A stretch of 64,000 nucleotides of DNA, taken from positions 6,152 to 70,151 of the IMG/VR virus record IMGVR_UViG_3300021959_000028. One strand, 5' to 3'. The notes beneath the pieces are model-generated. The model ran no database searches. It was not told where the DNA came from and saw nothing but the letters and a program-made list of their open reading frames with translations. Below are positions 1 to 64,000 of this stretch, in pieces. Within the stretch, counting starts at the first letter, position 1, and the number at the start of each line of letters is the position of its first letter. The DNA comes from a virus. Made by a program: the position numbers and the translations under genes.

Positions 1-1221
1 CGAAAGTATGTCTAACTCTTCTTCAGGAATAAGTTTAATTTCAGTACCTACTCCTTCAACATACCATTCTCCAGTAGCATATTTTTCTGGAACTACTTCC
101 CCGCCAAAATTTACTTTTAAACCGTTTGTAAGTTCTACAGAGTTACCACTCTTGTATGTTTTCTTACCTAATATTTCGTTTTCAACATCAATAAAGCTAG
201 CTTCTTCAATATCATATATTCTAAATAATCCGCTAGTATCAATAGCATTTTTGCTTACATAATAAAGTGTATCAGGCGCAGTTAAAGGAATCTTAAATTC
301 TATTACACCCTTTTCTATATAAACAGTATCTCCGGTAATAGTATTACCTTCTCCGTCGGTATATTCTATACCTTGCTCATAAACACTTGATATATTTTCA
401 TCTGCTTCAAAAGTTAGAGATAGCTCTTGTTCGATTACAGTAGGACCGCCGTAATCAAAAGCTTCGGCATCAAACAATTCAACATCAAATCGTCCAGTAC
501 TAGTTACTTCTTTATTTTCATAAACAACAACTGCATCGCCTGGTAAAAAGGTTCTATTAACTGCAAATGCAATTGGATGACCAGGACAATCAATTTCAAA
601 TCTATATGTCTGACCTCTATAAAGTTTTAAAGTAGGATTAGGAGTAAATCCTGGAGGGCTAAATTTATAAACAGTATTATCGTCTTGAACTTCAGTAGTT
701 ACTGAATATGTACTAACAATTTCTGTAGTTTGACCAAAAACGTTTACAGTTTGTGGACCATTTGGCAGCCAATAATACTCACGAAAATTTACAAACTTAT
801 CCCAATCAATTGCTGGATCCCAAGAATAGTATTCTTGACTGTTTAAAAGACTTTGATTACTAACAGTGCCATTAAAAGAACTTATTTGGTTTATTAAATC
901 AGTATAATCTTTATGGAATAATACATTATCTAAATCATCAACTACTACAGCCGCAGGTTCTAATTGTCTATTTTGACGCTGTATAGTAACATCTTCTACA
1001 TAAGAATCTGACGGTTTATAACTTTTTGCAGTTTTTCTTCCGTAAAACGCATTGATCTTTTCTGCAACACCAGGTTGTATCAATTGGTCTATTGTGCTTG
1101 AAAGAAATTTTTCATTAGTTTTTGTCCTAAAGTATTTAGGTAAAAAGACAGAACTTTTTCTTTTGCCGGTGTTGTCTCCTGCTGGAAGAGGAAAATCGTT
1201 TTGATCGTCGTTGTAAGCCAT
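1..1221 (-). CDS. Large baseplate/virion structural protein, N-terminal part only (runs off the window edge)
   Basis: Not in the ORF track because there is no stop in the window. ATG at 1221-1219 overlaps the upstream TAA (TAATG). Reads MAYNDDQNDFPLPAG...FLPKYFRTKTNEKFL...YYSWDPAIDWDKFVNFREYYWLPNGP. Lies downstream of the gp6-like gene, which suggests a gp7-like wedge protein. Confidence 0.7.
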   Translation of the reverse strand, partial: MAYNDDQNDFPLPAGDNTGKRKSSVFLPKYFRTKTNEKFLSSTIDQLIQPGVAEKINAFYGRKTAKSYKPSDSYVEDVTIQRQNRQLEPAAVVVDDLDNVLFHKDYTDLINQISSFNGTVSNQSLLNSQEYYSWDPAIDWDKFVNFREYYWLPNGPQTVNVFGQTTEIVSTYSVTTEVQDDNTVYKFSPPGFTPNPTLKLYRGQTYRFEIDCPGHPIAFAVNRTFLPGDAVVVYENKEVTSTGRFDVELFDAEAFDYGGPTVIEQELSLTFEADENISSVYEQGIEYTDGEGNTITGDTVYIEKGVIEFKIPLTAPDTLYYVSKNAIDTSGLFRIYDIEEASFIDVENEILGKKTYKSGNSVELTNGLKVNFGGEVVPEKYATGEWYVEGVGTEIKLIPEEELDILS

Positions 1222-4200
1222 TAGTAACTAAAGCCTCCACTGCTGCTTAAATTTGTGTTGGATGGTGAGCTTTGCAATCCTGTTGTATTTGTAATTGAAC
1301 TTTGTGTTACAACATTTCCGCTAGCCTGTATTTTTGAAGCTGTTATTTCGTCAATTATCTCAACATCAGTAACTGTTGCTCCATTAATAAAAATCTCATC
1401 TGCTTCTGATTTAATTTCAAATAAACTACCGAAGCTTTGAGAAACTTGATTAGGAACAATAATAAAACTTACTATATCCGGTGATGCGTAGTTAATTACA
1501 TATGTTGCCATTTCCTGGAAGTAAAATGTATCACCAAATTCCCAATTTTCTAAAGCAAAAAATTGATTTATAGCTTCAATTACCCTAGTTTTAATATCGT
1601 TATTATTTAAAACAACTTCGCTGTTTTTAACAACTTTAAAAGTTGCTTGTAAATCTTCGTTTGCTTTTGGACCAAATAACACTTTATATTTAACTGGATG
1701 ATATATTACATCATCGCTAAGTGATTTGATTTTATTAATTTCTTGTCCATATGATCTAAATATTTCATCTGAGCTAGGAGGTAATGGTTTGCTGTTTAGC
1801 GTTCCTTTAAGCCAATTTCTATAATTTAAATCATAATTTTTACTTAAAATATAAGTATCGATAATATTACTTGCACTAGGATCTATACGGCTGTTGTCGT
1901 CAGCAGCATGTACGTAATGGAACTTTAACTTGTCTCTTCCGATCCTTGCTTTATAGCCATTTTCTGATTCTAAACTGTTAGTAGTTTTATTATATTTTAA
2001 GAAATAATCATCGCCATAAAAATAAAAAATTGCACCATCGTTGTAAGAGCTTTGTGGCATCGGTAATGGTAATTCGTTATAAATGTATATGTCTAATTTA
2101 GATTTGTCAACATATCTATAATCCTCAGTACCTGCTTGTGTTTTATATTTTTCTAAGAAAATATATTTCTCATTAACTGGTATATTATTCTCAGCTACGA
2201 TGTCAAAGAAAATTTCAGGATTGTCAACTACTCCATCTGAATCGTTATCGTAAAAACCTACTTGAATTTTTGTACTATCGACATAGTTGTCAGGATCTCT
2301 GTATTCTTCAAGTATTTCCCAATCATAATCCAACGACAGCGCACCTGTATTTGCAGATCCAGGGATTGTGTTAATATTTAAAACTGTAATTCTATCTTTA
2401 ACAATTTTTCCTGTTCTATTATCATAAATTTTATCACCACTATCGAAATAAAATTTAATTTCTTCGTCACTTTCAAAAATGTAACGCATGCTTCTTCGAG
2501 TTATAGTATAAGTTTCGCCATTAGTTTCAAACAGTAATAGCCAACTAGAGTCTAGATTTTGACCGCTAGTATCACCTGAAAATCCTAAACTAAACTCATT
2601 TTTTGACAAGTTGACGTTTGTAATAACTTTCCATTGTCTATCATTTACGTCATATCTTAGTCCAAACTCGTTATAAGCAAAAGCTTGATCTATCATTTGA
2701 ATTTTTACATCGTCAGTTACTGCCTTTACGATTGGTGGAATAATTTGTACTAAAGTAGCATATACATCATCATTTAATGCTTGTGGTATCTTATCACTTA
2801 AAATAATTCCGCCAGCGCCGCTAAGAGCCTGTGTGTCGTTGCCAGTGCCGACTACTTGTATTACTTTCGTCCAAATATAAGTTTTTCCTCCTTGAGGCAA
2901 ACTTCCTGTGTACTGAACTAAATTGTTATTTTCATCAAAGTAGTATCCTGAGGGTGGTTGAAATTTAAGAAGAGCATCAGCTTCAATAAATCTAAGATTA
3001 TTTGCAGTAAATGATCCTACACTGTATGCTTCGCCGTCTGGGTCTGTCACATATCCTTTGAAATTGTTTGTATCTTCTTGTGATACTATCCATTTTGGTA
3101 AAAGGTCAACAGTGCTAATTTCAGGATATTTTTCATAATAGTAATTTTTAACAGATGCATTACCTAGAAGAGACTGAACTTCGTTGACAATAACTCCTTC
3201 AATGTCTGTTTGTGTACTAAAACTAAATGATGTTTTCTTTGTAAAAAATTCTTTATAAATTACACCGTCATTACCATATAGATTGGTTGTAGAATACTTT
3301 CCTGTTGCATCTCTAAGATCAAAATATCTGCTTATTCCGCTTGATATTCTATTAACACTTTTTGTCTTGATTACATCTTGACTTACGCCTAAAGGACCAA
3401 GATTATAATCTTCTCCTGTAACTAATCGATTCTGTGTATAATACGTGCTCGGAGCGTTGCTCTTAATACTATTATTAGTTTCGCTTGTAGCACTATTTGA
3501 AACAGTGTACTGAAGACCTAGTGTAAATGTTATAGTTTGTACTTGTCCACTTTTTGAAAGATAAGGAACATCAATAGTAATGTTTTGCATTGATCTAGGA
3601 GAAATTATCATTGCTCTATTAGCACTAGTTCTAAAGTATGCTCTATAATTTCCGCTAGGTAAATTTCCAAAAACACCATCACTAAAAATAAGATTTATTC
3701 TATCGTCTGCACGAGTTTGCACAGCATAAACTGTTCTAATACCTTTATTAATACTGTTGTATATAATGTTATTGCCTTCAACAGCATCAACTTTTGTCCA
3801 TAATTCGTTTTCGTTTCCGTTTGAATCTAATTCAAACAACCAAACATCTGAATTGTTAATATTTGGAGTGTCAATTGCAACTGTTTGATTTGGTGTTGGA
3901 TTGGTTACGTTAAAGTTACCATTTTCTAAAACACCTTGTCTAAAATGCATAAAGAATCCAGTATTAGAACTACTTGCACCTTGTCCGTCATCTCTATATA
4001 AAAAGCTAAAATTATTTCCAGGAACAGGAGGTTCTTCAACTATATTTCCATCTTCGATTGTTGAACTAACTACTTGGAATCGTGTATTTCTGCCTTCAAT
4101 CGGTTTTTGAAAGTTGTATGCTGGAACATCTGTATTAATTCCGTTAACACGATATTGTGATGTTGGAACACCTGAAATATTTTCAAGTTTCACCGGACGT

Positions 4201-4712
4201 CCAAAAACATTAATAGCAGGAAGACTAGTATTAACAATTCTAATAGTTTGTTCTAGCCAGTTACTATTAGCTGCATCATTCCAAACTACGGTTTGTCCTC
4301 TAAGGTTAACACCGTTGCTGTCAATAACATCTTCTGTAGTTTTGACACTTAGCACTTTTAGCAAGCCGTTTGCTGTTTGATTACGTTTAGGGTTATAGGA
4401 AAGCAATCTTGCTAAACGTAATATACTTTCTCGGCGTTCTGCTAATTCGAGATAATTTTCTCTTGAATTAAGGTCAATCCTGTAACTTAAATTCTGACCT
4501 AAGAAAGAAATTAAATCAATTAATGCTAGGTATTCTGAACTTTCAATATAATCGTTAAAATCTTCAGGATAATTTTCTCGAAGATATGCAATCATAGTTC
4601 TTCTTAAATTATCAAAATCGTAACTTTGAAATTCTGCGTTTCTAAATGATTGGTAAATGCGTTTCCAATCTTCAGCTACTAGCAGTCTGTTTTGTCTATC
4701 TGTAATCGACAT
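1221..4712 (-). CDS. Baseplate wedge subunit, T4 gp6-like
   Basis: N-terminal DFDNLRRTMIAYL...FNDYIESS...LIDL...ENYLELAERRESILRLARLLSYNPKR and internal QNRLVTGEDY match the gp6/baseplate J pattern. Adjacent to gp25. Confidence 0.85.
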   Translation of the reverse strand: MSITDRQNRLLVAEDWKRIYQSFRNAEFQSYDFDNLRRTMIAYLRENYPEDFNDYIESSEYLALIDLISFLGQNLSYRIDLNSRENYLELAERRESILRLARLLSYNPKRNQTANGLLKVLSVKTTEDVIDSNGVNLRGQTVVWNDAANSNWLEQTIRIVNTSLPAINVFGRPVKLENISGVPTSQYRVNGINTDVPAYNFQKPIEGRNTRFQVVSSTIEDGNIVEEPPVPGNNFSFLYRDDGQGASSSNTGFFMHFRQGVLENGNFNVTNPTPNQTVAIDTPNINNSDVWLFELDSNGNENELWTKVDAVEGNNIIYNSINKGIRTVYAVQTRADDRINLIFSDGVFGNLPSGNYRAYFRTSANRAMIISPRSMQNITIDVPYLSKSGQVQTITFTLGLQYTVSNSATSETNNSIKSNAPSTYYTQNRLVTGEDYNLGPLGVSQDVIKTKSVNRISSGISRYFDLRDATGKYSTTNLYGNDGVIYKEFFTKKTSFSFSTQTDIEGVIVNEVQSLLGNASVKNYYYEKYPEISTVDLLPKWIVSQEDTNNFKGYVTDPDGEAYSVGSFTANNLRFIEADALLKFQPPSGYYFDENNNLVQYTGSLPQGGKTYIWTKVIQVVGTGNDTQALSGAGGIILSDKIPQALNDDVYATLVQIIPPIVKAVTDDVKIQMIDQAFAYNEFGLRYDVNDRQWKVITNVNLSKNEFSLGFSGDTSGQNLDSSWLLLFETNGETYTITRRSMRYIFESDEEIKFYFDSGDKIYDNRTGKIVKDRITVLNINTIPGSANTGALSLDYDWEILEEYRDPDNYVDSTKIQVGFYDNDSDGVVDNPEIFFDIVAENNIPVNEKYIFLEKYKTQAGTEDYRYVDKSKLDIYIYNELPLPMPQSSYNDGAIFYFYGDDYFLKYNKTTNSLESENGYKARIGRDKLKFHYVHAADDNSRIDPSASNIIDTYILSKNYDLNYRNWLKGTLNSKPLPPSSDEIFRSYGQEINKIKSLSDDVIYHPVKYKVLFGPKANEDLQATFKVVKNSEVVLNNNDIKTRVIEAINQFFALENWEFGDTFYFQEMATYVINYASPDIVSFIIVPNQVSQSFGSLFEIKSEADEIFINGATVTDVEIIDEITASKIQASGNVVTQSSITNTTGLQSSPSNTNLSSSGGFSY

Positions 4713-4735
4713 CCGGCTTTCCTTGTATTATATTA

Positions 4736-4762
4736 TATTTATGAGTTTTGATAATATGCGTA
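4736..4762 (-). promoter_or_regulatory. Putative late promoter: TAAATA with a TACGCA element 15 bp upstream
   Basis: Minus strand reads TACGCA-N15-TAAATA about 25 nt upstream of the gp6-like ATG. It resembles the T4 gp55 box TATAAATA. Confidence 0.55.
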
Positions 4763-4763
4763 T

Positions 4764-5210
4764 TTAACTAAGAAGGCCGATACTTTTGTCAAACTGCAAT
4801 CTCATTTGTTCTGCTATACTATAATCTAAATATATTAATGTACACTCAATTTGTAGTCCGTTTTCATACTCGTCAACAACTACTTGGTTTGCAGTTACCC
4901 TTGGATCGTAGTTAATAATATCTTGTACATTTTTTACAATAATTTGTTTTAAATTTTCAGTTAACGGCTCATATAAAACGTCCCAAATAATTGTTCCAAA
5001 TTCAGGATTTTCAAGTTTTTCGCCTTGTCTTATATGGAAATGATTTATAATATCTTGCTTAATTATAGCAAAATCGTACAAGCGAAAATCTGTATTTTCT
5101 GGATTAACTGTACTAATTCCTCTATAGTTTGCACTAGCAACAGGCTTAGGACTTCTAGAGTTACTAGGAACTGTTACCCTCTTATATAAATTTTTCTCTA
5201 ATGTACTCAT
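4764..5210 (-). CDS. Baseplate wedge/sheath initiator, T4 gp25-like
   Basis: IKQDIINHFHIRQGEKLENPEFGTIIWDVLYEPL...YDPRV is the GPW/gp25 signature. Confidence 0.9.
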   Translation of the reverse strand: MSTLEKNLYKRVTVPSNSRSPKPVASANYRGISTVNPENTDFRLYDFAIIKQDIINHFHIRQGEKLENPEFGTIIWDVLYEPLTENLKQIIVKNVQDIINYDPRVTANQVVVDEYENGLQIECTLIYLDYSIAEQMRLQFDKSIGLLS

Positions 5211-7612
5211 TATGCTCTCCTAATCGCTTCTCTACCCAAGTTATAATATTCGTCACCAGTAGTTCCGTATGCGTCTTGGCCGCCTTCACCTCTTGCCCAA
5301 GCCGATATCCCGCCTGCTCCTAACAAATGAGCTCCAAACAACAATCCTGCGATATGCTCTATATCATCGTTATCTGTAATAGCACCTCTTTGTCTTAAAA
5401 CTCTCAAATTAAAGTTTGCGTTTTCAATAACAGCAATTTCTTGACAGTTACCTTCATTACGCAACCAAGATTGGAAATTACTTGCACTATTTTTACCAGT
5501 CCAAACACTTGCATCTTGTAAAGCTCTGTTTCCTCTGTTGTATGTTCCAGCATTACAATAACCTAAAGTTTCAAGTGCAGCAGCACCAAATTGGTATTTT
5601 CCAGCAAATCCGATAGAATTAATTAATTCATATCTATTAGTACTTTCTCTAAATCCTAATGCTCCTGTCCAAGCTCTAGTTTGCTCCATCGTAAATCCAT
5701 TTATAGGCTGTGGTACATCTCCTTGATTTGGCTCTCCAATTGATCCTGTAAATTCTTGTGCAGTTGCAGCACTTACTCCTGATTGGCTAGGAGGCGCTAA
5801 ACGGTCTGCTCCTCCGCCGCCTGTTGATGATGGTGGAACTGATTGTGCTTGTGGATTATATCTTGATCCCGAACTTGTGCTATATCCACTTTTTCTAAAA
5901 GTGTCTTGCATCGGTGCAACTAAAGTTTCTGGTAATTGACCAGTTGCTTCTCTGTCAGTTTCTAAAGGTTTATATGCAATAGGGTTTAAGTTTTCGTGCT
6001 GCACATAAGGCTCATGTGTTGGCATACGCTTAACTATACTTTCTATTGTAAATGTAGTTAATGTTCCTGGTTCAACAGCAGGTAAGTTATGTCTTGTAAG
6101 GGGAATAACATCTGACGCACTCGCTGCTTGTGTGCCTGCAGATGATAACCCACTATCTAAAAATATCTCACTAGCGTCAGCAGCAATAACACCAGATGCC
6201 TGCATTGATATGCTCGATCCTGATTGTTCGTAAATTCCGCTTCCTGCAACAGTATGAGAACTTGTGCTTGTAGTTAAGTAATGCGATCCTCCAGCTTTAT
6301 GATGGCTATCAACATTTACTGTAACATACAAATCTCCTAATATGTGCTCATCACTTTGTCCTAGTACCGTTTTCTTAAAATTTTGTTCTACAAGTATATC
6401 TGTATCATACTTACTTTCAATATTAACACAGCCTGACAAGAATCCTCTAGAATCTGTTGGAGCATATTCGCTATATCTTGCACTTGCTCTAGCATTAATA
6501 TTTCTTCCAGCTTCTAAATTAATATCTCTATTAGCAGTTATGTTTAAATCTGCATCAGAATGTATACTAATACTATCTCTTCCATAAACATCTATTTTTC
6601 CATCGCTAGACATTTCTATCCAAGAAGTTCCTCTGCTATTAGCAATATAAATTAAATCTTCCGAATTATGCATTAAGATTTGATGGCCTGTTCTAGTTCT
6701 TAATCTTATATGCTCATTGTGAGGAATTGTTTTGTCTCCGCCTGTAGAACCAGACTCTACATTTATGTATTTCGGAGGACCTTCGCTTGCATGTGTTTCT
6801 CTTAGGAACTTATCATCGCCGTCATCCATGACAAAACTGCTTCCGCCTAGGCGGTTTACAAATATGTTTGCTTTTTGATCGTGTTCTCCGTATAATCCCT
6901 TTGGAGCACCGTCTCTTTTATCAACCGGGCCTGGTGTACTCCAACCAAAAACCATACTTGGAACTTCTCGACGAGCACTAGTTGTTGTAGTTCCTCTAGT
7001 TTCGTCGCTTATTAAACCTTGTATTTCTAAACTTTGTGCAAAATCTTTATTATAAGGTTTTCTAAATTGTGTAGGATCTCTTCCTGCGCCAGGATCAATT
7101 TGTTTATTAAATTCACCTACTGGTAATTTTTTACCTTGTAATTCATTAGGAACCGCAGTTGTAAGTTCTGTACTTGCACGACCATCAGGAACCATAAAGT
7201 TCATATATCTATCTTGTATACAACCTATCCAAAATCCTTGAGAAATATCGCCTTCGGCAAATACAACTAAAACTCTAGTATTCGGATCAGGAGGAACTGC
7301 CCACATTCCATAACTTTTTTGAGTATATTCGTAACCGTCATTTGCACTTGCATTACTAAATGCTGTTACACCATAAAACGGACTGAGATATCTAACTTCA
7401 ATTAATTGTCCAGTTCTTTCAGGTGCTGCACCACTTTTAGTTTTCTTTAAAAGTTCTACTTTTAATGCACCCATATATTGCGGATCAAGATGACTAACAA
7501 CAATTGCTTCATAAGGACCTGGATCCATACGTCCGCTAGTACGGGCGCCACCTGTTAAGTGTGCTGCCTGAGCTGTTTGTGTTGCACCTTTTATCCTACT
7601 GGTATCTGGCAT
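5210..7612 (-). CDS. Baseplate central spike, gp5/VgrG-like, with a C-terminal lysozyme-like domain
   Basis: OB-fold region (DPQYMGALKV...SYGMWAVPPDPNTRVLVVFAEG), beta-helix repeats (RTRTGHQILMHNSE, SIHSDADLNITANRDINLEAGRNIN) and C-terminal ALGFRES...GFAGKYQFG...HLLGAGG. Confidence 0.8.
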   Translation of the reverse strand: MPDTSRIKGATQTAQAAHLTGGARTSGRMDPGPYEAIVVSHLDPQYMGALKVELLKKTKSGAAPERTGQLIEVRYLSPFYGVTAFSNASANDGYEYTQKSYGMWAVPPDPNTRVLVVFAEGDISQGFWIGCIQDRYMNFMVPDGRASTELTTAVPNELQGKKLPVGEFNKQIDPGAGRDPTQFRKPYNKDFAQSLEIQGLISDETRGTTTTSARREVPSMVFGWSTPGPVDKRDGAPKGLYGEHDQKANIFVNRLGGSSFVMDDGDDKFLRETHASEGPPKYINVESGSTGGDKTIPHNEHIRLRTRTGHQILMHNSEDLIYIANSRGTSWIEMSSDGKIDVYGRDSISIHSDADLNITANRDINLEAGRNINARASARYSEYAPTDSRGFLSGCVNIESKYDTDILVEQNFKKTVLGQSDEHILGDLYVTVNVDSHHKAGGSHYLTTSTSSHTVAGSGIYEQSGSSISMQASGVIAADASEIFLDSGLSSAGTQAASASDVIPLTRHNLPAVEPGTLTTFTIESIVKRMPTHEPYVQHENLNPIAYKPLETDREATGQLPETLVAPMQDTFRKSGYSTSSGSRYNPQAQSVPPSSTGGGGADRLAPPSQSGVSAATAQEFTGSIGEPNQGDVPQPINGFTMEQTRAWTGALGFRESTNRYELINSIGFAGKYQFGAAALETLGYCNAGTYNRGNRALQDASVWTGKNSASNFQSWLRNEGNCQEIAVIENANFNLRVLRQRGAITDNDDIEHIAGLLFGAHLLGAGGISAWARGEGGQDAYGTTGDEYYNLGREAIRRA

Positions 7613-8187
7613 TAAAATCCTCTCCTAGGGTCGTTAAAGTCAGCACTATTCTGATCATTAATACTCTGCCTTAGTGCTGCTGTGCTTTGTGCATCATAAG
7701 TTGTACCTTGGTCTGCATTATCATTATTTACAATAACTTCTTGCGGTCCTGACGGAGTGTTGACTATTCTAGTTTCAGGTGCAGATATTGACTCGGCACC
7801 GCCGCCGGCTTGTCCTCCTGAGTTAGGAACATATGTTGATCCAGTACCAGATGTTGCAGCCTGAACTTTCAGTCCAGTAAGCTGTATGCGTAAATCATCT
7901 CCAGGTTCCATAGGATCATAAGGCCTAATAGTAGATGCTTGTGCAGCAGCTGGAGTTGCATATGGTGCTCCGCCTGTTGTATTAGTTACAGGTGTAGTTA
8001 CAGGAGCAATACCATTTACACCTGATTCTGAAGGTGCTACATTTGATGCATTTGTTCTAGCTGCACGAGCATCATCAGAATGATCTGTACCGGTTTGTCC
8101 AACAGCTGGAGGTGCAGTTTGTTGCCCTCTTTGATCAGTTGCGCCAGGTCTTTGGTCAGGGCCTCTAGGATCTAATGTATCTACCAT
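7612..8187 (-). CDS. Hypothetical low-complexity protein in the baseplate operon
   Basis: 191-aa ORF in operon orientation. Its stop overlaps the gp5-like start (TAATG). Confidence 0.65.
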   Translation of the reverse strand: MVDTLDPRGPDQRPGATDQRGQQTAPPAVGQTGTDHSDDARAARTNASNVAPSESGVNGIAPVTTPVTNTTGGAPYATPAAAQASTIRPYDPMEPGDDLRIQLTGLKVQAATSGTGSTYVPNSGGQAGGGAESISAPETRIVNTPSGPQEVIVNNDNADQGTTYDAQSTAALRQSINDQNSADFNDPRRGF

Positions 8188-8192
8188 CTATT

Positions 8193-11100
8193 TTACCCCG
8201 ATCTTCCTGGCGGTATTCTACCGTCTCTTGCACCTGTATATGTGCCGCCTTCGTTAGCACCTGCTGAGAAGTGCATCGCATCTTTAGAACTACGCCATGC
8301 ACCGCCCCAACCTAAACCGTGTTTTGCTGCTAATGCTCTCATTAAACTTCCTGTACCGTTTGCTGGCATATCTGTAACAAGTGGACCTGGCTTCATGTGA
8401 CCGTTTTGTGCAGGGTTAATATCAATAGCAAGTCCCATACTGTGCCAACTTCGTGTTCCTGTACCTGCAATATTTCTGTCTGATAGACCACCTATACTTC
8501 TAATTTCGTATCCTAATTCACCTTCAAGTTCGTCTACTAAACCTTGGAAATTTTCTGCATATAATTGAGCAACTGTTGCTGTTCTACCACCAGGAGTTCT
8601 AATTGTTGCTGTAGGACCTTCAGCTCCTGAATTACCAGGAACCGGAGTTGGAGCAGCAGTGCCTCCTGTTGAACCTAAACTCTGAGCACTTGAAGGGCCA
8701 GTTCCAGAACCACCTCCTGCACCGCCCCCTGGAACAGCAGCACCAGTTCCATTTGTAGCAGGGCCTCCAGGTGTTCCTGCTACACCAGCAGTACCTTCGT
8801 TGACTCTTCCTAATTCTGTTGTTGTTCCTTGTTGTGATATTAATCTCTCATTTGCAGCACCTTCGAGATTTTGATTTCGAACACGCAACATTTTTAATTC
8901 TTGTGTAAATCTTCCATTGTTAAATTTATGTAGGACTTCAAGTACTTGATACAATCCTCCAAAATTTTGTAAATCAGTAATTATATCTTCTTGAAAAACC
9001 ATTAAACCTGTAGACTCATTATAATCAATAGGAGTTCTAAATTTTAATAATGCATGTACTTGACTATATTGATAATCAATGCCGCCATCAGCAGTAATAT
9101 TAATACTAGGTCCTGCGGCAGCGGTGTAATTACCTACTCCAGTATCCGGAATGTAATAAGGATCTCCCCAAATTTCCATATCAACTTGCAGTAAGTCTAC
9201 ACCATCTAAAATAGTACCATGGAATTGTCGAGCAATTTGTTCTGCTACATTAGAATCATACGAGCCGCCTGCGCCCATTGACGCTCCACTTCCGAGGTAT
9301 GCTTTTGCACCTTCTTGTGCTGCGCCTGCAGGTGTTCCCATCTGAGCAGGAACTTCTGTTATAGCACTAGTGTTATCAGAACCCCCTGTGTTAGTACCTC
9401 TGTTAGAGTTTCCTAAACCTGCATTTATCATATCGTAAAAAGCAGCCTTAAACTCAAAATCTAAACTAAGAATATCTCTATTAAGACCAGTATATACATA
9501 ATTGTATTCTTTAACTACTTGTCTAGATAAGTTTGACGTGTTTGGTGTTGGATTATCTGGTGTACTAAATTTATCAGAACTTACCATATAAGGAACTACT
9601 TTGTAAACATAAATTCTAGGTTTACGTCCAAGAATTGATTCAGTAGCAGGTGCAGAAATTGGATAAACTTCTGATTCAACCTTAAACCAAGGTATGTTAC
9701 CATCTTGGTTTATTAAAGTCATTGCTGTCCTACCATAATCGCTAATAAGTACCATCTCTTCTATGATTTCTTGTATTGTCATATTTTGAGGAAATTTAAA
9801 AGTTCTATTTGTATTCGATATAGTTAATTCGATTCCGTTTCTACTAAAAACACCTGTCTCTTCATTAAGTGTAAATCCAGCATGTCCGAACGGATTATCG
9901 CCCGAAGCATTAAAGTCAGTAATAATTTGAGAATTACCAATAGGATTTACATCAGATATTCCTTGTAAATTTAGACTATCAAACAGTTGAGATGCTTCTT
10001 GCGAAACACTTGCAGTTAAAGTAGAGCTGTCTAATCCTGCTGCTCTTGCAAGAGCCGGATCAACTTGTCCTCGACCATATCCTACTCCAGCAACTTGGTT
10101 AGTGATTCCAGCATACCAATCTGTAACTACACTTTGCAAGTTATTTCTGAATTCTTCTCCACGTCTTTCAGCAACTTGTTCAGCTGCTGATAATAATCCA
10201 GGATCTACCGTTGCAGACCCTCCTACTGAACTAGATGGTGTATCTTGTTGATTTTCTCTAGTTAGAGGAAATGTTATCAAATACAAATCAGCTCTGTCAA
10301 TATTAGTCGATTCTTCAAATGATTGCTGTCTCTCGTTAATTGTAGATGCTAAACTTGCTGTTCCAAATCCTAACGATTCTGCAACAGTTGGTCCTGTAAA
10401 ATTTGTTTCAAAAGGAATTCGTTGGACTTCGTCTGAAAACGCATGATCGTTTATCGGAACTGCCTCAACTGTATAAACCGATCCTGCACCGTCAACACTA
10501 AACTCTGCATTAATAAGTCTAAAAGGAATATTTTTAGTTGTGTCTTCAATGTTTTGCGGGTTTCCGTTATTTTCGTCAAACCCTACAAATTGTATAGTTA
10601 ACAAATAATTTGCATCTGTATGGTTTGCATAACCGCAGGCCGTTGCTGCACCTTGCATAGATAATAACCATTGTCCAATACTGTAAGGTTCTATAATTTT
10701 AAAACTAATTTTTGTTCCGGTTGAAACACCTGATGATCTATTAGGACTTAATACACTTTTAAGTTCAACATCATCGATAAAATATTCTACTCTTCTTCCA
10801 GATGCTAACTCAAAATAATTTTGTACTCGTTTACCATTTATGCCACCGCCGCCAGATCTTAAAACTGTAACAGCCGGTCCGCCAGATCTATAAGAACTAG
10901 GAGAGACTACTTGATCATCTGACAAACAACCAATAGTAAAAATACAGTTATAAGAAGCATAATTTTCTAAAGGATTGCCTAGTCGTACATTTGGTCCTGG
11001 AGTATTAGATATTACACTTCCAGAACCTCCTGATGCTTGAAAAGAGTTACCTGTAATTCCTACAAGTTCAGAAAATGTACTTGCAACTGCACCTCCAAGT

Positions 11101-11432
11101 GCGCCAATGGGATTACTTGCAGCATTTCCAAGAAATGCACTGACCGAAGATACTGCTGAACTAACACTAAAGTTGGGCATAAATTCTCTAAGGTCTCCTG
11201 TTTGAAGTCCTTGTTGTACTTGTCCAAAAGAAGATTGTACTTGAGAAACTGTTGACTCTACATCTCCAGCAAACGAAGAAGCTTGGTCTTCAAGAACTCT
11301 AACATTATTAGATAAAAAACTTCCTGTATCTCTAAATAAAGAATTTCCAAAGTCTGATACACTATTAAACGAAGCACCTAAATCGTTAGTTAGAGTATTA
11401 ATTTTGTTGCTTATAATATTACCTATGTTCAT
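8193..11432 (-). CDS. Baseplate hub-like protein (gp27-like by position) with a C-terminal M15 zinc peptidase domain
   Basis: C-terminal R...SWHSMGLAIDIN...WGGAW...DAMHFS is the M15 (SxHxxGxAxD) motif. The body ends in IWGDPY...GLYQVLEVLHKFNNGRFTQEL, typical of hub/late-control-D folds. Confidence 0.7.
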   Translation of the reverse strand: MNIGNIISNKINTLTNDLGASFNSVSDFGNSLFRDTGSFLSNNVRVLEDQASSFAGDVESTVSQVQSSFGQVQQGLQTGDLREFMPNFSVSSAVSSVSAFLGNAASNPIGALGGAVASTFSELVGITGNSFQASGGSGSVISNTPGPNVRLGNPLENYASYNCIFTIGCLSDDQVVSPSSYRSGGPAVTVLRSGGGGINGKRVQNYFELASGRRVEYFIDDVELKSVLSPNRSSGVSTGTKISFKIIEPYSIGQWLLSMQGAATACGYANHTDANYLLTIQFVGFDENNGNPQNIEDTTKNIPFRLINAEFSVDGAGSVYTVEAVPINDHAFSDEVQRIPFETNFTGPTVAESLGFGTASLASTINERQQSFEESTNIDRADLYLITFPLTRENQQDTPSSSVGGSATVDPGLLSAAEQVAERRGEEFRNNLQSVVTDWYAGITNQVAGVGYGRGQVDPALARAAGLDSSTLTASVSQEASQLFDSLNLQGISDVNPIGNSQIITDFNASGDNPFGHAGFTLNEETGVFSRNGIELTISNTNRTFKFPQNMTIQEIIEEMVLISDYGRTAMTLINQDGNIPWFKVESEVYPISAPATESILGRKPRIYVYKVVPYMVSSDKFSTPDNPTPNTSNLSRQVVKEYNYVYTGLNRDILSLDFEFKAAFYDMINAGLGNSNRGTNTGGSDNTSAITEVPAQMGTPAGAAQEGAKAYLGSGASMGAGGSYDSNVAEQIARQFHGTILDGVDLLQVDMEIWGDPYYIPDTGVGNYTAAAGPSINITADGGIDYQYSQVHALLKFRTPIDYNESTGLMVFQEDIITDLQNFGGLYQVLEVLHKFNNGRFTQELKMLRVRNQNLEGAANERLISQQGTTTELGRVNEGTAGVAGTPGGPATNGTGAAVPGGGAGGGSGTGPSSAQSLGSTGGTAAPTPVPGNSGAEGPTATIRTPGGRTATVAQLYAENFQGLVDELEGELGYEIRSIGGLSDRNIAGTGTRSWHSMGLAIDINPAQNGHMKPGPLVTDMPANGTGSLMRALAAKHGLGWGGAWRSSKDAMHFSAGANEGGTYTGARDGRIPPGRSG

Positions 11433-11734
11433 TATATGTTTAATACCTTTTTGACATTTTCGGGTCTTGGCAAATATATTGTTGTTCCTGCTACAAAATC
11501 AAAAATTGGATCTTTAATTGTATCCATATTTCTTTGTGCAAATATCCACCAAAGCTTTGAATTTTTGTAGTAGTCGTAGGCTAACAAATCTGGTCTATAA
11601 GTGTACTGAGTTTCTATTGTATACAACAAATCATCAGGAGAACTTGGAACTGGTCTAATACGCATTAGATCTAATGTTCCTTGTTTATTAAAAGGAGTTG
11701 TATGATAGGGACTTGTTGCTTTATATCTTGCCAT
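11432..11734 (-). CDS. Baseplate wedge protein, gp53/LysM-like
   Basis: YTYRPDLLAYDYYKNSKLWWIFAQRN...IKDPIFDFVAGTTIYLP. Confidence 0.85.
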   Translation of the reverse strand: MARYKATSPYHTTPFNKQGTLDLMRIRPVPSSPDDLLYTIETQYTYRPDLLAYDYYKNSKLWWIFAQRNMDTIKDPIFDFVAGTTIYLPRPENVKKVLNI

Positions 11735-12726
11735 TAGATAAATCCTTGTCCGTTAGTTACATATGATCCATTTACAAAGTTTGACAAACTAAAGGAACTA
11801 GTAGTATTTCTGCTGTAAGTAGGTCTTACAGTAACCGATATTAAACTTTGTGTAGGTGCCCATGCTGTTGAGCCACTAGTTCCGCCTTGTCCAGACATGT
11901 TTACAGCAACATAATCAACATCGCCTTGCATATCAACTGTAAAGTTTGTAATTACAACAGGAACATCTTTAAAGACATAATCACCATAACCGTTCAATCT
12001 TACAATCGGAGGAGGATTACCTAAATTTTCGCCGGAACCATAAAACATCTTAGTAATACTTCTTAGATAATGCACTGCACCTATCCAATATTTTCCTTCT
12101 TCTTGGGTTTGTACAGTAAATTCTCCAGTAATAACAATATCATCAACTTGACTGTTTTCGTAAACTTGAAATGGATAATTTGTGTGTACAGGATGTAAAG
12201 AATTATAGTTTGCACTATGTCCTAGTATAATAGTAGGCGTGTACGGCCAACAAAAACCGCCAGTTTCTTGCAATGGAGCAATTAAGTTCGAACTACTAAA
12301 TGATCCTATTCCTGAAGGTAAACTTAATTTTACTCTCCAGTCGCCGCCAGCGCCTGTTGCTTTAAATTCTGCAGATACTGGAGTATTATCTAACCTTTCA
12401 GAATTTAACAACTGCTGAGAACGCACTGCGGATGCTAATCCATTAGGAGAACTGTTTGATCCGAAAAAACTTTCAATATTGTTTATAGAATTTCCTACAA
12501 AATTATTAGTTCCTTGATTAACTAAACTTGTTAGAGGATTGTTAGCACCTAAAACATTTTCAGCAGTAGATTGTAAAGAAGCAGAAGTTATGTTTGCAAA
12601 ATCGCTTCCGATTTGCTGTATAGCTGATTGTTGTGCTTCTTGTAACCGGTTAGATGCAGAAGCAAAAAAGCTCTGTCCTGCATTCTGAACAGACCCGACT
12701 ACGTTGTTGAATAAATTAAATGCCAT
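11734..12726 (-). CDS. Tail tube initiator/baseplate-tube junction protein (gp48/gp54-like)
   Basis: WPYTPTI...Y..LHPVHTNYPF...GNPPPIVRLNGYGDYVFKDVPVVITNFTVD is a tube-initiator type fold. First gene of the baseplate operon. Confidence 0.65.
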   Translation of the reverse strand: MAFNLFNNVVGSVQNAGQSFFASASNRLQEAQQSAIQQIGSDFANITSASLQSTAENVLGANNPLTSLVNQGTNNFVGNSINNIESFFGSNSSPNGLASAVRSQQLLNSERLDNTPVSAEFKATGAGGDWRVKLSLPSGIGSFSSSNLIAPLQETGGFCWPYTPTIILGHSANYNSLHPVHTNYPFQVYENSQVDDIVITGEFTVQTQEEGKYWIGAVHYLRSITKMFYGSGENLGNPPPIVRLNGYGDYVFKDVPVVITNFTVDMQGDVDYVAVNMSGQGGTSGSTAWAPTQSLISVTVRPTYSRNTTSSFSLSNFVNGSYVTNGQGFI

Positions 12727-12745
12727 AAAGGTTCTCCTATAACAT

Positions 12746-12772
12746 TATTTAGTTGACAAAATTAACTACGTA
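12746..12772 (-). promoter_or_regulatory. Putative late promoter of the baseplate operon (TACGTA-N15-TAAATA)
   Basis: Minus-strand TAAATA at 12751-12746 lies upstream of the SD AGGAGA and the ATG at 12726. Confidence 0.55.
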
Positions 12773-12781
12773 TATTATAAT
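12753..12781 (+). promoter_or_regulatory. Consensus sigma70 promoter for the late sigma gene
   Basis: TTGACA (12753-12758), 17-bp spacer, TATAAT (12776-12781). Immediately followed by an overlapping TAAATA late box (12781-12786). Confidence 0.85.
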
Positions 12782-12806
12782 AAATACAATTATCCAGGAG
12801 ATCATA

Positions 12807-13631
12807 GTGAGAAAAAGAAACTACCTTAATAACAAAGACTTACTTCTCGAAATACACAAATCAAAAAATACGTTTAATAGTTATACAGATCCAGACTTTG
12901 CAGATTATGACATAATTTTGCCAAGTATTGAGAAAATTAACATTAGAACTATAGCAGAAGCAAAGAGAAACAAAGCAAAAAAACTATCTACCGAAGCATA
13001 CGAAACTCGTAAAATGGCAGGAGAGCGGGTAAAACAAGCAGAATGCGAGGTTGATTACAAATCTATTACAAAAGAAGAACTTATCTTTCGAATTATGTCA
13101 TTTGACCATATACCTGAAGAACCAGGACGGAAGAAAAATCCAAAAACAGTAGCTGATACAAAAACAAAATTAAATTTTCCTCCTTTTCAGCACTATAAAT
13201 TTGACGATGATGGAAACTTACAATGTGTAGGCAAGAGTCACTGGATCGGAGGAATGGAAAACGGACATTTTTCAAAAGATCACGGTCAAGCAACTAACAA
13301 ACTTGCAATGATGTGGTTAAAATTAGTAGATCGCTATGCTACTCGTGGTAATGTACGAGGTTATACTTACAATGACGAGATGAAAGGTCAAGCAATTGTA
13401 CAGTTAGCACAGATTGGTTTGCAATTTGACGAGTCAAAGTCTAACAATCCATTTGCATACTACACTGCCGCAGTTACAAACTCATTTGTCCGGGTTATTA
13501 ATCTCGAAAAACGTAATCAAAATATTCGCGACGACATTTTAGAGATGAATGATTTAAATCCAAGCCATACACGATTGCACAATGCAGAATGGGAAGCAGC
13601 TATCAAACGAGAAGAAACTAATAATAATTAA
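12807..13631 (+). CDS. Late transcription sigma factor, T4 gp55-like
   Basis: NYLNNKDLL...RGYTYNDEMKGQA...FDESKSNNPFAYYT...NSFVRVINLEKRNQ are gp55 motifs. Start moved to GTG 12807 because AGGAG precedes it and the ORF-track start is the -35 box. Confidence 0.85.
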   Translation: MRKRNYLNNKDLLLEIHKSKNTFNSYTDPDFADYDIILPSIEKINIRTIAEAKRNKAKKLSTEAYETRKMAGERVKQAECEVDYKSITKEELIFRIMSFDHIPEEPGRKKNPKTVADTKTKLNFPPFQHYKFDDDGNLQCVGKSHWIGGMENGHFSKDHGQATNKLAMMWLKLVDRYATRGNVRGYTYNDEMKGQAIVQLAQIGLQFDESKSNNPFAYYTAAVTNSFVRVINLEKRNQNIRDDILEMNDLNPSHTRLHNAEWEAAIKREETNNN

Positions 13632-13635
13632 TCGG

Positions 13636-13664
13636 TTGACTTTCAGCATATAATGCTGTATGCT
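13636..13664 (+). promoter_or_regulatory. Sigma70-type promoter for gp47/gp46 with an inverted repeat in the spacer
   Basis: TTGACT, 17-bp spacer, TATGCT. The spacer contains CAGCAT-ATA-ATGCTG. Confidence 0.65.
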
Positions 13665-13694
13665 ATACAAACGTAAAGCTAAGAGGTAATTTTC

Positions 13695-14705
13695 TTGTTT
13701 AAAAAAGCAGCAGTCTTTACAGACATACATTTTGGTCTTAAAGGCAATTCTAAAGTACACAATCAAGATTGTGAAGATTTTATAGATTGGTATATTGATA
13801 CTGCAAAAGCTGCCGGTTGCGAAACTGGTATCTTCTGCGGTGACTGGCACCACAACCGTAATAGTCTAAATTTGACAACTATGGATGCAACAATTCGTAG
13901 TATGGAAAAACTAGGTCAAGCATTTGAAAAATTTTACTTTTTTGATGGCAATCACGACTTGTACTATAAAGATAAACGAGACGTAAACAGTACAGCCTTT
14001 GCAAAACACATTCCGGGTATTACATTTATTGATAAAATTTATGTAGAGGAAGATGTAGCACTTGTTCCGTGGTTAGTTGGCGACGAATGGAAGAAAATGG
14101 AAACTATCGAAGCAAAATATTTGTTTGGTCATTTTGAACTTCCTAGTTTTTATATGAATGCAATGGTACAAATGCCAGATCACGGAGATCTTAAAGTAGA
14201 ACACTTTAAGAATCAAGACTATGTATTCTCAGGACACTTCCATAAACGTCAAAAGCAAGGAAAAGTGCATTATATCGGTAATGCTTTTCCACATAACTAT
14301 GCAGATGCTTGGGATGACGACCGTGGTATGATGATACTCGACCGTGAGAACGATGCAGAGCCAGAGTATATCAACTGGCCAGGGTGTCCTAAGTATCGTA
14401 CAGTTAAACTATCACAACTAATTGACGAAAAAGACACACTTATCAAGCCAAATATGTATTTGAGAGTAACACTTGACTTACCAATTAGTTATGAAGAAGC
14501 AAGTTTTATTAAAGAAACCTTTATTGATCAATACGGTTGTAGAGAAATTACATTAATTCCTCAAAAACATCTTGAAGAAATTAATTCAGAACTTGATATT
14601 AGTGCATTTGCTAGTGTTGATCAAATTGTTAGTGAAGAAATAGCATTACTAGATACTGACAACTTTAATAAAAAGACACTTTTAGACATTTATAACGGAC
14701 TGTAA
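13695..14705 (+). CDS. Recombination nuclease, T4 gp47 (Mre11/SbcD-like)
   Basis: Metallophosphoesterase motifs DIHFG, GDWHHNR, GNHD and SGHFH. TTG start after GAGG. Confidence 0.92.
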   Translation: MFKKAAVFTDIHFGLKGNSKVHNQDCEDFIDWYIDTAKAAGCETGIFCGDWHHNRNSLNLTTMDATIRSMEKLGQAFEKFYFFDGNHDLYYKDKRDVNSTAFAKHIPGITFIDKIYVEEDVALVPWLVGDEWKKMETIEAKYLFGHFELPSFYMNAMVQMPDHGDLKVEHFKNQDYVFSGHFHKRQKQGKVHYIGNAFPHNYADAWDDDRGMMILDRENDAEPEYINWPGCPKYRTVKLSQLIDEKDTLIKPNMYLRVTLDLPISYEEASFIKETFIDQYGCREITLIPQKHLEEINSELDISAFASVDQIVSEEIALLDTDNFNKKTLLDIYNGL

Positions 14706-15256
14706 TGATTGTAACTGGTAATAAAAACGAACACTTTGCAAAAAGTTTGTTTAAGCTATATCCTGAAGCAGTTTTTGTTAGCAGACAGTCAGGTTACGAC
14801 TTAACAAAAAAAGACGATCAAACAAAATTTGCAAATGAGTGTCTAAATCACAAAACTATTATAATTATGAGCGCACTATGGCGATTTAATCAAACAGTTT
14901 TACTAGATTTAGTTTATAAAACGTGTGTAGAAAATAATCATCGTCCGCATATTGTAACAATAGGCAGTACAACTGATAGAGTTAAAAATGGAAAGCCATG
15001 GTTATACAATGCAGAGAAAAAAGCACTAAGAGATTACTCAAATACGCTTGCATTAGGCGGAGTTTGGGATTCAAAACCAAAAATTACGTATATTAGCTTC
15101 GGAACTCTATCTAATAATCAGCAAAAACATCCTGAAAGAAGATGTTTAGACATTGATAATGCAGCTACGTACATAAAATGGGTGTTGGAACAACCAAAAG
15201 ATATCGCAATTAACGAAATTAGTATAGATCCTATTCAAAAGGTAGAAAATGATTAA
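14705..15256 (+). CDS. Short-chain dehydrogenase/reductase-like Rossmann protein
   Basis: IVTG start, SRQSGYDL, HIVTIGS, YNAEKKAL (YxxxK) and C-terminal INEISIDP. Confidence 0.65.
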   Translation: MIVTGNKNEHFAKSLFKLYPEAVFVSRQSGYDLTKKDDQTKFANECLNHKTIIIMSALWRFNQTVLLDLVYKTCVENNHRPHIVTIGSTTDRVKNGKPWLYNAEKKALRDYSNTLALGGVWDSKPKITYISFGTLSNNQQKHPERRCLDIDNAATYIKWVLEQPKDIAINEISIDPIQKVEND

Positions 15257-17021
15257 AATTAAAGATCTTACAGTAAAAAACTTTATGAGTGTAGGTAATC
15301 AAACTCAAGCAGTTGACTTTGATCAACAAGATCTTACACTTGTACTTGGAGAAAATTTAGATCAAGGCGGAGACGACAGTGGATCACGCAATGGTACAGG
15401 TAAAACTACTATCATTAATGCTCTAAGTTATGCATTATATGGTCAAGCACTTACAAATATCAAAAGAAACAACTTGATTAACAAAACTAACAGCAAAGGC
15501 ATGTTAGTTACTCTAACTTTTGAAAAAGATAATTTAAATTACAAAATTGAACGTGGACGTTCTCCGAATGTTCTTAAGTTTTTTATTAATAACGAAGAAC
15601 AAGATTTAACTGACGAAAGCCAAGGCGACAGTCGTAAAACGCAAGAAGATATTAATGACTTGTTAGGCATGAGTCATGATATGTTTAAACATATTGTAGC
15701 ACTGAATACATATTCAGAGCCTTTTTTGTCAATGCGGGCTAATGATCAACGTGCTATTATCGAGCAATTACTCGGAATTACTATTCTTACAGAAAAGTCT
15801 GAAGTACTTAAAGAGCAAATACGTCAAACTAAAGATTATATCACACAAGAAACTCTTAAGATTGATGCAATACAGGCATCTAATTCAAAAATTCAAACTA
15901 CAATCGATAACTTAGCAAAAAATCAACGTGCTTGGAAGGCAAAACAAAAAACAGATGTCGAAAAACTACAGTTTGCTATTAGCGAACTAGAACATCTAGA
16001 TATTGATGCAGAACTTGAGTCACATGATAAACTACAAAACTGGACTGAACTAAATGCTGCGATTACTGCTCTTAATAAAGAAAAGGGCACACTCGAAGCA
16101 GCACTGTTACGTGCAACAAAAAGTGTAGAAAAGGCAGAAAATGATATTTCTGGTCTAGACGAAGCTACATGTTATACCTGCGGTCAAGCACTACACGACG
16201 ACAAAAAAGAAGAACTTGAAGCTCGAAAAGCTAAAGAACTTGAAGATGCATTATCATACCAGACCGAAGTTGCAAATAAACTTAATGAGGTTATGGCAGG
16301 ACTTAACGATATCGGTGATATCAACGGACGTCCTAAAACGTTTTATGAAAATATGAAGGAAGCCTACGAACATCGAAACAACGTAGATAACTTAAAACAA
16401 ACACTGATAAGTAAAGAACAAGAAGAAGATCCTTATCAGGCACAAATTGACGAACTAACCAATACTGCACTTCAAGAAATCAACTGGAATCCGGTAAACG
16501 AACTTAATAATTTAAAAGATCATCAAGAATTTTTGCTAAAACTTCTTACTAATAAAGATAGTTTTATTCGTAAGAAAATTATTGATCAAAATCTTGCGTA
16601 CCTAAACAATAGACTTACATATTATTTGAACAAATTAGGTTTGCCTCATCAAGTTTCCTTTATGAATGACCTAAATGTTGAAATTACACAGTTAGGTCAA
16701 GATTTAGACTTTGATAATTTGAGCAGAGGCGAACGTAACAGGCTAATATTAGGATTAAGTTTTGCATTCCGCGACGTTTGGGAATCACTATACCAAAATA
16801 TTAATCTTTTGTTTATAGACGAACTTATCGATAGCGGCATGGATAGTGCAGGAGTTGAAAATTCAATTGCTGTACTTAAAAAGATGACTAGAGAACGTCA
16901 AAAAAACATTTTCCTTATTAGTCACAAAGACGAACTAATGGGAAGAGTTAATAATGTTCTCAAAGTTGTTAAAGAAAACGGATTTACAAGTTACGCAAAT
17001 GATTTAGAAATAGTAAACTAA
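15249..17021 (+). CDS. Recombination ATPase, T4 gp46 (Rad50/SbcC-like)
   Basis: Walker A NGTGKTT, zinc hook CYTC, signature LSRGE, Walker B FIDE and H-loop ISHK. Confidence 0.93.
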   Translation: MIKIKDLTVKNFMSVGNQTQAVDFDQQDLTLVLGENLDQGGDDSGSRNGTGKTTIINALSYALYGQALTNIKRNNLINKTNSKGMLVTLTFEKDNLNYKIERGRSPNVLKFFINNEEQDLTDESQGDSRKTQEDINDLLGMSHDMFKHIVALNTYSEPFLSMRANDQRAIIEQLLGITILTEKSEVLKEQIRQTKDYITQETLKIDAIQASNSKIQTTIDNLAKNQRAWKAKQKTDVEKLQFAISELEHLDIDAELESHDKLQNWTELNAAITALNKEKGTLEAALLRATKSVEKAENDISGLDEATCYTCGQALHDDKKEELEARKAKELEDALSYQTEVANKLNEVMAGLNDIGDINGRPKTFYENMKEAYEHRNNVDNLKQTLISKEQEEDPYQAQIDELTNTALQEINWNPVNELNNLKDHQEFLLKLLTNKDSFIRKKIIDQNLAYLNNRLTYYLNKLGLPHQVSFMNDLNVEITQLGQDLDFDNLSRGERNRLILGLSFAFRDVWESLYQNINLLFIDELIDSGMDSAGVENSIAVLKKMTRERQKNIFLISHKDELMGRVNNVLKVVKENGFTSYANDLEIVN

Positions 17022-17022
17022 T

Positions 17023-17253
17023 ATGGATGACATACACGACCAACTAGTACAGGCATATTTAGAATATTTTGCTGCTAACGAAGTGTGGGAGCGAAAAAAA
17101 TCTGTTAGAACATACGACAAAGTACAACAATGTATTAGAAAAGTTAAAAAACTAGCAGATGCTAGAAACAAAGAAATTAGGCAAATACAAAAAGCTAAAA
17201 AAGAGGCAATGCAAAAAGCCAAAAAAGAGGCAATACAAAAAGGCAATCTATAA
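17023..17253 (+). CDS. Small basic hypothetical protein
   Basis: 76 aa, starts 1 nt after gp46. C-terminal QKAKKEA(M/I) tandem repeat. Confidence 0.7.
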   Translation: MDDIHDQLVQAYLEYFAANEVWERKKSVRTYDKVQQCIRKVKKLADARNKEIRQIQKAKKEAMQKAKKEAIQKGNL

Positions 17254-17261
17254 GTACACTC

Positions 17262-17711
17262 ATGCAGTGGACTTATGAAGGGACGATTATAGACAAAATA
17301 CCAGACGAATACGAAGGCTTTGTTTATCTCATCACAAATAAAACTACTGGGCAAAAATACATAGGCAAAAAACTAGCCAAATTTAAAACTACTAAACCAC
17401 CACTCAAAGGCAAGAAAAATAAAAGACGTGGATACAAAGAGTCAGACTGGAAAGACTATTGGGGATCATCTGATAGACTCAACGCTGACGTCACTGCACT
17501 AGGCCCAGAAAATTTTACAAGAGAAATATTATATCTGTGTAAAAGCAGAGCAGAAATGTCCTATATCGAGGCAAGAGAGCAATTTGACCGCCGTGTATTA
17601 GAGAGCGATGAGTATTACAACGGAATTATAAATGTTAGAGTTGGCGGTTCAGATAAATTGCGCAAGGCATTGCTAGAGCATAGCATACAGGCAAAACAAT
17701 CCAACACATAA
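17262..17711 (+). CDS. Minimal GIY-YIG nuclease (Seg-like catalytic domain only)
   Basis: GFVYLITN...YIGKK, YWGSS, FTREIL, E(AREQ) and YYNG are all core GIY-YIG motifs. No obvious C-terminal DNA-binding domain. Confidence 0.85.
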   Translation: MQWTYEGTIIDKIPDEYEGFVYLITNKTTGQKYIGKKLAKFKTTKPPLKGKKNKRRGYKESDWKDYWGSSDRLNADVTALGPENFTREILYLCKSRAEMSYIEAREQFDRRVLESDEYYNGIINVRVGGSDKLRKALLEHSIQAKQSNT

Positions 17712-17714
17712 GGT

Positions 17715-18100
17715 TAGCGGGCCAGTTTGCAAATACCGCTGTGGAAAAAGCATCCGTATAGGAGCACACGTAACACGTTGAGCAGCGTTCGGTAGTAGAA
17801 CGTTTGATTGACGTAGACTGATTGTTGGCTGTCGAAAAACTGCACATTACACACAAAAACCCTTAGCACTAGGAACGAAGCGGGGGGTAATGTATTATAC
17901 AGAAAGCATAAGAGCGTCTTATGCACTCTATATAGTACATGATGTCGACGTAGGTTGGGAAAGGTCAGAGCCCATTGTGTAGCAGTATAACAAACACCTA
18001 CTTCCAAGTCTCGGCTGGTGGCGAACTCACATGAAGCTAATTTTTTGAGACGACGGGACCGTAACAGGTTCCGTCTGACTGAAACAATCTACATGAAACT
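17715..18100 (+). ncRNA. Putative large structured non-coding RNA of unknown family
   Basis: GC-richer intergenic tract with many stems: AGCGG/CCGCT, CGTTC/GAACG, a long hairpin at 17890-17940, GTAGGT/ACCTAC, GTCTC/GAGAC, GACGGGACC/GGTTCCGTC, and long-range GATTGTT/AACAATC. Confidence 0.6.
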
Positions 18101-18101
18101 T

Positions 18102-18221
18102 AAACATATACACTTCGTGTATATGTGTTTTCTCATAATAACTTATATCAAACAAACGAAGTGTATAGTTTGAGCGTTAGCGAAAACAAATATCTACGAA
18201 GTAGATATTAAGTAGATATTA
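18102..18221. repeat. Cluster of inverted repeats with C-GAA-G loops and repeated ACGAAGT cores
   Basis: CATATACAC-TTC-GTGTATATG (18105-18125), ACGAAGTGTATA (18156-18167), AATATCTAC-GAA-GTAGATATT (18189-18209) and a tandem AAGTAGATATTA. Confidence 0.8.
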
Positions 18222-18253
18222 AATAAATACAATACAATTAAGGATATCTCTAG

Positions 18254-18775
18254 ATGAAAATTGATGAAGTTACAGAATTGGATGAAGCTCCTGTAAGTGC
18301 AATTAAACAAAAAGCACAATCTATTGGGTCTCGTGTTTTAAATAAAGTTGGTGCTAAGGGAACAGCAGCTAATTTAGCAGGTAAAGCAGACTATGGTGCA
18401 ACTGCAAATAAGATATATCAGCAGTTTAATGCTTACCTTGGAACACAAGATAAAAATATTAAACAAGCTACAGGTATTGACTTAGATACATTTCTTAAAA
18501 GTAAAAAAATAAGAAGAAATGATATTCCTAACGGCGTGTTACAAAAAAATCAAATTAATGCTATTTTACAAGATGTTGCAAAACAAGCATTACAAAAGCA
18601 GCAAGGAGCAACTAGTAGTGCAACTCCTTCTGATACTAGTACAGATACTAAAGCAACAAAGCAAACATCAAAAGATACTCCAACTGGCGAAAAACCAAAA
18701 ATGCCTGCAGATTTATTAAAAAAATTAACAGCACTTTCGCCTGAAGAGAAAAAACAATTAGCGAGTATACTATGA
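18254..18775 (+). CDS. Probable internal head protein (late)
   Basis: TAAATA box upstream (18224) and AAGGA SD. N-terminus MKIDEVTELDEAP carries (I/L)xE prohead-protease-like sites. Basic body. Confidence 0.6.
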   Translation: MKIDEVTELDEAPVSAIKQKAQSIGSRVLNKVGAKGTAANLAGKADYGATANKIYQQFNAYLGTQDKNIKQATGIDLDTFLKSKKIRRNDIPNGVLQKNQINAILQDVAKQALQKQQGATSSATPSDTSTDTKATKQTSKDTPTGEKPKMPADLLKKLTALSPEEKKQLASIL

Positions 18776-20229
18776 GATTACAAGAAGTAACATTATACGA
18801 AAACAAATCACATAGATTGTTACAAGAAGGTTGGCAAGATCTTACCGAAGCACAGCAAACTTATCAGTTGCGTTGGGAAAAAGAAGTTTGGCCTTTAGTT
18901 GAAGCATACAAAAATATTTTTGAACAAGAATTAACAGCAGTACAGATACAAAAAATCTTTACTAGTGCAGAACAAGTTATGACAGCAAGTGGTAAGAATC
19001 AAACTGCACTTGGAAAAGCTGGAAAACTTGCAGCTGACACTGTAAAACAAATCAACGATAAAATTAATGAGCTCGGCCGTATGGCACAAAAATCTGGACC
19101 TGTTCAAAATGCTGATGCTAAATTTGAAAAACTAAAAGCAGATATTAAAGCAAAAAATTCTGATTCAAAAATTGTAAAAGGAATTGAAAATGTTAGTAAC
19201 TGGGCAAAAGAGAATCCTGGTAAAGCAAGTCTTGCAATAGGTATTCTAACAACTATTGCAGCATTTGCCGGCGGACCAGCAGGCGGCGCAGCAGCAGGTA
19301 TGATTCTGCGCTCAACAAAAGAATTGTTACAAGGCGAAAAATTATCAACAGCAGTTGGTAAGTCAGCTAAGACAGGCGCATTAGGTGCTCTTATTGGTCT
19401 AGGTATTCGAGGATTAGGCGATGCTATCGAAGGTGTTGCTAATATGGCAAAGGATACATTAAATCCGGCATACATGCGAGCATCATGGGATTATATGGAA
19501 GATAATGTCGGTATACCTGACGATTGGGCAAATGCTACTCTTGTAGGGTATCCTGAAGATATTAAACCTGTTAGAGATGCATGGAATACTGCAATCTCTG
19601 CACTAAAAGATAATGATTACGATGCATTTACTAAAGAATGGAGCACAATTGAAGCAGCAGTTGATAAATTTAATAGTCCTGAATACCAAGCAGCATTAGA
19701 AGGAACTAGAGCAGCAAGAGCCGAATGGGCCGATGGTATTGACGCATTTAGTAAAATGGCAGACGGAGTTGCTGCCGCAGCACAAGGTGCAGCACAAGCA
19801 TCTGGTGATAAAAAAGAATCTTTAAATCTTAATGCAGAATACGAAAAATATTTGCAAGAAGCAGGTGTTGCTGATGTAATCAAAAAAGGCGGAGCAGCAT
19901 TAGGAAAAGCTGCCGCTTCTGGTGTTGGAAAAGTAAAGCAAGGTGCAAAAGCAGTTGGTAAAGAATTAGGCAACAAAGTTACTTCTCGTAAATTAAACAG
20001 TTTATGGAAAAAAGCAGGTAAACCAACTGACATGGCAAGCATTGTAAATATTTTAAGCCAAGCAGGAATTAGTGATCAACAAATCGGAACAGTTGGTAAG
20101 CAAGCACGTATACCTTTAGAAAAAAGCACAATTGATAACACAATAGACCCTAAATTAAAAGCATTAGCTGACGAAATTAGAATGTTAGATTTAGTTGATT
20201 ATTTGAAACCAAAACTAGCTGACGGTTAA
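18772..20229 (+). CDS. Probable internal head/ejection protein
   Basis: MRLQEVTLYENKSHRLLQEG and internal YLQEAG are LxE sites. Contains Ala/Gly hydrophobic segments. Confidence 0.55.
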   Translation: MRLQEVTLYENKSHRLLQEGWQDLTEAQQTYQLRWEKEVWPLVEAYKNIFEQELTAVQIQKIFTSAEQVMTASGKNQTALGKAGKLAADTVKQINDKINELGRMAQKSGPVQNADAKFEKLKADIKAKNSDSKIVKGIENVSNWAKENPGKASLAIGILTTIAAFAGGPAGGAAAGMILRSTKELLQGEKLSTAVGKSAKTGALGALIGLGIRGLGDAIEGVANMAKDTLNPAYMRASWDYMEDNVGIPDDWANATLVGYPEDIKPVRDAWNTAISALKDNDYDAFTKEWSTIEAAVDKFNSPEYQAALEGTRAARAEWADGIDAFSKMADGVAAAAQGAAQASGDKKESLNLNAEYEKYLQEAGVADVIKKGGAALGKAAASGVGKVKQGAKAVGKELGNKVTSRKLNSLWKKAGKPTDMASIVNILSQAGISDQQIGTVGKQARIPLEKSTIDNTIDPKLKALADEIRMLDLVDYLKPKLADG

Positions 20230-20453
20230 AAGAATGGCAGTCCGCTTTTCTTAGTAGTTTCGATATTTTCTTTGATAATATTGGCAATCATTTCTCGGTC
20301 TTCGCTACTTAACGCATAAGCATCGTCGATTGTGATTGAACCACGCATATACCAACAAAGTTTGAGAGTTTCAAACTTGTACTGTTTAGCTTCTTGTTCC
20401 ATGTTATGCGTAATTCCTAGGATCTCATCTACACTAAGAGACAAGATCCTCAT
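20226..20453 (-). CDS. Baseplate hub assembly catalyst, gp51-like
   Basis: Small ORF coupled to the gp26-like gene. LCWYMRGSITIDDAYALSSEDRE. Confidence 0.6.
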   Translation of the reverse strand: MRILSLSVDEILGITHNMEQEAKQYKFETLKLCWYMRGSITIDDAYALSSEDREMIANIIKENIETTKKSGLPFF

Positions 20454-21313
20454 GCGAAAAAATTTGATTGATCAAACGTTACTGGAATTTCGTATGTTTC
20501 TGGCACACCTTTTTCTATTTCTTCTGGTGTTGCATCTAATACTAAAGGTTTAATTTTAAATTTTTCTCTTTGTTCTTCTAAATGATCTGTTAGTGCAGAA
20601 AACAAAGTTTTTTCAGAGTTAGCAACAAACTCACTAATAAAAGCTGGGTTGTCAACAAACTCACCGTCTACTTCAATTTTCCATATACTTCTTTCAAGAG
20701 TACCAACAGTTATGTCAGTTAGCTTTTTAAAACTTTCGTTAAATTTAGCAAGTTTTTCGTTCTCTGGAATATTATTATCATTAACTAGAGAAAAAATTCT
20801 TTGTTCTTCAAAAGTTTTTAAACTTGTATCAGTAAATTCTCTATAAGTTAACGGACGAATGTGTATAATCATGTTATCCATTTCAAATTTACTATTAAAG
20901 TTTTTATTAATTAACCCATCTAGCATGACTCTTAAATCTACACTGTATGTTTTTTCTTCGCCGGTAACTGGCGTTTTAATATCTAAATCCATTTTTTCGC
21001 CATAGGTTGCAATTCTAATTGCAATAAGTATTGCATCAAGATCTAGACTAGGAATTCTCCAAGCGTCTTTGATGTTTGGAACACAACTTTGAATAACATC
21101 AACTGTTGCTTGGCCGTTTAAAAGTGCATCAGGAGTTTTCATAACAAGTTCGTCTCTAGCAGTCATTGGAAAAACAGGGTATTCGTTATTTTCTGTTTTT
21201 TCTAACGTACCGTCTGGCCAAAACTCTCCTTTACTTGGTAGTTGTAAATAGATTTTTGGTTGTCTAAAATATTTTTTAAGCGGGTTATTACCTGCAGGTT
21301 GAATTTCTGGCAT
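20450..21313 (-). CDS. Baseplate hub assembly protein, gp26-like
   Basis: NPLKKYFRQPKIYLQLPSKG...PMTARDE...LDLDAILIAIRIATYGE. Minus-strand TATAAATA at 21364-21357. Confidence 0.75.
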   Translation of the reverse strand: MPEIQPAGNNPLKKYFRQPKIYLQLPSKGEFWPDGTLEKTENNEYPVFPMTARDELVMKTPDALLNGQATVDVIQSCVPNIKDAWRIPSLDLDAILIAIRIATYGEKMDLDIKTPVTGEEKTYSVDLRVMLDGLINKNFNSKFEMDNMIIHIRPLTYREFTDTSLKTFEEQRIFSLVNDNNIPENEKLAKFNESFKKLTDITVGTLERSIWKIEVDGEFVDNPAFISEFVANSEKTLFSALTDHLEEQREKFKIKPLVLDATPEEIEKGVPETYEIPVTFDQSNFFA

Positions 21314-21391
21314 TTTTATCTCCTGATAAATACATTGTGTAAATATATACCATATGTATTTATATGCGCATATAACTAGGATGATACATTA

Positions 21392-24300
21392 GTGGCAGAC
21401 GAAATTGAAATTGTAAACGTCGGTGGCGAAGGTGGGGTTGCAAGCGAAGTTACCCTTGAACGTCTCGTCAAGGCCGTTGAAAAGATGTCTAAATCGGAAG
21501 GTTTAGACCCTAAAAAGACAACCAAAGCATTAAAAGATCTTAACAAAGAAGTCGAAAATGGCATTGATGTTATCACTGAAAACCGAGATGCATTAGAAGG
21601 TCATACTGATGCAGTAGAAGACACAACCTCAGCAATGTCTAATCTTAGTAGACATATGGGCAGTCTTGCATTAAACATTGCAGGATCTCTTGCAGGAAGT
21701 GTAGTTGGTTTTGCAAACGAATTAGTTCAAGGTGGCGGCAAACTAAGCGATTTCTCACAGCATATACCAATAGTTGGTTCTTATTTAGGAGAGTTTGCTA
21801 GTTTCCTAGATAATACATTTGATAGTTTTAGAGATTTAAGTTCCAGCGGAGCAAGTTTTAATAACAGTATGCAAGACTTGATGGTTTCTGCTGCTGGTGC
21901 TAGAATGCCAATTGACGAGTTTGCTTCCTTAGTTTCGAGAAATACCGAATTACTTGCAGCCTTTGGCGGAACTGCAACAAAAGGTGCTCAATCAATTGCT
22001 AGAATGCAAAACGGACTTGGAGGTATGAGAGAAGACCTCCTAAACATGGGTTTTACATTCGAAGAAATTAACGAAGGGCTAATTCAATATCAATACTTAA
22101 ACAGAGCTGGTAGTAGAGCTGAACAAAGAGATCAAGCAGCACTTGCACAATCTGCAGGCGAATACTTAAAGAATCTTAGCAATCTTAGCAAACTTACTGG
22201 ACAAAGTGTAGATTCAATTCAAGCTGAATTGCAACAACGCCAAACCAATACAGCCTTCCAAATGAGGCTTGCTACTATGGATCAACAAACACGAGATCGT
22301 ATTAATAGTGGCATGGCTGATGCTCTTGCAATGGGAGGACAAGCGGCTGCTGACAGATATATGCAAATGGTATTAGGAATGGGTCCTCTTACCGAAGAAA
22401 CAAGAATGCTAGCAGCAGGCTTACCTGGAGTTGAAGCAGCATTACAGTCAATGGCAGATGCTGCAACTAATGGAGCATTAACTACAGATCAATACGCAGA
22501 AGCTCAACGTGAGAACAGAGCTGCATTAGTTAGAGGTGCATTGCAAGGTGCAGAAAGTTTTGAAACTGTTATTGCTGCCGCAGCATCAGGAATAGATGGT
22601 CCTGCTAATACTCTATTAGGAGTGTTAGATGGAATGGGTATTGACTTTGCACGTTATGCAGGATTACAAGGACAAGCACTTGAAGATGCAATTATGGCCG
22701 ATATGGCTGCTGCTGAACAAGAAAATAATGCTAGAGGTACTTTAACACAAAATATGGCAGCGTTTGACGAGTCATTGAGAGAAGTAAGAAGTGCATTTAT
22801 GACAGCATTTGTTGAATCTGGACTGTTAGATCTAATTGCAGTAGGACTAGGACACTTTGCTGACTTTATTGCAGGGTTTGGCGAATCTCTTACTGATATG
22901 GTTGAACATATCGGTAACGGAGAATGGGTATCTGCAATAGTTGGCGTTATCGGAGATGCACTATCAGGCATTTGGGAAAATCCCGGTATATCAGCAGCAA
23001 TTATAGGAGGCATTGCAGCACTATTTGCAGGACCAGCACTTTTAGGAGCAGTTAGTAATACATTAACAGGTGCAGTTTCTAGAATGTTTGGCGGAGGGAA
23101 TGCTGGATCCGCACCGTCAGGCGGTGGTGGTACCAATCGAGGACGCGGCGGCAATGCTGGTGCTAATATGGGTCGCAATGTTGGCGGATTTGTTGGAGGA
23201 ATTGCAGGCGGAGCAATGGAAGGTGCAGCTAAAGGACTTGCAGCATTTGCTAATCCAGCAATTTTGGTTGGTGCAACAAACTTAGGTCTTGCAATTACTG
23301 CTATCGGTGCAGGTATTGCAGGCGCAGCATGGTTGATGGGAAATGCATTACCTACATTCTCAGAAGGAATGAAATCCTTTGAAGATATAGACGGTTCAAA
23401 ACTAATTAGTGCAGGCGCAGGTATGGCAGCAGTTGCAGGCGGCATGGCAGCGTTTGGTGCAGGTACAGCAGTAGCAGGATTAGGGTCATTAGTAGGTGGT
23501 GTAACTGAAGGCATTGGAAAACTGTTTGGCGCAGAAGATCCAATGGAGAAAGTTAAACGCTTTGCTGAATACGATATTGATGGCGCAAAAGTTAAAACAA
23601 ACGCCGAAGCACTAGTAGCCTTTAGTCAAGCAATGGCAGTTGCCGGCGGTGGCGAAGTAGCAAGTGGATTAGGAAACGCAGTTGGTGCAATAGGTAATGC
23701 TATCTCAAGCTTCTTCGGCGGCGAGAACGGAATACCATACGACGACATTACTGCATTTGAAGCATACAATTTTGATGCTGCAAAAATTCAAGCAAACGCT
23801 GCTGCACTAATTGCATTTAATACAGCACTTACATCAAGTGCAGGCGCACAAGCAACTGCTGGTGTAAGTAGTGCAATTGGAGCAATAGGTAGTGCTATTG
23901 CTAGTTTCTTTGGCGGAGAAACTCCTTTTGAACAAGTTAAATCTTTCGGTGACTTAGACATTAATGCTGAAGGTGTTACTACTAACGCAATTGCTATGAC
24001 TAGCATGGCTAACGCACTTTCAAGTTTTAATGGTACTGATGTTAGCGAAATTGACATTCCGAGAGCACTAGTAAGTAGATTTACTGAAATGGCAGCAATT
24101 ACTGGGACAGGGTTATCGACTACTGCAACTGGATTACAAGCATTAGCAAATGTTACAGGCGTGCCAGCGTTAGTTACATCATTAAATTCTCTTGACACAG
24201 ATAACTTAAACAACTATAATAGAGCTATGCAGAATCTAGTAGATACACTAGAAGAATTAAACGAAGTATTATCTGAAGATAATTCGGGAATGTTTGGAAG

Positions 24301-24490
24301 CGGTACTGGTGTTGCAGCAGCAAATGTAGTTGAGCAAATGGGAACCGCAGGCGGTGGTTCAGGAATGAGCGCAGAAAAATTAGATCAGTTAAATACTACA
24401 ATGGACATCGTTTCTCAATTATTAACTGAAATTAGAGACTATTCAAGAAGAACAAGCAGAAATACGGATGCCATAGGGCAAGCATTTTAA
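21392..24490 (+). CDS. Tape measure-like / hub gp29-like protein
   Basis: 1032-aa helical Ala/Gly-rich protein with hydrophobic stretches and periodic AIGSAIASFFGG repeats. Divergent from gp26/gp51. Confidence 0.6.
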   Translation: MADEIEIVNVGGEGGVASEVTLERLVKAVEKMSKSEGLDPKKTTKALKDLNKEVENGIDVITENRDALEGHTDAVEDTTSAMSNLSRHMGSLALNIAGSLAGSVVGFANELVQGGGKLSDFSQHIPIVGSYLGEFASFLDNTFDSFRDLSSSGASFNNSMQDLMVSAAGARMPIDEFASLVSRNTELLAAFGGTATKGAQSIARMQNGLGGMREDLLNMGFTFEEINEGLIQYQYLNRAGSRAEQRDQAALAQSAGEYLKNLSNLSKLTGQSVDSIQAELQQRQTNTAFQMRLATMDQQTRDRINSGMADALAMGGQAAADRYMQMVLGMGPLTEETRMLAAGLPGVEAALQSMADAATNGALTTDQYAEAQRENRAALVRGALQGAESFETVIAAAASGIDGPANTLLGVLDGMGIDFARYAGLQGQALEDAIMADMAAAEQENNARGTLTQNMAAFDESLREVRSAFMTAFVESGLLDLIAVGLGHFADFIAGFGESLTDMVEHIGNGEWVSAIVGVIGDALSGIWENPGISAAIIGGIAALFAGPALLGAVSNTLTGAVSRMFGGGNAGSAPSGGGGTNRGRGGNAGANMGRNVGGFVGGIAGGAMEGAAKGLAAFANPAILVGATNLGLAITAIGAGIAGAAWLMGNALPTFSEGMKSFEDIDGSKLISAGAGMAAVAGGMAAFGAGTAVAGLGSLVGGVTEGIGKLFGAEDPMEKVKRFAEYDIDGAKVKTNAEALVAFSQAMAVAGGGEVASGLGNAVGAIGNAISSFFGGENGIPYDDITAFEAYNFDAAKIQANAAALIAFNTALTSSAGAQATAGVSSAIGAIGSAIASFFGGETPFEQVKSFGDLDINAEGVTTNAIAMTSMANALSSFNGTDVSEIDIPRALVSRFTEMAAITGTGLSTTATGLQALANVTGVPALVTSLNSLDTDNLNNYNRAMQNLVDTLEELNEVLSEDNSGMFGSGTGVAAANVVEQMGTAGGGSGMSAEKLDQLNTTMDIVSQLLTEIRDYSRRTSRNTDAIGQAF

Positions 24491-24500
24491 AGGATAAGAC

Positions 24501-26252
24501 ATGAGTTGGAAAAAATATTTTACCCCTGTACCAACTGGAAATAACCCAAACGGAAGTTATTCTCCATTTGCGAACGGAATGAAGGGCGGAGGCCTCCCAG
24601 GCCCTGCTACACGTAATTACAACTCACATTTACCTGATGTATATGTAGGATCGCCTAATCGTATTGAACGTTATGGTCAATACAATACAATGGATAGTGA
24701 TTCTGAAGTAAATGCTGCTCTTGATATTCTTGCTGAATTTTGTACTCAAAAAAATACTAAAAATAATACCAACTTTATTTTAGATTTTAATAAGACTGCA
24801 ACTAATAACGAAACAACTATTTTACAACAATATTTGCAACAATGGTGCAAATTAAATAAATTTGAAACAAGAATGTTTAGAATTATCCGTAATGCATTCA
24901 AATACGGAGATCAGGTTTTTGTTAGAGATCCAGAAACTAAAAAGTTATTCCATGTCGATGCTGCAAATTTAACAAAAATTATTGTTAACGAATCAGAAGG
25001 TAAAACACCAGAACAATATGTAATTAAAGATTTTAATGTTAATTTTAAAGATTTAGTTGCAACAACTCCTAAACAAACAAATGGACAAGTTAATAACGGC
25101 GGAATGGGAAGTCAACGATCTCCTTCAAGTGGAACCGGTTATTTAACTACAAATAGTGCAGGGCAAGCAGGAACACGTTTTAGTACAGAAGAAAACGAGT
25201 TAACAGTAGATGCAGATCATATTTTGCATTTGAGTATGAGCGAAGGCTTAGACAACAACTATCCTTTTGGTAATTCTTTGCTTGAAACTATTTTTAAAGT
25301 ATACAAACAAAAAGAGTTATTAGAAGATGCGATTATCATTTATAGGGTGCAGCGAGCTCCTGAAAGACGTGTTTTTTACGTTGATGTGGGTAATATGCCT
25401 AGCCACCTTGCTATGCAATTTGTAGAAAGAGTTAAAACAGAAATACACCAAAGACGTATTCCTAGTCAGACAGGCGGCGGATCAAATGTTATAGATAGTA
25501 GCTATAACCCGCTGTCAGTCAACGAAGACTACTTCTTCCCCCAAACTGCTGAAGGACGTGGATCAAAAGTTGAAACACTACCAGGCGGTACTAACCTCGG
25601 AGAAATTGATGACCTACGTTACTTTACTAATAAGCTTGTTCGCGGTTTACGAATTCCTTCCTCTTATCTTCCTACTGGCGCAGACGACTCGAGCGCACAG
25701 TATAACGATGGTAGAGTAGGAACAGCATATATACAAGAATTAAGATTTAACACATATTGCGAACGTTTACAAAATATGCTTGTAGAAGACTTTGATCAAG
25801 AATTCAAACGCTATCTACTTGAAAAAGGTGTAAACATTGATGTAGCAATGTTTAATCTTAAATTCCAACCGCCACAAAACTTTGCAAGCTACAGACAAAG
25901 TGAGATTGATAATGCTCGTGTACCAACATATACACAAATGGCTGCAATACCTTATATTTCAAATAGATTTGCGTTACAGCGTTTCTTAGGCTTATCAGAA
26001 GAAGAACTTGCCGAAAACGAAAGATTGTGGCGTGAAGAAAATGATGAGAATCTACAAGCACCTCCAACTGACGGCGATGGCGAAATGAGAAGTGCTGGCG
26101 TTAGTGGCGGCGGCATATCAGCAGATCTTAGTGGACTAGAAGATGAATCTACTGACGGTGAAGCACAAGACGGAGGTACTGGATCTCCGCCAACAACAAA
26201 CACTGATACCGAATTAGGCGCTACATCTGCAAGTTCGGAACAAACTATATAA
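24501..26252 (+). CDS. Portal protein, T4 gp20-like
   Basis: LLEDAIIIYRVQRAPERRVFYVDVGNMP...EDYFFPQTAEGRGSKVETLPGG...LRIPSSYL. Confidence 0.95.
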   Translation: MSWKKYFTPVPTGNNPNGSYSPFANGMKGGGLPGPATRNYNSHLPDVYVGSPNRIERYGQYNTMDSDSEVNAALDILAEFCTQKNTKNNTNFILDFNKTATNNETTILQQYLQQWCKLNKFETRMFRIIRNAFKYGDQVFVRDPETKKLFHVDAANLTKIIVNESEGKTPEQYVIKDFNVNFKDLVATTPKQTNGQVNNGGMGSQRSPSSGTGYLTTNSAGQAGTRFSTEENELTVDADHILHLSMSEGLDNNYPFGNSLLETIFKVYKQKELLEDAIIIYRVQRAPERRVFYVDVGNMPSHLAMQFVERVKTEIHQRRIPSQTGGGSNVIDSSYNPLSVNEDYFFPQTAEGRGSKVETLPGGTNLGEIDDLRYFTNKLVRGLRIPSSYLPTGADDSSAQYNDGRVGTAYIQELRFNTYCERLQNMLVEDFDQEFKRYLLEKGVNIDVAMFNLKFQPPQNFASYRQSEIDNARVPTYTQMAAIPYISNRFALQRFLGLSEEELAENERLWREENDENLQAPPTDGDGEMRSAGVSGGGISADLSGLEDESTDGEAQDGGTGSPPTTNTDTELGATSASSEQTI

Positions 26253-26262
26253 ATACTATACT

Positions 26263-26511
26263 ATGATATTAAGAGAAATATTTTATTTTAATCAAGAAAC
26301 TGCTGAAGCAGAAGAAGATAAGCGTTACGATGCCGACGCCGATCAAACTCCTGTTGAAATAGAAGATACTAGAAAAACTAGATTAACTCTAAAACAAATC
26401 AACAGAGTTAGGCGTGCGTCTGATGCACACCAAGAAGAAAAAGCAAATGACTTGGATTTTGTGCGTCAAATGTATGGAATAGCTGCTAATTCTGAAGGCG
26501 CAGAACTATAA
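26263..26511 (+). CDS. Small head-region hypothetical protein
   Basis: TATAAATA at 26248-26255 lies just upstream, so the transcript is nearly leaderless. N-terminus MILREIF. Confidence 0.7.
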   Translation: MILREIFYFNQETAEAEEDKRYDADADQTPVEIEDTRKTRLTLKQINRVRRASDAHQEEKANDLDFVRQMYGIAANSEGAEL

Positions 26512-26664
26512 ACTATCATATAATTTTCTCTTTTAGAAACTAAATATCTTTGAGTTATACTCAAAATGGCTTGTTTTGAGCCTATTTCTACGCACTTTTC
26601 TCCCGTTTTGTTAAATACATATGACAGCCTTACCATAGGTAAAACATTTATTAGGAGAAAACAA

Positions 26665-27654
26665 ATGGCAGATTTAACCAAATTTGAAAAGATGCTAGAA
26701 CTTCTTGTCAATGAAGATAAAGAAGCAGCAGAAGAATTATTCCACGAGATTGTAGTAGAAAAATCACGTGACATTTACGAATCACTACTAGAAGATGATG
26801 CAGATCTAGAAGAAGATACTGACGAAGAAGTTGAAGAAGCAACTGACGAAGAAGTAGACGAGTCAGACGACGAAGATCTAGACGAAGCAACTGACGAAGA
26901 AGTAGACGAGTCAGACGAAGAAGTTGACGAAGGTTTTGACCTAGACGAGTTTGAAGTTGAAGCAGATCCAATGGATGACATGATGGGTGACATCGAAGCA
27001 GGCGACGACGAAGACGAAGGCGACGACGAAGAAGACGGCGACGACGAAGAAGACGGCGACATCGAAGATCGTGTTATGGACCTTGAAGACGCACTAGAAG
27101 ACCTAAAAGCAGAATTTGAAAAAATGATGGACGGTGACGAAGGCGACGACATGGACGACATGGATGCAGACGACGAAGAAGAAGCTGAAGAAGAAGCAAT
27201 GGCTTTTGAATCAGACGACGAAGAAGTTGAAGAAGCAGCAGACGAAGAAGTTGAAGAAGCAGCAGACGAAGAAGTTGAAGAAACTCAAAAATCAGCTGGC
27301 GAAACAATGCGTGAGTATGTTGAAAAAGTTGCAGGCGGACACGGTGCAGAAACTAAAGGTACAGCTGAAAACGGTGCAAACACTAAATCAGCAGTAGCTG
27401 GTAAAAACGACATGGGCGGTACAACTGCTAACATCGCAAAAGCTGAAGTAGCTAACGATCCAGAAGCAGGCGCAGGTTCAACTGTAAAAGGCTCAGCACT
27501 AAGTGATACAAGTGCAAAAGAAGATTCGGCTGGTAACATCAATGTTCCAGGCGGTAAAGCAGCTAAAGCTGGTAAAGCAGAAGCTGGACATGGCGCTGAG
27601 AAAAAAGGCAAGCCAGAAACTGCTGATAACAAAACCCCAGTTGTGGGCAAGTAA
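26665..27654 (+). CDS. Highly acidic prohead core protein (gp67-like)
   Basis: Start moved to ATG 26665 after AGGAGA. Extreme D/E repeats (EEVEEAAD). Lies between portal and protease. Confidence 0.7.
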   Translation: MADLTKFEKMLELLVNEDKEAAEELFHEIVVEKSRDIYESLLEDDADLEEDTDEEVEEATDEEVDESDDEDLDEATDEEVDESDEEVDEGFDLDEFEVEADPMDDMMGDIEAGDDEDEGDDEEDGDDEEDGDIEDRVMDLEDALEDLKAEFEKMMDGDEGDDMDDMDADDEEEAEEEAMAFESDDEEVEEAADEEVEEAADEEVEETQKSAGETMREYVEKVAGGHGAETKGTAENGANTKSAVAGKNDMGGTTANIAKAEVANDPEAGAGSTVKGSALSDTSAKEDSAGNINVPGGKAAKAGKAEAGHGAEKKGKPETADNKTPVVGK

Positions 27655-27677
27655 TTAGCAAGATTGGGGACTATTGA

Positions 27678-28301
27678 ATGATAAACTTACGAGAGCATTT
27701 GACATTCGACCAAGCACAGATTGTTGTGGAGAATGCCAACGAAGGAAAAGACTTGTATATGAAGGGAATTTGTATACAAGGCGGAGTACGCAACGCTAAC
27801 CAGCGTGTGTATCCTGTAAATGAAATTGGCAGGGCTGTCAAAACTCTCAATGATCAGATAGCAGGAGGATACAGTGTTCTCGGCGAAGTAGATCATCCAG
27901 AAGGCCTTAATATAAACTTAGACCGTGTAAGCCATATGATCCAAGAAACTTGGATGGATGGACCAAACGGTTATGGAAAACTTAAAATTTTACCAACACC
28001 GATGGGAAACCTAGTTCGCACTATGCTTGAAGCAGGTGTGAAACTAGGCGTCTCTTCGAGAGGTTCAGGTAACGTATCAGAAGACGGCAGTAACACCGTA
28101 TCAGATTTTGAAATAATCACCGTGGACGTTGTGGCTCAGCCCAGTGCCCCTGGTGCATATCCCACACCAATCTATGAGCATCTAATGAACGCTCGTGGCG
28201 GATATAAGGCATACGAATTAGCAGAGGCAACAAAACACGACAATAAGGCACAAAAATATTTAAAAGAGAGCTTATTAAACATAATAAGCGGGCTCCGATA
28301 A
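27678..28301 (+). CDS. Prohead protease, T4 gp21-like
   Basis: RNANQRVYP, GEVDHP, RVSH, GVSSRGSG and DVVAQPSAPGAY. Confidence 0.95.
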   Translation: MINLREHLTFDQAQIVVENANEGKDLYMKGICIQGGVRNANQRVYPVNEIGRAVKTLNDQIAGGYSVLGEVDHPEGLNINLDRVSHMIQETWMDGPNGYGKLKILPTPMGNLVRTMLEAGVKLGVSSRGSGNVSEDGSNTVSDFEIITVDVVAQPSAPGAYPTPIYEHLMNARGGYKAYELAEATKHDNKAQKYLKESLLNIISGLR

Positions 28302-28317
28302 ACGAGGAGAAACAGAA

Positions 28318-29418
28318 ATGTTGGATGCACTAAAATCACTCTTCGAGAGCAGCGCAATTTCAGAAGAAGTAAAAGCAGAACTACAAGAAGCTTGGGACGA
28401 AAAAGTTCAAGAAAATCGTCGTAGTGTAACTGCCGAACTTCGTGAAGAATTTGCCCAGAAATATGAGCACGACAAGCAGACTATGGTCGAAGCTGTTGAC
28501 GCAATGATTTCTGAGCGTTTAGCTGAAGAGATCGCCGAATTTGCAGACGATCGTAAGCAGCTAGCCGAAGCTAAAGCAAAGTATGCCATTGCACAGCGTG
28601 AAAACGCAGAACTATTAAAAGGGTTCGTAATGGAACAACTTACAAAAGAAGTTTCGGAACTACACGAAGACAAGCAAGCTCAACAAGCAAAAATTGAAAT
28701 GCTTGAAGAGTTTATTGTAGAATCTCTTGCTAAAGAAATTGCAGAGTTTAACGAAGATAAAAAAGATTTAGCCGAAACAAAAGTACGTCTAGTACGTGAA
28801 GCTAAGTCACACCTAGCAAAAGTTAAAAATGACTTTATCGCTAGAGGTGCAAAAGCAGTATCAGAAACAGTTAGCAAATCTCTTAACAAAGAAATTAGTC
28901 AACTTAAAGAAGATATTGAAGATGCACGTAGAAACGACTTTGGTCGTAAGTTGTTTGAAGCATTCGCTAGCGAATATTCAAATAGCTATCTAAACGAAAA
29001 TAGCGAAACAGCAAAGCTACTAAAAGTTCTTGACGCTAAAGACAAGCAACTTGCAGAAGCAAAAGAATTTGTTGTTAAAGCAAAAAATCTTGCAGAAGCA
29101 CAGGAAAAGCAAAACAAGCGCATCCTTGCAGAAGCAAAGCGTAAAGATATTATGAATGATCTAGTTGGTTCGCTACCAAGCGAGCAAAGAGAAATCATGA
29201 CAGACTTACTGGAAAGTGTTCAAACTGACAGACTTCAATCTGCGTTTGAAAAATATCTACCAGCAGTAATTGATGGTAAAGGTCCAGCAAAGCGTAAGGC
29301 AGTATTATCAGAGGCAAAAGAAATTACAGGCAACCGTGAACAATCACAAACTAACGTTAGTTCAAAGGCAGACGCAGATCACAATGTGATTGATATTAAG
29401 CGTCTAGCTGGATTATAA
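28318..29418 (+). CDS. Prohead scaffolding protein, gp22-like
   Basis: Coiled-coil E/K/A-rich ORF between protease and capsid, with GRKLFEAFASEY. Confidence 0.85.
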   Translation: MLDALKSLFESSAISEEVKAELQEAWDEKVQENRRSVTAELREEFAQKYEHDKQTMVEAVDAMISERLAEEIAEFADDRKQLAEAKAKYAIAQRENAELLKGFVMEQLTKEVSELHEDKQAQQAKIEMLEEFIVESLAKEIAEFNEDKKDLAETKVRLVREAKSHLAKVKNDFIARGAKAVSETVSKSLNKEISQLKEDIEDARRNDFGRKLFEAFASEYSNSYLNENSETAKLLKVLDAKDKQLAEAKEFVVKAKNLAEAQEKQNKRILAEAKRKDIMNDLVGSLPSEQREIMTDLLESVQTDRLQSAFEKYLPAVIDGKGPAKRKAVLSEAKEITGNREQSQTNVSSKADADHNVIDIKRLAGL

Positions 29419-29431
29419 TGAGGAGATAATA

Positions 29432-30595
29432 ATGTCAGAACTACTAGAATCACGCTGGCAGGACACCAAAACAGCTCTTTTAGAAGGCCTACAAGGTAAC
29501 AAAAAGTCTGTAATGGCTGCCACACTAGAAAACACACGCAAGTACTTGTCAGAGAGTGCAACAGCGGGTGCAACAAGCGCAGGTAACGTAGCTACACTTA
29601 ACCGTGTAATTCTACCAGTTATCAGACGTGTAATGCCAACAGTTATTGCAAACGAGCTAGTTGGTGTACAACCAATGACTGGTCCAGTTGGACAAATCCA
29701 TACTCTACGTGTTCGCTACAGCGACACAGACAATGGTGCAACAGCTGGTGAAGAAGCACTAAGCCCATTCAAAATTGCTGAGTCATACTCAGGTGCTCCA
29801 GGCACATCTGCTGCACCAAGTTCAACAGCATCACTAGAAGGTGAAGCTGGTAACAGAATGTCAATTCAAATCTTGAAACAAACTGTTGAAGCGAAAACAC
29901 GTAAGCTATCAGCACGTTGGACATTCGAAGCAGCACAAGATGCTAATGCAATGCACGGTATCGATGTAGAAGCAGAAATCATGGCAGCTCTAGCACAAGA
30001 AATTACTGCTGAGATTGACCAAGAAGTTCTAGCTTCTCTAGGCTCACTAGCAGGTAACGCTGCTGAAACTTATGATCAAACAGCAGTTTCAGGTACAGCT
30101 ACTTTCGTAGGTGACGAGCATGCAGCTCTTGCTGTTCAAATCAACAGAGTATCAAACTTAATTGCACAGCGTACACGCCGTGGTGCAGGTAACTGGGCAG
30201 TTGTTAGCCCATTCGCGCTAACAATCCTACAGTCTGCAACAACTTCAGCGTTTGCTCGTACAACAGAAGGTACATTCGAAGCACCAACTAACACTAAAAT
30301 GGTTGGTACATTGAACAATGCAATGAAAGTATATGTAAACACATATGCAGCAGACAACGCACCAGTACTAATTGGTTATAAGGGTACTTCAGAGTCAGAC
30401 GCAGCAGCGTTCTACTGCCCATATATCCCACTAATGAGTTCAGGTGTTGTCCTAGATCCAGGCACATTCGAGCCAACAGTATCGTTTATGACACGTTACG
30501 GTTATGTTGAGCTATCGAACACTGCTTCGTCTCTAGGTAACGCAGCTGACTACCTAGGTAAAGTTGATATTGCCGCAGGTGTAACATTCAGCTAA
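29432..30595 (+). CDS. Major capsid protein, T4 gp23-like
   Basis: VIRRVMP...GVQPMTGPVGQI, KTRKLSARWTFEAAQD, EIDQE, FYCPYIPL and FMTRYG. Strong SD GAGGAG. Confidence 0.96.
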   Translation: MSELLESRWQDTKTALLEGLQGNKKSVMAATLENTRKYLSESATAGATSAGNVATLNRVILPVIRRVMPTVIANELVGVQPMTGPVGQIHTLRVRYSDTDNGATAGEEALSPFKIAESYSGAPGTSAAPSSTASLEGEAGNRMSIQILKQTVEAKTRKLSARWTFEAAQDANAMHGIDVEAEIMAALAQEITAEIDQEVLASLGSLAGNAAETYDQTAVSGTATFVGDEHAALAVQINRVSNLIAQRTRRGAGNWAVVSPFALTILQSATTSAFARTTEGTFEAPTNTKMVGTLNNAMKVYVNTYAADNAPVLIGYKGTSESDAAAFYCPYIPLMSSGVVLDPGTFEPTVSFMTRYGYVELSNTASSLGNAADYLGKVDIAAGVTFS

Positions 30596-30616
30596 GTTTA
30601 TAACTTAACTAAAAAC

Positions 30617-30645
30617 AAAATAGGCCCTACGGGGCCTATTTTTTT
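30617..30645 (+). terminator. Intrinsic terminator after the major capsid gene
   Basis: AAAATAGGCCC-TACG-GGGCCTATTTTTTT. Confidence 0.9.
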
Positions 30646-30667
30646 GACATTTTTTTATAAAAAGTGG

Positions 30668-30695
30668 TTGACATTTGTTTGTAAGATGTTATATT
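30668..30695 (+). promoter_or_regulatory. Sigma70-type promoter driving the tRNA-like RNA
   Basis: TTGACA (30668-30673), 16-bp spacer ending in TGn, TATATT (30690-30695). Confidence 0.65.
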
Positions 30696-30700
30696 AATAA

Positions 30701-30910
30701 TATAACAAGACGTTGTTATATGGGTTGGCGCTAACAATTTCCACTCTAGAGGAGATAAGCGCACTTGGTTAGGGGTAGTGCCCGGCGTAGAGTTTGGAGA
30801 CAAGCAGTACGCACACTGCGATACTAAGCAGAACTGAGGTTCTAAGCGATATGACAGAAAGGTATCTGGACGCTTAGTTAGAGGTAAACCCAAGTCCTCT
30901 ACCCACCCTT
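30701..30910 (+). ncRNA. Expanded tRNA-Pro-like non-coding RNA
   Basis: Acceptor-, D-, anticodon- and T-stem elements appear in canonical tRNA register (see findings). Flanked by its own promoter and terminator. Confidence 0.7.
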
Positions 30911-30915
30911 AATTT

Positions 30916-30948
30916 AAAAGCCCGATGCTTAACTGTGTCGGGCTTTTT
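30916..30948 (+). terminator. Intrinsic terminator closing the tRNA-like RNA
   Basis: AAAAGCCCGATGC-TTAACT-GTGTCGGGCTTTTT. Confidence 0.85.
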
Positions 30949-30958
30949 CTTTATTAGA

Positions 30959-31050
30959 TAAATACTTGTGTCAGATAGTGTGCCGCAAGGCGGACTTATG
31001 CTGTCCCAACAGCGTAGCGGCTAGAACCCGCATCGGACTTCTATAAAGGA
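30959..31050 (+). promoter_or_regulatory. Late promoter plus structured 5' leader RNA
   Basis: TAAATA at 30959. Stems GCC-GCAA-GGC, TATGCTGT-CCCA-ACAGCGTA and GCGG/CCGC are closed by GTCAGAT/ATCGGAC, just before the SD AAGGAG. Confidence 0.6.
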
Positions 31051-31058
31051 GAAAACAA

Positions 31059-31481
31059 ATGGGAAGACCATTAAATAAAAGATATTTTGGCCCACCAACA
31101 CCGGGCGGAAACGAAATTAAAGTACAGTTTTGGAACGGATCAGCTTCAGTTAACGGATGGATTGTAAAGCAAGTAGGATCAAAAAGATTCCTATGTTCAG
31201 ACGGTTCAAACGAAGAAGTTTGTGTTCTAGTAGACAAAGCTTCAGCTGCTATTACAGCAGGAGAAATGACAATTACAGTTCTTGATGATACTGCAACAGC
31301 ACGTCAAGTAACAAAAATTGCAGGACGCAAAGCTACACTTGATACAGGTGCAACAACTGCATGGACGTTTGATGATGCAAACAACGATGATAAAGTTGAA
31401 ATGGAAGAAGCAGGCGACGATACTACTATTGATGCAGGCGGTACAGACGAAGACGACTTCGAAACAGACGATCCAGCATAA
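31059..31481 (+). CDS. Hypothetical virion protein (possibly head-associated)
   Basis: MGRPLNKRYFG...WIVKQVGSKRFL. Strong SD. Follows the capsid gene. Confidence 0.75.
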   Translation: MGRPLNKRYFGPPTPGGNEIKVQFWNGSASVNGWIVKQVGSKRFLCSDGSNEEVCVLVDKASAAITAGEMTITVLDDTATARQVTKIAGRKATLDTGATTAWTFDDANNDDKVEMEEAGDDTTIDAGGTDEDDFETDDPA

Positions 31482-31493
31482 GTTGGATTTATT

Positions 31494-31517
31494 ATATGGG
31501 GGAGAAATCCCCCATAT
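31494..31517 (+). other. Perfect GAAA-loop hairpin (attenuator, weak terminator or processing site)
   Basis: ATATGGGGGA-GAAA-TCCCCCATAT, with no U-tract after it. Confidence 0.6.
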
Positions 31518-31534
31518 TAACTAGGAATCTTTAA

Positions 31535-32560
31535 ATGGCACTAACCGAAGACTATATAAAACTATTAACTGTATCAAATGGTGATTACAAAATAACCACA
31601 CGAGAAGACGGAAATATTAAATTTGACGTTGGAAATAATGGCGAAGTAAGAATCACAGGAAATTTGTCAGTTGAAGGTGAACAAACTATTGTTAACACAA
31701 CTGATCTTTCGATTGAAGACAAGATAATTGTTTTAAATAGAAACGAAACAGGACCAGGAATTAGTGGTAACGGTCTTTCTGGGATGGAAATTGCTAGAGG
31801 TAGTCTACCTCATGCAAGACTAGTATTTGACGAAAATACAAGATGGACTGATCCTGCTAATCCAGGAACTTCGGATGCAGGCGCTTGGAGTTTGCAAGAT
31901 ATTAACGGAAGAATCTTAGCAATAGAAACTGTAAGTATTGCAACTGACGGTGCTAATCTTAATTTAATAGGCGAAACAAACGCAGGATTTTCAAACGGTG
32001 TAGTATCTGTCTACGGTACAGCAGATTATGAAAATCAAGTAATCGACGACGATCATATTCCAAATAAAAAGTATGTAGATGATCTAGTTTCTACATACTT
32101 TTTAAGTAATTTTAGTAATAGAATAGACGACGGTTTTACTACTGTAAGTTTTATCGAAGTACAAGATTTTGAAAGAACAGGTTTAGATAGTAAAATCAGT
32201 ATCGGAATTGACGGTAACGAAGTTATTGCTATAAACGCTACAGACACAACTATTGAAGATGTAAGAATCACAAATAATATTATTGAAACTGTTAACGAAT
32301 TTGATGATCTAGTTTTACAAGCAAATGGTACTGGTAATGTAAAAATTAACGATGCACTATTACTAGATCCAACACCGCATCTTGCTTTTGGCGGCGCTGC
32401 TGATGTTGTAACTGATCCGTCAGCACCGACAACTGGTGTAAAATTATACAGTAAAACACAAGGTGAAGGTGCAACAAACGTTTACTACGTAAACGAGACA
32501 GGTAGAAGAGACGAATTGGTAAGTAAAAATAGAGCATTACTTTTTAGTATGCTGTTTTAA
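31535..32560 (+). CDS. Virion structural/fibre-associated protein
   Basis: ITGNLSVEGEQTIVNTTDLSIEDKIIVLN fibre-shaft motif, PNKKYVDD, and C-terminal ALLFSMLF. Confidence 0.7.
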   Translation: MALTEDYIKLLTVSNGDYKITTREDGNIKFDVGNNGEVRITGNLSVEGEQTIVNTTDLSIEDKIIVLNRNETGPGISGNGLSGMEIARGSLPHARLVFDENTRWTDPANPGTSDAGAWSLQDINGRILAIETVSIATDGANLNLIGETNAGFSNGVVSVYGTADYENQVIDDDHIPNKKYVDDLVSTYFLSNFSNRIDDGFTTVSFIEVQDFERTGLDSKISIGIDGNEVIAINATDTTIEDVRITNNIIETVNEFDDLVLQANGTGNVKINDALLLDPTPHLAFGGAADVVTDPSAPTTGVKLYSKTQGEGATNVYYVNETGRRDELVSKNRALLFSMLF

Positions 32561-32571
32561 AAGGAAAAAAG

Positions 32572-32952
32572 ATGGCAATTATTAATAAAAAATTAGAGGA
32601 CCAAGATCCAGATCCAATAAACACAGATTATGAAGTTGAAATGCTTACTGTTCCGGCAGGTATGTCTTACGCAATTACAACTATAATGGTTTGTAATACA
32701 CGAGATCCTAATCTTGCAAATCCGGAAGAATATACTTGTTCCTTTGATTTACATTTTATTCCTTCAGGCGAATCACTAGACGACGAAAAAACTGTTGTTG
32801 TTAGAAAATTAGAATTACCTGCAGGAGAAACATTTACATTTGATAGCGAAAAAATTGTGCTAGGAGACTCAGATAAAGTTACGATATATGCTGCTCCTAA
32901 TTCGTTTACAAATTTAACTTTGGCAGCAACGGTTAGCTATTTGGAAGTATAA
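32572..32952 (+). CDS. Small virion structural protein
   Basis: Beta-rich 126 aa. Appears paralogous to 39726-40055. Confidence 0.7.
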   Translation: MAIINKKLEDQDPDPINTDYEVEMLTVPAGMSYAITTIMVCNTRDPNLANPEEYTCSFDLHFIPSGESLDDEKTVVVRKLELPAGETFTFDSEKIVLGDSDKVTIYAAPNSFTNLTLAATVSYLEV

Positions 32953-32953
32953 T

Positions 32954-33532
32954 ATGAGACTAATGAAGGCCCAAAATACAAATCTTAGAAATATCTACGG
33001 TAAAGGTATTAAGTATGATGTGAATGGTCAAGTAGTAATGGATTCAAATGATGCATTACTTGTACCAAAAGGATCAACAGCAGATTTAACAACATTACCG
33101 GTGAATGGACATATAAGATATAATACAGATCCTGCGGATCCATTAAATCCAACAGGGCCTCAAATTGGTTTTGAATTCTTTAATGACGGATCTTGGAGAA
33201 GAGTAAGTTTTAGAGAACCAAAGGATATTGTATATCAAACTTATACAGGCGACGATACAGAAACAGTATTTGGTCCTCTAGATAACCAAGATGTCGATAA
33301 TCCAATTCCTGCATCTGGAAAAAATTTAATTGTATTGATTGAAAATGTTTTTCAATTATCTGAAACAAACTATGATCTTGCTGAATCAGCAAGCGGAGTA
33401 TTAACAAGAGTTTCAGATAGTCAAGTTTTAACTGGTCCAAATGGCCCGTATGCTGACGGATACTACATTGTATTTGGTACTGCTGTACCAGATCAAAAAC
33501 CTGTTACTATCATACATAATTTCGACAAGTAA
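32954..33532 (+). CDS. Virion structural protein
   Basis: LLVPKGST...GHIRYNT module shared with the fibre genes, plus LIVLIENVFQ. Confidence 0.7.
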   Translation: MRLMKAQNTNLRNIYGKGIKYDVNGQVVMDSNDALLVPKGSTADLTTLPVNGHIRYNTDPADPLNPTGPQIGFEFFNDGSWRRVSFREPKDIVYQTYTGDDTETVFGPLDNQDVDNPIPASGKNLIVLIENVFQLSETNYDLAESASGVLTRVSDSQVLTGPNGPYADGYYIVFGTAVPDQKPVTIIHNFDK

Positions 33533-33563
33533 CTCCTTACAAGCACTTAATATTTTAAATCGA

Positions 33564-33685
33564 TAAATACTGTTAATGCAGTGCAAGACCAATGTCTGCA
33601 GGGTCAAACTGTGGTCAACCAGCAAAGAGCCTAAGGGATGAGAATTTGGTTGGAGGGACAGGATCCCCGTGCGTGAGGAGAAGAG
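33564..33685 (+). promoter_or_regulatory. Late promoter plus structured leader of the fibre operon
   Basis: TAAATA at 33564. Stems TGCAG/CTGCA, CAACCA/TGGTTG and CTGT/ACAG. SD GAGGAG. Confidence 0.55.
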
Positions 33686-36600
33686 ATGGCTGTTGGTCGA
33701 ATTAGTGGTCCGCTCTTAAAGTCAAATCTACTTCGTGATGGTGTAGATTTAGCCTTTGAGACCGACCTTTTATATCTAGATGTTAGTAATGGGCGCATCG
33801 GTATCAAAAATGCCGCTCCAGGTTATGAGTTAGACGTAACAGGAACTGTTAACTCAACAGTAACACGCACAGGACAAGCACTAATTGATAACCTTGATAT
33901 TGACGGTAATACTATTGCTGCAATTTCTGGCGATGTAAACATTAATCCTGCACAGCCGACTGATAGAGTTAACATTGGTGCTGCAACTATTCCAAATATT
34001 TACGGCGATGTATTAGTAGACGGTCAAATTACTGCTACTGGTAATATTATTGCCAATGGTAACATTGTACTAGGTGATGCAGATACTGATAGTGTACAAT
34101 TTATTGCTGATGTTGATTCAAATATTATTCCTGCTACTGACGACACTTATACAATAGGTAGTGCTGCACAAAAGTGGTTAGAAGGGCATTTTACAGATTT
34201 ATTTGTAGGCGGCATATCTATTTCAACCGGAAACGGCGGATCGGTAGCTCTTTTAGCAGACGAAGTAAACAAAATTTATGTACATTTAGGCGGTAGCGAT
34301 GTAAACGGCGACGGCGAAAATGTTTCTACAGCATATAGAACAGTTAAACATGCTTTAAGTCAAGCAGTGTCTGGCGATGCTATTGTTATTAGTCCGGGCG
34401 TTTTTGAAGAAGAATTTCCATTAACAGTTCCAGCAGGTGTTAGTGTAAACGGTTCAGGCATACGTGCTACAACTATTAAACCAACTGTAGCAACACAAAG
34501 CGAAGACGGATTTTTACTAAACGGTGATACTACTGTTCAAAATCTTAGTGTTATGGATATGCTATATGACGGCGGCAACGGAACTGGATATGCTTTTCAG
34601 TATGCATCAGGAGCAACTATTACTAGACGTTCTCCGTACATTAAAGAAGTTAGTGTCTTAAACAGAGGAAGTGTTACATCTGCAAGTGATCCTTTTGGTT
34701 TTGCTCAAGGCGATGCAGGACGTGGTATTAAAGTGGATGGCTCTGTACTAAATGCAGCTTCTCTAGAAGCTGCAATGCTGTTTAATGCTGTTACACTTAT
34801 TGTTCCTAACAGTGTAGGCTTAGAACTTACAAACGGTGCAAGAGTCGAATGGCTAAACTCATTTGTTTATTTTGCAGATGTAGGTATAGATGCATACGAA
34901 GGTATTAACGGTAAGTTTTCAGCAGGTAAAACTTATTTAGAACTTAGTGGTGTTACAGGAACAATTGCTGTAAACGATACTGCAACATTTGTTTCAACTG
35001 ATGCACAAACAACAATTAACATTAATGTTGATGGTATTGACGGCGATACTCTTATATTTGATGGGAGAGCTGACGACTTTGAAGGCTTTGAAACAACTCC
35101 CGGAAGTATTACATTTGCACCAAGCGGCGCAAGTGCTACTAGTATTGTACGCTATGATAGAAAAGATTTTGGTGCTGAAATGCGTTCAATCGCTTCAGCA
35201 AACGTATACGGCGATAGAGGTGTAAGAGCTAACGGTGCTGATGTACGCCTAAGACTAAGCTCTCATGATTTTGGTTATATAGGTGCAGGCGGCGATTTTA
35301 GTAACAACGATAATCTAGTTAACACTGCAAACCAAGTTATTGAATTAAACGAAGGTAGAGTATTTTATAGTGCTACAGACCAATACGGCGATTATAGAAT
35401 AGGTGATTTATTCCTAGTTGATCAAGACACTGGTGCAGTTACATTCAGTGGCGGACAATTTGATGTTACAAGTTTAACAGGTATTAATTTTACAGATGGA
35501 AACAACACTACTATTGTTGATCCTACCAAAGTTGAAACTGGAAACATTAGAATTAGTGGCAATACTATTGAAAGTTTGTCTGGTAACATTATTATCGATC
35601 CTTTTGACGAAATTGTTGACATTGATGCAACTGGTGCATTAAAAATACCAGTAGGTACAACTGGAGAACAACCTGGCACACCTGTACAAGGACAGATACG
35701 TTTTAATACTACTGATACTGCATTTGAAGGTTATGACGGCGCAGCATGGAGTAGCTTAGGTGGTGTCAAAGACACAGATCAAGACACTTACATTGAAGCT
35801 GAAGAAACAGTAGACGACGATACTTTAAGATTTTATACTGTTGCAACTAATCGATTAGAAATTGACAGTAATGGACAAATTACAGCCGCAGCAGGATATA
35901 CTCCTATTGCAGATCAAGATTTAGTAACTAAAACATATGCAGATACCGCAGGTACACCAACTGACGGAACTTGGAGTGACGGAGCATACTTAGGATTTAC
36001 AGATGCAGATAGAATTGCAGACGTACTAGACGAACTAAATGAATCTTTAGAAAATGTAAGAAGAAACACATTTGTAAGAAGTGTAACGTTTACAGGCTCT
36101 CCAACATCAGGAGGCGAAGGCACAACAGTTACTCTTAATTTAAATGTTGTTGGTAATGCAAATAGATATGACATTGATTGGGGTGATGGCAACAATACTA
36201 ACGGAACTACAGACAGTACTCCAAGCCATACTTACACAGACAATACTAATAGTCCGTACACTGTTACAGTTCGTGCATACAATAATGGTGCAATATCAGG
36301 AAGTGCAGGTAGCGAAGCAAGTGCAACTAATGTAGATTATATTATTATCTATACAGCAGATCCAGTAGCAGCATTTAGTTTGTATGATGTTGCCACAGGC
36401 GGCGCAGCACTTACTGGCAACAACTTATACGTAATTGAAGGTAACAGTTTATATTTAGAAAACACAACTTCTAACACGCTAATGGCAGATGTTACATACG
36501 AAGTAAACTGGGGAGATGGTAGCACAAATGATACTGTTGCTGACGATACAGCAGCAGGCGGCGTTAGCGGAGCAAGATTACAACATACATGGCAAGCAGG

Positions 36601-38335
36601 CACAAACACTGGTACAAGTGTAGATACTGTAACACTAACACTTGACAGTCATACAACAGCTAATCCGGCAGTAATTCCAGATTCAACAACACTAAATTTA
36701 AAAGTTTATGATCCAAATATTGCTGCACCAAACGGACTAAGCACTAAAACTATTAATCCACCAGCAGGCACAGGAACGTCACCTAGAATTGCAGCAAACT
36801 TTACTGATAATGCAGGAGTTGCTGGATATGTTGCAGGTGATTCTATTCCAAGAATTGATTCAACAGTAGGAACAGTTGATTCGAGTACAATTACTACTTT
36901 TGCATACGATGCAGACAACGGTACATTATCTGCAGAAATTAATGGTAGTGCAGATGGCATAGTAACATTTGATAATACAGATAATTCTGGAACATACACA
37001 AGTTTAGTAGTAACAGAAGAATCAGATTATAACTTATTAAATGCATCAGGTAGTTCTGTTAGTTTTAATTCAAGCATATACCATCCAGGACTTTACAAAG
37101 GATTTAAAGCCAGAGTTTCTGCACTAGCAAATACGTTACAAGCTGGTGTACACGAGTATAAATTAACACATAGCACAACAGGATCTACTAACGGAGTAGT
37201 TTTTGTAAAAGATGACCTTACTACAGTTGCTACTGCAAGTGGAGGTTCTTTATCAGAAGCTACATCAGGAACATATAGATATGTAAGTGGTATACCTCAC
37301 TATAATACATCAGGACAATTAACACTATCAGGCGCAACAGCACAAAACCTAATAGGGCAAACTTATGCAGATGTTACAGATATTATTGAAGTAACAAGCG
37401 GCGCCGATTCTGAAGGTAGCGGCAGCGGAATAATAGAACAGAATTATAATTATACTTCTATCGACGGTACAGTATCAATGCTATCTGGAGGAATTCCGCT
37501 AGCAAATACAGGCATTCCTACAGCATATACATTTGGCGATTTAACTGTTGATATTAATGCAAGTAATGCAAGAGTGTCTGAGCAGTTACGTTATAGAGTA
37601 CAAAACGTTGAAGGATGGAGTAACATTGTTACACTTCCTGAAATTGTACAAATACACAGTGCAGCACAAAGTGGTATTAGTGAAATAGCAATCGATGTTA
37701 GCAACAGTTTAGGTTCAACATTTACAGATGACGGGCTAAGAATATTTGATCTTAATGCAGCAACTACAGATACTCCAGTGTTTAGTGGTGCTACAAACTA
37801 TTATACAAATAATGTTTACAGCGAAATAGCAGATCCTGGAGTTGCAGGAACACAAGAAGCAACTATTAGATATGGCGTATTAGAGCATAATGTTGATGAT
37901 TATAGCACAGGATACCTGCCAATAGGACCTGATCGCAGTGCAGATACAGGAACACAATATTTTACATTTGCATTCCGCCGAACTGTTGTTAGTAACTTTA
38001 CAATTAACATAACAAGTTCAACAGGAGTTGCAGGAGTGTTTATTGCTGCACCAGGTACTGCTATCGACAGTGCAAGTACAATTAACGGTTGGTTAGATTG
38101 TTCAGCACAATATGCAGGTTCGGGTGTACCAGGAGCGGATATCGGAAATGGCGGTAACGGATCAAATGGTTGTGCAAGCACAGGTGGTGATATAATTAAT
38201 TCCGGTGTATCATTAAGTGGTGGATATACAATGACATTAGGTACAGAAAACTTAACAAATGCTACAGGTAATGTTGCATTAGTAAGAATAGCATTAACAA
38301 CAGGGCAGCAAGTAACATCGCTGAGTATTACATAA
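33686..38335 (+). CDS. Large tail fibre/virion protein with pectin-lyase-like beta-helix and PKD domains
   Basis: KIYV...G.D...AYRTVKHAL...ISPGVFEEEFPLTVPAGVSVNGSGIRAT beta-helix start. PKD motifs YDIDWGDG and YEVNWGDG. Confidence 0.75.
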   Translation: MAVGRISGPLLKSNLLRDGVDLAFETDLLYLDVSNGRIGIKNAAPGYELDVTGTVNSTVTRTGQALIDNLDIDGNTIAAISGDVNINPAQPTDRVNIGAATIPNIYGDVLVDGQITATGNIIANGNIVLGDADTDSVQFIADVDSNIIPATDDTYTIGSAAQKWLEGHFTDLFVGGISISTGNGGSVALLADEVNKIYVHLGGSDVNGDGENVSTAYRTVKHALSQAVSGDAIVISPGVFEEEFPLTVPAGVSVNGSGIRATTIKPTVATQSEDGFLLNGDTTVQNLSVMDMLYDGGNGTGYAFQYASGATITRRSPYIKEVSVLNRGSVTSASDPFGFAQGDAGRGIKVDGSVLNAASLEAAMLFNAVTLIVPNSVGLELTNGARVEWLNSFVYFADVGIDAYEGINGKFSAGKTYLELSGVTGTIAVNDTATFVSTDAQTTININVDGIDGDTLIFDGRADDFEGFETTPGSITFAPSGASATSIVRYDRKDFGAEMRSIASANVYGDRGVRANGADVRLRLSSHDFGYIGAGGDFSNNDNLVNTANQVIELNEGRVFYSATDQYGDYRIGDLFLVDQDTGAVTFSGGQFDVTSLTGINFTDGNNTTIVDPTKVETGNIRISGNTIESLSGNIIIDPFDEIVDIDATGALKIPVGTTGEQPGTPVQGQIRFNTTDTAFEGYDGAAWSSLGGVKDTDQDTYIEAEETVDDDTLRFYTVATNRLEIDSNGQITAAAGYTPIADQDLVTKTYADTAGTPTDGTWSDGAYLGFTDADRIADVLDELNESLENVRRNTFVRSVTFTGSPTSGGEGTTVTLNLNVVGNANRYDIDWGDGNNTNGTTDSTPSHTYTDNTNSPYTVTVRAYNNGAISGSAGSEASATNVDYIIIYTADPVAAFSLYDVATGGAALTGNNLYVIEGNSLYLENTTSNTLMADVTYEVNWGDGSTNDTVADDTAAGGVSGARLQHTWQAGTNTGTSVDTVTLTLDSHTTANPAVIPDSTTLNLKVYDPNIAAPNGLSTKTINPPAGTGTSPRIAANFTDNAGVAGYVAGDSIPRIDSTVGTVDSSTITTFAYDADNGTLSAEINGSADGIVTFDNTDNSGTYTSLVVTEESDYNLLNASGSSVSFNSSIYHPGLYKGFKARVSALANTLQAGVHEYKLTHSTTGSTNGVVFVKDDLTTVATASGGSLSEATSGTYRYVSGIPHYNTSGQLTLSGATAQNLIGQTYADVTDIIEVTSGADSEGSGSGIIEQNYNYTSIDGTVSMLSGGIPLANTGIPTAYTFGDLTVDINASNARVSEQLRYRVQNVEGWSNIVTLPEIVQIHSAAQSGISEIAIDVSNSLGSTFTDDGLRIFDLNAATTDTPVFSGATNYYTNNVYSEIADPGVAGTQEATIRYGVLEHNVDDYSTGYLPIGPDRSADTGTQYFTFAFRRTVVSNFTINITSSTGVAGVFIAAPGTAIDSASTINGWLDCSAQYAGSGVPGADIGNGGNGSNGCASTGGDIINSGVSLSGGYTMTLGTENLTNATGNVALVRIALTTGQQVTSLSIT

Positions 38336-38344
38336 GGGGTAGAT

Positions 38345-39721
38345 ATGGCAATTAATGACACACAAAAACTTGATTACCTCTGGAAAAAGTTAGGTTACGG
38401 CGTAACTAAAACAGATATTAATAGTGTTAAGGCTGCTACTAACGAAAGTATAGCAAGTCCGTTACTATTGCGTGGCGATAAACTTTGGGCAGACTCTAAT
38501 TTAATACCTTCTACTATACCTAATGCAAGCACAGCAGTAGTAGAAATTTATGACGATAGCGGAAACGGAAGTGCAACTATAGAGTGTAGTGCTGATTTAA
38601 CATCAACACCAAATAGAACGTGGACTACAGGTATAACAGACTGGATACCACCAGAATTTGGTTCAACATATCAAGTTAAAGTTTACATTGATAGTGCAAG
38701 TGTAGCAGCACCTCAAAGTACTGGTACACAGATATTTGCAGCTGGCAGTGGCAACGACGACGAATGGTTTTTTGACTACCAATCAGGTGTATTACATTTT
38801 ATAGGTACAAATCTACCTAGTGGTATTAGCGGAAATGTAATATACATAGTCGGTGCTAGATATATTGGTCCGTTTGGTAGTAATAGTTCTAGCGTTAGTA
38901 CAGATAACATTGTTGCAAATACAGCAGAAATTGGTAGTTTAAAAGTTACTGATTTAACAAACAATAGAATAGTAATTGTAGGTGTTGACGGCGAAGTTGA
39001 AGATGATGCTAACTTTACATTTGACGGTACAACATTTAATATAGGTGCCGCAGCAGAATTTACTGTTGATGTTGCTACTGGTAATACCGATGTTGAAGGA
39101 ACTTTAGGCGTAACTGGAGAGTCGACGTTAGCAAGTGCAACAGTTAGTGACTTAACAGCAGGTCGTGTTGTTCTTGCAGGAACAAGCGGTGCTATTGAAG
39201 ATAGTGCTAACTTAACATTTGACGGTACGCTACTTACAGTAACTGGTAATGCTGAAATTACCGGTAACTTAACACTAGGCGGCAACATTACTATAGGCGA
39301 TGCAGATACAGATTCAATTACTGTTACTGCTGATTTTGAAAGTAGCTTAATTCCGGATGTTGATATCACTTATGACTTAGGAAGTCAATCTCAAAGATGG
39401 AACAACATTTACGGTAATAGTTTAAGCACTGTAGAATTACAAGGCGGAAACATTAAAGTTAGTGGAGACACTATTGAAAATGTTGTCACTGATACTGGAA
39501 TAACAATAAGCCCTAACGGTACAGGAACGCTAACAATTGATACAGCATCAGCTGTAAAATTACCGGTCGGTGATGATAGTACAAGACCAAGTGTTGCAGA
39601 AGAAGGACAAATTCGATACAACACTACAAGTACAAGAGTTGAAAATTTTAATGCAGATGGAGCCTGGGTGTCATTAGCAACTGAAGATGACGCAATAGCA
39701 TTTGCAATAGCACTAGGATAA
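38345..39721 (+). CDS. Tail fibre-associated structural protein
   Basis: Shaft repeats (VTDLTNNRIV, YDLGSQSQRW, GQIRYNT) and C-terminal AIAFAIALG. Confidence 0.7.
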   Translation: MAINDTQKLDYLWKKLGYGVTKTDINSVKAATNESIASPLLLRGDKLWADSNLIPSTIPNASTAVVEIYDDSGNGSATIECSADLTSTPNRTWTTGITDWIPPEFGSTYQVKVYIDSASVAAPQSTGTQIFAAGSGNDDEWFFDYQSGVLHFIGTNLPSGISGNVIYIVGARYIGPFGSNSSSVSTDNIVANTAEIGSLKVTDLTNNRIVIVGVDGEVEDDANFTFDGTTFNIGAAAEFTVDVATGNTDVEGTLGVTGESTLASATVSDLTAGRVVLAGTSGAIEDSANLTFDGTLLTVTGNAEITGNLTLGGNITIGDADTDSITVTADFESSLIPDVDITYDLGSQSQRWNNIYGNSLSTVELQGGNIKVSGDTIENVVTDTGITISPNGTGTLTIDTASAVKLPVGDDSTRPSVAEEGQIRYNTTSTRVENFNADGAWVSLATEDDAIAFAIALG

Positions 39722-39725
39722 TACG

Positions 39726-40055
39726 ATGGCAAATACATTTAATAATAACGCAATTACATCAGTAGGAGCAACACCAACAGAATTATATAGCACTGGTGCT
39801 GGAAAAAAAGCTACTGTAATTGGAATTAACATCGCAAATATAACACAAGAAACAGTTACTTGTGATATTATATTTGAAGACGATCTTTCGCAAGCATTTT
39901 TTGTTGTAAAGGAAGCAGTTATACCTTCAGGAAATTCGTTAGCTGCAATAGGTGGAGATCAAAAACTAGCATTAAATGCTAACAATAGAATTTTAATCAA
40001 TGCAAATACTGCCAATGCAATTGATGGAATAATAAGTGTACTGGAGATAACATAA
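39726..40055 (+). CDS. Small virion structural protein
   Basis: MANTFNN...TVIGINIANIT...GGDQKLAL...ISVLEIT. Confidence 0.75.
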   Translation: MANTFNNNAITSVGATPTELYSTGAGKKATVIGINIANITQETVTCDIIFEDDLSQAFFVVKEAVIPSGNSLAAIGGDQKLALNANNRILINANTANAIDGIISVLEIT

Positions 40056-40056
40056 A

Positions 40057-43000
40057 ATGAGTAGCGGATATATTGGAAGAGGACCACTAGGATCAATTGA
40101 AGAAATCTTTCGCGATGTTCTATTAACAACCCCGATCAAATATAAAGGGTATTGGACACCTAATACAATTTATAACGAAAACGATTTGATTCAAAATGAT
40201 TCAGGTGCTGCTTATATTGTTAGTACGACACACACTTCTGGTACAGACTTTAATGATAATTTAGACAAAGTTACATTATTAGCTGGCAGTATTACAATTG
40301 GCGGTGTTTATGATAATGCTGAAACTTACTTAGATGGTCAAATAATTGAATATCAAGGTGGTTTGTATCTTGCTGAAACAACAACTACAGGCAATCTCCC
40401 AACTGATACAAACTTTTGGAAACTTATTACTTCAGACTTAGGTAGACAACCGGCTGACTCAGTAAACATTACAGGCGGTGATATTACTGTTGATAATTTT
40501 GGTACAACTAATGTTACATCGAGTCTTATTCCAGATACAGATGTAACATACGACTTAGGTAGTGCGACATTTAAATGGAACGATCTGTACTTAGCAGGTA
40601 ATTCGATTTTCTTAGGCGATGCAACTATTAGTTCAGATGGAACTAGTGTTACGATCACTACGGCAGACGGAAATAACTTTGTTCTAACAGGCGACGGTAT
40701 TGCATCTAGTGCAGAAATACAATTTGTAACAAACCAAATTACAACTACTACAGCTGATACCGACTTAAGAGTTAGTACAGTAGGTACAGGTGAAATTGAT
40801 TTAGAAGCAACAACAAATATTACTGGAGACTTAACTGTAAGTTCAGGAAATATTACATCTGCTTCTTCTACATCGAACTTAATGACTACTACTGATGATG
40901 TTAATATTGGTAGTAATACACAAACTGTTCCTGGAACATTTGACGGCACAACAACCATACGCAATAACTTAACAATCGACGGTTTAACAACAGTTAAAAG
41001 TCACGTTCTACCTGATGTTACTGAAACATATGATTTAGGTAGTCCAACAAACAGATTTAATACATTATATCTAAGTGGTGCAACCATCGACTTAGGCGAT
41101 GGTCAAATTAGTTTTAACCAAGGTAACTTCCAGTTTGTAGGTGGATTTGGCGACCAAACAGAAATTACAACAGACAAAGCAACATTTAATCTTGTTGACG
41201 ATACTGCAACAACAATTAATTTTGGTGGTGCAGCAACTAACGTTCAGATTGGTTCAGCAGCAGGAACTACATTTATTAACAATAGTTTAGATGTTGCTGG
41301 AGATCTTGATGTAACTGGCGCAACAACACTATCAACTGCAAGTGTTACAGATTTAACAAACGGAAGAATTGTGCTTGCTGGAGCAAGTGGTGAATTACAA
41401 GATGATGCAAACTTTACATTTGACGGTACAACGTTCTCAGTTACTGGAGGCACAGTACTTACTGGACAAGTACAAATTGTAAGTACTACGGCATTAACTG
41501 TTCCTGTCGGTAGCGAACTTGATAAATCTAACTTTAGTGCAGAAACTGGACAAATTAGATTTAATACAGCAAGCGGATCGTTTGAAGGTTATCAAGGTAC
41601 TGTTTGGAGTAGTTTAGGTGGTGTAAAAAGTGTAGACGGCTTAACATATATTAGTGCAGAACTAAATCCAGGCGACAGTGACGATACGCTACGTTTCTAT
41701 ACTGACAACACACTACAGATGTTATTAACTACTTCTGCACTTGATATAGAAAGTACTGTTACTTCTGTTAATGTTAAAAGTACAACAGGTTCTACTAGCT
41801 CTTCAACTGGTGCTCTAATTGTATCAGGCGGAGTTGGCATAGGAGAAAACTTATATGTTGGCGGTGAGCTTAACATTACTGGAAATACTAGTTTAGGTGC
41901 TGATTTAGTTGTTACCGGAGACTTAACAGTTAACGGAACAACTACAACTGTAAATTCAACCGCAGTAAGTGTTGATGATATTAATATAATATTAGGCGAC
42001 ACTGCAAGTCCGAGTAATGTTACAGCCGACGGCGGCGGCATTACACTTAAAGGCACTACAGATAAAACACTAGCATGGAGTACAACTACAACTAGTTGGA
42101 CTTCGAGCGAAAACTTTGATCTAGCAAATTCAAAAACATATAAAATTGCTGGAGTAGATGTTTTAACTGCATCAGCATTACTTGGAAGTGCTACAAACGC
42201 TACAGTAGCAGGCGCAGCAGACACACTAGTTGTTGGTGCAGATAATTCAGGTACGCTAAGTTTAAGAAATGCTACTGTAGATATTGAAAATAATGCTACA
42301 ATTGGTGGAACATTAGATGTTACTGGAAATTTTGCAGTTAATACAGATAAATTTACAGTTGATGCTGCAACAGGAAATACTGTAGTTGCAGGAACACTAA
42401 CAGTTAATGGTACTACTGTATATGACGGTGAAAATAGTGTAACAGGATTGTTTACAGCTGAAGGAGGATTGTTAGTTGAAGGCGACGGAACTGGAACGCA
42501 ATTCTTAACAGTTAATGACGGAACAACAACAGTATTCCAAGTTGATAGCTCTAACGGTAATACAACAGTAGAAGGTACACTTGATGTAACTGGTGCCGTT
42601 ACACTTGGATCATTAGAGACAACAACTGGATCATTTAGCGGACAGATTACTTCAACGGTTTCAACAGGTACTGCTCCGCTTGTAATTGCATCAACTACAC
42701 TTGTTGATAATTTAAATGCTGATCAAGTTGACGGCTTTGATGCAGGAACTGCAAATACTGCAAGTACAATTGTTGTAAGAGACGCTAATAATAATATTAA
42801 TCTTACTAGTTTAACAGTAAGCGGATCGAGCTCAGGAACTACAATAGTTCAAGCTGAAAATAATGCAAGTGGAACACTAACACTTCCTAGCGTAACTGAT
42901 ACACTTGTAGGTAAAACTACTACTGATTCGTTCAGCAATAAAACTATTAATCTAGCAAATAATACTCTAACAGGAACTATTGCACAATTTAATACTGCAC

Positions 43001-44580
43001 TAAGTGATGCAGATTTTGCAACAATAGCAGGCACAGAAACATTATCTAACAAAACTTTTAATCTTACAGATAATACACTAACTGGTACAACTGCACAATT
43101 TAATACTGCACTAAGTGACGGTGATTTTGCTACACTTGCTGGTACCGAAGACCTTACAAACAAAACTATTACTAATCCTACAATCAATGCAGGAACAGGT
43201 GTTATTGTATTACCTAACACAGCAGTTCCAGGACAAACAAGTAATGGTAGTGTTGTTTGGGACAATGACAACTTCTTACTAACAATTGGTACAGGATCAG
43301 GACGTAAAACACTAGTTGATTTAGATAGCACACAAACACTAACAAACAAAACACTAACAAGTCCAACAATTACAGGCGTTAGCCCAACTATTACACTTGG
43401 TGGTGATTTAAGTGGTAGTGTAACACTTACTGACTTAGGTAGCGGAACTTTAAGTGCAACAATACAACCTAATAGTGTTGCACTGGGTACTGACACAACT
43501 GGTAATTATATTGCTACTATTACTGGTACTGCAAACCAAATTAGTGTAACAGGAAGTGGATCTGAAACAGCAGCAGTTACACTTGCATTACCGCAAGATA
43601 TTGCACTAACATCTAGTCCTACATTTGGTAGTGCTACACTTAACCAAATACAAGTAGGTATAACAGCAGTAAACGAAATAGATACAACTGCTGGTAATCT
43701 TGTACTTGACAGTGCAGGCGGAACTGTTGAGATTGATGACAACTTAACTGTTGCAGGCGATCTTACAGTCAATGGTACAACAACATATGTAAACTCAACT
43801 GTTACCGAAATACTTGATCCTATAATGACATTAGGTGGCGAAGCAGATGGTGGTGCAGCAAGTACAGATGATAACAAAGACAGAGGTATTGCATTTAAAT
43901 GGAACGATGGCATTGAATCTTTAAACGGTTTCTTTGGTTTTGATGATTCAACTGGATACTTTACATTTGTTCCTGATGCAACAATTACAGGAGAAGTTAT
44001 AAGCGGAACAGCAGGCGATATGCAAGCAACTAACTTCCGTGGTAACTTAATTTCTGATACTGCAACAATTGCTAGTGGACTTACTGCACTAGGCGATGTT
44101 CAAATTACTCCTGCTACAGGTAAAACACTAGAAATTACCCCTGTTGATACAGGTACTATGGATAATGTTGACATTGGTTCTACAACAAGAGGCAGTGGTG
44201 CATTTACAACACTTACATCAAACGGTGCAACTACATTTACTGCTGGCACATCAAGCACAGATAGTACAACAGGTACAGTGGTTGTAACAGGCGGTGTTGG
44301 TATTAGTGAAAACTTAAATGTTGGAACAAATGCAGATATCACTGGAACACTTACTGTAGACGGTGATGTTACATTTAATACAACACTAACTGTTCCAAAT
44401 GGAGGTACAGGAATAACAACTGCTACTGCAAATGGAATAGTATATGGAAACGGAACTAGTGCGTTTGGTGTTACTGCCGCAGCAGGAACAAGTGATGCAT
44501 CAACATCAAACGAAATTTTAACTGTAGATGGCAGCGGCGTGCCGGTTTGGACCGATGTTATAGATGGCGGCACATTTTAA
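40057..44580 (+). CDS. Long tail fibre protein
   Basis: N-terminal CBM-like W..Y repeats, many GDLTVNGTTTTVNST and TLTNKT shaft repeats, C-terminal IDGGTF. Confidence 0.75.
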   Translation: MSSGYIGRGPLGSIEEIFRDVLLTTPIKYKGYWTPNTIYNENDLIQNDSGAAYIVSTTHTSGTDFNDNLDKVTLLAGSITIGGVYDNAETYLDGQIIEYQGGLYLAETTTTGNLPTDTNFWKLITSDLGRQPADSVNITGGDITVDNFGTTNVTSSLIPDTDVTYDLGSATFKWNDLYLAGNSIFLGDATISSDGTSVTITTADGNNFVLTGDGIASSAEIQFVTNQITTTTADTDLRVSTVGTGEIDLEATTNITGDLTVSSGNITSASSTSNLMTTTDDVNIGSNTQTVPGTFDGTTTIRNNLTIDGLTTVKSHVLPDVTETYDLGSPTNRFNTLYLSGATIDLGDGQISFNQGNFQFVGGFGDQTEITTDKATFNLVDDTATTINFGGAATNVQIGSAAGTTFINNSLDVAGDLDVTGATTLSTASVTDLTNGRIVLAGASGELQDDANFTFDGTTFSVTGGTVLTGQVQIVSTTALTVPVGSELDKSNFSAETGQIRFNTASGSFEGYQGTVWSSLGGVKSVDGLTYISAELNPGDSDDTLRFYTDNTLQMLLTTSALDIESTVTSVNVKSTTGSTSSSTGALIVSGGVGIGENLYVGGELNITGNTSLGADLVVTGDLTVNGTTTTVNSTAVSVDDINIILGDTASPSNVTADGGGITLKGTTDKTLAWSTTTTSWTSSENFDLANSKTYKIAGVDVLTASALLGSATNATVAGAADTLVVGADNSGTLSLRNATVDIENNATIGGTLDVTGNFAVNTDKFTVDAATGNTVVAGTLTVNGTTVYDGENSVTGLFTAEGGLLVEGDGTGTQFLTVNDGTTTVFQVDSSNGNTTVEGTLDVTGAVTLGSLETTTGSFSGQITSTVSTGTAPLVIASTTLVDNLNADQVDGFDAGTANTASTIVVRDANNNINLTSLTVSGSSSGTTIVQAENNASGTLTLPSVTDTLVGKTTTDSFSNKTINLANNTLTGTIAQFNTALSDADFATIAGTETLSNKTFNLTDNTLTGTTAQFNTALSDGDFATLAGTEDLTNKTITNPTINAGTGVIVLPNTAVPGQTSNGSVVWDNDNFLLTIGTGSGRKTLVDLDSTQTLTNKTLTSPTITGVSPTITLGGDLSGSVTLTDLGSGTLSATIQPNSVALGTDTTGNYIATITGTANQISVTGSGSETAAVTLALPQDIALTSSPTFGSATLNQIQVGITAVNEIDTTAGNLVLDSAGGTVEIDDNLTVAGDLTVNGTTTYVNSTVTEILDPIMTLGGEADGGAASTDDNKDRGIAFKWNDGIESLNGFFGFDDSTGYFTFVPDATITGEVISGTAGDMQATNFRGNLISDTATIASGLTALGDVQITPATGKTLEITPVDTGTMDNVDIGSTTRGSGAFTTLTSNGATTFTAGTSSTDSTTGTVVVTGGVGISENLNVGTNADITGTLTVDGDVTFNTTLTVPNGGTGITTATANGIVYGNGTSAFGVTAAAGTSDASTSNEILTVDGSGVPVWTDVIDGGTF

Positions 44581-44613
44581 AATAAATATATAAAATTACT
44601 TAGGAAGCAATAA

Positions 44614-47600
44614 ATGTCAACAAAAATTGTACACAAAAGAAGTTCAGTAGCTAACAGACAACCACAAGCAGCGGATCTTGTAGCAGGTGAATTAGCAATT
44701 AATACTAACGATGGTAAAATATTCCTTAAAAAGGATGATAATACTGTTGTCGATACTACTAAACAAATATTTGATCAGGATACTAGTGTTGTAACTTCGG
44801 ATACAGGCACAGGAACTATTACTGCAAATGTTGACGGAACACAAAAACTGCAAATTAGTGCAGACGGTGTAACAGTAGACGGTCCAATTACTGTTAACAG
44901 CAAAGAAACACTGTTCTTTAACGATGCTGACAATGACAAATATGTTGCCTTCCAAGCTCCTGACACAGTAGACTATAGTTATGTTGTAAAACTTCCTAGT
45001 AACCAGCCACCTAATCCAGGTGTACTAAGTTTAGATGGCAAAGGTAATGCTGAATGGAGTCGTACAGACCTGTTCGGCGGTAACAGAATTTATGTTTCAG
45101 ACGAGTACGGTAATGACGTAAATGACGGTAGAACACTTCCTGTTAAAACAATCAAACGTGCTGCACAACTTGCAGCAAGTTTAGGACACAAGCCTGATGT
45201 TGACCCGGGTGTTGCTGCTTACAATGCTCAACGTTTGTTAGAAGATAATAGAACTTATATCCAAAAAGAAACTATTGGATTTATTGAACGTAACTTTGTT
45301 GATTTTGATAGTTACTATGACAGTGCAAAATGTGAAAGAGACATTGGCTATATTGTTGATGCAGCAAGTTATGACCTTGCACTAGGTACAAACTATAATG
45401 CAGTTTATAACGGTATCGCTTATACAAGAGCAAACTCTAACTATCTACAAGCATACCAAAATATCCAAACAGTAGGTGCAATTACATTTGCAAAAGGTGA
45501 AGCAAACACTGCACTAGCAGGAAGTGTACCAGCACAAACAGCAAGTGATGCAGCATTTGACGAAGTACTTGATATCCTACAAAATGGAACTACAAGTGTA
45601 GCAGATCCAGGCGACGGTGTTGCAGATGCACTAACTTTTCCAGCAGCAACAACTACTAGTACTGACGAAGAAAATGCTAAAGACCAGTTACAAGCGAACA
45701 GAGATTTCTTAAAAGCAGAAGTTATTGCTTATATCGCTGCTAACTATCCTGATTTAACTTACGATAGTGTGAAATGCGCTAGAGACGTAGGATATATTGT
45801 AGATGCATTATGTTACGACATTATGTATGGCGGTAACAGCGCAAGTGTACGTGTAGCTGAATCATACTTTGTTGGTGCAGCAAGCCAGTTAGGTGCCGGA
45901 CAAGCAACTGCTACAGCAGCAGCATATGACTATCTTGCAACTATTGTTGGTTATGTAATTACAGAAAACACAAGCTGGACACCGCTAAACTCTACAGAAA
46001 CACAAGACGTTACTGGTACTGCTGCAACTGCTACAGAAGCTACTACTGCTGACGGTCTTGTACAAATTATTGAAGATGTAATCACTGCTGGAGATTTAAC
46101 AGGCCTTCCAAGTGTAACAAATCCTGTTGTATCAGGCGAAACACTAGCAAGTAGTTTTACAGCATTGCAAACAGCAAAATCAACTATCCAGTCAGATACT
46201 ACAACTTATATTACTAACACTTACAACGGATTTACATACAACAGTGCAACTTGTGAGCGTGATGTTGGATTAATTATTGATGCTGTTGTCTACAACTTAA
46301 TACTAGGCGGCAACAATAAAGCAGTTGCCGCAGGGGAAAGTTATCTAAGCGTAACTGAAGTAATCAACAACCAAAAAGAAGAAACACTTTATGCTATTGC
46401 ATTTGCTAGAGATCTTGCACTAGCACTTATACAAAATGACACACTTGCTGCACAATATCAAAATTTAATTGATCCTGTAGCTTGGCCACAAGCAACCGGC
46501 GCTGGCGCAGTAACTACAGTTACAAACTTGTTTAATACAGTATATGATATTCTTGACACTGGAACTAGTCCGACAGTAGTAGAAGCAGCATTTTATACTA
46601 TTCCAATTACTATTATTGTATCCGGCGGCGACTTTTATGTTGATAACCCAATTATTATTCCAGACAAAGTAAGTATTGTAGGCGATGGTATCCGTGCTGT
46701 TGTTATTCGTCCACTAAATGCTAACAAAGATATGTTCCGTGTACGTAATGGTGCATATATGGCAGGTATTACATTCCGTGACGGATTAGATGCAAGCGAT
46801 GTTCCTAGTTACACATTTAACTGGGCTGTTGCATTTGATGATCCGACAGATACAAGTGTTGATCGTATTGGTTATTTTGGTATTAGCAACGATAAACCAA
46901 CTATTACACTATCCCCGTATGTACAAAACTGTTCGATTATTTCGTTCTTAGGTGGTAACGGTGTTCTAGTTGATGGTTCTAAAGTTGTAACTCCTAACAC
47001 ACCGGTTAACTCAATTGAAGCAGAAAACCCTGTAGTCGGAGACATACCAGAGCAAGGTAAATCAATGATTGCCAACGCATTTACAATGATCAGTTTTGGA
47101 GGCACAGGATGGGTTGTAAGTAATGACGGTTATGCACAGATTGTTAGCTGTTTCCAAATTTTCTGTCTAAACGGATCTTGGACTCAATCAGGCGGTTATC
47201 TATCTATTACAAACTCAGCAACAAACTTTGGTATATATGCTCTAAGATCGAGCGGGTATAGCGCAGGCAGTTTTGAATTTGACCGAGGTATTGTTGCTGC
47301 GACAGGTACTAGTGACGGTATACAAACATTTACTACTATCGGTACTAGACGTGAACCAATATCACAATATGTAATACAATTACACGACGAAGCAACCGAC
47401 GCTAACATTACACCAAACTTTAAACAAGCAACATCGGAAGTAAGTTTTGATGCATCAACTGATTTAAACACGTCAACAGAACAATTTTTAATTGCAGGAC
47501 ACGGTTTTTCAAACGGAGAAAAAGTTACATATGATGCAAACGGTAACACACCTATACTAGGGTTAATTGATCAAGCAACCTATTATGTACAAGTTGTGTC

Positions 47601-50600
47601 AACTAGTGCATTCTTGCTATTTAATGATGACGGATTACAGTATCCTGTAGACATTATTGCAGCAGGAACTGGAACACACAAGTTCTTTGCAAATGTTGAA
47701 GAATTCTTTGTTGAAAATATTTTAGAAACACATGATGATTATCAAACAGTAATATTGCCTGCAGGGTCTTACACAATCAACCCAGGTGATCAAATACTTG
47801 CAGATACAAGTGGATTTGAAAGTACAGCATATGTATTCAGTTATGATTCAAACACTCAAACGTTAATTATATCAAACGAATTTAGTACAATCAACGAGCA
47901 GCCACAAAAAATTCTACTTGACGCTACCAGTGTAATACAGTCTATTGCAGGAAATGCTGTAAACATCAGCGTTACTTCTGCTACTGCTGTAGCAGCTAAC
48001 ACGTACTTTACAACTTCGTTTAGATTACTATCAACAGTAACAAACAATACACTACAAAGTGCTAATAATGCACTTGGTGAAAGAATTAAACTACACAGAC
48101 CTAGTATTGTTAACTCATCTGCACATACCTGGGAATTTGCAGGTGCAGGTACAGACTATAACGCACTACCACAGAACGGCGGCTTAGGAAGAGGCGGCGT
48201 ATACGAGCAATATTCAGAACTACCAGGTCGTGTTTACAGTTCAGGTACTAACGAACTAGGTGACTTTAAAGTTGGTGACTTTATTACTGCTGAAAACAAA
48301 ACTGGTAACATTTTGTTTAGAACGCAGGTGTCGGTAGGCGAACTTACAGTTCTAAAACTTAGTTTGTCAGATATTGAAGTTACAGAATTCTCAACTGACA
48401 CAGGTTTAGGCGACAACGAACCTGGTGGCGCATCTAACGCAAGGGTATCAACTCAACGTGCAGTAAGAACATTTATTGCAAACAGACTTGGTAACGTACT
48501 TGACAAACAAGCAAGTTCAAATGCTGTACCTGGTGCGCTTGTACAACTTAACTCATCGGGTCAGATCAACCAAGACTTGCTACCACCTGCACGTGGTGTT
48601 ACAACATACAATGTTGAAGGATACGGAGAAAGATTAAATCTTGCTACACAAATTCCTCCAATTAACGTAATTTCAGGTGATAACGCATCTGAAAGTTATG
48701 AAGAAACACAACTTGAGCTTACAGGAAACGTAACTGTTGTAGCAGGTGAAACTATTACACAGGCAACTAGTGGTGCAACAGGTGTAGTTAAAGAAAGCCA
48801 AACAGAAAATGTTATTAAATTAATTGAGCCATTAACTGGCACATTTGATACAACTAATGAACTAACTGGATCAACTAGTGGCGCACTAGGTGCTAACAGT
48901 GTTCCAACAACTGTAAGCACAAACACTATTGTTGACAACTACTATCTAAAAACTGATACAACTAGTCAGTTCTTAGTATTATCATACGGTACAACATATG
49001 ACTTCTCAGGAGTTACATCAATCACAGGTGCTAACTCAGGAGCACAAGGTACTATTGCAAGCGGTCCAGTATACGGTGTTGCATACAGTTTAGACGCAAC
49101 TACATTAGACGGTGGTACAGGTTATACTCCAGCAGGTGCAGAATTAACTTACAATGATGTTGCACTAACAGGTGGTACAGGAACAGGTGCAAGAGCAAAC
49201 ATTACTGTAAACAGCGGAAGCGTAACAAACGTTGAACTTATTGCAGGTGGCTCAGGATATCTAGTAGGAGATGTTTTAAGTGCAGCCGAAGCAGACATCG
49301 GAGGAACAGTAACTACCGCGTTTGATATAGAAGTATTACGTGCAGACACACGTTTGTTTGTAAACTTAACCGGTAACTTTATTAAGTTTGCTGCTACTGC
49401 AACATCTCCAGAATATATTGAAGATGCAAATGCAACTAGCGTAAGTATTGCTGATCAAGCAGCAACTACAACTTTTGCCTTTGACGGTCAAGACCAGTCA
49501 TTAGGAGGCGATGTTGATTATACCAATAGCACATTCAACATTGCTGCACACGGATTTACAGACGGTGAAGCAGTAGAATACGACAACAACGGTAACTTGA
49601 ATATCGGTAACCTTGTAAACCAAAAAACATATTGGGTCAAAGTTATCGACTCAGACAATTTTGAAATCTACAACAACTATGCATTTACAAGTGGTTCAAA
49701 AGTATTGTTAGGTAGTTCGCAAACTGGAACACACAATTTTATTAGGTATGCTGTAAACGTTAATACTGGTACTTTCTATGTTGCAGCACACGGATTTGCA
49801 ACTGGCGAAGTTATTCGTTATGCAGCAACTACTCCACCAGATGGACTAGAGGATAACGGTTACTACTATGTAGGTAGTATTACTACTAACTCATTTACAC
49901 TACACAACAACAGAACAGATGCTGTTGCTAGTGTTAGTGGTACAACTGTTGGAGCAATTAGTTTCGGTACAACAGGTACTGGCAGTGCAACACTTAATAT
50001 TCAAAACGTAAGTATTGTAGACACAACTAACACTTCTTCTACAGTTGAAAACAACTGGGGTAGAATTGCACAAGCAACATTTGATGCTTCAAACATTGTT
50101 AGTGGTGTAATGAGTCCAAGTAGACTTGCTGCCACAGGCAGTGCAAGTGACAAAACTTTCCTAAGAGGAGACAGTGCTTGGGCAGAAGCAGTACAAAATA
50201 TTAGACCAGCAAGTGCAAGCTCGCCTATTACAGTAGCAGGAGATTTCTATACAGATTCAAGTGTAGATTACTACTACAACAGTTTAACAATTGATGTTGA
50301 TCCTGTAGAAGGAGATCTAGGAACACCTAGTTATACAAACAGAGGTACAGCAGCATTTGACAAAACATACTTTGATGTTGCAGACGACGGATCAGGTCAA
50401 GTAACTATTATAGCAGGCTCAATTGACGCAGGCACAATTGACGGCTTAGACAGTGCATACTTTACTGATCCTGCCAACTTAGTAGGTACACTAGGTGTTA
50501 CCAAAGGTGGTACTGGCTTAACAACATATACACAAGGTGATTTGATAATCAGTGGTAGCAACAACAGTTTAACACAATTAAATATTGGTGCTGCTAACAG

Positions 50601-51870
50601 TGTATTAACAAGCAATGGTACAGTTCCAGCGTGGAGCACAAGTTTAACACTAGGCGGAACACTAACAGTATCAGGCGCAACAAGCGTAAATGATACTACT
50701 GCTTCAACTAGCACTACAACAGGTGCTCTAAAAGTTGCAGGCGGCCTAGGTGTTGCAGGCGCAATATTTGCAGGAAGCATCGACGGAACAGCAATTGGCG
50801 CAAACACAGCAAGTACAGGTGCATTTACAACACTTACTGCTAGCGGTGCAGTAACATTTAATGGTACAAGCACAACTGTACAAATTAGCCCAACCGGAAC
50901 TGGTACAGTAACTATTGCACCGGGTGGTACACTAACACTTGGCGCAGCTACTAAGTCAACTGTATTAGCAGGTAATGTAAGTGCTACAGGCACACAAACT
51001 ATTAATCTAAGTCCGACAAGTACTGGTACAGTGACAATTAATCCTGCTACAGCAGGTGCAATTGACAATATGGCAATTGGTGCTACTACAAGAAGCACAG
51101 GTGCATTTACTACACTAACTGCAAACGATGTTGTAACAATTACAGATACTACTGCAAGTACTGATGCAGATACAGGTGCTCTAACAGTAGACGGTGGTGT
51201 AGGAATTAATGGTGCTCTTAATGTAGCAAGTGCTGCAAGTATTGGCACAGGTGCAGGAGGTGATGTATTACTAGTAGGCGCCGCAGGCACTAGACTAAAG
51301 GTAAATGCTAGCGGAGGCAATGCAACATTAACATCTGAAGGAGGGGAACTTCGTTTACGTTCTAACAATAGTGCTACAGGTGGCATTACTATTAATACTG
51401 ATGGTACTACAACCTTTAATGATGCAATAGACGGTACAACTGCTACCTTTACTGGAAATGTTGAACACACTGGTCTAACAATGACCAGTGGTACAGACAT
51501 TGACCAGTTAACTACAACAACTGTTAACTTAACATTGTCACAGACTTGGCAGGATACTGGCATTAATGGTGCTGATCTAGCAACAGGTAGCTACTATGTA
51601 CAAGTTTATGCTAACGATGTTGGTGTAGGCGGCGGACATACTGATGTTTATTACAGTGGTGTAATGAGTTGGTACGCAAGCACAACTAGTGAAACAACAT
51701 ACGATGAAATCGTACTAAACAGAGCAGGAAGCTCTGTAGGCAATGGCGCACTTTATGTAAGACTATTACGTACATCAAGTAACCCAGATAACCTAAAACT
51801 TCAACTAGCAGGAAATACGATAAATACTGGAGCAGCGGACTATGTGTTCAAATTTAGACGCATAATTTAA
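44614..51870 (+). CDS. Giant tail fibre/virion protein with Mtd-N-like N-terminus, beta-helix and three phycobiliprotein-like CxRD repeats
   Basis: MSTKIVHKRSS...GELAINTNDGKIF N-terminus, KCERD/KCARD/TCERD repeats, HGF..GE.V.Y repeats. TAAATA at 44583. Confidence 0.75.
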   Translation: MSTKIVHKRSSVANRQPQAADLVAGELAINTNDGKIFLKKDDNTVVDTTKQIFDQDTSVVTSDTGTGTITANVDGTQKLQISADGVTVDGPITVNSKETLFFNDADNDKYVAFQAPDTVDYSYVVKLPSNQPPNPGVLSLDGKGNAEWSRTDLFGGNRIYVSDEYGNDVNDGRTLPVKTIKRAAQLAASLGHKPDVDPGVAAYNAQRLLEDNRTYIQKETIGFIERNFVDFDSYYDSAKCERDIGYIVDAASYDLALGTNYNAVYNGIAYTRANSNYLQAYQNIQTVGAITFAKGEANTALAGSVPAQTASDAAFDEVLDILQNGTTSVADPGDGVADALTFPAATTTSTDEENAKDQLQANRDFLKAEVIAYIAANYPDLTYDSVKCARDVGYIVDALCYDIMYGGNSASVRVAESYFVGAASQLGAGQATATAAAYDYLATIVGYVITENTSWTPLNSTETQDVTGTAATATEATTADGLVQIIEDVITAGDLTGLPSVTNPVVSGETLASSFTALQTAKSTIQSDTTTYITNTYNGFTYNSATCERDVGLIIDAVVYNLILGGNNKAVAAGESYLSVTEVINNQKEETLYAIAFARDLALALIQNDTLAAQYQNLIDPVAWPQATGAGAVTTVTNLFNTVYDILDTGTSPTVVEAAFYTIPITIIVSGGDFYVDNPIIIPDKVSIVGDGIRAVVIRPLNANKDMFRVRNGAYMAGITFRDGLDASDVPSYTFNWAVAFDDPTDTSVDRIGYFGISNDKPTITLSPYVQNCSIISFLGGNGVLVDGSKVVTPNTPVNSIEAENPVVGDIPEQGKSMIANAFTMISFGGTGWVVSNDGYAQIVSCFQIFCLNGSWTQSGGYLSITNSATNFGIYALRSSGYSAGSFEFDRGIVAATGTSDGIQTFTTIGTRREPISQYVIQLHDEATDANITPNFKQATSEVSFDASTDLNTSTEQFLIAGHGFSNGEKVTYDANGNTPILGLIDQATYYVQVVSTSAFLLFNDDGLQYPVDIIAAGTGTHKFFANVEEFFVENILETHDDYQTVILPAGSYTINPGDQILADTSGFESTAYVFSYDSNTQTLIISNEFSTINEQPQKILLDATSVIQSIAGNAVNISVTSATAVAANTYFTTSFRLLSTVTNNTLQSANNALGERIKLHRPSIVNSSAHTWEFAGAGTDYNALPQNGGLGRGGVYEQYSELPGRVYSSGTNELGDFKVGDFITAENKTGNILFRTQVSVGELTVLKLSLSDIEVTEFSTDTGLGDNEPGGASNARVSTQRAVRTFIANRLGNVLDKQASSNAVPGALVQLNSSGQINQDLLPPARGVTTYNVEGYGERLNLATQIPPINVISGDNASESYEETQLELTGNVTVVAGETITQATSGATGVVKESQTENVIKLIEPLTGTFDTTNELTGSTSGALGANSVPTTVSTNTIVDNYYLKTDTTSQFLVLSYGTTYDFSGVTSITGANSGAQGTIASGPVYGVAYSLDATTLDGGTGYTPAGAELTYNDVALTGGTGTGARANITVNSGSVTNVELIAGGSGYLVGDVLSAAEADIGGTVTTAFDIEVLRADTRLFVNLTGNFIKFAATATSPEYIEDANATSVSIADQAATTTFAFDGQDQSLGGDVDYTNSTFNIAAHGFTDGEAVEYDNNGNLNIGNLVNQKTYWVKVIDSDNFEIYNNYAFTSGSKVLLGSSQTGTHNFIRYAVNVNTGTFYVAAHGFATGEVIRYAATTPPDGLEDNGYYYVGSITTNSFTLHNNRTDAVASVSGTTVGAISFGTTGTGSATLNIQNVSIVDTTNTSSTVENNWGRIAQATFDASNIVSGVMSPSRLAATGSASDKTFLRGDSAWAEAVQNIRPASASSPITVAGDFYTDSSVDYYYNSLTIDVDPVEGDLGTPSYTNRGTAAFDKTYFDVADDGSGQVTIIAGSIDAGTIDGLDSAYFTDPANLVGTLGVTKGGTGLTTYTQGDLIISGSNNSLTQLNIGAANSVLTSNGTVPAWSTSLTLGGTLTVSGATSVNDTTASTSTTTGALKVAGGLGVAGAIFAGSIDGTAIGANTASTGAFTTLTASGAVTFNGTSTTVQISPTGTGTVTIAPGGTLTLGAATKSTVLAGNVSATGTQTINLSPTSTGTVTINPATAGAIDNMAIGATTRSTGAFTTLTANDVVTITDTTASTDADTGALTVDGGVGINGALNVASAASIGTGAGGDVLLVGAAGTRLKVNASGGNATLTSEGGELRLRSNNSATGGITINTDGTTTFNDAIDGTTATFTGNVEHTGLTMTSGTDIDQLTTTTVNLTLSQTWQDTGINGADLATGSYYVQVYANDVGVGGGHTDVYYSGVMSWYASTTSETTYDEIVLNRAGSSVGNGALYVRLLRTSSNPDNLKLQLAGNTINTGAADYVFKFRRII

Positions 51871-51920
51871 ATATGAGCATGTGGTTTGCTCCTCTGAGTT
51901 AAGAATGGGACGAGGAACAA

Positions 51921-54900
51921 ATGACATTTAAGGTTAAAGAAGGTATCCGCGTTAACGGACAAGGATTCGTTAACGACACACTTGATGTAACAGGTAATAC
52001 ATTAGAAATTACCGGGGGTGTAGGCTCCACTAATACTACAACAGGATCGATAATTGTTGACGGGGGCGTCGGCATAAGTGAAAACTTAAACATCGGTGGA
52101 ACATTTAGTGTAGGTAGTGGATTTTCAGTTAACGGTATTAGCGGTGACTTAACAGTTAACGGTAATTTAACAGTTAATGGTACAACTACTACAATTAATT
52201 CAACTGAAATGACAGTTGATGATATTAATATTGTATTAGGTGCAGCAGCATCGCCTACAGATGCTAGTGCTAATTTAGGTGGTATTACTCTTAAAGGTAC
52301 AACAGATAAAACTTTAGTATGGGTTGATGCTACAGACAGCTGGACTAGCTCCGAGCATTTAGATTTAGCAAATACAAAAGTATATAAAGTTGCTACTAAC
52401 GAAGTATTATCAGCAGATACACTGTTTAGCGGTCAAACAACAGTTTCTTTAGCCCCAACAGGTTCCTCAATTACAGTTGGTGTAGACAATTCAGGTACAC
52501 TAAATTTAAGAAATGCTACAGTTGATGTAAACTACGATTTAGACGTAGGCGGTATAACAAATCTTACTGGAAATTTAAACGTTAACACAGATAAGTTTAA
52601 TGTTGTAGGTTCAAGTGGTAATACTACTATTGCAGGAACGTTAGATGTTACTAGCACAGTTACAGGTAGTATATTAATATCAGATGTTGCTGACGGTACA
52701 GCACCTTTAACTGTAACTTCGACAACTGTTGTTTCAAATCTTAACGCAGACTTGTTAGATGGTTTCCAAGCAAACGTTGACAATTCTACAGACACTGTTG
52801 TTGTTCGTGATGCAACTGGCGATATCTTTTTTGCAAATGCTGCATTCCACGGATCAACAAGCGGATCAACCACTGTACAAGCTCAGGCATCAGCAAGCGG
52901 AACACTGACACTTCCTAGTGCTACAGATACGCTTGTAGGTAGAGCAACAACTGATACCTTAACTAATAAAACATTTGATCTTGCAAACAATACACTAACA
53001 GGTACAGCAGCACAATTTAACGCAGCAGTTAGTGACGGCGCATTTAGTACTACAAATGGTGTAGAGACCCTAACAAATAAAACTATTACAGATCCAACTA
53101 TTAATGCTGGCGGTGGCGTAATTATATTACCAAATACTGCTTCTCCTGCACAAGCAGACGAAGGTAGTATTGTATGGGATAATGATGATGACTTACTTAC
53201 TGTAGGTACAGGTACCGGTCGTAAAACAATGGTTGACTTAGATAGTACACAAACACTATCTAACAAAACATTTAACAATCCACAATTTAGCGGATTTACT
53301 CAATCAGTTGAGTTAACTGGGGATGTAACTGGAACAGGCACTATTAGTAACTTTGGAAATCTCAGTTTAGCGGCAACTATTGCTGCAAATAGTGTTGCAC
53401 TTGGAACAGATACAACTGGCAATTATATTGCTACTATTACCGGAACTGCTAATAGAATTACTGTTACCGGAAGTGGCTCAGAAAGTGCAGCGGTAACTTT
53501 AAACTTACCACAAGACATACACACAGGCGCAACTCCTACATTTGCAGGAGCAAACTTAGATAACATAAGAGTTGGTGTTACAGCAGTAAACGAAATCGAT
53601 ACAAGTTCAGGTAACCTAATACTTGATAGTACAGGTGGCACTGTTGAAGTTGATGATAACCTTACTGTTGCTGGAAACTTAACAGTAAATGGCACAACAA
53701 CTACAGTAAACTCAACAACAGTTACCGTAGACGATAAAAATATTGAATTAGGTAGTGTTGCTACTCCAACTGATACTACAGCAAGCGGCGGTGGTATTAC
53801 ACTCAAGGGCGCCTCGGATAAAACAATTATTTGGACTAGTGCTTCGAATGCGTGGACATCGAGCGAAGACCTTAATGTTGCTTCAGGAAAAGTTTACAAG
53901 GTTAACGGCACCGAAGTATTAAACGGTACTACACTAGGAAGCGGCGTAACAAGTTCTAGTTTAACAACAGTTGGAACTATTGGCACAGGCGTATGGCAAG
54001 GTACAGTTATATCTCCAACATACGGCGGCACTGGTGTAAACAACGGAACAAAAACTCTTACACTAGGTGGCAATTTTACACACACTGGATCACATACACT
54101 TGGATTAACAACAACAGGAAATACTAGTGTTACATTGCCAACAAGCGGAACTTTAGCAACAACAGGAAATTTAAGTCAGTTTGCTGCAACTACAAGTTCT
54201 CAACTAGCAGGAATTATATCAGATGAAACAGGCAGCGGTGCGTTAGTATTTTCTAATTCTCCGTCATTAACTACGCCTACTGTTGCAGTAATAAATGGTA
54301 GTACACTTTTAGACGGAACACTTACACTAAGAGGTACATCAAACGCAAACAAAAACACAGCAAGTGTAAGAATGGACGAAAATGTTACGTCAACTAGTTC
54401 AACTACAGGTACATTAATTGTTACAGGCGGTGTAGGTATTAGTGAAAACTTAAATGTCGCAGGTACAATTAAGTTAGATAGCACAGGCGTTGCAGATGTA
54501 TTAGATTTAAATAACAATAATATTGTTGGCGTTAATAATATTAAGATTGCTGATCCTGGACCAAGTGAAGGTATACAATGGGAAGGCGGCAACAGTTGGG
54601 CTATTTACGAGTCACCGGATGATTTAACAACTAATGGAGGCGGCAACTTACAAATTGTTCAAAATGGAACAAGAAGAGCTACATTTAAGACTAACGGTAT
54701 ACTAGAACTTCCAGTTTCAACTGGTACTGCACCTCTTGAAGTTGCATCAACTACACTAGTTACTAACTTAAACGCAGACTTACTAGACGGACAACAGGGT
54801 AGTTACTACTTAAATTGGACAAACGTAACAAACAAACCAGATCCTACTATTACACTAGCAGGAGATGCAACAGGTAGTGTTACACTAACAGATTTAGGCA

Positions 54901-57900
54901 GCGGTACATTAACTGTTACTATTGCTGACGACAGTCACAATCATACTACCGGTAATATTGATAATTTCCAAGAAGAAGTTGAAGATATTGTCGGAGCAAT
55001 GGTTAGCGGTAACACTGAATCGGGTATTAGTGTAACTTATGACGATGCAGCTACTCCAGGAAAATTAAACTTCAACGTTAATGATCCTACTATCTCACTA
55101 ACAGGAGATGTTACAGGTAGTGCAACAATGACTAACTTAGGTAATGTTAGTATTGCAGCAACTATTGCTGCAAATAGTGTTGCACTTGGAACAGATACAA
55201 CAGGAGATTATGTTGCAAGCGTTGCTACAGGAACAGGGTTAACAGGAGGTGCAGCAGGTTCTGAAGGTGCAGCATTAACATTAAGTTTAAGCCATTTAGG
55301 AATAGAAAGCTTAACTGATCCTAATGCTGATAGAATTCTTTTCTGGGACGACAGTGCAGGAGCAACTGCATGGCTTACAGCAGGCACTGGATTTAGTCTT
55401 ACAGGAACTACACTTGTTAACTCAGATAGAGGTAGCTCGCAAAACATCTTTAAAACTATTAGAGTACAAAATTCTGGATCAACAGATATTGCATCAATTG
55501 CTGCTGATTCAAATGCTGATACTGTAATTGTAAGAGAAGGTGGCGGCATAGATTTGAGTGCTTCGAGCGCAGCATCTGATTTGTTAGTTATTGCTCACTC
55601 AAATACAAGTTCGCAATCAAGTGTTGATAACTCAAACGGAACAGTAATACAAGATATAACTCTTGATACATACGGTCATATAACCGGATTAAACAGTGTA
55701 GACTTAGATTTACGCTACTTACAAGCAGAAAGCGATACTCTTGCTACAGTTACAGGAAGAGGTGCTACAACTGCAACAGCAATTAGCATTACTAATACTA
55801 CTGCAAGTACAACAAACGATACAGGTGCGCTAACTGTAGACGGCGGTGTAGGCATTAACGGTGCTCTTAATATCGGTGGCAATGCTGACTTTGACGGTAA
55901 CTTAGTTATTGGCGGGAACTTAACAGTAAACGGTACAACTACAACAGTCAATACAGAAACTATTAATTTAGCTGACAACATTATCGTACTTAACAGTAAC
56001 GAAACAGGTACTCCAACACAAGATGGTGGTATAGAAGTTGAACGTGGAACGCAAACAAACGCACAATTGTTCTGGGACGAAAGTGAAGATCGTTGGGTAG
56101 TTGCAGGCGCAACAAGCGGAACGCTGGCTTATACTTCAGAGATTCCAAGTGTTGGTAATGGTACAATTACTATTACTGCTGGCAGTGGACTATCAACAGG
56201 CGGGTCATTTACAGTTAACCAAAGCGGTAACACAGAGGTTACAATAGATCACGCAGATACCTCAAGTGTTGCTAACCTAAGTAGTAACAATAGTGGTTCA
56301 ACATTTATTCAAGATATTAGTTTTACATTTGACGGTTTTGGACACGTAACTGCTGCATCAGTTGGTACAGCAAACGCACTAACAAGTCAATCAAATGATT
56401 TTGGTACTGTTACAGTAACAGATACTGACAGCGGTTACACCTGGAGCGAAACAGGTAGTGCTGTTGCAGAAAGTGTTAGCGATACACTTACAATTGTAAG
56501 CGGCGGCGCAATTGACGTTGATGTATCAGCAACTAGTGATGCAATTAGAATTGCACACTCGGATACATCAAGTGCTGGCAACCTAAGCAGCGACAATGCC
56601 AACGGTACTGTAATCCAAGACATCAGCTTTACATACGATACATATGGACACGTTACAGCGTCAAGTGTTGCAACAGTTAATTTAGATGGTCGCTACTATA
56701 CAGAAACAGAATCAGATAGTCTATTTGTTAGTCTAGCTGGTGACACAATGACCGGTAACTTAACAATATCCAAAACAGGACCATTACTAAGGTTAGTTGA
56801 CACTAACACAACAACATCAGAGTTTCCTGGTATAGAATTTGACACCAACAACAATCAAGGTATTAAACTATATCACGACGAATTTGATTCTAACTTACCA
56901 GTTGCTGGCTATGGATTAGTAGTTGGGCCAAGTGCAGCTAACGCACAATTCGGAGTTACTGGTACATTATCATTTAACGTGTTAGGCGAAATGTACGCAG
57001 GAGGTACCGGGTTAAGTGGTTTGAATAAAGTTTATCACGCAGGTAACGTAAGCCAAGGTACTGGCATGGCAGTTACTGCTAACAACACTGGATTAACTAT
57101 TGCTCACGCAGATACATCAAGTGTTAATAACCTAAGCAGCAATAACAGCGGCAACACATTTATTCAAGACATTAGTTTAACCTTTGATACCTTCGGTCAC
57201 GTTACTGGTGCATCAGTAGCAACAGGAACACCAAGTGGTTTCTCAACAACTGCATTTAGTACACTAACTGTAACAGACACCGACAGTGGGTACAGTTGGA
57301 GTGAAACAGGAAGCGCAGTTGCAGATTCAACTGCTGATACTGCAACATTTGTAAGCGGTGCTGGTATTGATATAGACGTTGACGCAACAAACGATGCTAT
57401 TAGAATAAGAAATACAGATTTAGGTAGTAGTCAGAATATCTTTAAAAACTTTGCTGTTTCTGGACAGAGTACTGTTACTGCTGATAGTAACAATGATACA
57501 CTAACACTGATTGCTGGCGCAAACGTTACTATTACTACTAACGCTACAAATGACAGCATCACTATTGCTGCAACACCTGATGGTGGTAACACTACACCAA
57601 CATTACAACAGGTCACTACAGAAGGCAACAGTACAGCAGATGCTATTATTATTACTAATACAACAGCGTCAACTAGCACTACTACTGGTGCGTTACGTGT
57701 GTCAGGCGGTGTTGGTATTCAAGGTGCATTAAACGCTACAACTAAAAGCTTTGATATTGATCACCCAACTAAACTGGGCAAGCGTCTACGTTACGGATCG
57801 CTTGAAGGACCGGAATTTGGTGTTTATGTAAGAGGTCGTTTAACTGCTGACACTAGAATTGAATTACCTGATTATTGGACAGAACTTGTACATGAGGATA

Positions 57901-58079
57901 GTATTACCGTTACTTTAACTCCAGTTGGATCATATCAAGCTCTATACGTAGAATCAACAAATATCTCAGAAATAAATATTGCTGTAGATAATAAACCAAA
58001 CTCCGATATCGATTGTTTCTACACAGTATGGGCAGAACGTAAAGATATTGATAAACTAGAAGTTGAAGGTGACGAGTAA
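51921..58079 (+). CDS. Long tail fibre protein
   Basis: Shaft repeats, four HxDTSS...D.(Y/F)GH(V/I)T modules, and a C-terminal KSFDIDHP...LRYGSLEGPE.GVY.RG domain. Confidence 0.78.
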   Translation: MTFKVKEGIRVNGQGFVNDTLDVTGNTLEITGGVGSTNTTTGSIIVDGGVGISENLNIGGTFSVGSGFSVNGISGDLTVNGNLTVNGTTTTINSTEMTVDDINIVLGAAASPTDASANLGGITLKGTTDKTLVWVDATDSWTSSEHLDLANTKVYKVATNEVLSADTLFSGQTTVSLAPTGSSITVGVDNSGTLNLRNATVDVNYDLDVGGITNLTGNLNVNTDKFNVVGSSGNTTIAGTLDVTSTVTGSILISDVADGTAPLTVTSTTVVSNLNADLLDGFQANVDNSTDTVVVRDATGDIFFANAAFHGSTSGSTTVQAQASASGTLTLPSATDTLVGRATTDTLTNKTFDLANNTLTGTAAQFNAAVSDGAFSTTNGVETLTNKTITDPTINAGGGVIILPNTASPAQADEGSIVWDNDDDLLTVGTGTGRKTMVDLDSTQTLSNKTFNNPQFSGFTQSVELTGDVTGTGTISNFGNLSLAATIAANSVALGTDTTGNYIATITGTANRITVTGSGSESAAVTLNLPQDIHTGATPTFAGANLDNIRVGVTAVNEIDTSSGNLILDSTGGTVEVDDNLTVAGNLTVNGTTTTVNSTTVTVDDKNIELGSVATPTDTTASGGGITLKGASDKTIIWTSASNAWTSSEDLNVASGKVYKVNGTEVLNGTTLGSGVTSSSLTTVGTIGTGVWQGTVISPTYGGTGVNNGTKTLTLGGNFTHTGSHTLGLTTTGNTSVTLPTSGTLATTGNLSQFAATTSSQLAGIISDETGSGALVFSNSPSLTTPTVAVINGSTLLDGTLTLRGTSNANKNTASVRMDENVTSTSSTTGTLIVTGGVGISENLNVAGTIKLDSTGVADVLDLNNNNIVGVNNIKIADPGPSEGIQWEGGNSWAIYESPDDLTTNGGGNLQIVQNGTRRATFKTNGILELPVSTGTAPLEVASTTLVTNLNADLLDGQQGSYYLNWTNVTNKPDPTITLAGDATGSVTLTDLGSGTLTVTIADDSHNHTTGNIDNFQEEVEDIVGAMVSGNTESGISVTYDDAATPGKLNFNVNDPTISLTGDVTGSATMTNLGNVSIAATIAANSVALGTDTTGDYVASVATGTGLTGGAAGSEGAALTLSLSHLGIESLTDPNADRILFWDDSAGATAWLTAGTGFSLTGTTLVNSDRGSSQNIFKTIRVQNSGSTDIASIAADSNADTVIVREGGGIDLSASSAASDLLVIAHSNTSSQSSVDNSNGTVIQDITLDTYGHITGLNSVDLDLRYLQAESDTLATVTGRGATTATAISITNTTASTTNDTGALTVDGGVGINGALNIGGNADFDGNLVIGGNLTVNGTTTTVNTETINLADNIIVLNSNETGTPTQDGGIEVERGTQTNAQLFWDESEDRWVVAGATSGTLAYTSEIPSVGNGTITITAGSGLSTGGSFTVNQSGNTEVTIDHADTSSVANLSSNNSGSTFIQDISFTFDGFGHVTAASVGTANALTSQSNDFGTVTVTDTDSGYTWSETGSAVAESVSDTLTIVSGGAIDVDVSATSDAIRIAHSDTSSAGNLSSDNANGTVIQDISFTYDTYGHVTASSVATVNLDGRYYTETESDSLFVSLAGDTMTGNLTISKTGPLLRLVDTNTTTSEFPGIEFDTNNNQGIKLYHDEFDSNLPVAGYGLVVGPSAANAQFGVTGTLSFNVLGEMYAGGTGLSGLNKVYHAGNVSQGTGMAVTANNTGLTIAHADTSSVNNLSSNNSGNTFIQDISLTFDTFGHVTGASVATGTPSGFSTTAFSTLTVTDTDSGYSWSETGSAVADSTADTATFVSGAGIDIDVDATNDAIRIRNTDLGSSQNIFKNFAVSGQSTVTADSNNDTLTLIAGANVTITTNATNDSITIAATPDGGNTTPTLQQVTTEGNSTADAIIITNTTASTSTTTGALRVSGGVGIQGALNATTKSFDIDHPTKLGKRLRYGSLEGPEFGVYVRGRLTADTRIELPDYWTELVHEDSITVTLTPVGSYQALYVESTNISEINIAVDNKPNSDIDCFYTVWAERKDIDKLEVEGDE

Positions 58080-58082
58080 CTA

Positions 58083-59156
58083 ATGGCGCTGAATTATAAT
58101 CCAAGCATAGTAAACGATGGACTTATTCAATACTTAGATCCTGCAATCAGTGCCTCTCAGTTTGAAGATAACATCACAGTATGTGCTACAGCAAATGAAA
58201 ATCAGACACTAAGCATAACTGCACCAGACGGTTATGTTTTTAGCAGTGTTGATTTTGCTAGTTATGGTAATCCAACAGGAGAATGTGAATTATTTGCACA
58301 AGGTGCATGTCATGCAGCAAATAGCCAAAGTATAGTAGAAGGATATTTGTTAGGAAATACCGGAACAATTACGATACCAGCAACAAATGCAGTATTTGGC
58401 GATCCATGTGTTGGAACTTTTAAAAGATTGTATGTTGAAGCTACTATTACAGGCCTTGCTAGTAATACTATTAGTAATGTTGTTGGCGGAAACAGCATCT
58501 GGACACTAAATCAATTAGGTGTTGGCACAACTGCAGGTACTCCTACTTTTGAAAGTAATGTACAAAGCAACGGCAGCGGAACAAGTTTTATTACAGCTGG
58601 CAGAGATTCTAGATTAGAAACAGGATCGTTAACATTCCAAATTTGGTTCAACCTAAAAGGAATTCCCTTAAATGTAGGATCAAACAATAACTGGAGAGGT
58701 ATGCTACCTAGTGCAGCTGATCCGCTAAGGATTGTACTAGAACAAAGTTATGTATTAAACTTTAGTACTAGACATACTGATAATGTTTATAGACGTAGAC
58801 TTAATAATAGTTTTGCACCACTAGGAGTTGACGCCGATGGATGGCAAATGGTTACATTTACATATGACCAAGCCACTGGCGAAGCTGCCTGTTACAAAAA
58901 TGCAGAATTAGTAAGAAGCGGACCTATGACAGTTACTAGTTCTGGCGGAACTCCGACAACAGCAGGTTTAGGATTAAGATACAATAACTATGTAACAAAT
59001 GGCTTTAAAATTTACGGCGAAGGAAATACTAGCTCTAACCCTGCAGGTAGAGGACATTGTCCGGGCGAGTTTGGTAATATTTTAATATATAATGTAGCAC
59101 TAACACAAGAGCAAGTAAGACAAAATTACTTAGCATTAAGAGGAAGATACAGGTAA
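58083..59156 (+). CDS. LamG/concanavalin-like protein with an inserted SUEL-type (galactose/rhamnose) lectin domain
   Basis: PSIVNDGLIQYLDPA...WQMVTFTYD...ILIYNVALT.EQV.QNY is LamG-like. FASYGNPTGEC...CHA...FGDPCVGTFKRL is SUEL-like. Confidence 0.75.
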   Translation: MALNYNPSIVNDGLIQYLDPAISASQFEDNITVCATANENQTLSITAPDGYVFSSVDFASYGNPTGECELFAQGACHAANSQSIVEGYLLGNTGTITIPATNAVFGDPCVGTFKRLYVEATITGLASNTISNVVGGNSIWTLNQLGVGTTAGTPTFESNVQSNGSGTSFITAGRDSRLETGSLTFQIWFNLKGIPLNVGSNNNWRGMLPSAADPLRIVLEQSYVLNFSTRHTDNVYRRRLNNSFAPLGVDADGWQMVTFTYDQATGEAACYKNAELVRSGPMTVTSSGGTPTTAGLGLRYNNYVTNGFKIYGEGNTSSNPAGRGHCPGEFGNILIYNVALTQEQVRQNYLALRGRYR

Positions 59157-62100
59157 TGACTATAGCTTCGGGACCATCGATTAAAACACAAGGACTAGTA
59201 CTAAACTTAGATAGTTTTAGAACAGATTCTTGGGATATTGGACAAGGAATATGGTATGATATTAGTACAAGACTAAATCATGCTAATATAGTAAGTAATG
59301 TATTTTTTGATCAAACAGATGGCCACTTTGAATTTAGTAACGGTTCTGCACATTGGGTAGAATCGAATTCTACTGCTGGAGATTTTAATTTCGGCACTGG
59401 CGATTTTACTATGGAGATTTGGATTTATCCAAATAACTTTACTAGTAATACACATATGATGTCCTTAGGTGGACAAAACTATTTTGCATTACAAGCTAAT
59501 ACTAGTGGAAATATTTTTGTAGAAGCATCGGGATTTAGTTCTGCTTCGTCAATAACAGGATGGACTCTAACTGCAAATCAATGGAACTGTATTGCTGTAA
59601 AACGCTCAGGAAATACTCTTTACGGTTATAAAAATGGTGAGTTAATAGGTTCAGCATCTGGATATACAACAAACATACCAGACGGACAATTTATACAACT
59701 TAGATACGGTAGTGTAGCAGAATATTCTAGTTGTAATATTAGAACCGCTCGTGTCTATAATAGAGCATTAACAGACGAAGAAGTTTTTCTAAATTACAGA
59801 GCATTTATTATTAGAGAATATGTTCCTCCTGTAGTAGAAACTGCACTAACTGCGACTACTGTTATTAATACAGTTCAAACACAAATTAATCAAGACATTA
59901 ATCTCACACCTGTTATTGGGCAAGGCGGGTATCGTAATATAACATATAGCATAAGTCCATCTTTGCCTGCAGGTTTTGTATTAAATACTGCAACTGGTCA
60001 AATAACTGGATCTCACGGTGCAGTAGTAGATCAAAACCATACTGTTACAGTAACTGACTCTTTAGGTAACACTGCGTCTGATACCTTTAGACTGTTATTA
60101 GAAACTGTTCCGATCACACTTTCGAGACCCTCGTTAAATGTAAAAGTATCAGCAAACAATCCATTTGATGTTATTCCAATAAGTGCCGTTGGCGGCGTTG
60201 GATCATTAACATATTCAATAAGTCCTACTCTCCCCGACGGTATTATATCAGATACACGTACATGGGACGTTATTGTATCAGGAACTACTGAATATCAATT
60301 TAGTGGAACTAGTAGCGGAACAAATCCGACAATTGTTGCACCTATTGGGTCAACTTTAGAATTTAATGTTAGCCAAGCAGCAAATGCTGTAATTGGTCAA
60401 GAAGAGTATACTACACCTGGATCATACACATTTACTGTTCCAGTTGGTGTTACAGAAGTAAGTGCTGTGTGTATCGGAGCCGGCGGAGGCGGCGCTGGCG
60501 GCATTGACGGTGCCAACGGCGGAGGCGGTGGCGGTGGCGGTGGCCTCGCATATGGGCTATTTGCAACTACGCCAGGTGAAAATTTAACTGTACAAGTTGG
60601 CACAGGCGGCACAAGAGGAACTAGTGCATTTCAAAATGGTGGTGCAGGCGGCGACAGCTATATTAGACGCGGCGGCACTACACTACTACAAGGTTCAGGC
60701 GGTTCAGGAGGATCATCGTCGGGCGGTGGCAACAATCCTGGCGGATCTGGCGGCGGACGTAGCGGAGCAGCATTACAAGGTGGCGGCAACGGCGGCACAG
60801 GCGGTACTGGACAACCATTTGGTGGCGGTGGCGGTGCCGGCGCTGGTGGATACTCAGGAAATGGCGGAAGTCAAGGCGCAGGCTACACATCAAATGGAAA
60901 CCCAGGAGCCGGCGGTGGCGGCGGCTCTGGCGCAAATACAAACAGTATCACTGCTGGTGGTGGTGGCGGTGTTGGCATTCTTGGAGAAGGATCATCAGGA
61001 TCAGGCGGTTCGTATGAAGGCGGCGGCGGAGGTGGTGGTTCCGGTGGTGCTAACGGAACATCAGGTTTAGGTGCTAATTCAGGTGGCCAAGGCGGCGCAT
61101 ACGGCGGCGGCGGTGGTGGTGCCTATGATGGAACAAATGCTGACGGAGCAATCGGTGCAGGTGGCGCAGTAAGAATTATATATGGACCTGATAGATCGTA
61201 CCCAAGCACCAATGTAGCTGACGGACAGGAATCAGGAAAAGCAGTAGGTACTAATCCATTCTGGATTAAAACAGCACCTGTAGCAGGAGCAAGTAGTACA
61301 GTAACAGATGTTACAGGGCAAGGTTCTACAGAAGGTACTGTTACATGGGATACTAGTAATCAGACACCTGGAGTTTACTATTATGTTTCCGCAAACACAG
61401 AAGCAATGAGCGGTCCGATTGTTTTATTAGAATCAGGTGGCATTGTTTTTGACAGTGCTGATGGTAGCATTTCTGGACTTTCTAGACAAACCTATCCCCT
61501 AACACAATATACAATAACAGTTACAGATCAGGCAACGCCTACTCCGCAAAGTGCAAGTGAGGTATTTAACTTTGAAGTTGAATCAGGTCCGCTTGTTGCA
61601 ACACAATTATTAAGTGAAGTTGCACTAGACTTAAACGAAAATGCAAACTTTTTACCTGTAACTGGTGCAGGCGGAGTAGGTTTGCTGTCATATAATATTA
61701 GTCCTGCATTGCCAACTACTAATTTCTTTGGTCAAACAGTTGTAGTTAATGTAGGACAAGGTGCTAGCGGATATGAATTATCAGGTGATCTTGTAAACGG
61801 AGTCAACGAAACTATTAGAGTACAGCCAGGTGCAACACTTCAATTTGCTGTAGACGCAGACGGTGTAACATCTGGACAACAAGATTATACTACGCCCGGC
61901 TCATACACATTTACTATTCCTGCAGGCGTCACTGAAATTAGTGCTGTTGCAGTTGGTGCAGGCGGTTACGGCGGCGACCAAGGTAGTGGTAACGGTCCTG
62001 GCGGTGGCGGAGGCGGTGGCGGCGCCTTAGCATACAAAAATGCTTGGAAAGTTGTTCCGGGCGATAGTATGACTGTTGAAGTTGGTGCCGGAGGTACTGG

Positions 62101-64000
62101 TCCATCAAACCCAGGCGGCGATAGTACGTTATCATACGAAGGACTAACATTAACAGCTGGCGGAGGAAGCTCAGGCGGTAACGGCTCTCAAAACTCTAAC
62201 GGCGGGCTTGGTGGCTCAGGCGGACAGCCTAGTGGCTATTTTGACGGCGGAGGAAATGGCGGTAATGGCGGCGACGGCGGTCCTAACGACGGTGATGACG
62301 GAAACCCTGGATCAGGAGGAGGCGCTGGCGGATACTCTGGTAACGGTGGCGCTGGCATAAATGCTCCAAGTCCTAGTGCAAACTATACTGCTAACCCAGG
62401 CACAGGCGGTGGTGGTGGTTCAGGCGGACCTAGTTCTGGTTCGTTTGAATGGGCAGCTGGTGGCGGTGGAGTTGGCATACTAGGCGAAGGCGCTAATGGT
62501 ACTGCTGGAGAAAACATAGGTAATGGTACTCCAACTGCTGGCGGAGGCGGTTCAGGCGGCGCAGCAGGCGGATCTGGATCAGGTAACGGCGATAACTTTG
62601 GCGGCGCATATGGCGGCGGCGCTGGCGGAGGCGGCGGCACTGGAGGAACTAATACCGGTGGATCAGGAGCTGTAAGAATTATTTATGGAATCGATAGAAG
62701 CTATCCTTCTACTAATACAACAAATCAATCTACTACATCACCTGCACAACCGTTTTGGATCAAAACTGCGGCAACTACAGGAACTGGAGATGCTGTATCA
62801 GGTGTTACTAACAATGGTACTGATAACGGAATAGTTGAGTGGGATACAACAGCAGTAGCACCTGGAACATACTATTATCAATCACAAGCTGACGCAGCAT
62901 TTGGCGGAATTATCGAAATTGTTGATCCAGCAAACGAGCCTACACCGTTAACATTTAATACTAGTACAGGACAAATTACTGGTATTGCTTATGTAGAAAG
63001 CCCACAAACAACGTATACTGTTACAATTACAGACCAAGATACTCCCGTTGCGTCAACAGCACAAGAACAATTTACATTGTCGGTTGGTTCAGGTTCAGGC
63101 GGCACAGTAATTTACGACTTTAGTGAATTTACATTTACACCAGGTACTGCTATAGGTCGAACAGGTCCTGATTTAGCTAACTTGTTGAACAGTTATGATA
63201 CAGCAACTAATTCTTGGTTAACTAACGAGTCATACTTTAACATGACTACTCAAGGTATTCAAGAATGGACAATACCTGCAACAGGTACTTACACTATTAG
63301 AGCAGCTGGCGCATCAGGTACAAACACTAATGGTAACGTTGGTGCTGGTGCTATAATGGAGGCTGAATTTAGCTTAACTGCTGGAGATAAATTACAAATT
63401 CTTGCAGGACAACAATCTTATTATAACGGTAGTCAAGCTTGGCAAGGAGGTGGCGGCGGAAGCTTTGTTGTAACAGAAGCTGACGAACCATTGGTAATTG
63501 CAGGCGGCGGCGGTACTAACCGTTCGAATACTACATTTAACAGTAATATGAATGGTAACACCGGAACTTCAGGAAATAACGGTGCTGGTACCAACGGCGG
63601 TACTAACGGCGGACCTGGTGCATTCGGCGGTCACAACCTTAACGCAGGTGGCGGTGCTGGCGGTTTTGTAACAGCAGGTCAACCACACGGTGATAGACGT
63701 AACCTAGTATCAGGCGATCCTGATCCGTTCCCAGTAGCACAAAATTGGGCAGGCGGTTCAACAGGCGGTTGGTTCGATACTGCTTACGACAGCGGACAAG
63801 GTTCTCCTAGATCAGGCTTACATGGTGGATTTGGCGGAGGTGGCTCCGGCGGCTGGGGCGGCTCTGGAGGCGGCGGTGGCTACTCGGGTGGCGGTAACTG
63901 TTCTAATGGTAACTACTCAGGTGGCGGCGGCGGCTTTATATCTGACACAGCTGAAGCAGGCACTGCTAAAACAAGTGACGGATCATTTACTATAACAGGC
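59156..64000 (+). CDS. Large adhesin-like virion protein (LamG, Ig-like and glycine-rich domains), runs off the window edge
   Basis: Not in the ORF track. ATG at 59156 overlaps the upstream TAA. Reads MTIASGPSIKTQGLVLNLDS, and the same frame is still coding at 63110 (IYDFSEFTFTPG). Confidence 0.8.
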   Translation, partial: MTIASGPSIKTQGLVLNLDSFRTDSWDIGQGIWYDISTRLNHANIVSNVFFDQTDGHFEFSNGSAHWVESNSTAGDFNFGTGDFTMEIWIYPNNFTSNTHMMSLGGQNYFALQANTSGNIFVEASGFSSASSITGWTLTANQWNCIAVKRSGNTLYGYKNGELIGSASGYTTNIPDGQFIQLRYGSVAEYSSCNIRTARVYNRALTDEEVFLNYRAFIIREYVPPVVETALTATTVINTVQTQINQDINLTPVIGQGGYRNITYSISPSLPAGFVLNTATGQITGSHGAVVDQNHTVTVTDSLGNTASDTFRLLLETVPITLSRPSLNVKVSANNPFDVIPISAVGGVGSLTYSISPTLPDGIISDTRTWDVIVSGTTEYQFSGTSSGTNPTIVAPIGSTLEFNVSQAANAVIGQEEYTTPGSYTFTVPVGVTEVSAVCIGAGGGGAGGIDGANGGGGGGGGGLAYGLFATTPGENLTVQVGTGGTRGTSAFQNGGAGGDSYIRRGGTTLLQGSGGSGGSSSGGGNNPGGSGGGRSGAALQGGGNGGTGGTGQPFGGGGGAGAGGYSGNGGSQGAGYTSNGNPGAGGGGGSGANTNSITAGGGGGVGILGEGSSGSGGSYEGGGGGGGSGGANGTSGLGANSGGQGGAYGGGGGGAYDGTNADGAIGAGGAVRIIYGPDRSYPSTNVADGQESGKAVGTNPFWIKTAPVAGASSTVTDVTGQGSTEGTVTWDTSNQTPGVYYYVSANTEAMSGPIVLLESGGIVFDSADGSISGLSRQTYPLTQYTITVTDQATPTPQSASEVFNFEVESGPLVATQLLSEVALDLNENANFLPVTGAGGVGLLSYNISPALPTTNFFGQTVVVNVGQGASGYELSGDLVNGVNETIRVQPGATLQFAVDADGVTSGQQDYTTPGSYTFTIPAGVTEISAVAVGAGGYGGDQGSGNGPGGGGGGGGALAYKNAWKVVPGDSMTVEVGAGGTGPSNPGGDSTLSYEGLTLTAGGGSSGGNGSQNSNGGLGGSGGQPSGYFDGGGNGGNGGDGGPNDGDDGNPGSGGGAGGYSGNGGAGINAPSPSANYTANPGTGGGGGSGGPSSGSFEWAAGGGGVGILGEGANGTAGENIGNGTPTAGGGGSGGAAGGSGSGNGDNFGGAYGGGAGGGGGTGGTNTGGSGAVRIIYGIDRSYPSTNTTNQSTTSPAQPFWIKTAATTGTGDAVSGVTNNGTDNGIVEWDTTAVAPGTYYYQSQADAAFGGIIEIVDPANEPTPLTFNTSTGQITGIAYVESPQTTYTVTITDQDTPVASTAQEQFTLSVGSGSGGTVIYDFSEFTFTPGTAIGRTGPDLANLLNSYDTATNSWLTNESYFNMTTQGIQEWTIPATGTYTIRAAGASGTNTNGNVGAGAIMEAEFSLTAGDKLQILAGQQSYYNGSQAWQGGGGGSFVVTEADEPLVIAGGGGTNRSNTTFNSNMNGNTGTSGNNGAGTNGGTNGGPGAFGGHNLNAGGGAGGFVTAGQPHGDRRNLVSGDPDPFPVAQNWAGGSTGGWFDTAYDSGQGSPRSGLHGGFGGGGSGGWGGSGGGGGYSGGGNCSNGNYSGGGGGFISDTAEAGTAKTSDGSFTITG

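Follow-up and report, generated by a model that had tools for sequence, protein, structure and literature searches.

Behind a small GIY-YIG nuclease gene of an uncultured marine giant phage lies a gene-free stretch which, judged by covariation among its relatives, encodes a stand-alone, multiply pseudoknotted non-coding RNA of a family not in Rfam. We call it the twin-box RNA. The window analysed comprises 64,000 nt of the virus record IMGVR_UViG_3300021959_000028 (record positions 6,152-70,151), and positions are given in the numbering of this stretch. On the + strand, the 149-aa SegE-type GIY-YIG gene (17262-17711) is followed by the RNA of about 385 nt (~17704-18097) and then by a terminator (18104-18126). 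The original prediction of a structured RNA of unrecognised family was borne out: every string that it quoted was found in its place, covariation was present, and Rfam gave no match at gathering scores or at E up to 10. None of its three functional guesses, a scaffold or guide for the nuclease, a ribozyme or a primer RNA, was established. With it, marine, estuarine and freshwater phages gain an RNA family that is large, abundant and not yet catalogued.

The predicted fold of the + strand reached -114.2 kcal/mol (z -2.69), with none of 100 shuffles as good, and that of the - strand gave z -1.47. In an alignment of 43 distinct rows with 85 base pairs (A1), 90.1% of the pair cells were paired, compared with 82.4% in shuffles (0 of 500 reached 90.1%) and 32-43% when the partners were slid. 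Compensatory two-sided changes were seen in 38 of the 85 pairs, against 24.8 in shuffles and 10-14 with slid partners, and G-U pairs were abundant on the + strand only. A consistent ORF was sought on both strands of 98 relatives, and none was found. Most of the long open frames were on the - strand (91 of 98), yet neither the frame nor the ends agreed among relatives; they were taken as a composition effect, and the protein-coding reading was rejected.

The Rfam search covered 4227 families, the HEARO model included. At gathering scores its only match in the whole window was freshwater-2 at 30979, with none in the RNA region, and at E up to 10 over 17000-18400 it returned only six chance-level miRNA/HIV matches. 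This absence of a known intron or ncRNA match agrees with an unrecognised family. A tRNA/tmRNA search found none, and the RNA does not lie beside tRNAs. Blastn of the window RNA and of a sister RNA (L044) against 50,697 phage records gave no RNA match, and the sequence after gp46 in PA5oct and Phosso held no GIY homologue, twin box or Rfam match. Occurrence in bacterial genomes was rejected, the single 19-mer match having unrelated surroundings. The features of the locus are collected in Table 1; counts for single helices are based on up to 98 relatives per pair.

Table 1. Features of the nuclease-RNA locus, in window positions
Feature	Position	Strand	Remarks
Promoter-like box TATAAGTA, TA(A/T)(G/A)TA	17249..17256	+	5 nt upstream of ATG; relatives' alignment
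Nuclease gene	17262..17711	+	149-aa SegE-type GIY-YIG, catalytic domain only
5' boundary word ACACAUAAGG	17704..17713	+	overlaps nuclease stop codon
Exchangeable 5' domain	17716..17833	+	covariation
H1	17716-20/17736-40	+	AGCGG/CCGCT, supported
H2	17741-43/17767-69	+	5' domain helix
H2a	17750-54/17761-65	+	5' domain helix
H3	17775-81/17808-14, inner hairpin 17785-90/17798-803	+	5' domain helix
H4	17816-20/17829-33	+	5' domain helix
H5, 5' strand CUGC..ACACA	17840..17853	+	pairs with 17976-17985
H6 hairpin, conserved loop ..AGGAACGAA..	17860..17886	+	covariation
H7 hairpin, variable length	17889..17941	+	base pairs covary; short forms GAAA-capped
Near-invariant core strand	17944..17975	+	bears 5' strands of PKa (17950-55) and PKb (17963-69)
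H5, 3' strand UGUGU.GCAG	17976..17985	+	covariation
PKa, 3' strand ACCUAC	17996..18001	+	pairs with GUAGGU 17950-55, crosses H5
H8 GUCUC/GAGAC	18008..18051	+	loop contains box 1
Twin box 1 ACAUGAA	18029..18035	+	preceded by CUC
H9 hairpin GACGGGACC/GGUUCCGUC	18052..18075	+	94-98 of 98 paired
PKb, 3' strand UCUGACU	18074..18080	+	predicted to pair with GGUCAGA 17963-69; retained in L117, L126
Twin box 2 ACAUGAA	18091..18097	+	preceded by UCU; conservation stops here
Intrinsic terminator	18104..18133 (18104-18126 in the terminator scan)	+	10-bp stem, UUCG-type loop, U-rich tail
Downstream block AAACGAAGUG, GUUUGAGCGUUAGCGAAAAC, T4-late-like TAAATAAATA	18154..18229	+	conserved; unit membership uncertain

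Conservation of 0.93-0.98 starts at 17690. The CAUAAGG of the 5' boundary is kept in one relative (L056) behind an inserted ORF, and also in the small phages L117 and L126, whose upstream ORF continues across it. Relatives have at least four different 5' domains, and covariation supported the hairpin GCATCC..GGAGC and the helix GCGTTC/GAACGT. Nine of the eleven pairings originally proposed proved supported or invariant, among them GACGGGACC/GGTTCCGTC in H9, whereas GTCGA/TCGAC (26 and 17 uncompensated A.C cells) and GATTGTT/AACAATC (one pair kept in only 45 of 98 relatives, with no compensation) found no support. The long-range helix read as CTGCACA/TGTGTAG was recovered in a slightly different register, CTGC..ACACA/TGTGT.GCAG (H5): all five pairs of ACACA/TGTGT showed compensatory changes, 91-98 of 95-98 relatives were paired, and the helix is preserved through different sequences in L117 and L126. 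Three pairs of H6 had 35, 18 and 8 compensatory cells, and its loop word GGAACGA is retained in both small phages; H7 is gapped in 25-41% and has an identity of 0.33-0.45.

The core strand had an identity of 0.91-1.00 in 46 sequences, and its 17-mer at 17957-73 was found exactly in at least 120 viral contigs, some of which carry a gp46 only 54-61% identical. PKa (GTAGGT/ACCTAC) was paired in 98 of 98 relatives with 8 compensatory cells, and appears in L126 as GCAGGU/ACCUGU. The pseudoknot is supported in that H5 and PKa cross and both show compensatory changes. An alternative helix from RNAalifold, GUAGGUUG/CAAUCUAC, which gives PKa a rival partner at 18085-92, was rejected with 7 uncompensated cells. 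At least five contiguous base pairs of H8 formed in 87 of 98 relatives compared with 39 of 98 in shuffles, and the helix exchanges AGUCUCG/UGAGAUU for AGUCUUG/CAAGAUU. The closing pair of H9 had 8 compensatory cells, and G-U/A-U exchanges in this hairpin were numerous. PKb (GGTCAGA/TCTGACT) was invariant and could pair in 98 of 98 relatives; because it never varies, covariation cannot test it, and it stands as a predicted pairing.

These results showed a core in which H5 encloses H6, H7 and the near-invariant strand, which exits H5 to pair downstream twice, in PKa and in the predicted PKb. Two analogous units make up the 3' part. Each has a segment complementary to one of two adjoining parts of the invariant strand, then CUC or UCU as a short linker, and ends in the same box of 7-10 nt; the complementary segments are GGCU (18013-16) and UCUGACU (18074-80), and both predicted pairings are invariant. 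The terminator starts 7 nt after box 2, and all 10 of its pairs covary. Conserved hairpins in an AT-rich stretch follow the RNA; the downstream block contains a covarying hairpin (18189-18209), and related words occur after the RNA in L117 and L126.

The word ACATGAA was present twice, at 18029 and 18091, as first noticed. The two boxes were identical over 7 nt in 95 of 98 relatives and over 6 nt in all 98, with 7 variants. In the small-phage branches, ACAGAAAG occurs twice in L126 and AUCAUCAAGU twice in L117, and in sister RNAs of the Polynucleobacter-1 type the boxes were identical in 57 of 57 with 10 variants, control prefixes reaching 5 of 7 at most. The changes are scattered across lineages, the stretch between the boxes measures 47-68 nt, and the box spacing is not fixed but ranges from 56 to 68 nt. 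The boxes are the only fast-changing, lineage-specific part of the RNA and its only variable guide-like segments, and two direct words that always mutate together are an evolutionary signature that base-pairing cannot explain. Box 1 of L044 lies in a hairpin loop, and the boxes would be single-stranded. Their identity could also stem from template realignment or recombination instead of a shared partner. The twin boxes give a direct experimental handle on an ornate phage RNA, which few such RNAs have.

An association scan for a cis partner of the boxes found no third covarying column, and no reverse complement of a box was found within the 4.7-15 kb loci, also when G-U pairs were allowed. For the guide-like variable segment that had been envisaged, the twin boxes are the only candidates, and the target search with them found none. 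Only one further ACATGAA exists in the 64 kb (8392-8398); it shares 11 of 11 positions with the box 1 context and was rejected as part of a non-conserved loop of a tail-lysin-like ORF, and the scarcity of the word mostly reflects general CATG avoidance. Pairing of the boxes as antisense to the nuclease start codon was also rejected: UUCAUG fits some loci, but the variants do not track the start region (91 loci). In bypass of the T4 gene 60 type, the take-off and landing codons match and belong to an ORF that continues beyond the gap. The box words are identical, but no conserved ORF enters or leaves them and their spacing is not fixed, and a translational bypass cassette was rejected.

The nuclease matched the Pfam profile SegE_GIY-YIG (PF19835) with E 5.7e-35 and 120.7 bits (cut-off 25), its residues 3-123 covering profile positions 1-123 of 123, which confirms that it has the catalytic domain only; it also matched phrog_447, a 148-position family (E 7.4e-39). 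The GIY-YIG motifs and the conserved Arg, Glu and Asn of this putatively catalytic protein are legible in the translation as GFVY (19-22), YIG (32-34), RR (55-56), the E of IEAREQF and the N of YYNG. A PDB sequence search with the nuclease gave no match below E 0.39. At least 597 relatives were found in viral contigs, and GIY-YIG proteins of ~148 aa are a widespread phage family in their own right. The late-like box TATAAGTA upstream of the gene, as first described, is conserved, 78 of 86 relatives carrying TA[ATC][AG]TA 4-5 nt before the ATG. A Shine-Dalgarno-like 4-mer precedes this ATG in only 1 of the 86, and the box would yield a leaderless or nearly leaderless nuclease mRNA. An upstream 76-aa ORF is conserved and, in the alignment of relatives, complete, with its own stop and a variable tail. 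The RNA lies directly behind this domain-poor gene and, as anticipated, no terminator intervenes, terminator-like sites being absent from the + strand between the nuclease stop and 18104. Assembled metatranscriptome contigs from 3 studies span gene and RNA (17282-18174). From these two observations we infer one transcript with the nuclease, the RNA probably being made as the 3' part of an mRNA that would run from the box before the ATG to the terminator at 18104-18126.

Among the matches listed, the nuclease stood upstream of the RNA in 108 of the 120 contigs that the RNA core by itself retrieved, 10 of the other 12 having at most 307 nt of upstream sequence, and in 75 of the 119 that were retrieved with the Polynucleobacter-1 motif. 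Across adjacent loci GIY identity falls to 52%, two different RNA 5' domains occur, and the stretch from gp46 to the nuclease measures ~0.05 to 4.5 kb. All nuclease-linked loci are syntenic (gp47-gp46-...-GIY-RNA), so that the linkage may be inherited and not functional. Small phages that are unrelated carry the RNA but no GIY-YIG gene in 5 contigs (L117; L126, L203-205), and there it follows a 45-65-aa ORF; a covariance model of the core 3' domain gave 57 bits (E 1.2e-11) for L126 and 29.8 bits (E 1.1e-4) for L117. In L126 the ORF upstream of the RNA stands behind a TTGACA-17-TATAAT promoter, and terminase genes lie downstream. The same nuclease family occurs without the RNA in phage Melnitz, and extra ORFs separate nuclease and RNA in some relatives. 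The predicted linkage thus holds in so far as adjacency is kept across a large phage clade, yet each partner also occurs without the other and ORFs intervene, and the proposal of a dedicated nuclease-guide system is therefore not supported. The ORFs upstream of the RNA are unrelated (GIY-YIG, an 86-aa CxxC protein, 45-65-aa proteins), and the downstream genes differ too. Each record, up to 168 kb long, has a single copy of the RNA, and the unit is nowhere repeated in tandem. Marine, estuarine and freshwater phages contribute at least 200 viral contigs, run shares of 0.22 or less being left out of the habitat claims.

We tentatively favour, with confidence short of even, an ornate ncRNA that acts on its own and offers two identical arms for recognition by a partner in trans. 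The RNA is modular, with an exchangeable 5' domain, and its conserved 3' core would be a rigid scaffold holding two identical single-stranded boxes side by side. A lineage-specific nucleic-acid word supplied in trans may be bound there in two copies, either as two repeats or as both strands of an inverted repeat. The side-by-side placement depends on PKb and AGCC/GGCU, two predicted pairings without any variation, and is therefore a prediction on which covariation has no bearing. In this phage clade the nuclease is a neighbour of long standing and may be a client, but the RNA can do without it. If the partner is DNA or the neighbouring nuclease, the RNA would be of biotechnological interest.

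A replication or priming element, whose transcript would re-anneal to its own DNA out of register through a box and prime DNA synthesis as in ColE1 RNA II and the T4 R-loop origins, seems unlikely. The recombination/replication genes gp47 and gp46 adjoin, the AT-rich stretch with its conserved hairpins lies downstream, out-of-register RNA:DNA pairing would require the identity of the boxes, and the single copy in records up to 168 kb fits as well. However, a primer RNA needs no 36-nt near-invariant double-pseudoknot core, the small-phage RNA stands before terminase genes and not among replication genes, no initiator gene or iteron array was seen, and the box spacing is variable. We also give little credence to a cis-acting 3' UTR or leader whose fold would shield or regulate the mRNA of the upstream ORF, or set how far transcription passes the terminator into the late genes downstream. 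The RNA always stands behind a same-strand ORF and ends at a terminator, box 2 of L126 can, read by eye, form the 5' strand of the terminator-like stem, and Polynucleobacter-1 is listed as a possible cis-regulator in a table of PMC2864571. The unrelated upstream ORFs and differing downstream genes speak against such a role, as does a length of ~385 nt with an invariant core, which far exceeds what known protective or attenuator elements need, and the identity of the boxes would be left unexplained.

A ribozyme that processes itself by cutting or joining at the boxes (trimming the 3' end of the nuclease mRNA, for example, or freeing the ~60-nt piece between them), and that may have a group I intron as its ancestor, is improbable. 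Its helix order, H5(5')-H6-H7-PKb(5')-H5(3')-H8-PKb(3'), resembles that of group I introns, its core is near-invariant across distant phages, and H7 has GAAA caps; but at E up to 10 no Rfam intron or ribozyme matched, flanking exons are missing, group I introns have short joiners in the places taken here by PKa and H9, a guide complementary to the boxes was not found, and RNA contigs showed no joint between the boxes. We consider it quite improbable that the RNA is the partner of the nuclease, the boxes pairing with both strands of an inverted-repeat DNA site and recruiting the domain-less GIY-YIG. For it speak an adjacency kept over deep divergence, an enzyme without a DNA-binding domain, and boxes that alone are fast-changing and lineage-specific; against it, RNA and nuclease each occur without the other, the linked loci are syntenic, a guide with arms of 7 nt would be very short, the target search gave nothing, and the ~148-aa GIY-YIG proteins form a widespread separate family. 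The bolder form, in which the RNA would be the missing specificity module of this enzyme, with twin arms pairing both strands of an inverted-repeat DNA word, is equally hard to credit; the copies in small phages that lack the nuclease would then have a different client, and an RNA scaffold that aims a homing-type GIY-YIG nuclease would, if true, mean RNA-directed DNA recognition of a new class, apart from RuvC/HNH and Argonaute. Two identical words flanking 47-68 nt are what a template RNA requires if a polymerase is to copy between the boxes and, on reaching one, realign between box 1 and box 2, the way telomerase and the rolling reverse transcription of defence-RT ncRNAs work, but this is barely credible, as the RT profile PF00078 was found in 0 of 6 records (0 of 1 and 0 of 5; 70-168 kb, 19-46% complete), the stretch between the boxes is structural (H9, PKb), and the unit has no tandem copies.

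Among known systems, GIY-YIG genes are often carried in group I introns, as in T4 td/I-TevI, and the helix order of these introns is P3-P4/P6-P7-P3'-P8-P7'. The window RNA resembles them in having a GIY-YIG ORF beside a large pseudoknotted RNA, a P3/P7-like helix crossing, and a GNRA-capped peripheral hairpin. It differs in having no exons, internal guide or Rfam match, Intron_gpI not being among the six chance-level matches at E up to 10, and the ORF precedes the entire fold and is not inside a loop as in T4 td/I-TevI. Compared with a P3/P7 pseudoknot around a P4-P6 domain, its topology is similar but includes the extra pseudoknot PKa, hairpin H9 and a 22-nt joiner, and no G-binding site could be identified. 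A split gene or intron was rejected, the 76-aa ORF being complete, with no coding exon after it and a covarying terminator beyond box 2. In IscB/TnpB systems, an omega-RNA with a guide that matches flanking DNA lies next to a small RuvC-type nuclease gene and a transposon end. The window locus shares the structured RNA by a small nuclease gene and a short variable segment at the RNA end, but the nuclease has the GIY-YIG fold, a transposon end is lacking, the variable segment occurs twice within the RNA, and the RNA is not confined to nuclease loci; the corresponding guide test gave no HEARO match and no complement of the boxes nearby.

Telomerase RNA and the ncRNAs of defence reverse transcriptases are template RNAs with terminal direct repeats. 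The twin-box RNA likewise has two identical short words bracketing a defined stretch, but this stretch belongs to the fold, and the 6 records have no RT gene. GOLLD and ROOL, large and ornate orphan RNAs found in phages and bacteria, are not reported to have concertedly evolving direct repeats. The window RNA shows no sequence or model match to them and is not beside tRNAs; it is like them in size class, many pseudoknots, phage association and the lack of an established function (bioRxiv 10.1101/2024.12.08.627333).

The closest likeness in place is to Polynucleobacter-1 (RF01718), an orphan candidate of Weinberg et al. 2010 (PMC2864571), listed there as a possible cis-regulator, which in sister phages stands in the same position, after the same GIY-YIG family and downstream of gp47-gp46. 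L044 matched RF01718 with 71.8 bits (cut-off 37 bits), and the window RNA gave no match to it in 17000-18400 at E up to 10. The window RNA has a 25-nt hairpin 5' domain where the Polynucleobacter-1 motif would stand, and its central core 17-mer is absent from L044. With the window-type 3' model, E fell below 0.01 in only 2 of 97 Polynucleobacter-1-type loci, so it is mainly the architecture that speaks for a superfamily. The Rfam model describes a 141-nt 5' part only, without the twin boxes; RNAs that begin with this motif run ~200 nt further, and there have the same two-unit 3' part, CUC and box, a hairpin, GACUGAACAAUCU and box, and then a terminator. Place and two-unit 3' architecture with identical boxes, outside the Rfam definition, are common to both, which suggests that the orphan Rfam motif of 2010 covers just the beginning of a longer RNA built in the same way.

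We searched viral contigs for homologues of the nuclease and obtained 597 relatives, the best 80 of which were used. The sequence collected 3' of the GIY-YIG gene aligned with the window in 77 of these 80 loci; two of the other three contigs stopped short of the RNA, and the third, L044, carries a different one. Conservation alternated between near-invariant blocks (17944-17975, 18066-18097 and 17704-17745) and a hairpin of variable length (17889-17941), which is the pattern typical of structured RNAs. A structure model of 85 pairs was tested on 43 distinct sequences. The results showed that 90.1% of the cells were paired, compared with 82.4% when partners were shuffled (none of 500 shuffles was as high) and 32-43% when partners were slid. 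Covariation among homologues was present: both sides had changed in 38 of the 85 pairs, whereas shuffled partners gave 24.8 such pairs and slid partners 10-14, and the per-helix counts in 98 distinct full-length RNAs were concordant. G-U pairs were common on the + strand only, the + strand folded better against shuffles (z -2.69) than the - strand (z -1.47), and open frames over the RNA varied in frame and extent from relative to relative, showing both its strand and its non-coding nature. These results indicate that the structured RNA 3' of the nuclease gene is real. Parts of the stretch were also found in 18 RNA-labelled runs of several studies, and in four of them, belonging to three studies, contigs span 17282-18174; since such contigs give no readable strand, ends or level and may reflect DNA carry-over, they only hint at expression.

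All strings named in the original prediction were found where it had placed them. Three elements lie inside the long-range helix H5: H6, with ..GGAACGA.. in its loop; H7, which is variable; and a near-invariant 32-nt strand that forms two pairings with partners outside H5. The first, GUAGGU/ACCUAC (17996-18001), was paired in 98/98 sequences with 8 compensatory cells and reads GCAGGU/ACCUGU in L126, a nuclease-free small phage; the second, GGUCAGA/UCUGACU (18074-80), was complementary in all, without any variation. Because H5 and GUAGGU/ACCUAC both covary and cross each other, the proposed pseudoknot is a true one. Two further proposed helices, GTCGA/TCGAC and the "outer" GATTGTT/AACAATC, had pairs broken among relatives without compensation and were abandoned. 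The pseudoknot is followed by H8 with box 1 in its loop, H9, box 2 and the terminator. The RNA is scaffold-like and pseudoknotted, with two analogous 3' units whose 5' parts are complementary to neighbouring stretches of one invariant strand. The H8 loop also contains the E. coli Chi word, GCTGGTGG (18014-18021, +), near the gp46/47 genes; it was not kept in aligned relatives. A conserved block 3' of the terminator (18154-18229, +) holds AAACGAAGTG, GTTTGAGCGTTAGCGAAAAC, the T4-late-like TAAATAAATA and a covarying hairpin (18189-18209), and related words also stand 3' of the RNA in L126 and in L117, another nuclease-free small phage.

Features of the nuclease-RNA region in the window
Feature	Position	Strand	Remark
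gp47/Mre11-like ORF	13695-14705	+	
183-aa ORF		+	between gp47/Mre11-like and gp46/Rad50-like ORFs
gp46/Rad50-like ORF	15249-17021	+	AAA_23 and SMC_N
76-aa ORF	17023-17253	+	conserved
149-aa GIY-YIG ORF	17262-17711	+	
Gene-free stretch			542 nt, 3' of GIY-YIG ORF
5' domain of the RNA	17716-17833	+	four hairpins
Long-range helix H5	17840-53 with 17976-85	+	
ORFs of 173 and 485 aa		+	3' of 542-nt gene-free stretch

The ACATGAA repeat noticed earlier (18029, box 1; 18091, box 2) proved to be kept as a matched pair, identical over 6 nt in 98/98 and over 7 nt in 95/98 window-type RNAs. Seven matched variants were found (ACATGAA 74, ACATGAT 12, ACGTGAA 3, GCATAAA 2, GCATGAA 2, GTATGAA 1, ACATAAA 1), and L126 and L117 carry ACAGAAAG and AUCAUCAAGU, respectively, each twice. 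The changes are spread over separate lineages, suggesting that they happened many times, and the sole covarying partner of a box position is the other box. No complement of the boxes was found in cis even with G-U pairs allowed, no third conserved copy was found, and the box variants did not change in step with the start region of the nuclease gene. An 11-mer identical to the box 1 context (8390-8400), without conservation in the comparison records L152 and L169, lies inside a 1079-aa ORF (8193-11432, -) with a terminal peptidase-M15-like domain (SWH..G.AIDI..GWGG). We tentatively propose that the RNA holds both identical boxes side by side, where they would meet two copies of one word supplied in trans. 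That it instead serves as a priming or origin RNA appears unlikely, and we give a role as cis-regulator a similarly small chance. Box positions 4-6 read UGA or UAA in most variants; no conserved ORF was found at these triplets among relatives. No box 1-box 2 joint occurred in the RNA-run contigs, and self-processing by a ribozyme is rather improbable.

As described originally, the 149-aa protein consists of the GIY-YIG catalytic domain and nothing else. It is of the SegE type, and the profile of its family, phrog_447, itself has just 148 positions. The box TATAAGTA is one version of a conserved TA(A/T)(G/A)TA word that ends 4-5 nt 5' of the ATG in 78/86 relatives, while a Shine-Dalgarno-like word occurs in only 1/86; these sequences thus reasonably suggest a promoter whose transcript would have no leader or almost none. 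No terminator stands at the stop codon, the first + strand terminator-like site downstream being 18104-18126. The suggested linkage of nuclease and RNA held in part: their adjacency is kept over deep divergence, but each also occurs without the other. A functional link is favoured by the persistence of this adjacency through a swap of the RNA 5' domain while the gp46-nuclease intergenic DNA is plastic. Against it, the loci are all syntenic, some relatives have ORFs inserted between gene and RNA, the RNA lies in five small-phage contigs 3' of an unrelated 45-65-aa ORF and 5' of terS/terL, and phage Melnitz has the nuclease and lacks the RNA. We therefore hold it very unlikely that the RNA is a partner of the nuclease. 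Among the inserts are an 86-aa CxxC-motif ORF (L056:3422-3680) and, in other relatives, about 0.8 kb; in L126 the small-phage unit is downstream of a sigma-70-type promoter.

The source contig, of which the window is part, measures 70 kb and was judged 19% complete; related records of 115-168 kb were judged 31-46% complete, and these figures point to a genome size of about 360 kb. The closest cultured phages by gp46 are the jumbo phages PA5oct, Phosso and Atu_ph07, at no more than 48% identity. No reverse transcriptase was found in six incomplete records, which argues against a realignment template, a highly improbable reading. G+C content is 0.43-0.46 in 17600-18100 versus 0.28-0.39 around it. 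Elsewhere, a freshwater-2 RNA (RF02980; 30979-31061, +) scored 75.7 bits against a gathering score of 49.9, its 3' end being the ATG of ORF 31059-31481. Very long ORFs follow in series at 33686-64000 (+; 1549, 1507, 2418, 2052 and >1615 aa), presumably encoding virion or tail-fibre proteins. The CATG palindrome is about 4-fold depleted across the window (128 on both strands versus 519 expected from dinucleotides), suggesting restriction avoidance.

The 17-mer at 17957-73 had exact matches in at least 120 viral contigs and, among the matches listed, its carriers include phages with gp46 merely 54-61% identical; the RNA was not found in any cultured phage of the phage-record collection searched, and a single bacterial-genome match was rejected as a chance match. 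About 18 of 77 related contigs (from the best 80 of 597) end inside the RNA, at window-equivalent 17746-17890, probably as assembly breaks at sequence common to co-occurring strains. Among the matches listed, several more break off no further than 100 nt from the invariant 17-mer, probably for the same reason. The 5' domain is exchangeable, with a second form in 14 loci and a third in L117 and L126. L044 has in its place the Rfam orphan Polynucleobacter-1 (RF01718; 71.8 bits), and also three copies of a word with the palindrome TGTACA in the mid RNA region (L044:850-960), which look like operator or iteron sites. In Sinorhizobium phage Phosso, a 1-kb G+C-rich gene-free stretch (L334:7911-8924), 1.6 kb 3' of the gp46 homologue and with no Rfam match, may be another ncRNA.

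A pattern search derived from Polynucleobacter-1 gave at least 119 further contigs; among the matches listed, 75/119 have a member of the same nuclease family (52-95% identity) immediately 5', and gp46 lies further upstream in 53/57 with enough upstream sequence. These RNAs extend about 200 nt past the Rfam model end and finish like the window RNA, with CUC plus box, a hairpin (57/57 among the matches listed), box 2 and finally a terminator. In 57/57 the 7-mer that follows CUC is identical to box 2, with ten variants, whereas control prefixes reached no more than 5/7; in 26/57, box 2 is preceded by a 13-mer that differs from GACUGAACAAUCU at no more than 2 positions, all among the matches listed. 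A covariance model built on the 3' part of window-type RNAs scored 57 bits in L126 and 29.8 bits in L117; as it matched only 2/97 Polynucleobacter-type loci at E below 0.01 among the matches listed, the link between the two types is architectural and statistically not secured. In the portions of the literature available on GIY-YIG with structured RNA and jumbo phages, and on structured phage RNAs, nothing was found on the window RNA; over 10,000 candidate RNAs of phages are reported in PMC10690425, the available text of which does not mention GIY-YIG and the supplements of which may list the motif. For Polynucleobacter-1, the accessible text yielded nothing beyond a table row in PMC2864571, which places this sister motif in "Burkholderiales, fresh water/estuary".

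What the first reader, a model, noticed from the sequence alone, without database searches (positions are those of the whole stretch)
30668..30948. Stand-alone 'inflated' tRNA-Pro-like RNA with insertions in every loop
Seen, in tRNA order and register: a 5-bp acceptor-like stem TGGGT (30721-25)/ACCCA (30901-05); T8 G9; D-stem GCGC (30728-31)/GCGC (30759-62); A26; anticodon stem 5' CTTGG (30764-68); TT-AGG-G (Pro anticodon AGG, G37); after a 48-nt insert, A38-CTAAG (30823-28); and T-stem AGAGG (30880-84)/CCTCT (30896-900) with loop TAAACCCAAGT. The core closely tracks bacterial tRNA-Pro as I recall it (TTGGCGC...AGCGCACTT.GTT.GGGA...GAGGT...TCCTCTA). The D-loop is 27 nt, the variable region about 50 nt with its own hairpins (AGAAC/GTTCT, TAAGCG/CGCTTA, CAGA/TCTG) and the T-loop 11 nt. 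The D-loop insert TTCCACTCTA can pair with the anticodon insert TAGAGTTTGGAG. There is no encoded CCA, and an 8-bp hairpin (30701-30720) sits directly 5'. The unit has its own sigma70 promoter and terminator and is insulated by the capsid terminator. Inference: an early-expressed tRNA-derived RNA, such as a decoy for anticodon nucleases or tRNA-binding enzymes, a ribosome ligand, or a multiply interrupted pre-tRNA. Standard tRNA scanners would probably miss it.
Basis: partly seen in the sequence, partly recalled or inferred. Interest (0 to 1): 0.88.

Follow-up and report, generated by a model that had tools for sequence, protein, structure and literature searches.

The report
manA RNA gene, not a tRNA
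The flagged stretch is a copy of the already catalogued phage "manA" folded RNA, here made as a small RNA gene of its own just behind the capsid gene of a giant phage, and it is not derived from a tRNA.

Summary
Window 30703-30910 (+) is a full-length member of Rfam RF01745 (manA RNA): 80.8 bits against a gathering score of 55.2. All three covary in homologues. The "anticodon stem" is not conserved (58% paired, no better than shuffles). The tRNA-Pro-like letters change in relatives. ARAGORN and Rfam find no tRNA, even in the insert-deleted constructs.

- 47 of 47 distinct copies in related uncultured phages have a near-consensus sigma70-type promoter abutting the first hairpin.
- 30 of 39 have an intrinsic terminator directly behind.
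- The next gene has its own late-promoter-like box and freshwater-2 leader.
- Relatives lacking manA keep that box and leader.

Loops L8 and L9 stay complementary through about ten different sequences. This fits a 2026 preprint reporting that manA RNAs build RNA-only oligomers and cages.

Verdict: a known family and a new member, probably a free early RNA rather than a riboswitch. This scan has reported stand-alone manA-like RNAs before on other DNA.

The parts
29432..30595 (+). Major capsid protein gene (T4 gp23 family); upstream neighbour, context only
   Evidence: Pfam Gp23 PF07068 E 1.2e-98; PHROG 138 major head protein
30617..30645 (+). Capsid-gene terminator hairpin (AAAATAGGCCC-TACG-GGGCCTATTTT, then T-run)
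   Evidence: Read from the sequence. The scan tool listed it on the minus strand only. The same element follows gp23 in relatives.
30668..30695 (+). Sigma70-type promoter of the manA unit: TTGACA, 16 nt, TG-n-TATATT; the -10 box ends 7 nt before manA position 1
   Evidence: 11 of 12 consensus matches. The same promoter at a fixed distance in 23 of 23 copies and 47 of 47 distinct copies.
30703..30910 (+). manA RNA (Rfam RF01745), full length. Helices: P1 30703-08/30713-18; P2 30721-25/30901-05; P3a 30728-31/30759-62; P3b 30738-42/30751-55; P4 30765-70/30832-37; P5 30772-74/30781-83; P6a 30785-89/30808-12; P6b 30793-96/30801-04 (GAGA tetraloop); P7 30816-19/30828-31; P8a 30841-47/30872-78; P8b 30855-58/30865-68; P9 30880-84/30896-900
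   Evidence: cmscan 80.8 bits, gathering score 55.2, E 4e-21, model positions 1-192. Helix list. Covariation.
30775..30780 (+). Loop L5 (GUAGUG). It is complementary to L7 (GAUACUAA, 30820-30827) over UAGU/ACUA
   Evidence: RNAalifold on the MAFFT alignment paired these loops, with the central pair A-U in 8 and G-C in 8 of 17 sequences. Fixed-column and permutation tests were not significant.
30859..30864 (+). Loop L8 (AAGGUA). It is complementary to L9 (UAAACCCAAGU, 30885-30895) over GGU/ACC
   Evidence: L8-L9 complementarity is kept through about ten different duplex sequences in relatives (4.04 vs 3.02 bp permuted, 0 of 1000).
30916..30952 (+). Intrinsic terminator of the manA unit (13-pair stem, then T-rich tail)
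   Evidence: A hairpin plus T-run starts <= 12 nt after manA in 18 of 20 full-length copies and <= 20 nt after it in 30 of 39 distinct copies.
30957..30965 (+). GATAAATAC box, resembling a T4-type late promoter, serving the next gene; not part of the manA unit
   Evidence: An ATAAATA box follows in 19 of 20 and 30 of 39 copies. It is also present in manA-less relatives. The late-promoter consensus is recalled, not tested.
30979..31061 (+). freshwater-2 RNA motif (Rfam RF02980), the 5' leader of ORF 31059-31481; neighbour, not part of manA
   Evidence: 75.7 bits, gathering score 49.9

Best explanation
The stretch is a gene for a manA-family RNA (RF01745) in an uncultured giant phage with a T4-type capsid.

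Shown:
- Family membership.
- Twelve covarying helices. They form a 5' hairpin (P1) plus a five-way junction (P2 closing P3, P4, P8 and P9). P4 opens into three further hairpins (P5, P6 and P7), and P6 carries a GNRA tetraloop.

Inferred from conserved signals:
- Host sigma70 RNA polymerase starts at about 30702, right at P1.
- Transcription stops at the terminator around 30950, giving a free RNA of roughly 250 nt.
- The RNA is made early, independently of the late capsid gene upstream and of the late-promoter/freshwater-2 gene downstream.

Inferred from the L8-L9 (and, less surely, L5-L7) loop complementarity, together with a 2026 cryo-EM preprint on other manA RNAs: the free RNA associates with copies of itself through kissing loops into closed oligomers.

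What the assembly does for the phage is unknown. My confidence by step is about 0.97 for identity, 0.8 for a stand-alone transcript, and 0.4 for self-assembly being the working form in vivo.
For: Identity:
- RF01745 at 80.8 bits, gathering score 55.2, full model.
- 16 of 80 records of capsid-gene relatives match the Rfam model at E <= 0.01, 4 of them above the gathering score.
- My own model R2 finds 22 of 80 loci, all on the capsid strand and 109-1002 nt behind gp23. That is 16 of the 48 loci long enough to assess.

Structure:
- 95.5% of cells paired and 51 of 58 pairs with changes on both sides.
- 94.8% paired and 42 of 57 pairs in a second set of 39 distinct rows.

Stand-alone unit:
- Promoter scoring >= 9 of 12 in 47 of 47 distinct copies, mostly 11 nt from the -10 box to P1.
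- Terminator in 30 of 39.
- An ATAAATA box follows the terminator in 30 of 39.
- Four manA-less relatives read gp23 stop, terminator, GATAAATAC, freshwater-2, ATG. manA with its promoter and terminator is therefore an optional cassette.
- There are no more terminator-to-manA complementarities than with shuffled hairpins: 86 vs 98.6 in 18 loci.
- No reading frame stays open across the element in relatives.

Self-association:
- L8-L9 Watson-Crick complementarity is 4.04 bp cognate vs 3.02 permuted, 0 of 1000.
- L6 is a GNRA loop in 19 of 20 copies.
- bioRxiv 10.64898/2026.07.01.735769 (passages and section 8 read) reports manA decamers and a 60-mer held by L5-L7' and L8-L9' kissing loops.

Weak: contigs of 4 of 4 metatranscriptome runs, from 4 studies, lie on 30710-30925 at >= 88% likeness.
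Against: - No transcript ends were mapped. The RNA-library data are contigs from relatives, and such libraries can contain DNA.
- 9 of 39 copies lack an immediate terminator. Two run straight into tRNA-Gly. Others continue into further non-coding sequence.
- In cyanophage P-SSM2, manA ends 16 nt before the purL start codon. The family can therefore also sit as a leader.
- In the window the L8-L9 match is only 3 bp (GGU/ACC).
- L5-L7 covariation is not significant by permutation (3.19 vs 3.15, 308 of 1000) or by fixed columns (67% vs 67.6%).
- Covariation cannot distinguish contacts within one molecule from contacts between molecules.
- The permutation control is not a probability. A trivial pair (L1-L6, 1.40 vs 1.24 bp) also reached 0 of 1000.
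- The oligomer result is an in vitro preprint on other family members.
Confidence: 0.72

Rival explanations
1. manA is a cis-acting riboswitch or leader, as first proposed for the family. A ligand or factor would set read-through of the 30916-30947 terminator into the downstream 140-aa gene.
For: Weinberg et al. 2010 (PMC2864571, passages read) rated manA cis-regulatory and a likely riboswitch. The layout promoter, structured RNA, terminator, same-strand gene is the classic arrangement. In P-SSM2, manA ends 16 nt before purL.
Against: The terminator does not overlap the conserved RNA; it starts 5-12 nt behind it. No conserved alternative pairing was found: 86 matches vs 98.6 for shuffled hairpins. 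The downstream gene has its own late-promoter-like box and its own conserved leader, freshwater-2. Relatives without manA keep that box, leader and gene. The genes behind manA differ between copies: tRNA-Gly, further RNA sequence, various ORFs.
Confidence: 0.13
2. A tRNA-derived RNA: an inflated tRNA-Pro mimic or an interrupted pre-tRNA, acting as a decoy for anticodon nucleases or tRNA-binding enzymes.
For: The five-way junction reads in tRNA order. Three of the four proposed stems are real helices. A conserved UG lies between P2 and P3, where U8 and G9 would be. Two relatives carry a tRNA-Gly 5 nt behind manA.
Against: ARAGORN finds no tRNA in the window. It finds none in the unit, the core or two insert-deleted constructs at default and 80% thresholds. 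No tRNA, tmRNA or Y RNA appears among 27 Rfam matches at E <= 10. The anticodon stem is not conserved. 'AGG' is part of helix P5. The closing stem is 5 bp, is preceded by a hairpin and has no CCA. The 'T-loop' is 11-14 nt. The tRNA-Pro-like letters are replaced in relatives.
Confidence: 0.02
3. A free small RNA that acts as a monomer, for example as a protein-binding scaffold or sponge for a host or phage factor. The loop complementarities would then be tertiary contacts within one molecule.
For: The same transcription-unit evidence applies. Weinberg 2010 drew a possible intramolecular pseudoknot (figure legend). A small ORF with faint OB-fold hits sits just upstream of the manA promoter in 7 loci.
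Against: P8 is a long arm (7 bp, internal loop, 4 bp) and P9 has only 5 bp. Their loops lie at very different distances from the junction, so an intramolecular L8-L9 contact looks strained; this is inference. The preprint's structures show these contacts between molecules. The OB-fold hits are below the Pfam cut-offs, and the ORF is absent from the window's record.
Confidence: 0.2

Closest known systems
manA RNA motif, Rfam RF01745 (Weinberg et al. 2010, PMC2864571)
   Same: Full-length match above the gathering score. Same helices, same junction order, L5 GURGUR loop, and the GGU...UCC hairpin P9.
   Different: It lies in a giant phage related to Eneladusvirus, PA5oct and Vibrio phage 2.275.O, not in a cyanophage or Photobacterium. 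Most clade members score below Rfam's cut-off: 12 of the 16 Rfam hits. It ends in its own terminator rather than leading into a gene.
manA copies of cyanophages P-SSM4 and P-SSM2
   Same: 184 and 182 bits to RF01745. Both also have TTGACA-17-TATAAT ending a few nt before P1, and complementary L8/L9 loops (CUGU/ACAG, CUGUA/UACAG; read).
   Different: P-SSM2 manA ends 16 nt before the purL start, with no separate hairpin terminator. P-SSM4 manA lies behind pstS and is overlapped by an annotated small ORF. The loop sequences differ from the window's.
Cryo-EM manA assemblies (bioRxiv 10.64898/2026.07.01.735769)
   Same: The window RNA has the elements named as interfaces: L5-L7 and L8-L9 complementarity, as in the 60-mer former, and a GNRA L6, as in the decamer former.
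   Different: I could not see the sequences of the imaged RNAs, because supplements are closed. Which class the window copy resembles, and whether it oligomerises at all, is untested.
tRNA (class II, long variable arm)
   Same: Five-way junction read in the same order. Short UG linker after the closing stem.
   Different: No tRNA model or scanner matches. The arm in the anticodon position is itself a four-way junction. The closing stem is 5 bp. There is no T-loop, D-loop or anticodon-loop signature and no CCA.

Membership tests
manA RNA (Rfam RF01745) | Covariance-model score at or above the curated gathering score over the whole model | tested here: met
   80.8 bits vs 55.2, model positions 1-192 of 192, E 4e-21; confirmed. 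The whole-window scan in gathering mode did not list it.
manA RNA (Rfam RF01745) | Consensus helices kept by compensatory change in homologues | tested here: met
   12 of 12 helices are 85-100% paired. 51 of 58 pairs change on both sides, with 0 of 500 shuffles as high. A second set gives 94.8% paired. Both alignments were fitted to the model.
manA RNA (Rfam RF01745) | Placement as a 5' leader directly upstream of a coding gene (typical of the family as described, not part of the Rfam model) | tested here: not met
   It has its own terminator at 30916-30947. A separate late-promoter-like box and the freshwater-2 leader then precede the next ORF.
manA RNA (Rfam RF01745) | Homo-oligomerisation through L5-L7' and L8-L9' kissing loops (preprint) | not testable with these tools
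   Only complementarity could be checked. L8-L9 is supported. L5-L7 is mixed.
tRNA | Recognised by tRNA scanners or the Rfam tRNA model | tested here: not met
   ARAGORN finds 0 genes in the window. It finds 0 in the unit, core and two insert-deleted constructs at default and 80% thresholds. At 70% there is one call, on the opposite strand of the full unit only. No tRNA appears among Rfam matches at E <= 10.
tRNA | Conserved anticodon arm (5-bp stem, 7-nt loop) | tested here: not met
   The proposed stem is 58.3% paired, with 112 of 500 shuffles as high. Its loop residues form helix P5.
tRNA | 7-bp acceptor stem with free 5' end and 3' CCA or discriminator; 7-nt T-loop | tested here: not met
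   The closing stem is 5 bp and is preceded by hairpin P1. There is no CCA. The P9 loop is 11-14 nt.
tmRNA / Y RNA | Match to the Rfam models | tested here: not met
   None among the 27 matches at E <= 10. ARAGORN finds no tmRNA.
Transcription-terminating riboswitch | Expression platform whose terminator competes with part of the conserved aptamer | tested here: not met
   There is no overlap and no conserved alternative pairing: 86 vs 98.6 matches in 18 loci.
Transcription-terminating riboswitch | Specific ligand binding | not testable with these tools
   No ligand is known for manA.

The most novel reading that the evidence does not exclude
In this lineage of giant phages, manA is a free RNA transcribed early from a near-consensus host promoter. 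In the infected cell it assembles through L5-L7' and L8-L9' kissing loops into closed RNA-only oligomers or cages. The loop complementarity kept through about ten different sequences would then be the evolutionary trace of selection on those quaternary contacts, meaning the cages seen in vitro exist in nature.
Probability: 0.3. Interest if true: 0.8.

Novelty: new member of a known kind. Interest (0 to 1): 0.33.

Why it matters
The tRNA reading would have been striking, but it does not hold; this is a catalogued RNA family. Two results have some value beyond that.

First, in this phage lineage manA behaves as a gene of its own: a fixed promoter, a terminator, and presence or absence as a cassette. 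This argues against the riboswitch label the family has carried since 2010.

Second, loops L8 and L9 keep their complementarity through many sequence changes. That is natural-history support for the loop contacts a 2026 preprint reports in RNA-only cages. It also offers a set of natural compensatory variants for testing those contacts.

Tried and rejected
- A blastn search of 30596-31070 against cultured phages found nothing.
- The whole-window Rfam scan in gathering mode missed manA. Only the short-region scan and the genome search found it.
- The MAFFT alignment A1 put the window row out of register at P2/P3, so I did not use it for pair counts.
- Model R1 with default filters missed 7 copies that the Rfam model had found. 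I recovered them with filters off and with model R2.
- L5-L7 by fixed columns and register-free tests that allow G-U pairs did not separate cognate from non-cognate loops.
- RF01745 was not found in 5 cultured relatives: Vibrio 2.275.O, Serratia BF, PA5oct, Phosso and pEa_SNUABM_47. R2 was not found in the 5 largest manA-less relatives. Fragments and the loose first look mean this does not prove absence.
- RNA-library contigs: bins 30602-30655 and 31142-31500 had almost no cover. These are contigs of relatives laid at 88% likeness, so lack of cover says nothing about transcript ends.
- Small-share runs are not used for habitat.
- The small ORF upstream of manA in 7 loci gave only sub-threshold CSD and RsgA_N hits, and it is not in the window's record.
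- Supplements of the preprint and of Weinberg 2010 were closed. They hold the imaged RNA sequences and the gene-context lists, and they may bear on which assembly class this copy resembles.
- Not-in-print claim: searches for 'manA RNA'+'motif', 'RF01745' and 'manA motif' listed no paper whose title or abstract treats manA as a terminated stand-alone RNA; I read passages of five of them, and none does. I did not open PMC3023696, PMC3692125, PMC10832533 or PMC6037986.

Full report
**What is there.** The window comes from a 70,151-base virus record that CheckV estimates to be 19% complete. Around the finding lie a gp21-type prohead protease (27678-28301), a scaffold-like gene (28318-29418) and a gp23-family major capsid gene (29432-30595). 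The nearest cultured capsid proteins belong to giant phages of about 290-470 kb:
- Sinorhizobium phage Phosso, 71.5% identity
- Vibrio phage 2.275.O, 71.2%
- PA5oct-like Pseudomonas phages, 68.5%
- Eneladusvirus (Serratia BF, Yersinia fHe-Yen9-04, Erwinia pEa_SNUABM), 67.8%

**Identity.** A scan of 30590-31070 against all Rfam families gave manA RNA (RF01745) at 30703-30910. The score was 80.8 bits against a gathering score of 55.2, E 4e-21, over the whole model. The genome search repeated the result. The whole-window scan in gathering mode had not listed it, which shows that the speed filters can lose this family. The same scan found freshwater-2 (RF02980, 75.7 bits) at 30979-31061, ending on the ATG of ORF 31059-31481. 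ARAGORN found no tRNA or tmRNA in the window. No tRNA, tmRNA or Y RNA model appeared among the 27 Rfam matches at E <= 10.

**Structure and its support.** Mapping the Rfam consensus onto the window gives twelve helices:
- P1, a 5' hairpin.
- P2, which closes a five-way junction with P3, P4, P8 and P9.
- P4, which opens into three hairpins, P5, P6 and P7. P6 carries a GAGA tetraloop.

The window RNA folded alone gives the same architecture: -66.4 kcal/mol, z = -3.2, with 1 of 200 shuffles as good.

I fetched the 80 best of at least 598 capsid-gene relatives from viral contigs.
- The Rfam model matched 16 of the 80 records at E <= 0.01. Only 4 were above the gathering score.
- A model built from the window and its closest relative, and then a second model (R2) built from 20 copies, found manA in 22 of 80 loci. 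Nineteen were full length and 3 were cut by contig ends.
- All copies lie on the capsid strand, 109-1002 nt behind gp23.
- That is 16 of the 48 loci with enough downstream sequence to judge.

On the 20-sequence alignment, 95.5% of 1024 cells pair and 51 of 58 pairs change on both sides. No shuffle of 500 reaches this, and slid controls give 36-42%. A second set of 39 distinct rows gives 94.8%. Both alignments were fitted to the model, which favours the structure. However, RNAalifold on an independent MAFFT alignment recovered P2, P3a, P4, P6, P8 and P9. No reading frame stays open across the element in relatives.

**The tRNA reading.** The other proposed pairings fail:
- The anticodon stem is not conserved: 58.3% paired, with 112 of 500 shuffles as high. 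Its 3' half lies in P7.
- 'AGG' is the junction A plus the 5' strand of P5.
- The AGAAC/GTTCT hairpin is 45% paired, with 105 of 500 shuffles as high.
- The D-loop/insert pairing is 45.5% paired, with 440 of 500 shuffles as high.

The letters said to track tRNA-Pro occur only in the window and its nearest relative. Elsewhere P2 is GAUAG/CUAUC and P3a is CAAG/CUUG. ARAGORN called nothing in the unit, the core or the two insert-deleted constructs at default or 80% thresholds. At 70% it made one call, on the opposite strand of the full unit only. The likeness is topological: a five-way junction reads in cloverleaf order.

**Transcription unit.**
- All 23 copies first collected have TTGAC(A/T/C), 16-17 nt, then a TATATT-like box scoring 9-11 of 12. 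Twenty-two of the 23 have the TG extension. The -10 box usually ends 11 nt before P1.
- 18 of 20 full-length copies have a GC-rich hairpin plus T-run starting within 12 nt of the RNA's end.
- A wider set, fetched with a 14-nt clade-specific pattern, raised this to 47 of 47 distinct copies with the promoter and 30 of 39 with an immediate terminator.
- Behind the terminator comes an ATAAATA(C) box in 30 of 39 copies. From memory it resembles the T4-type late promoter TATAAATA.
- In the window, GATAAATAC occurs four times, all on the coding strand.
- Four relatives without manA read gp23 stop, terminator, GATAAATAC, freshwater-2, Shine-Dalgarno, ATG.

The downstream gene therefore has its own promoter and leader with or without manA. 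The manA unit (promoter, RNA, terminator) is an optional cassette in a variable slot that also takes up other small genes.

**Exceptions.**
- Two distinct copies run into a tRNA-Gly(UCC) gene 5 nt behind manA.
- Others continue into further non-coding sequence before a later terminator or ORF.

**Riboswitch rival.** The terminator does not overlap the conserved RNA. Complementarities of 7 bp or more between terminator hairpins and the manA body are no more frequent than for shuffled hairpins (86 vs 98.6 in 18 loci) and do not cluster at a conserved site. Against my reading, P-SSM2 manA ends 16 nt before purL, so the family can also sit as a leader. Both cyanophage copies nevertheless have a consensus sigma70-type promoter abutting P1.

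**Loop contacts.** Weinberg et al. 2010 described manA as a riboswitch candidate from marine metagenomes, T4-like cyanophages and two gamma-proteobacteria (PMC2864571, passages). A 2026 preprint reports cryo-EM structures in which manA RNAs form pentamer-based octamers, decamers and a 60-subunit icosahedral cage. These are held by L5-L7' and L8-L9' kissing loops, or by an L6 GNRA-receptor contact with L5-L7' and L3-L8' (bioRxiv 10.64898/2026.07.01.735769, passages and section 8).

- **L8-L9.** In this clade L8 and L9 stay Watson-Crick complementary through about ten different duplexes, among them AUGA/UCAU, AGGAU/AUCCU, GAGA/UCUC, UGAU/AUCA, CAGA/UCUG, GUG/CAC and GGU/ACC. The cognate mean is 4.04 bp against 3.02 when loops are permuted among 47 distinct sets, with 0 of 1000 permutations as high. 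The window's own match is only GGU/ACC.
- **L6.** It is a GNRA loop in 19 of 20 copies.
- **L5-L7.** It is complementary in the window (UAGU/ACUA). RNAalifold paired it with A-U in 8 and G-C in 8 of 17 sequences. The permutation and fixed-column tests were not significant.
- **Limits.** Sequences are related, so the permutation counts are not probabilities. A trivial pair (L1-L6) also reached 0 of 1000. Covariation cannot tell contacts within a molecule from contacts between molecules.

**Expression.** Contigs from 4 of 4 metatranscriptome runs, from four studies, lie on the manA body at 88% likeness or more. This is weak evidence. They are contigs of relatives, and RNA libraries can hold DNA.

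**Verdict.** This is a real, conserved, structured RNA and a new member of the known manA family in a giant-phage lineage. It is not tRNA-derived. Most likely it is a free RNA of about 250 nt made from a host-type promoter. Self-association through loop contacts is plausible but untested. Its use to the phage is unknown. This scan has already reported stand-alone manA-like RNAs on other DNA: 396 notes in at least 299 genomes.

Noticed in passing
window 30979-31061: freshwater-2 RNA motif (RF02980, 75.7 bits). It lies directly behind a GATAAATAC box and ends on the ATG of the 140-aa ORF. It is kept in relatives with and without manA.
   Followed up: partly
L025 4289-4573; L130 4157-4439: In two distinct relatives manA has no terminator, and a tRNA-Gly(UCC) gene starts 5 nt behind it. 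manA and the tRNA would be one transcript.
   Followed up: partly
L040 4930-5124, L041 4248-4454, L060 3407-3619 and four more loci: A conserved 64-70 aa ORF lies directly upstream of the manA promoter in 7 loci. It gives only sub-threshold cold-shock-domain and RsgA_N (OB-fold) hits, and it is not found in the window's record.
   Followed up: partly
L119 3905-4100; L177 (minus strand) behind 3623: Some manA copies are followed by 100-200 nt of shared, apparently structured non-coding sequence instead of a terminator. This could be an extra 3' RNA domain. ARAGORN also calls a permuted tmRNA at L119 12895-13351.
   Followed up: no
L110 1085-1258 (P-SSM4 164884-165057): The annotated hypothetical protein PSSM4_169.1 overlaps the manA RNA at 164829-165014 (184 bits) and is probably not a gene. 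The window's minus-strand ORF 30636-30893 is likewise not conserved.
   Followed up: partly
L058 4291-4662: An S-adenosylmethionine decarboxylase-like ORF (PF02675, E 1.7e-11) sits in the variable slot between the capsid gene and manA.
   Followed up: no
window 21325, 30957, 33562, 51819: GATAAATAC occurs four times, all on the coding strand (expected 0.95). These are probably late promoters of the structural gene clusters.
   Followed up: partly
window 1-64000: A whole-window Rfam scan with gathering thresholds and default filters did not report manA, although it scores 25 bits above the cut-off. Routine annotation may miss this family.
   Followed up: yes
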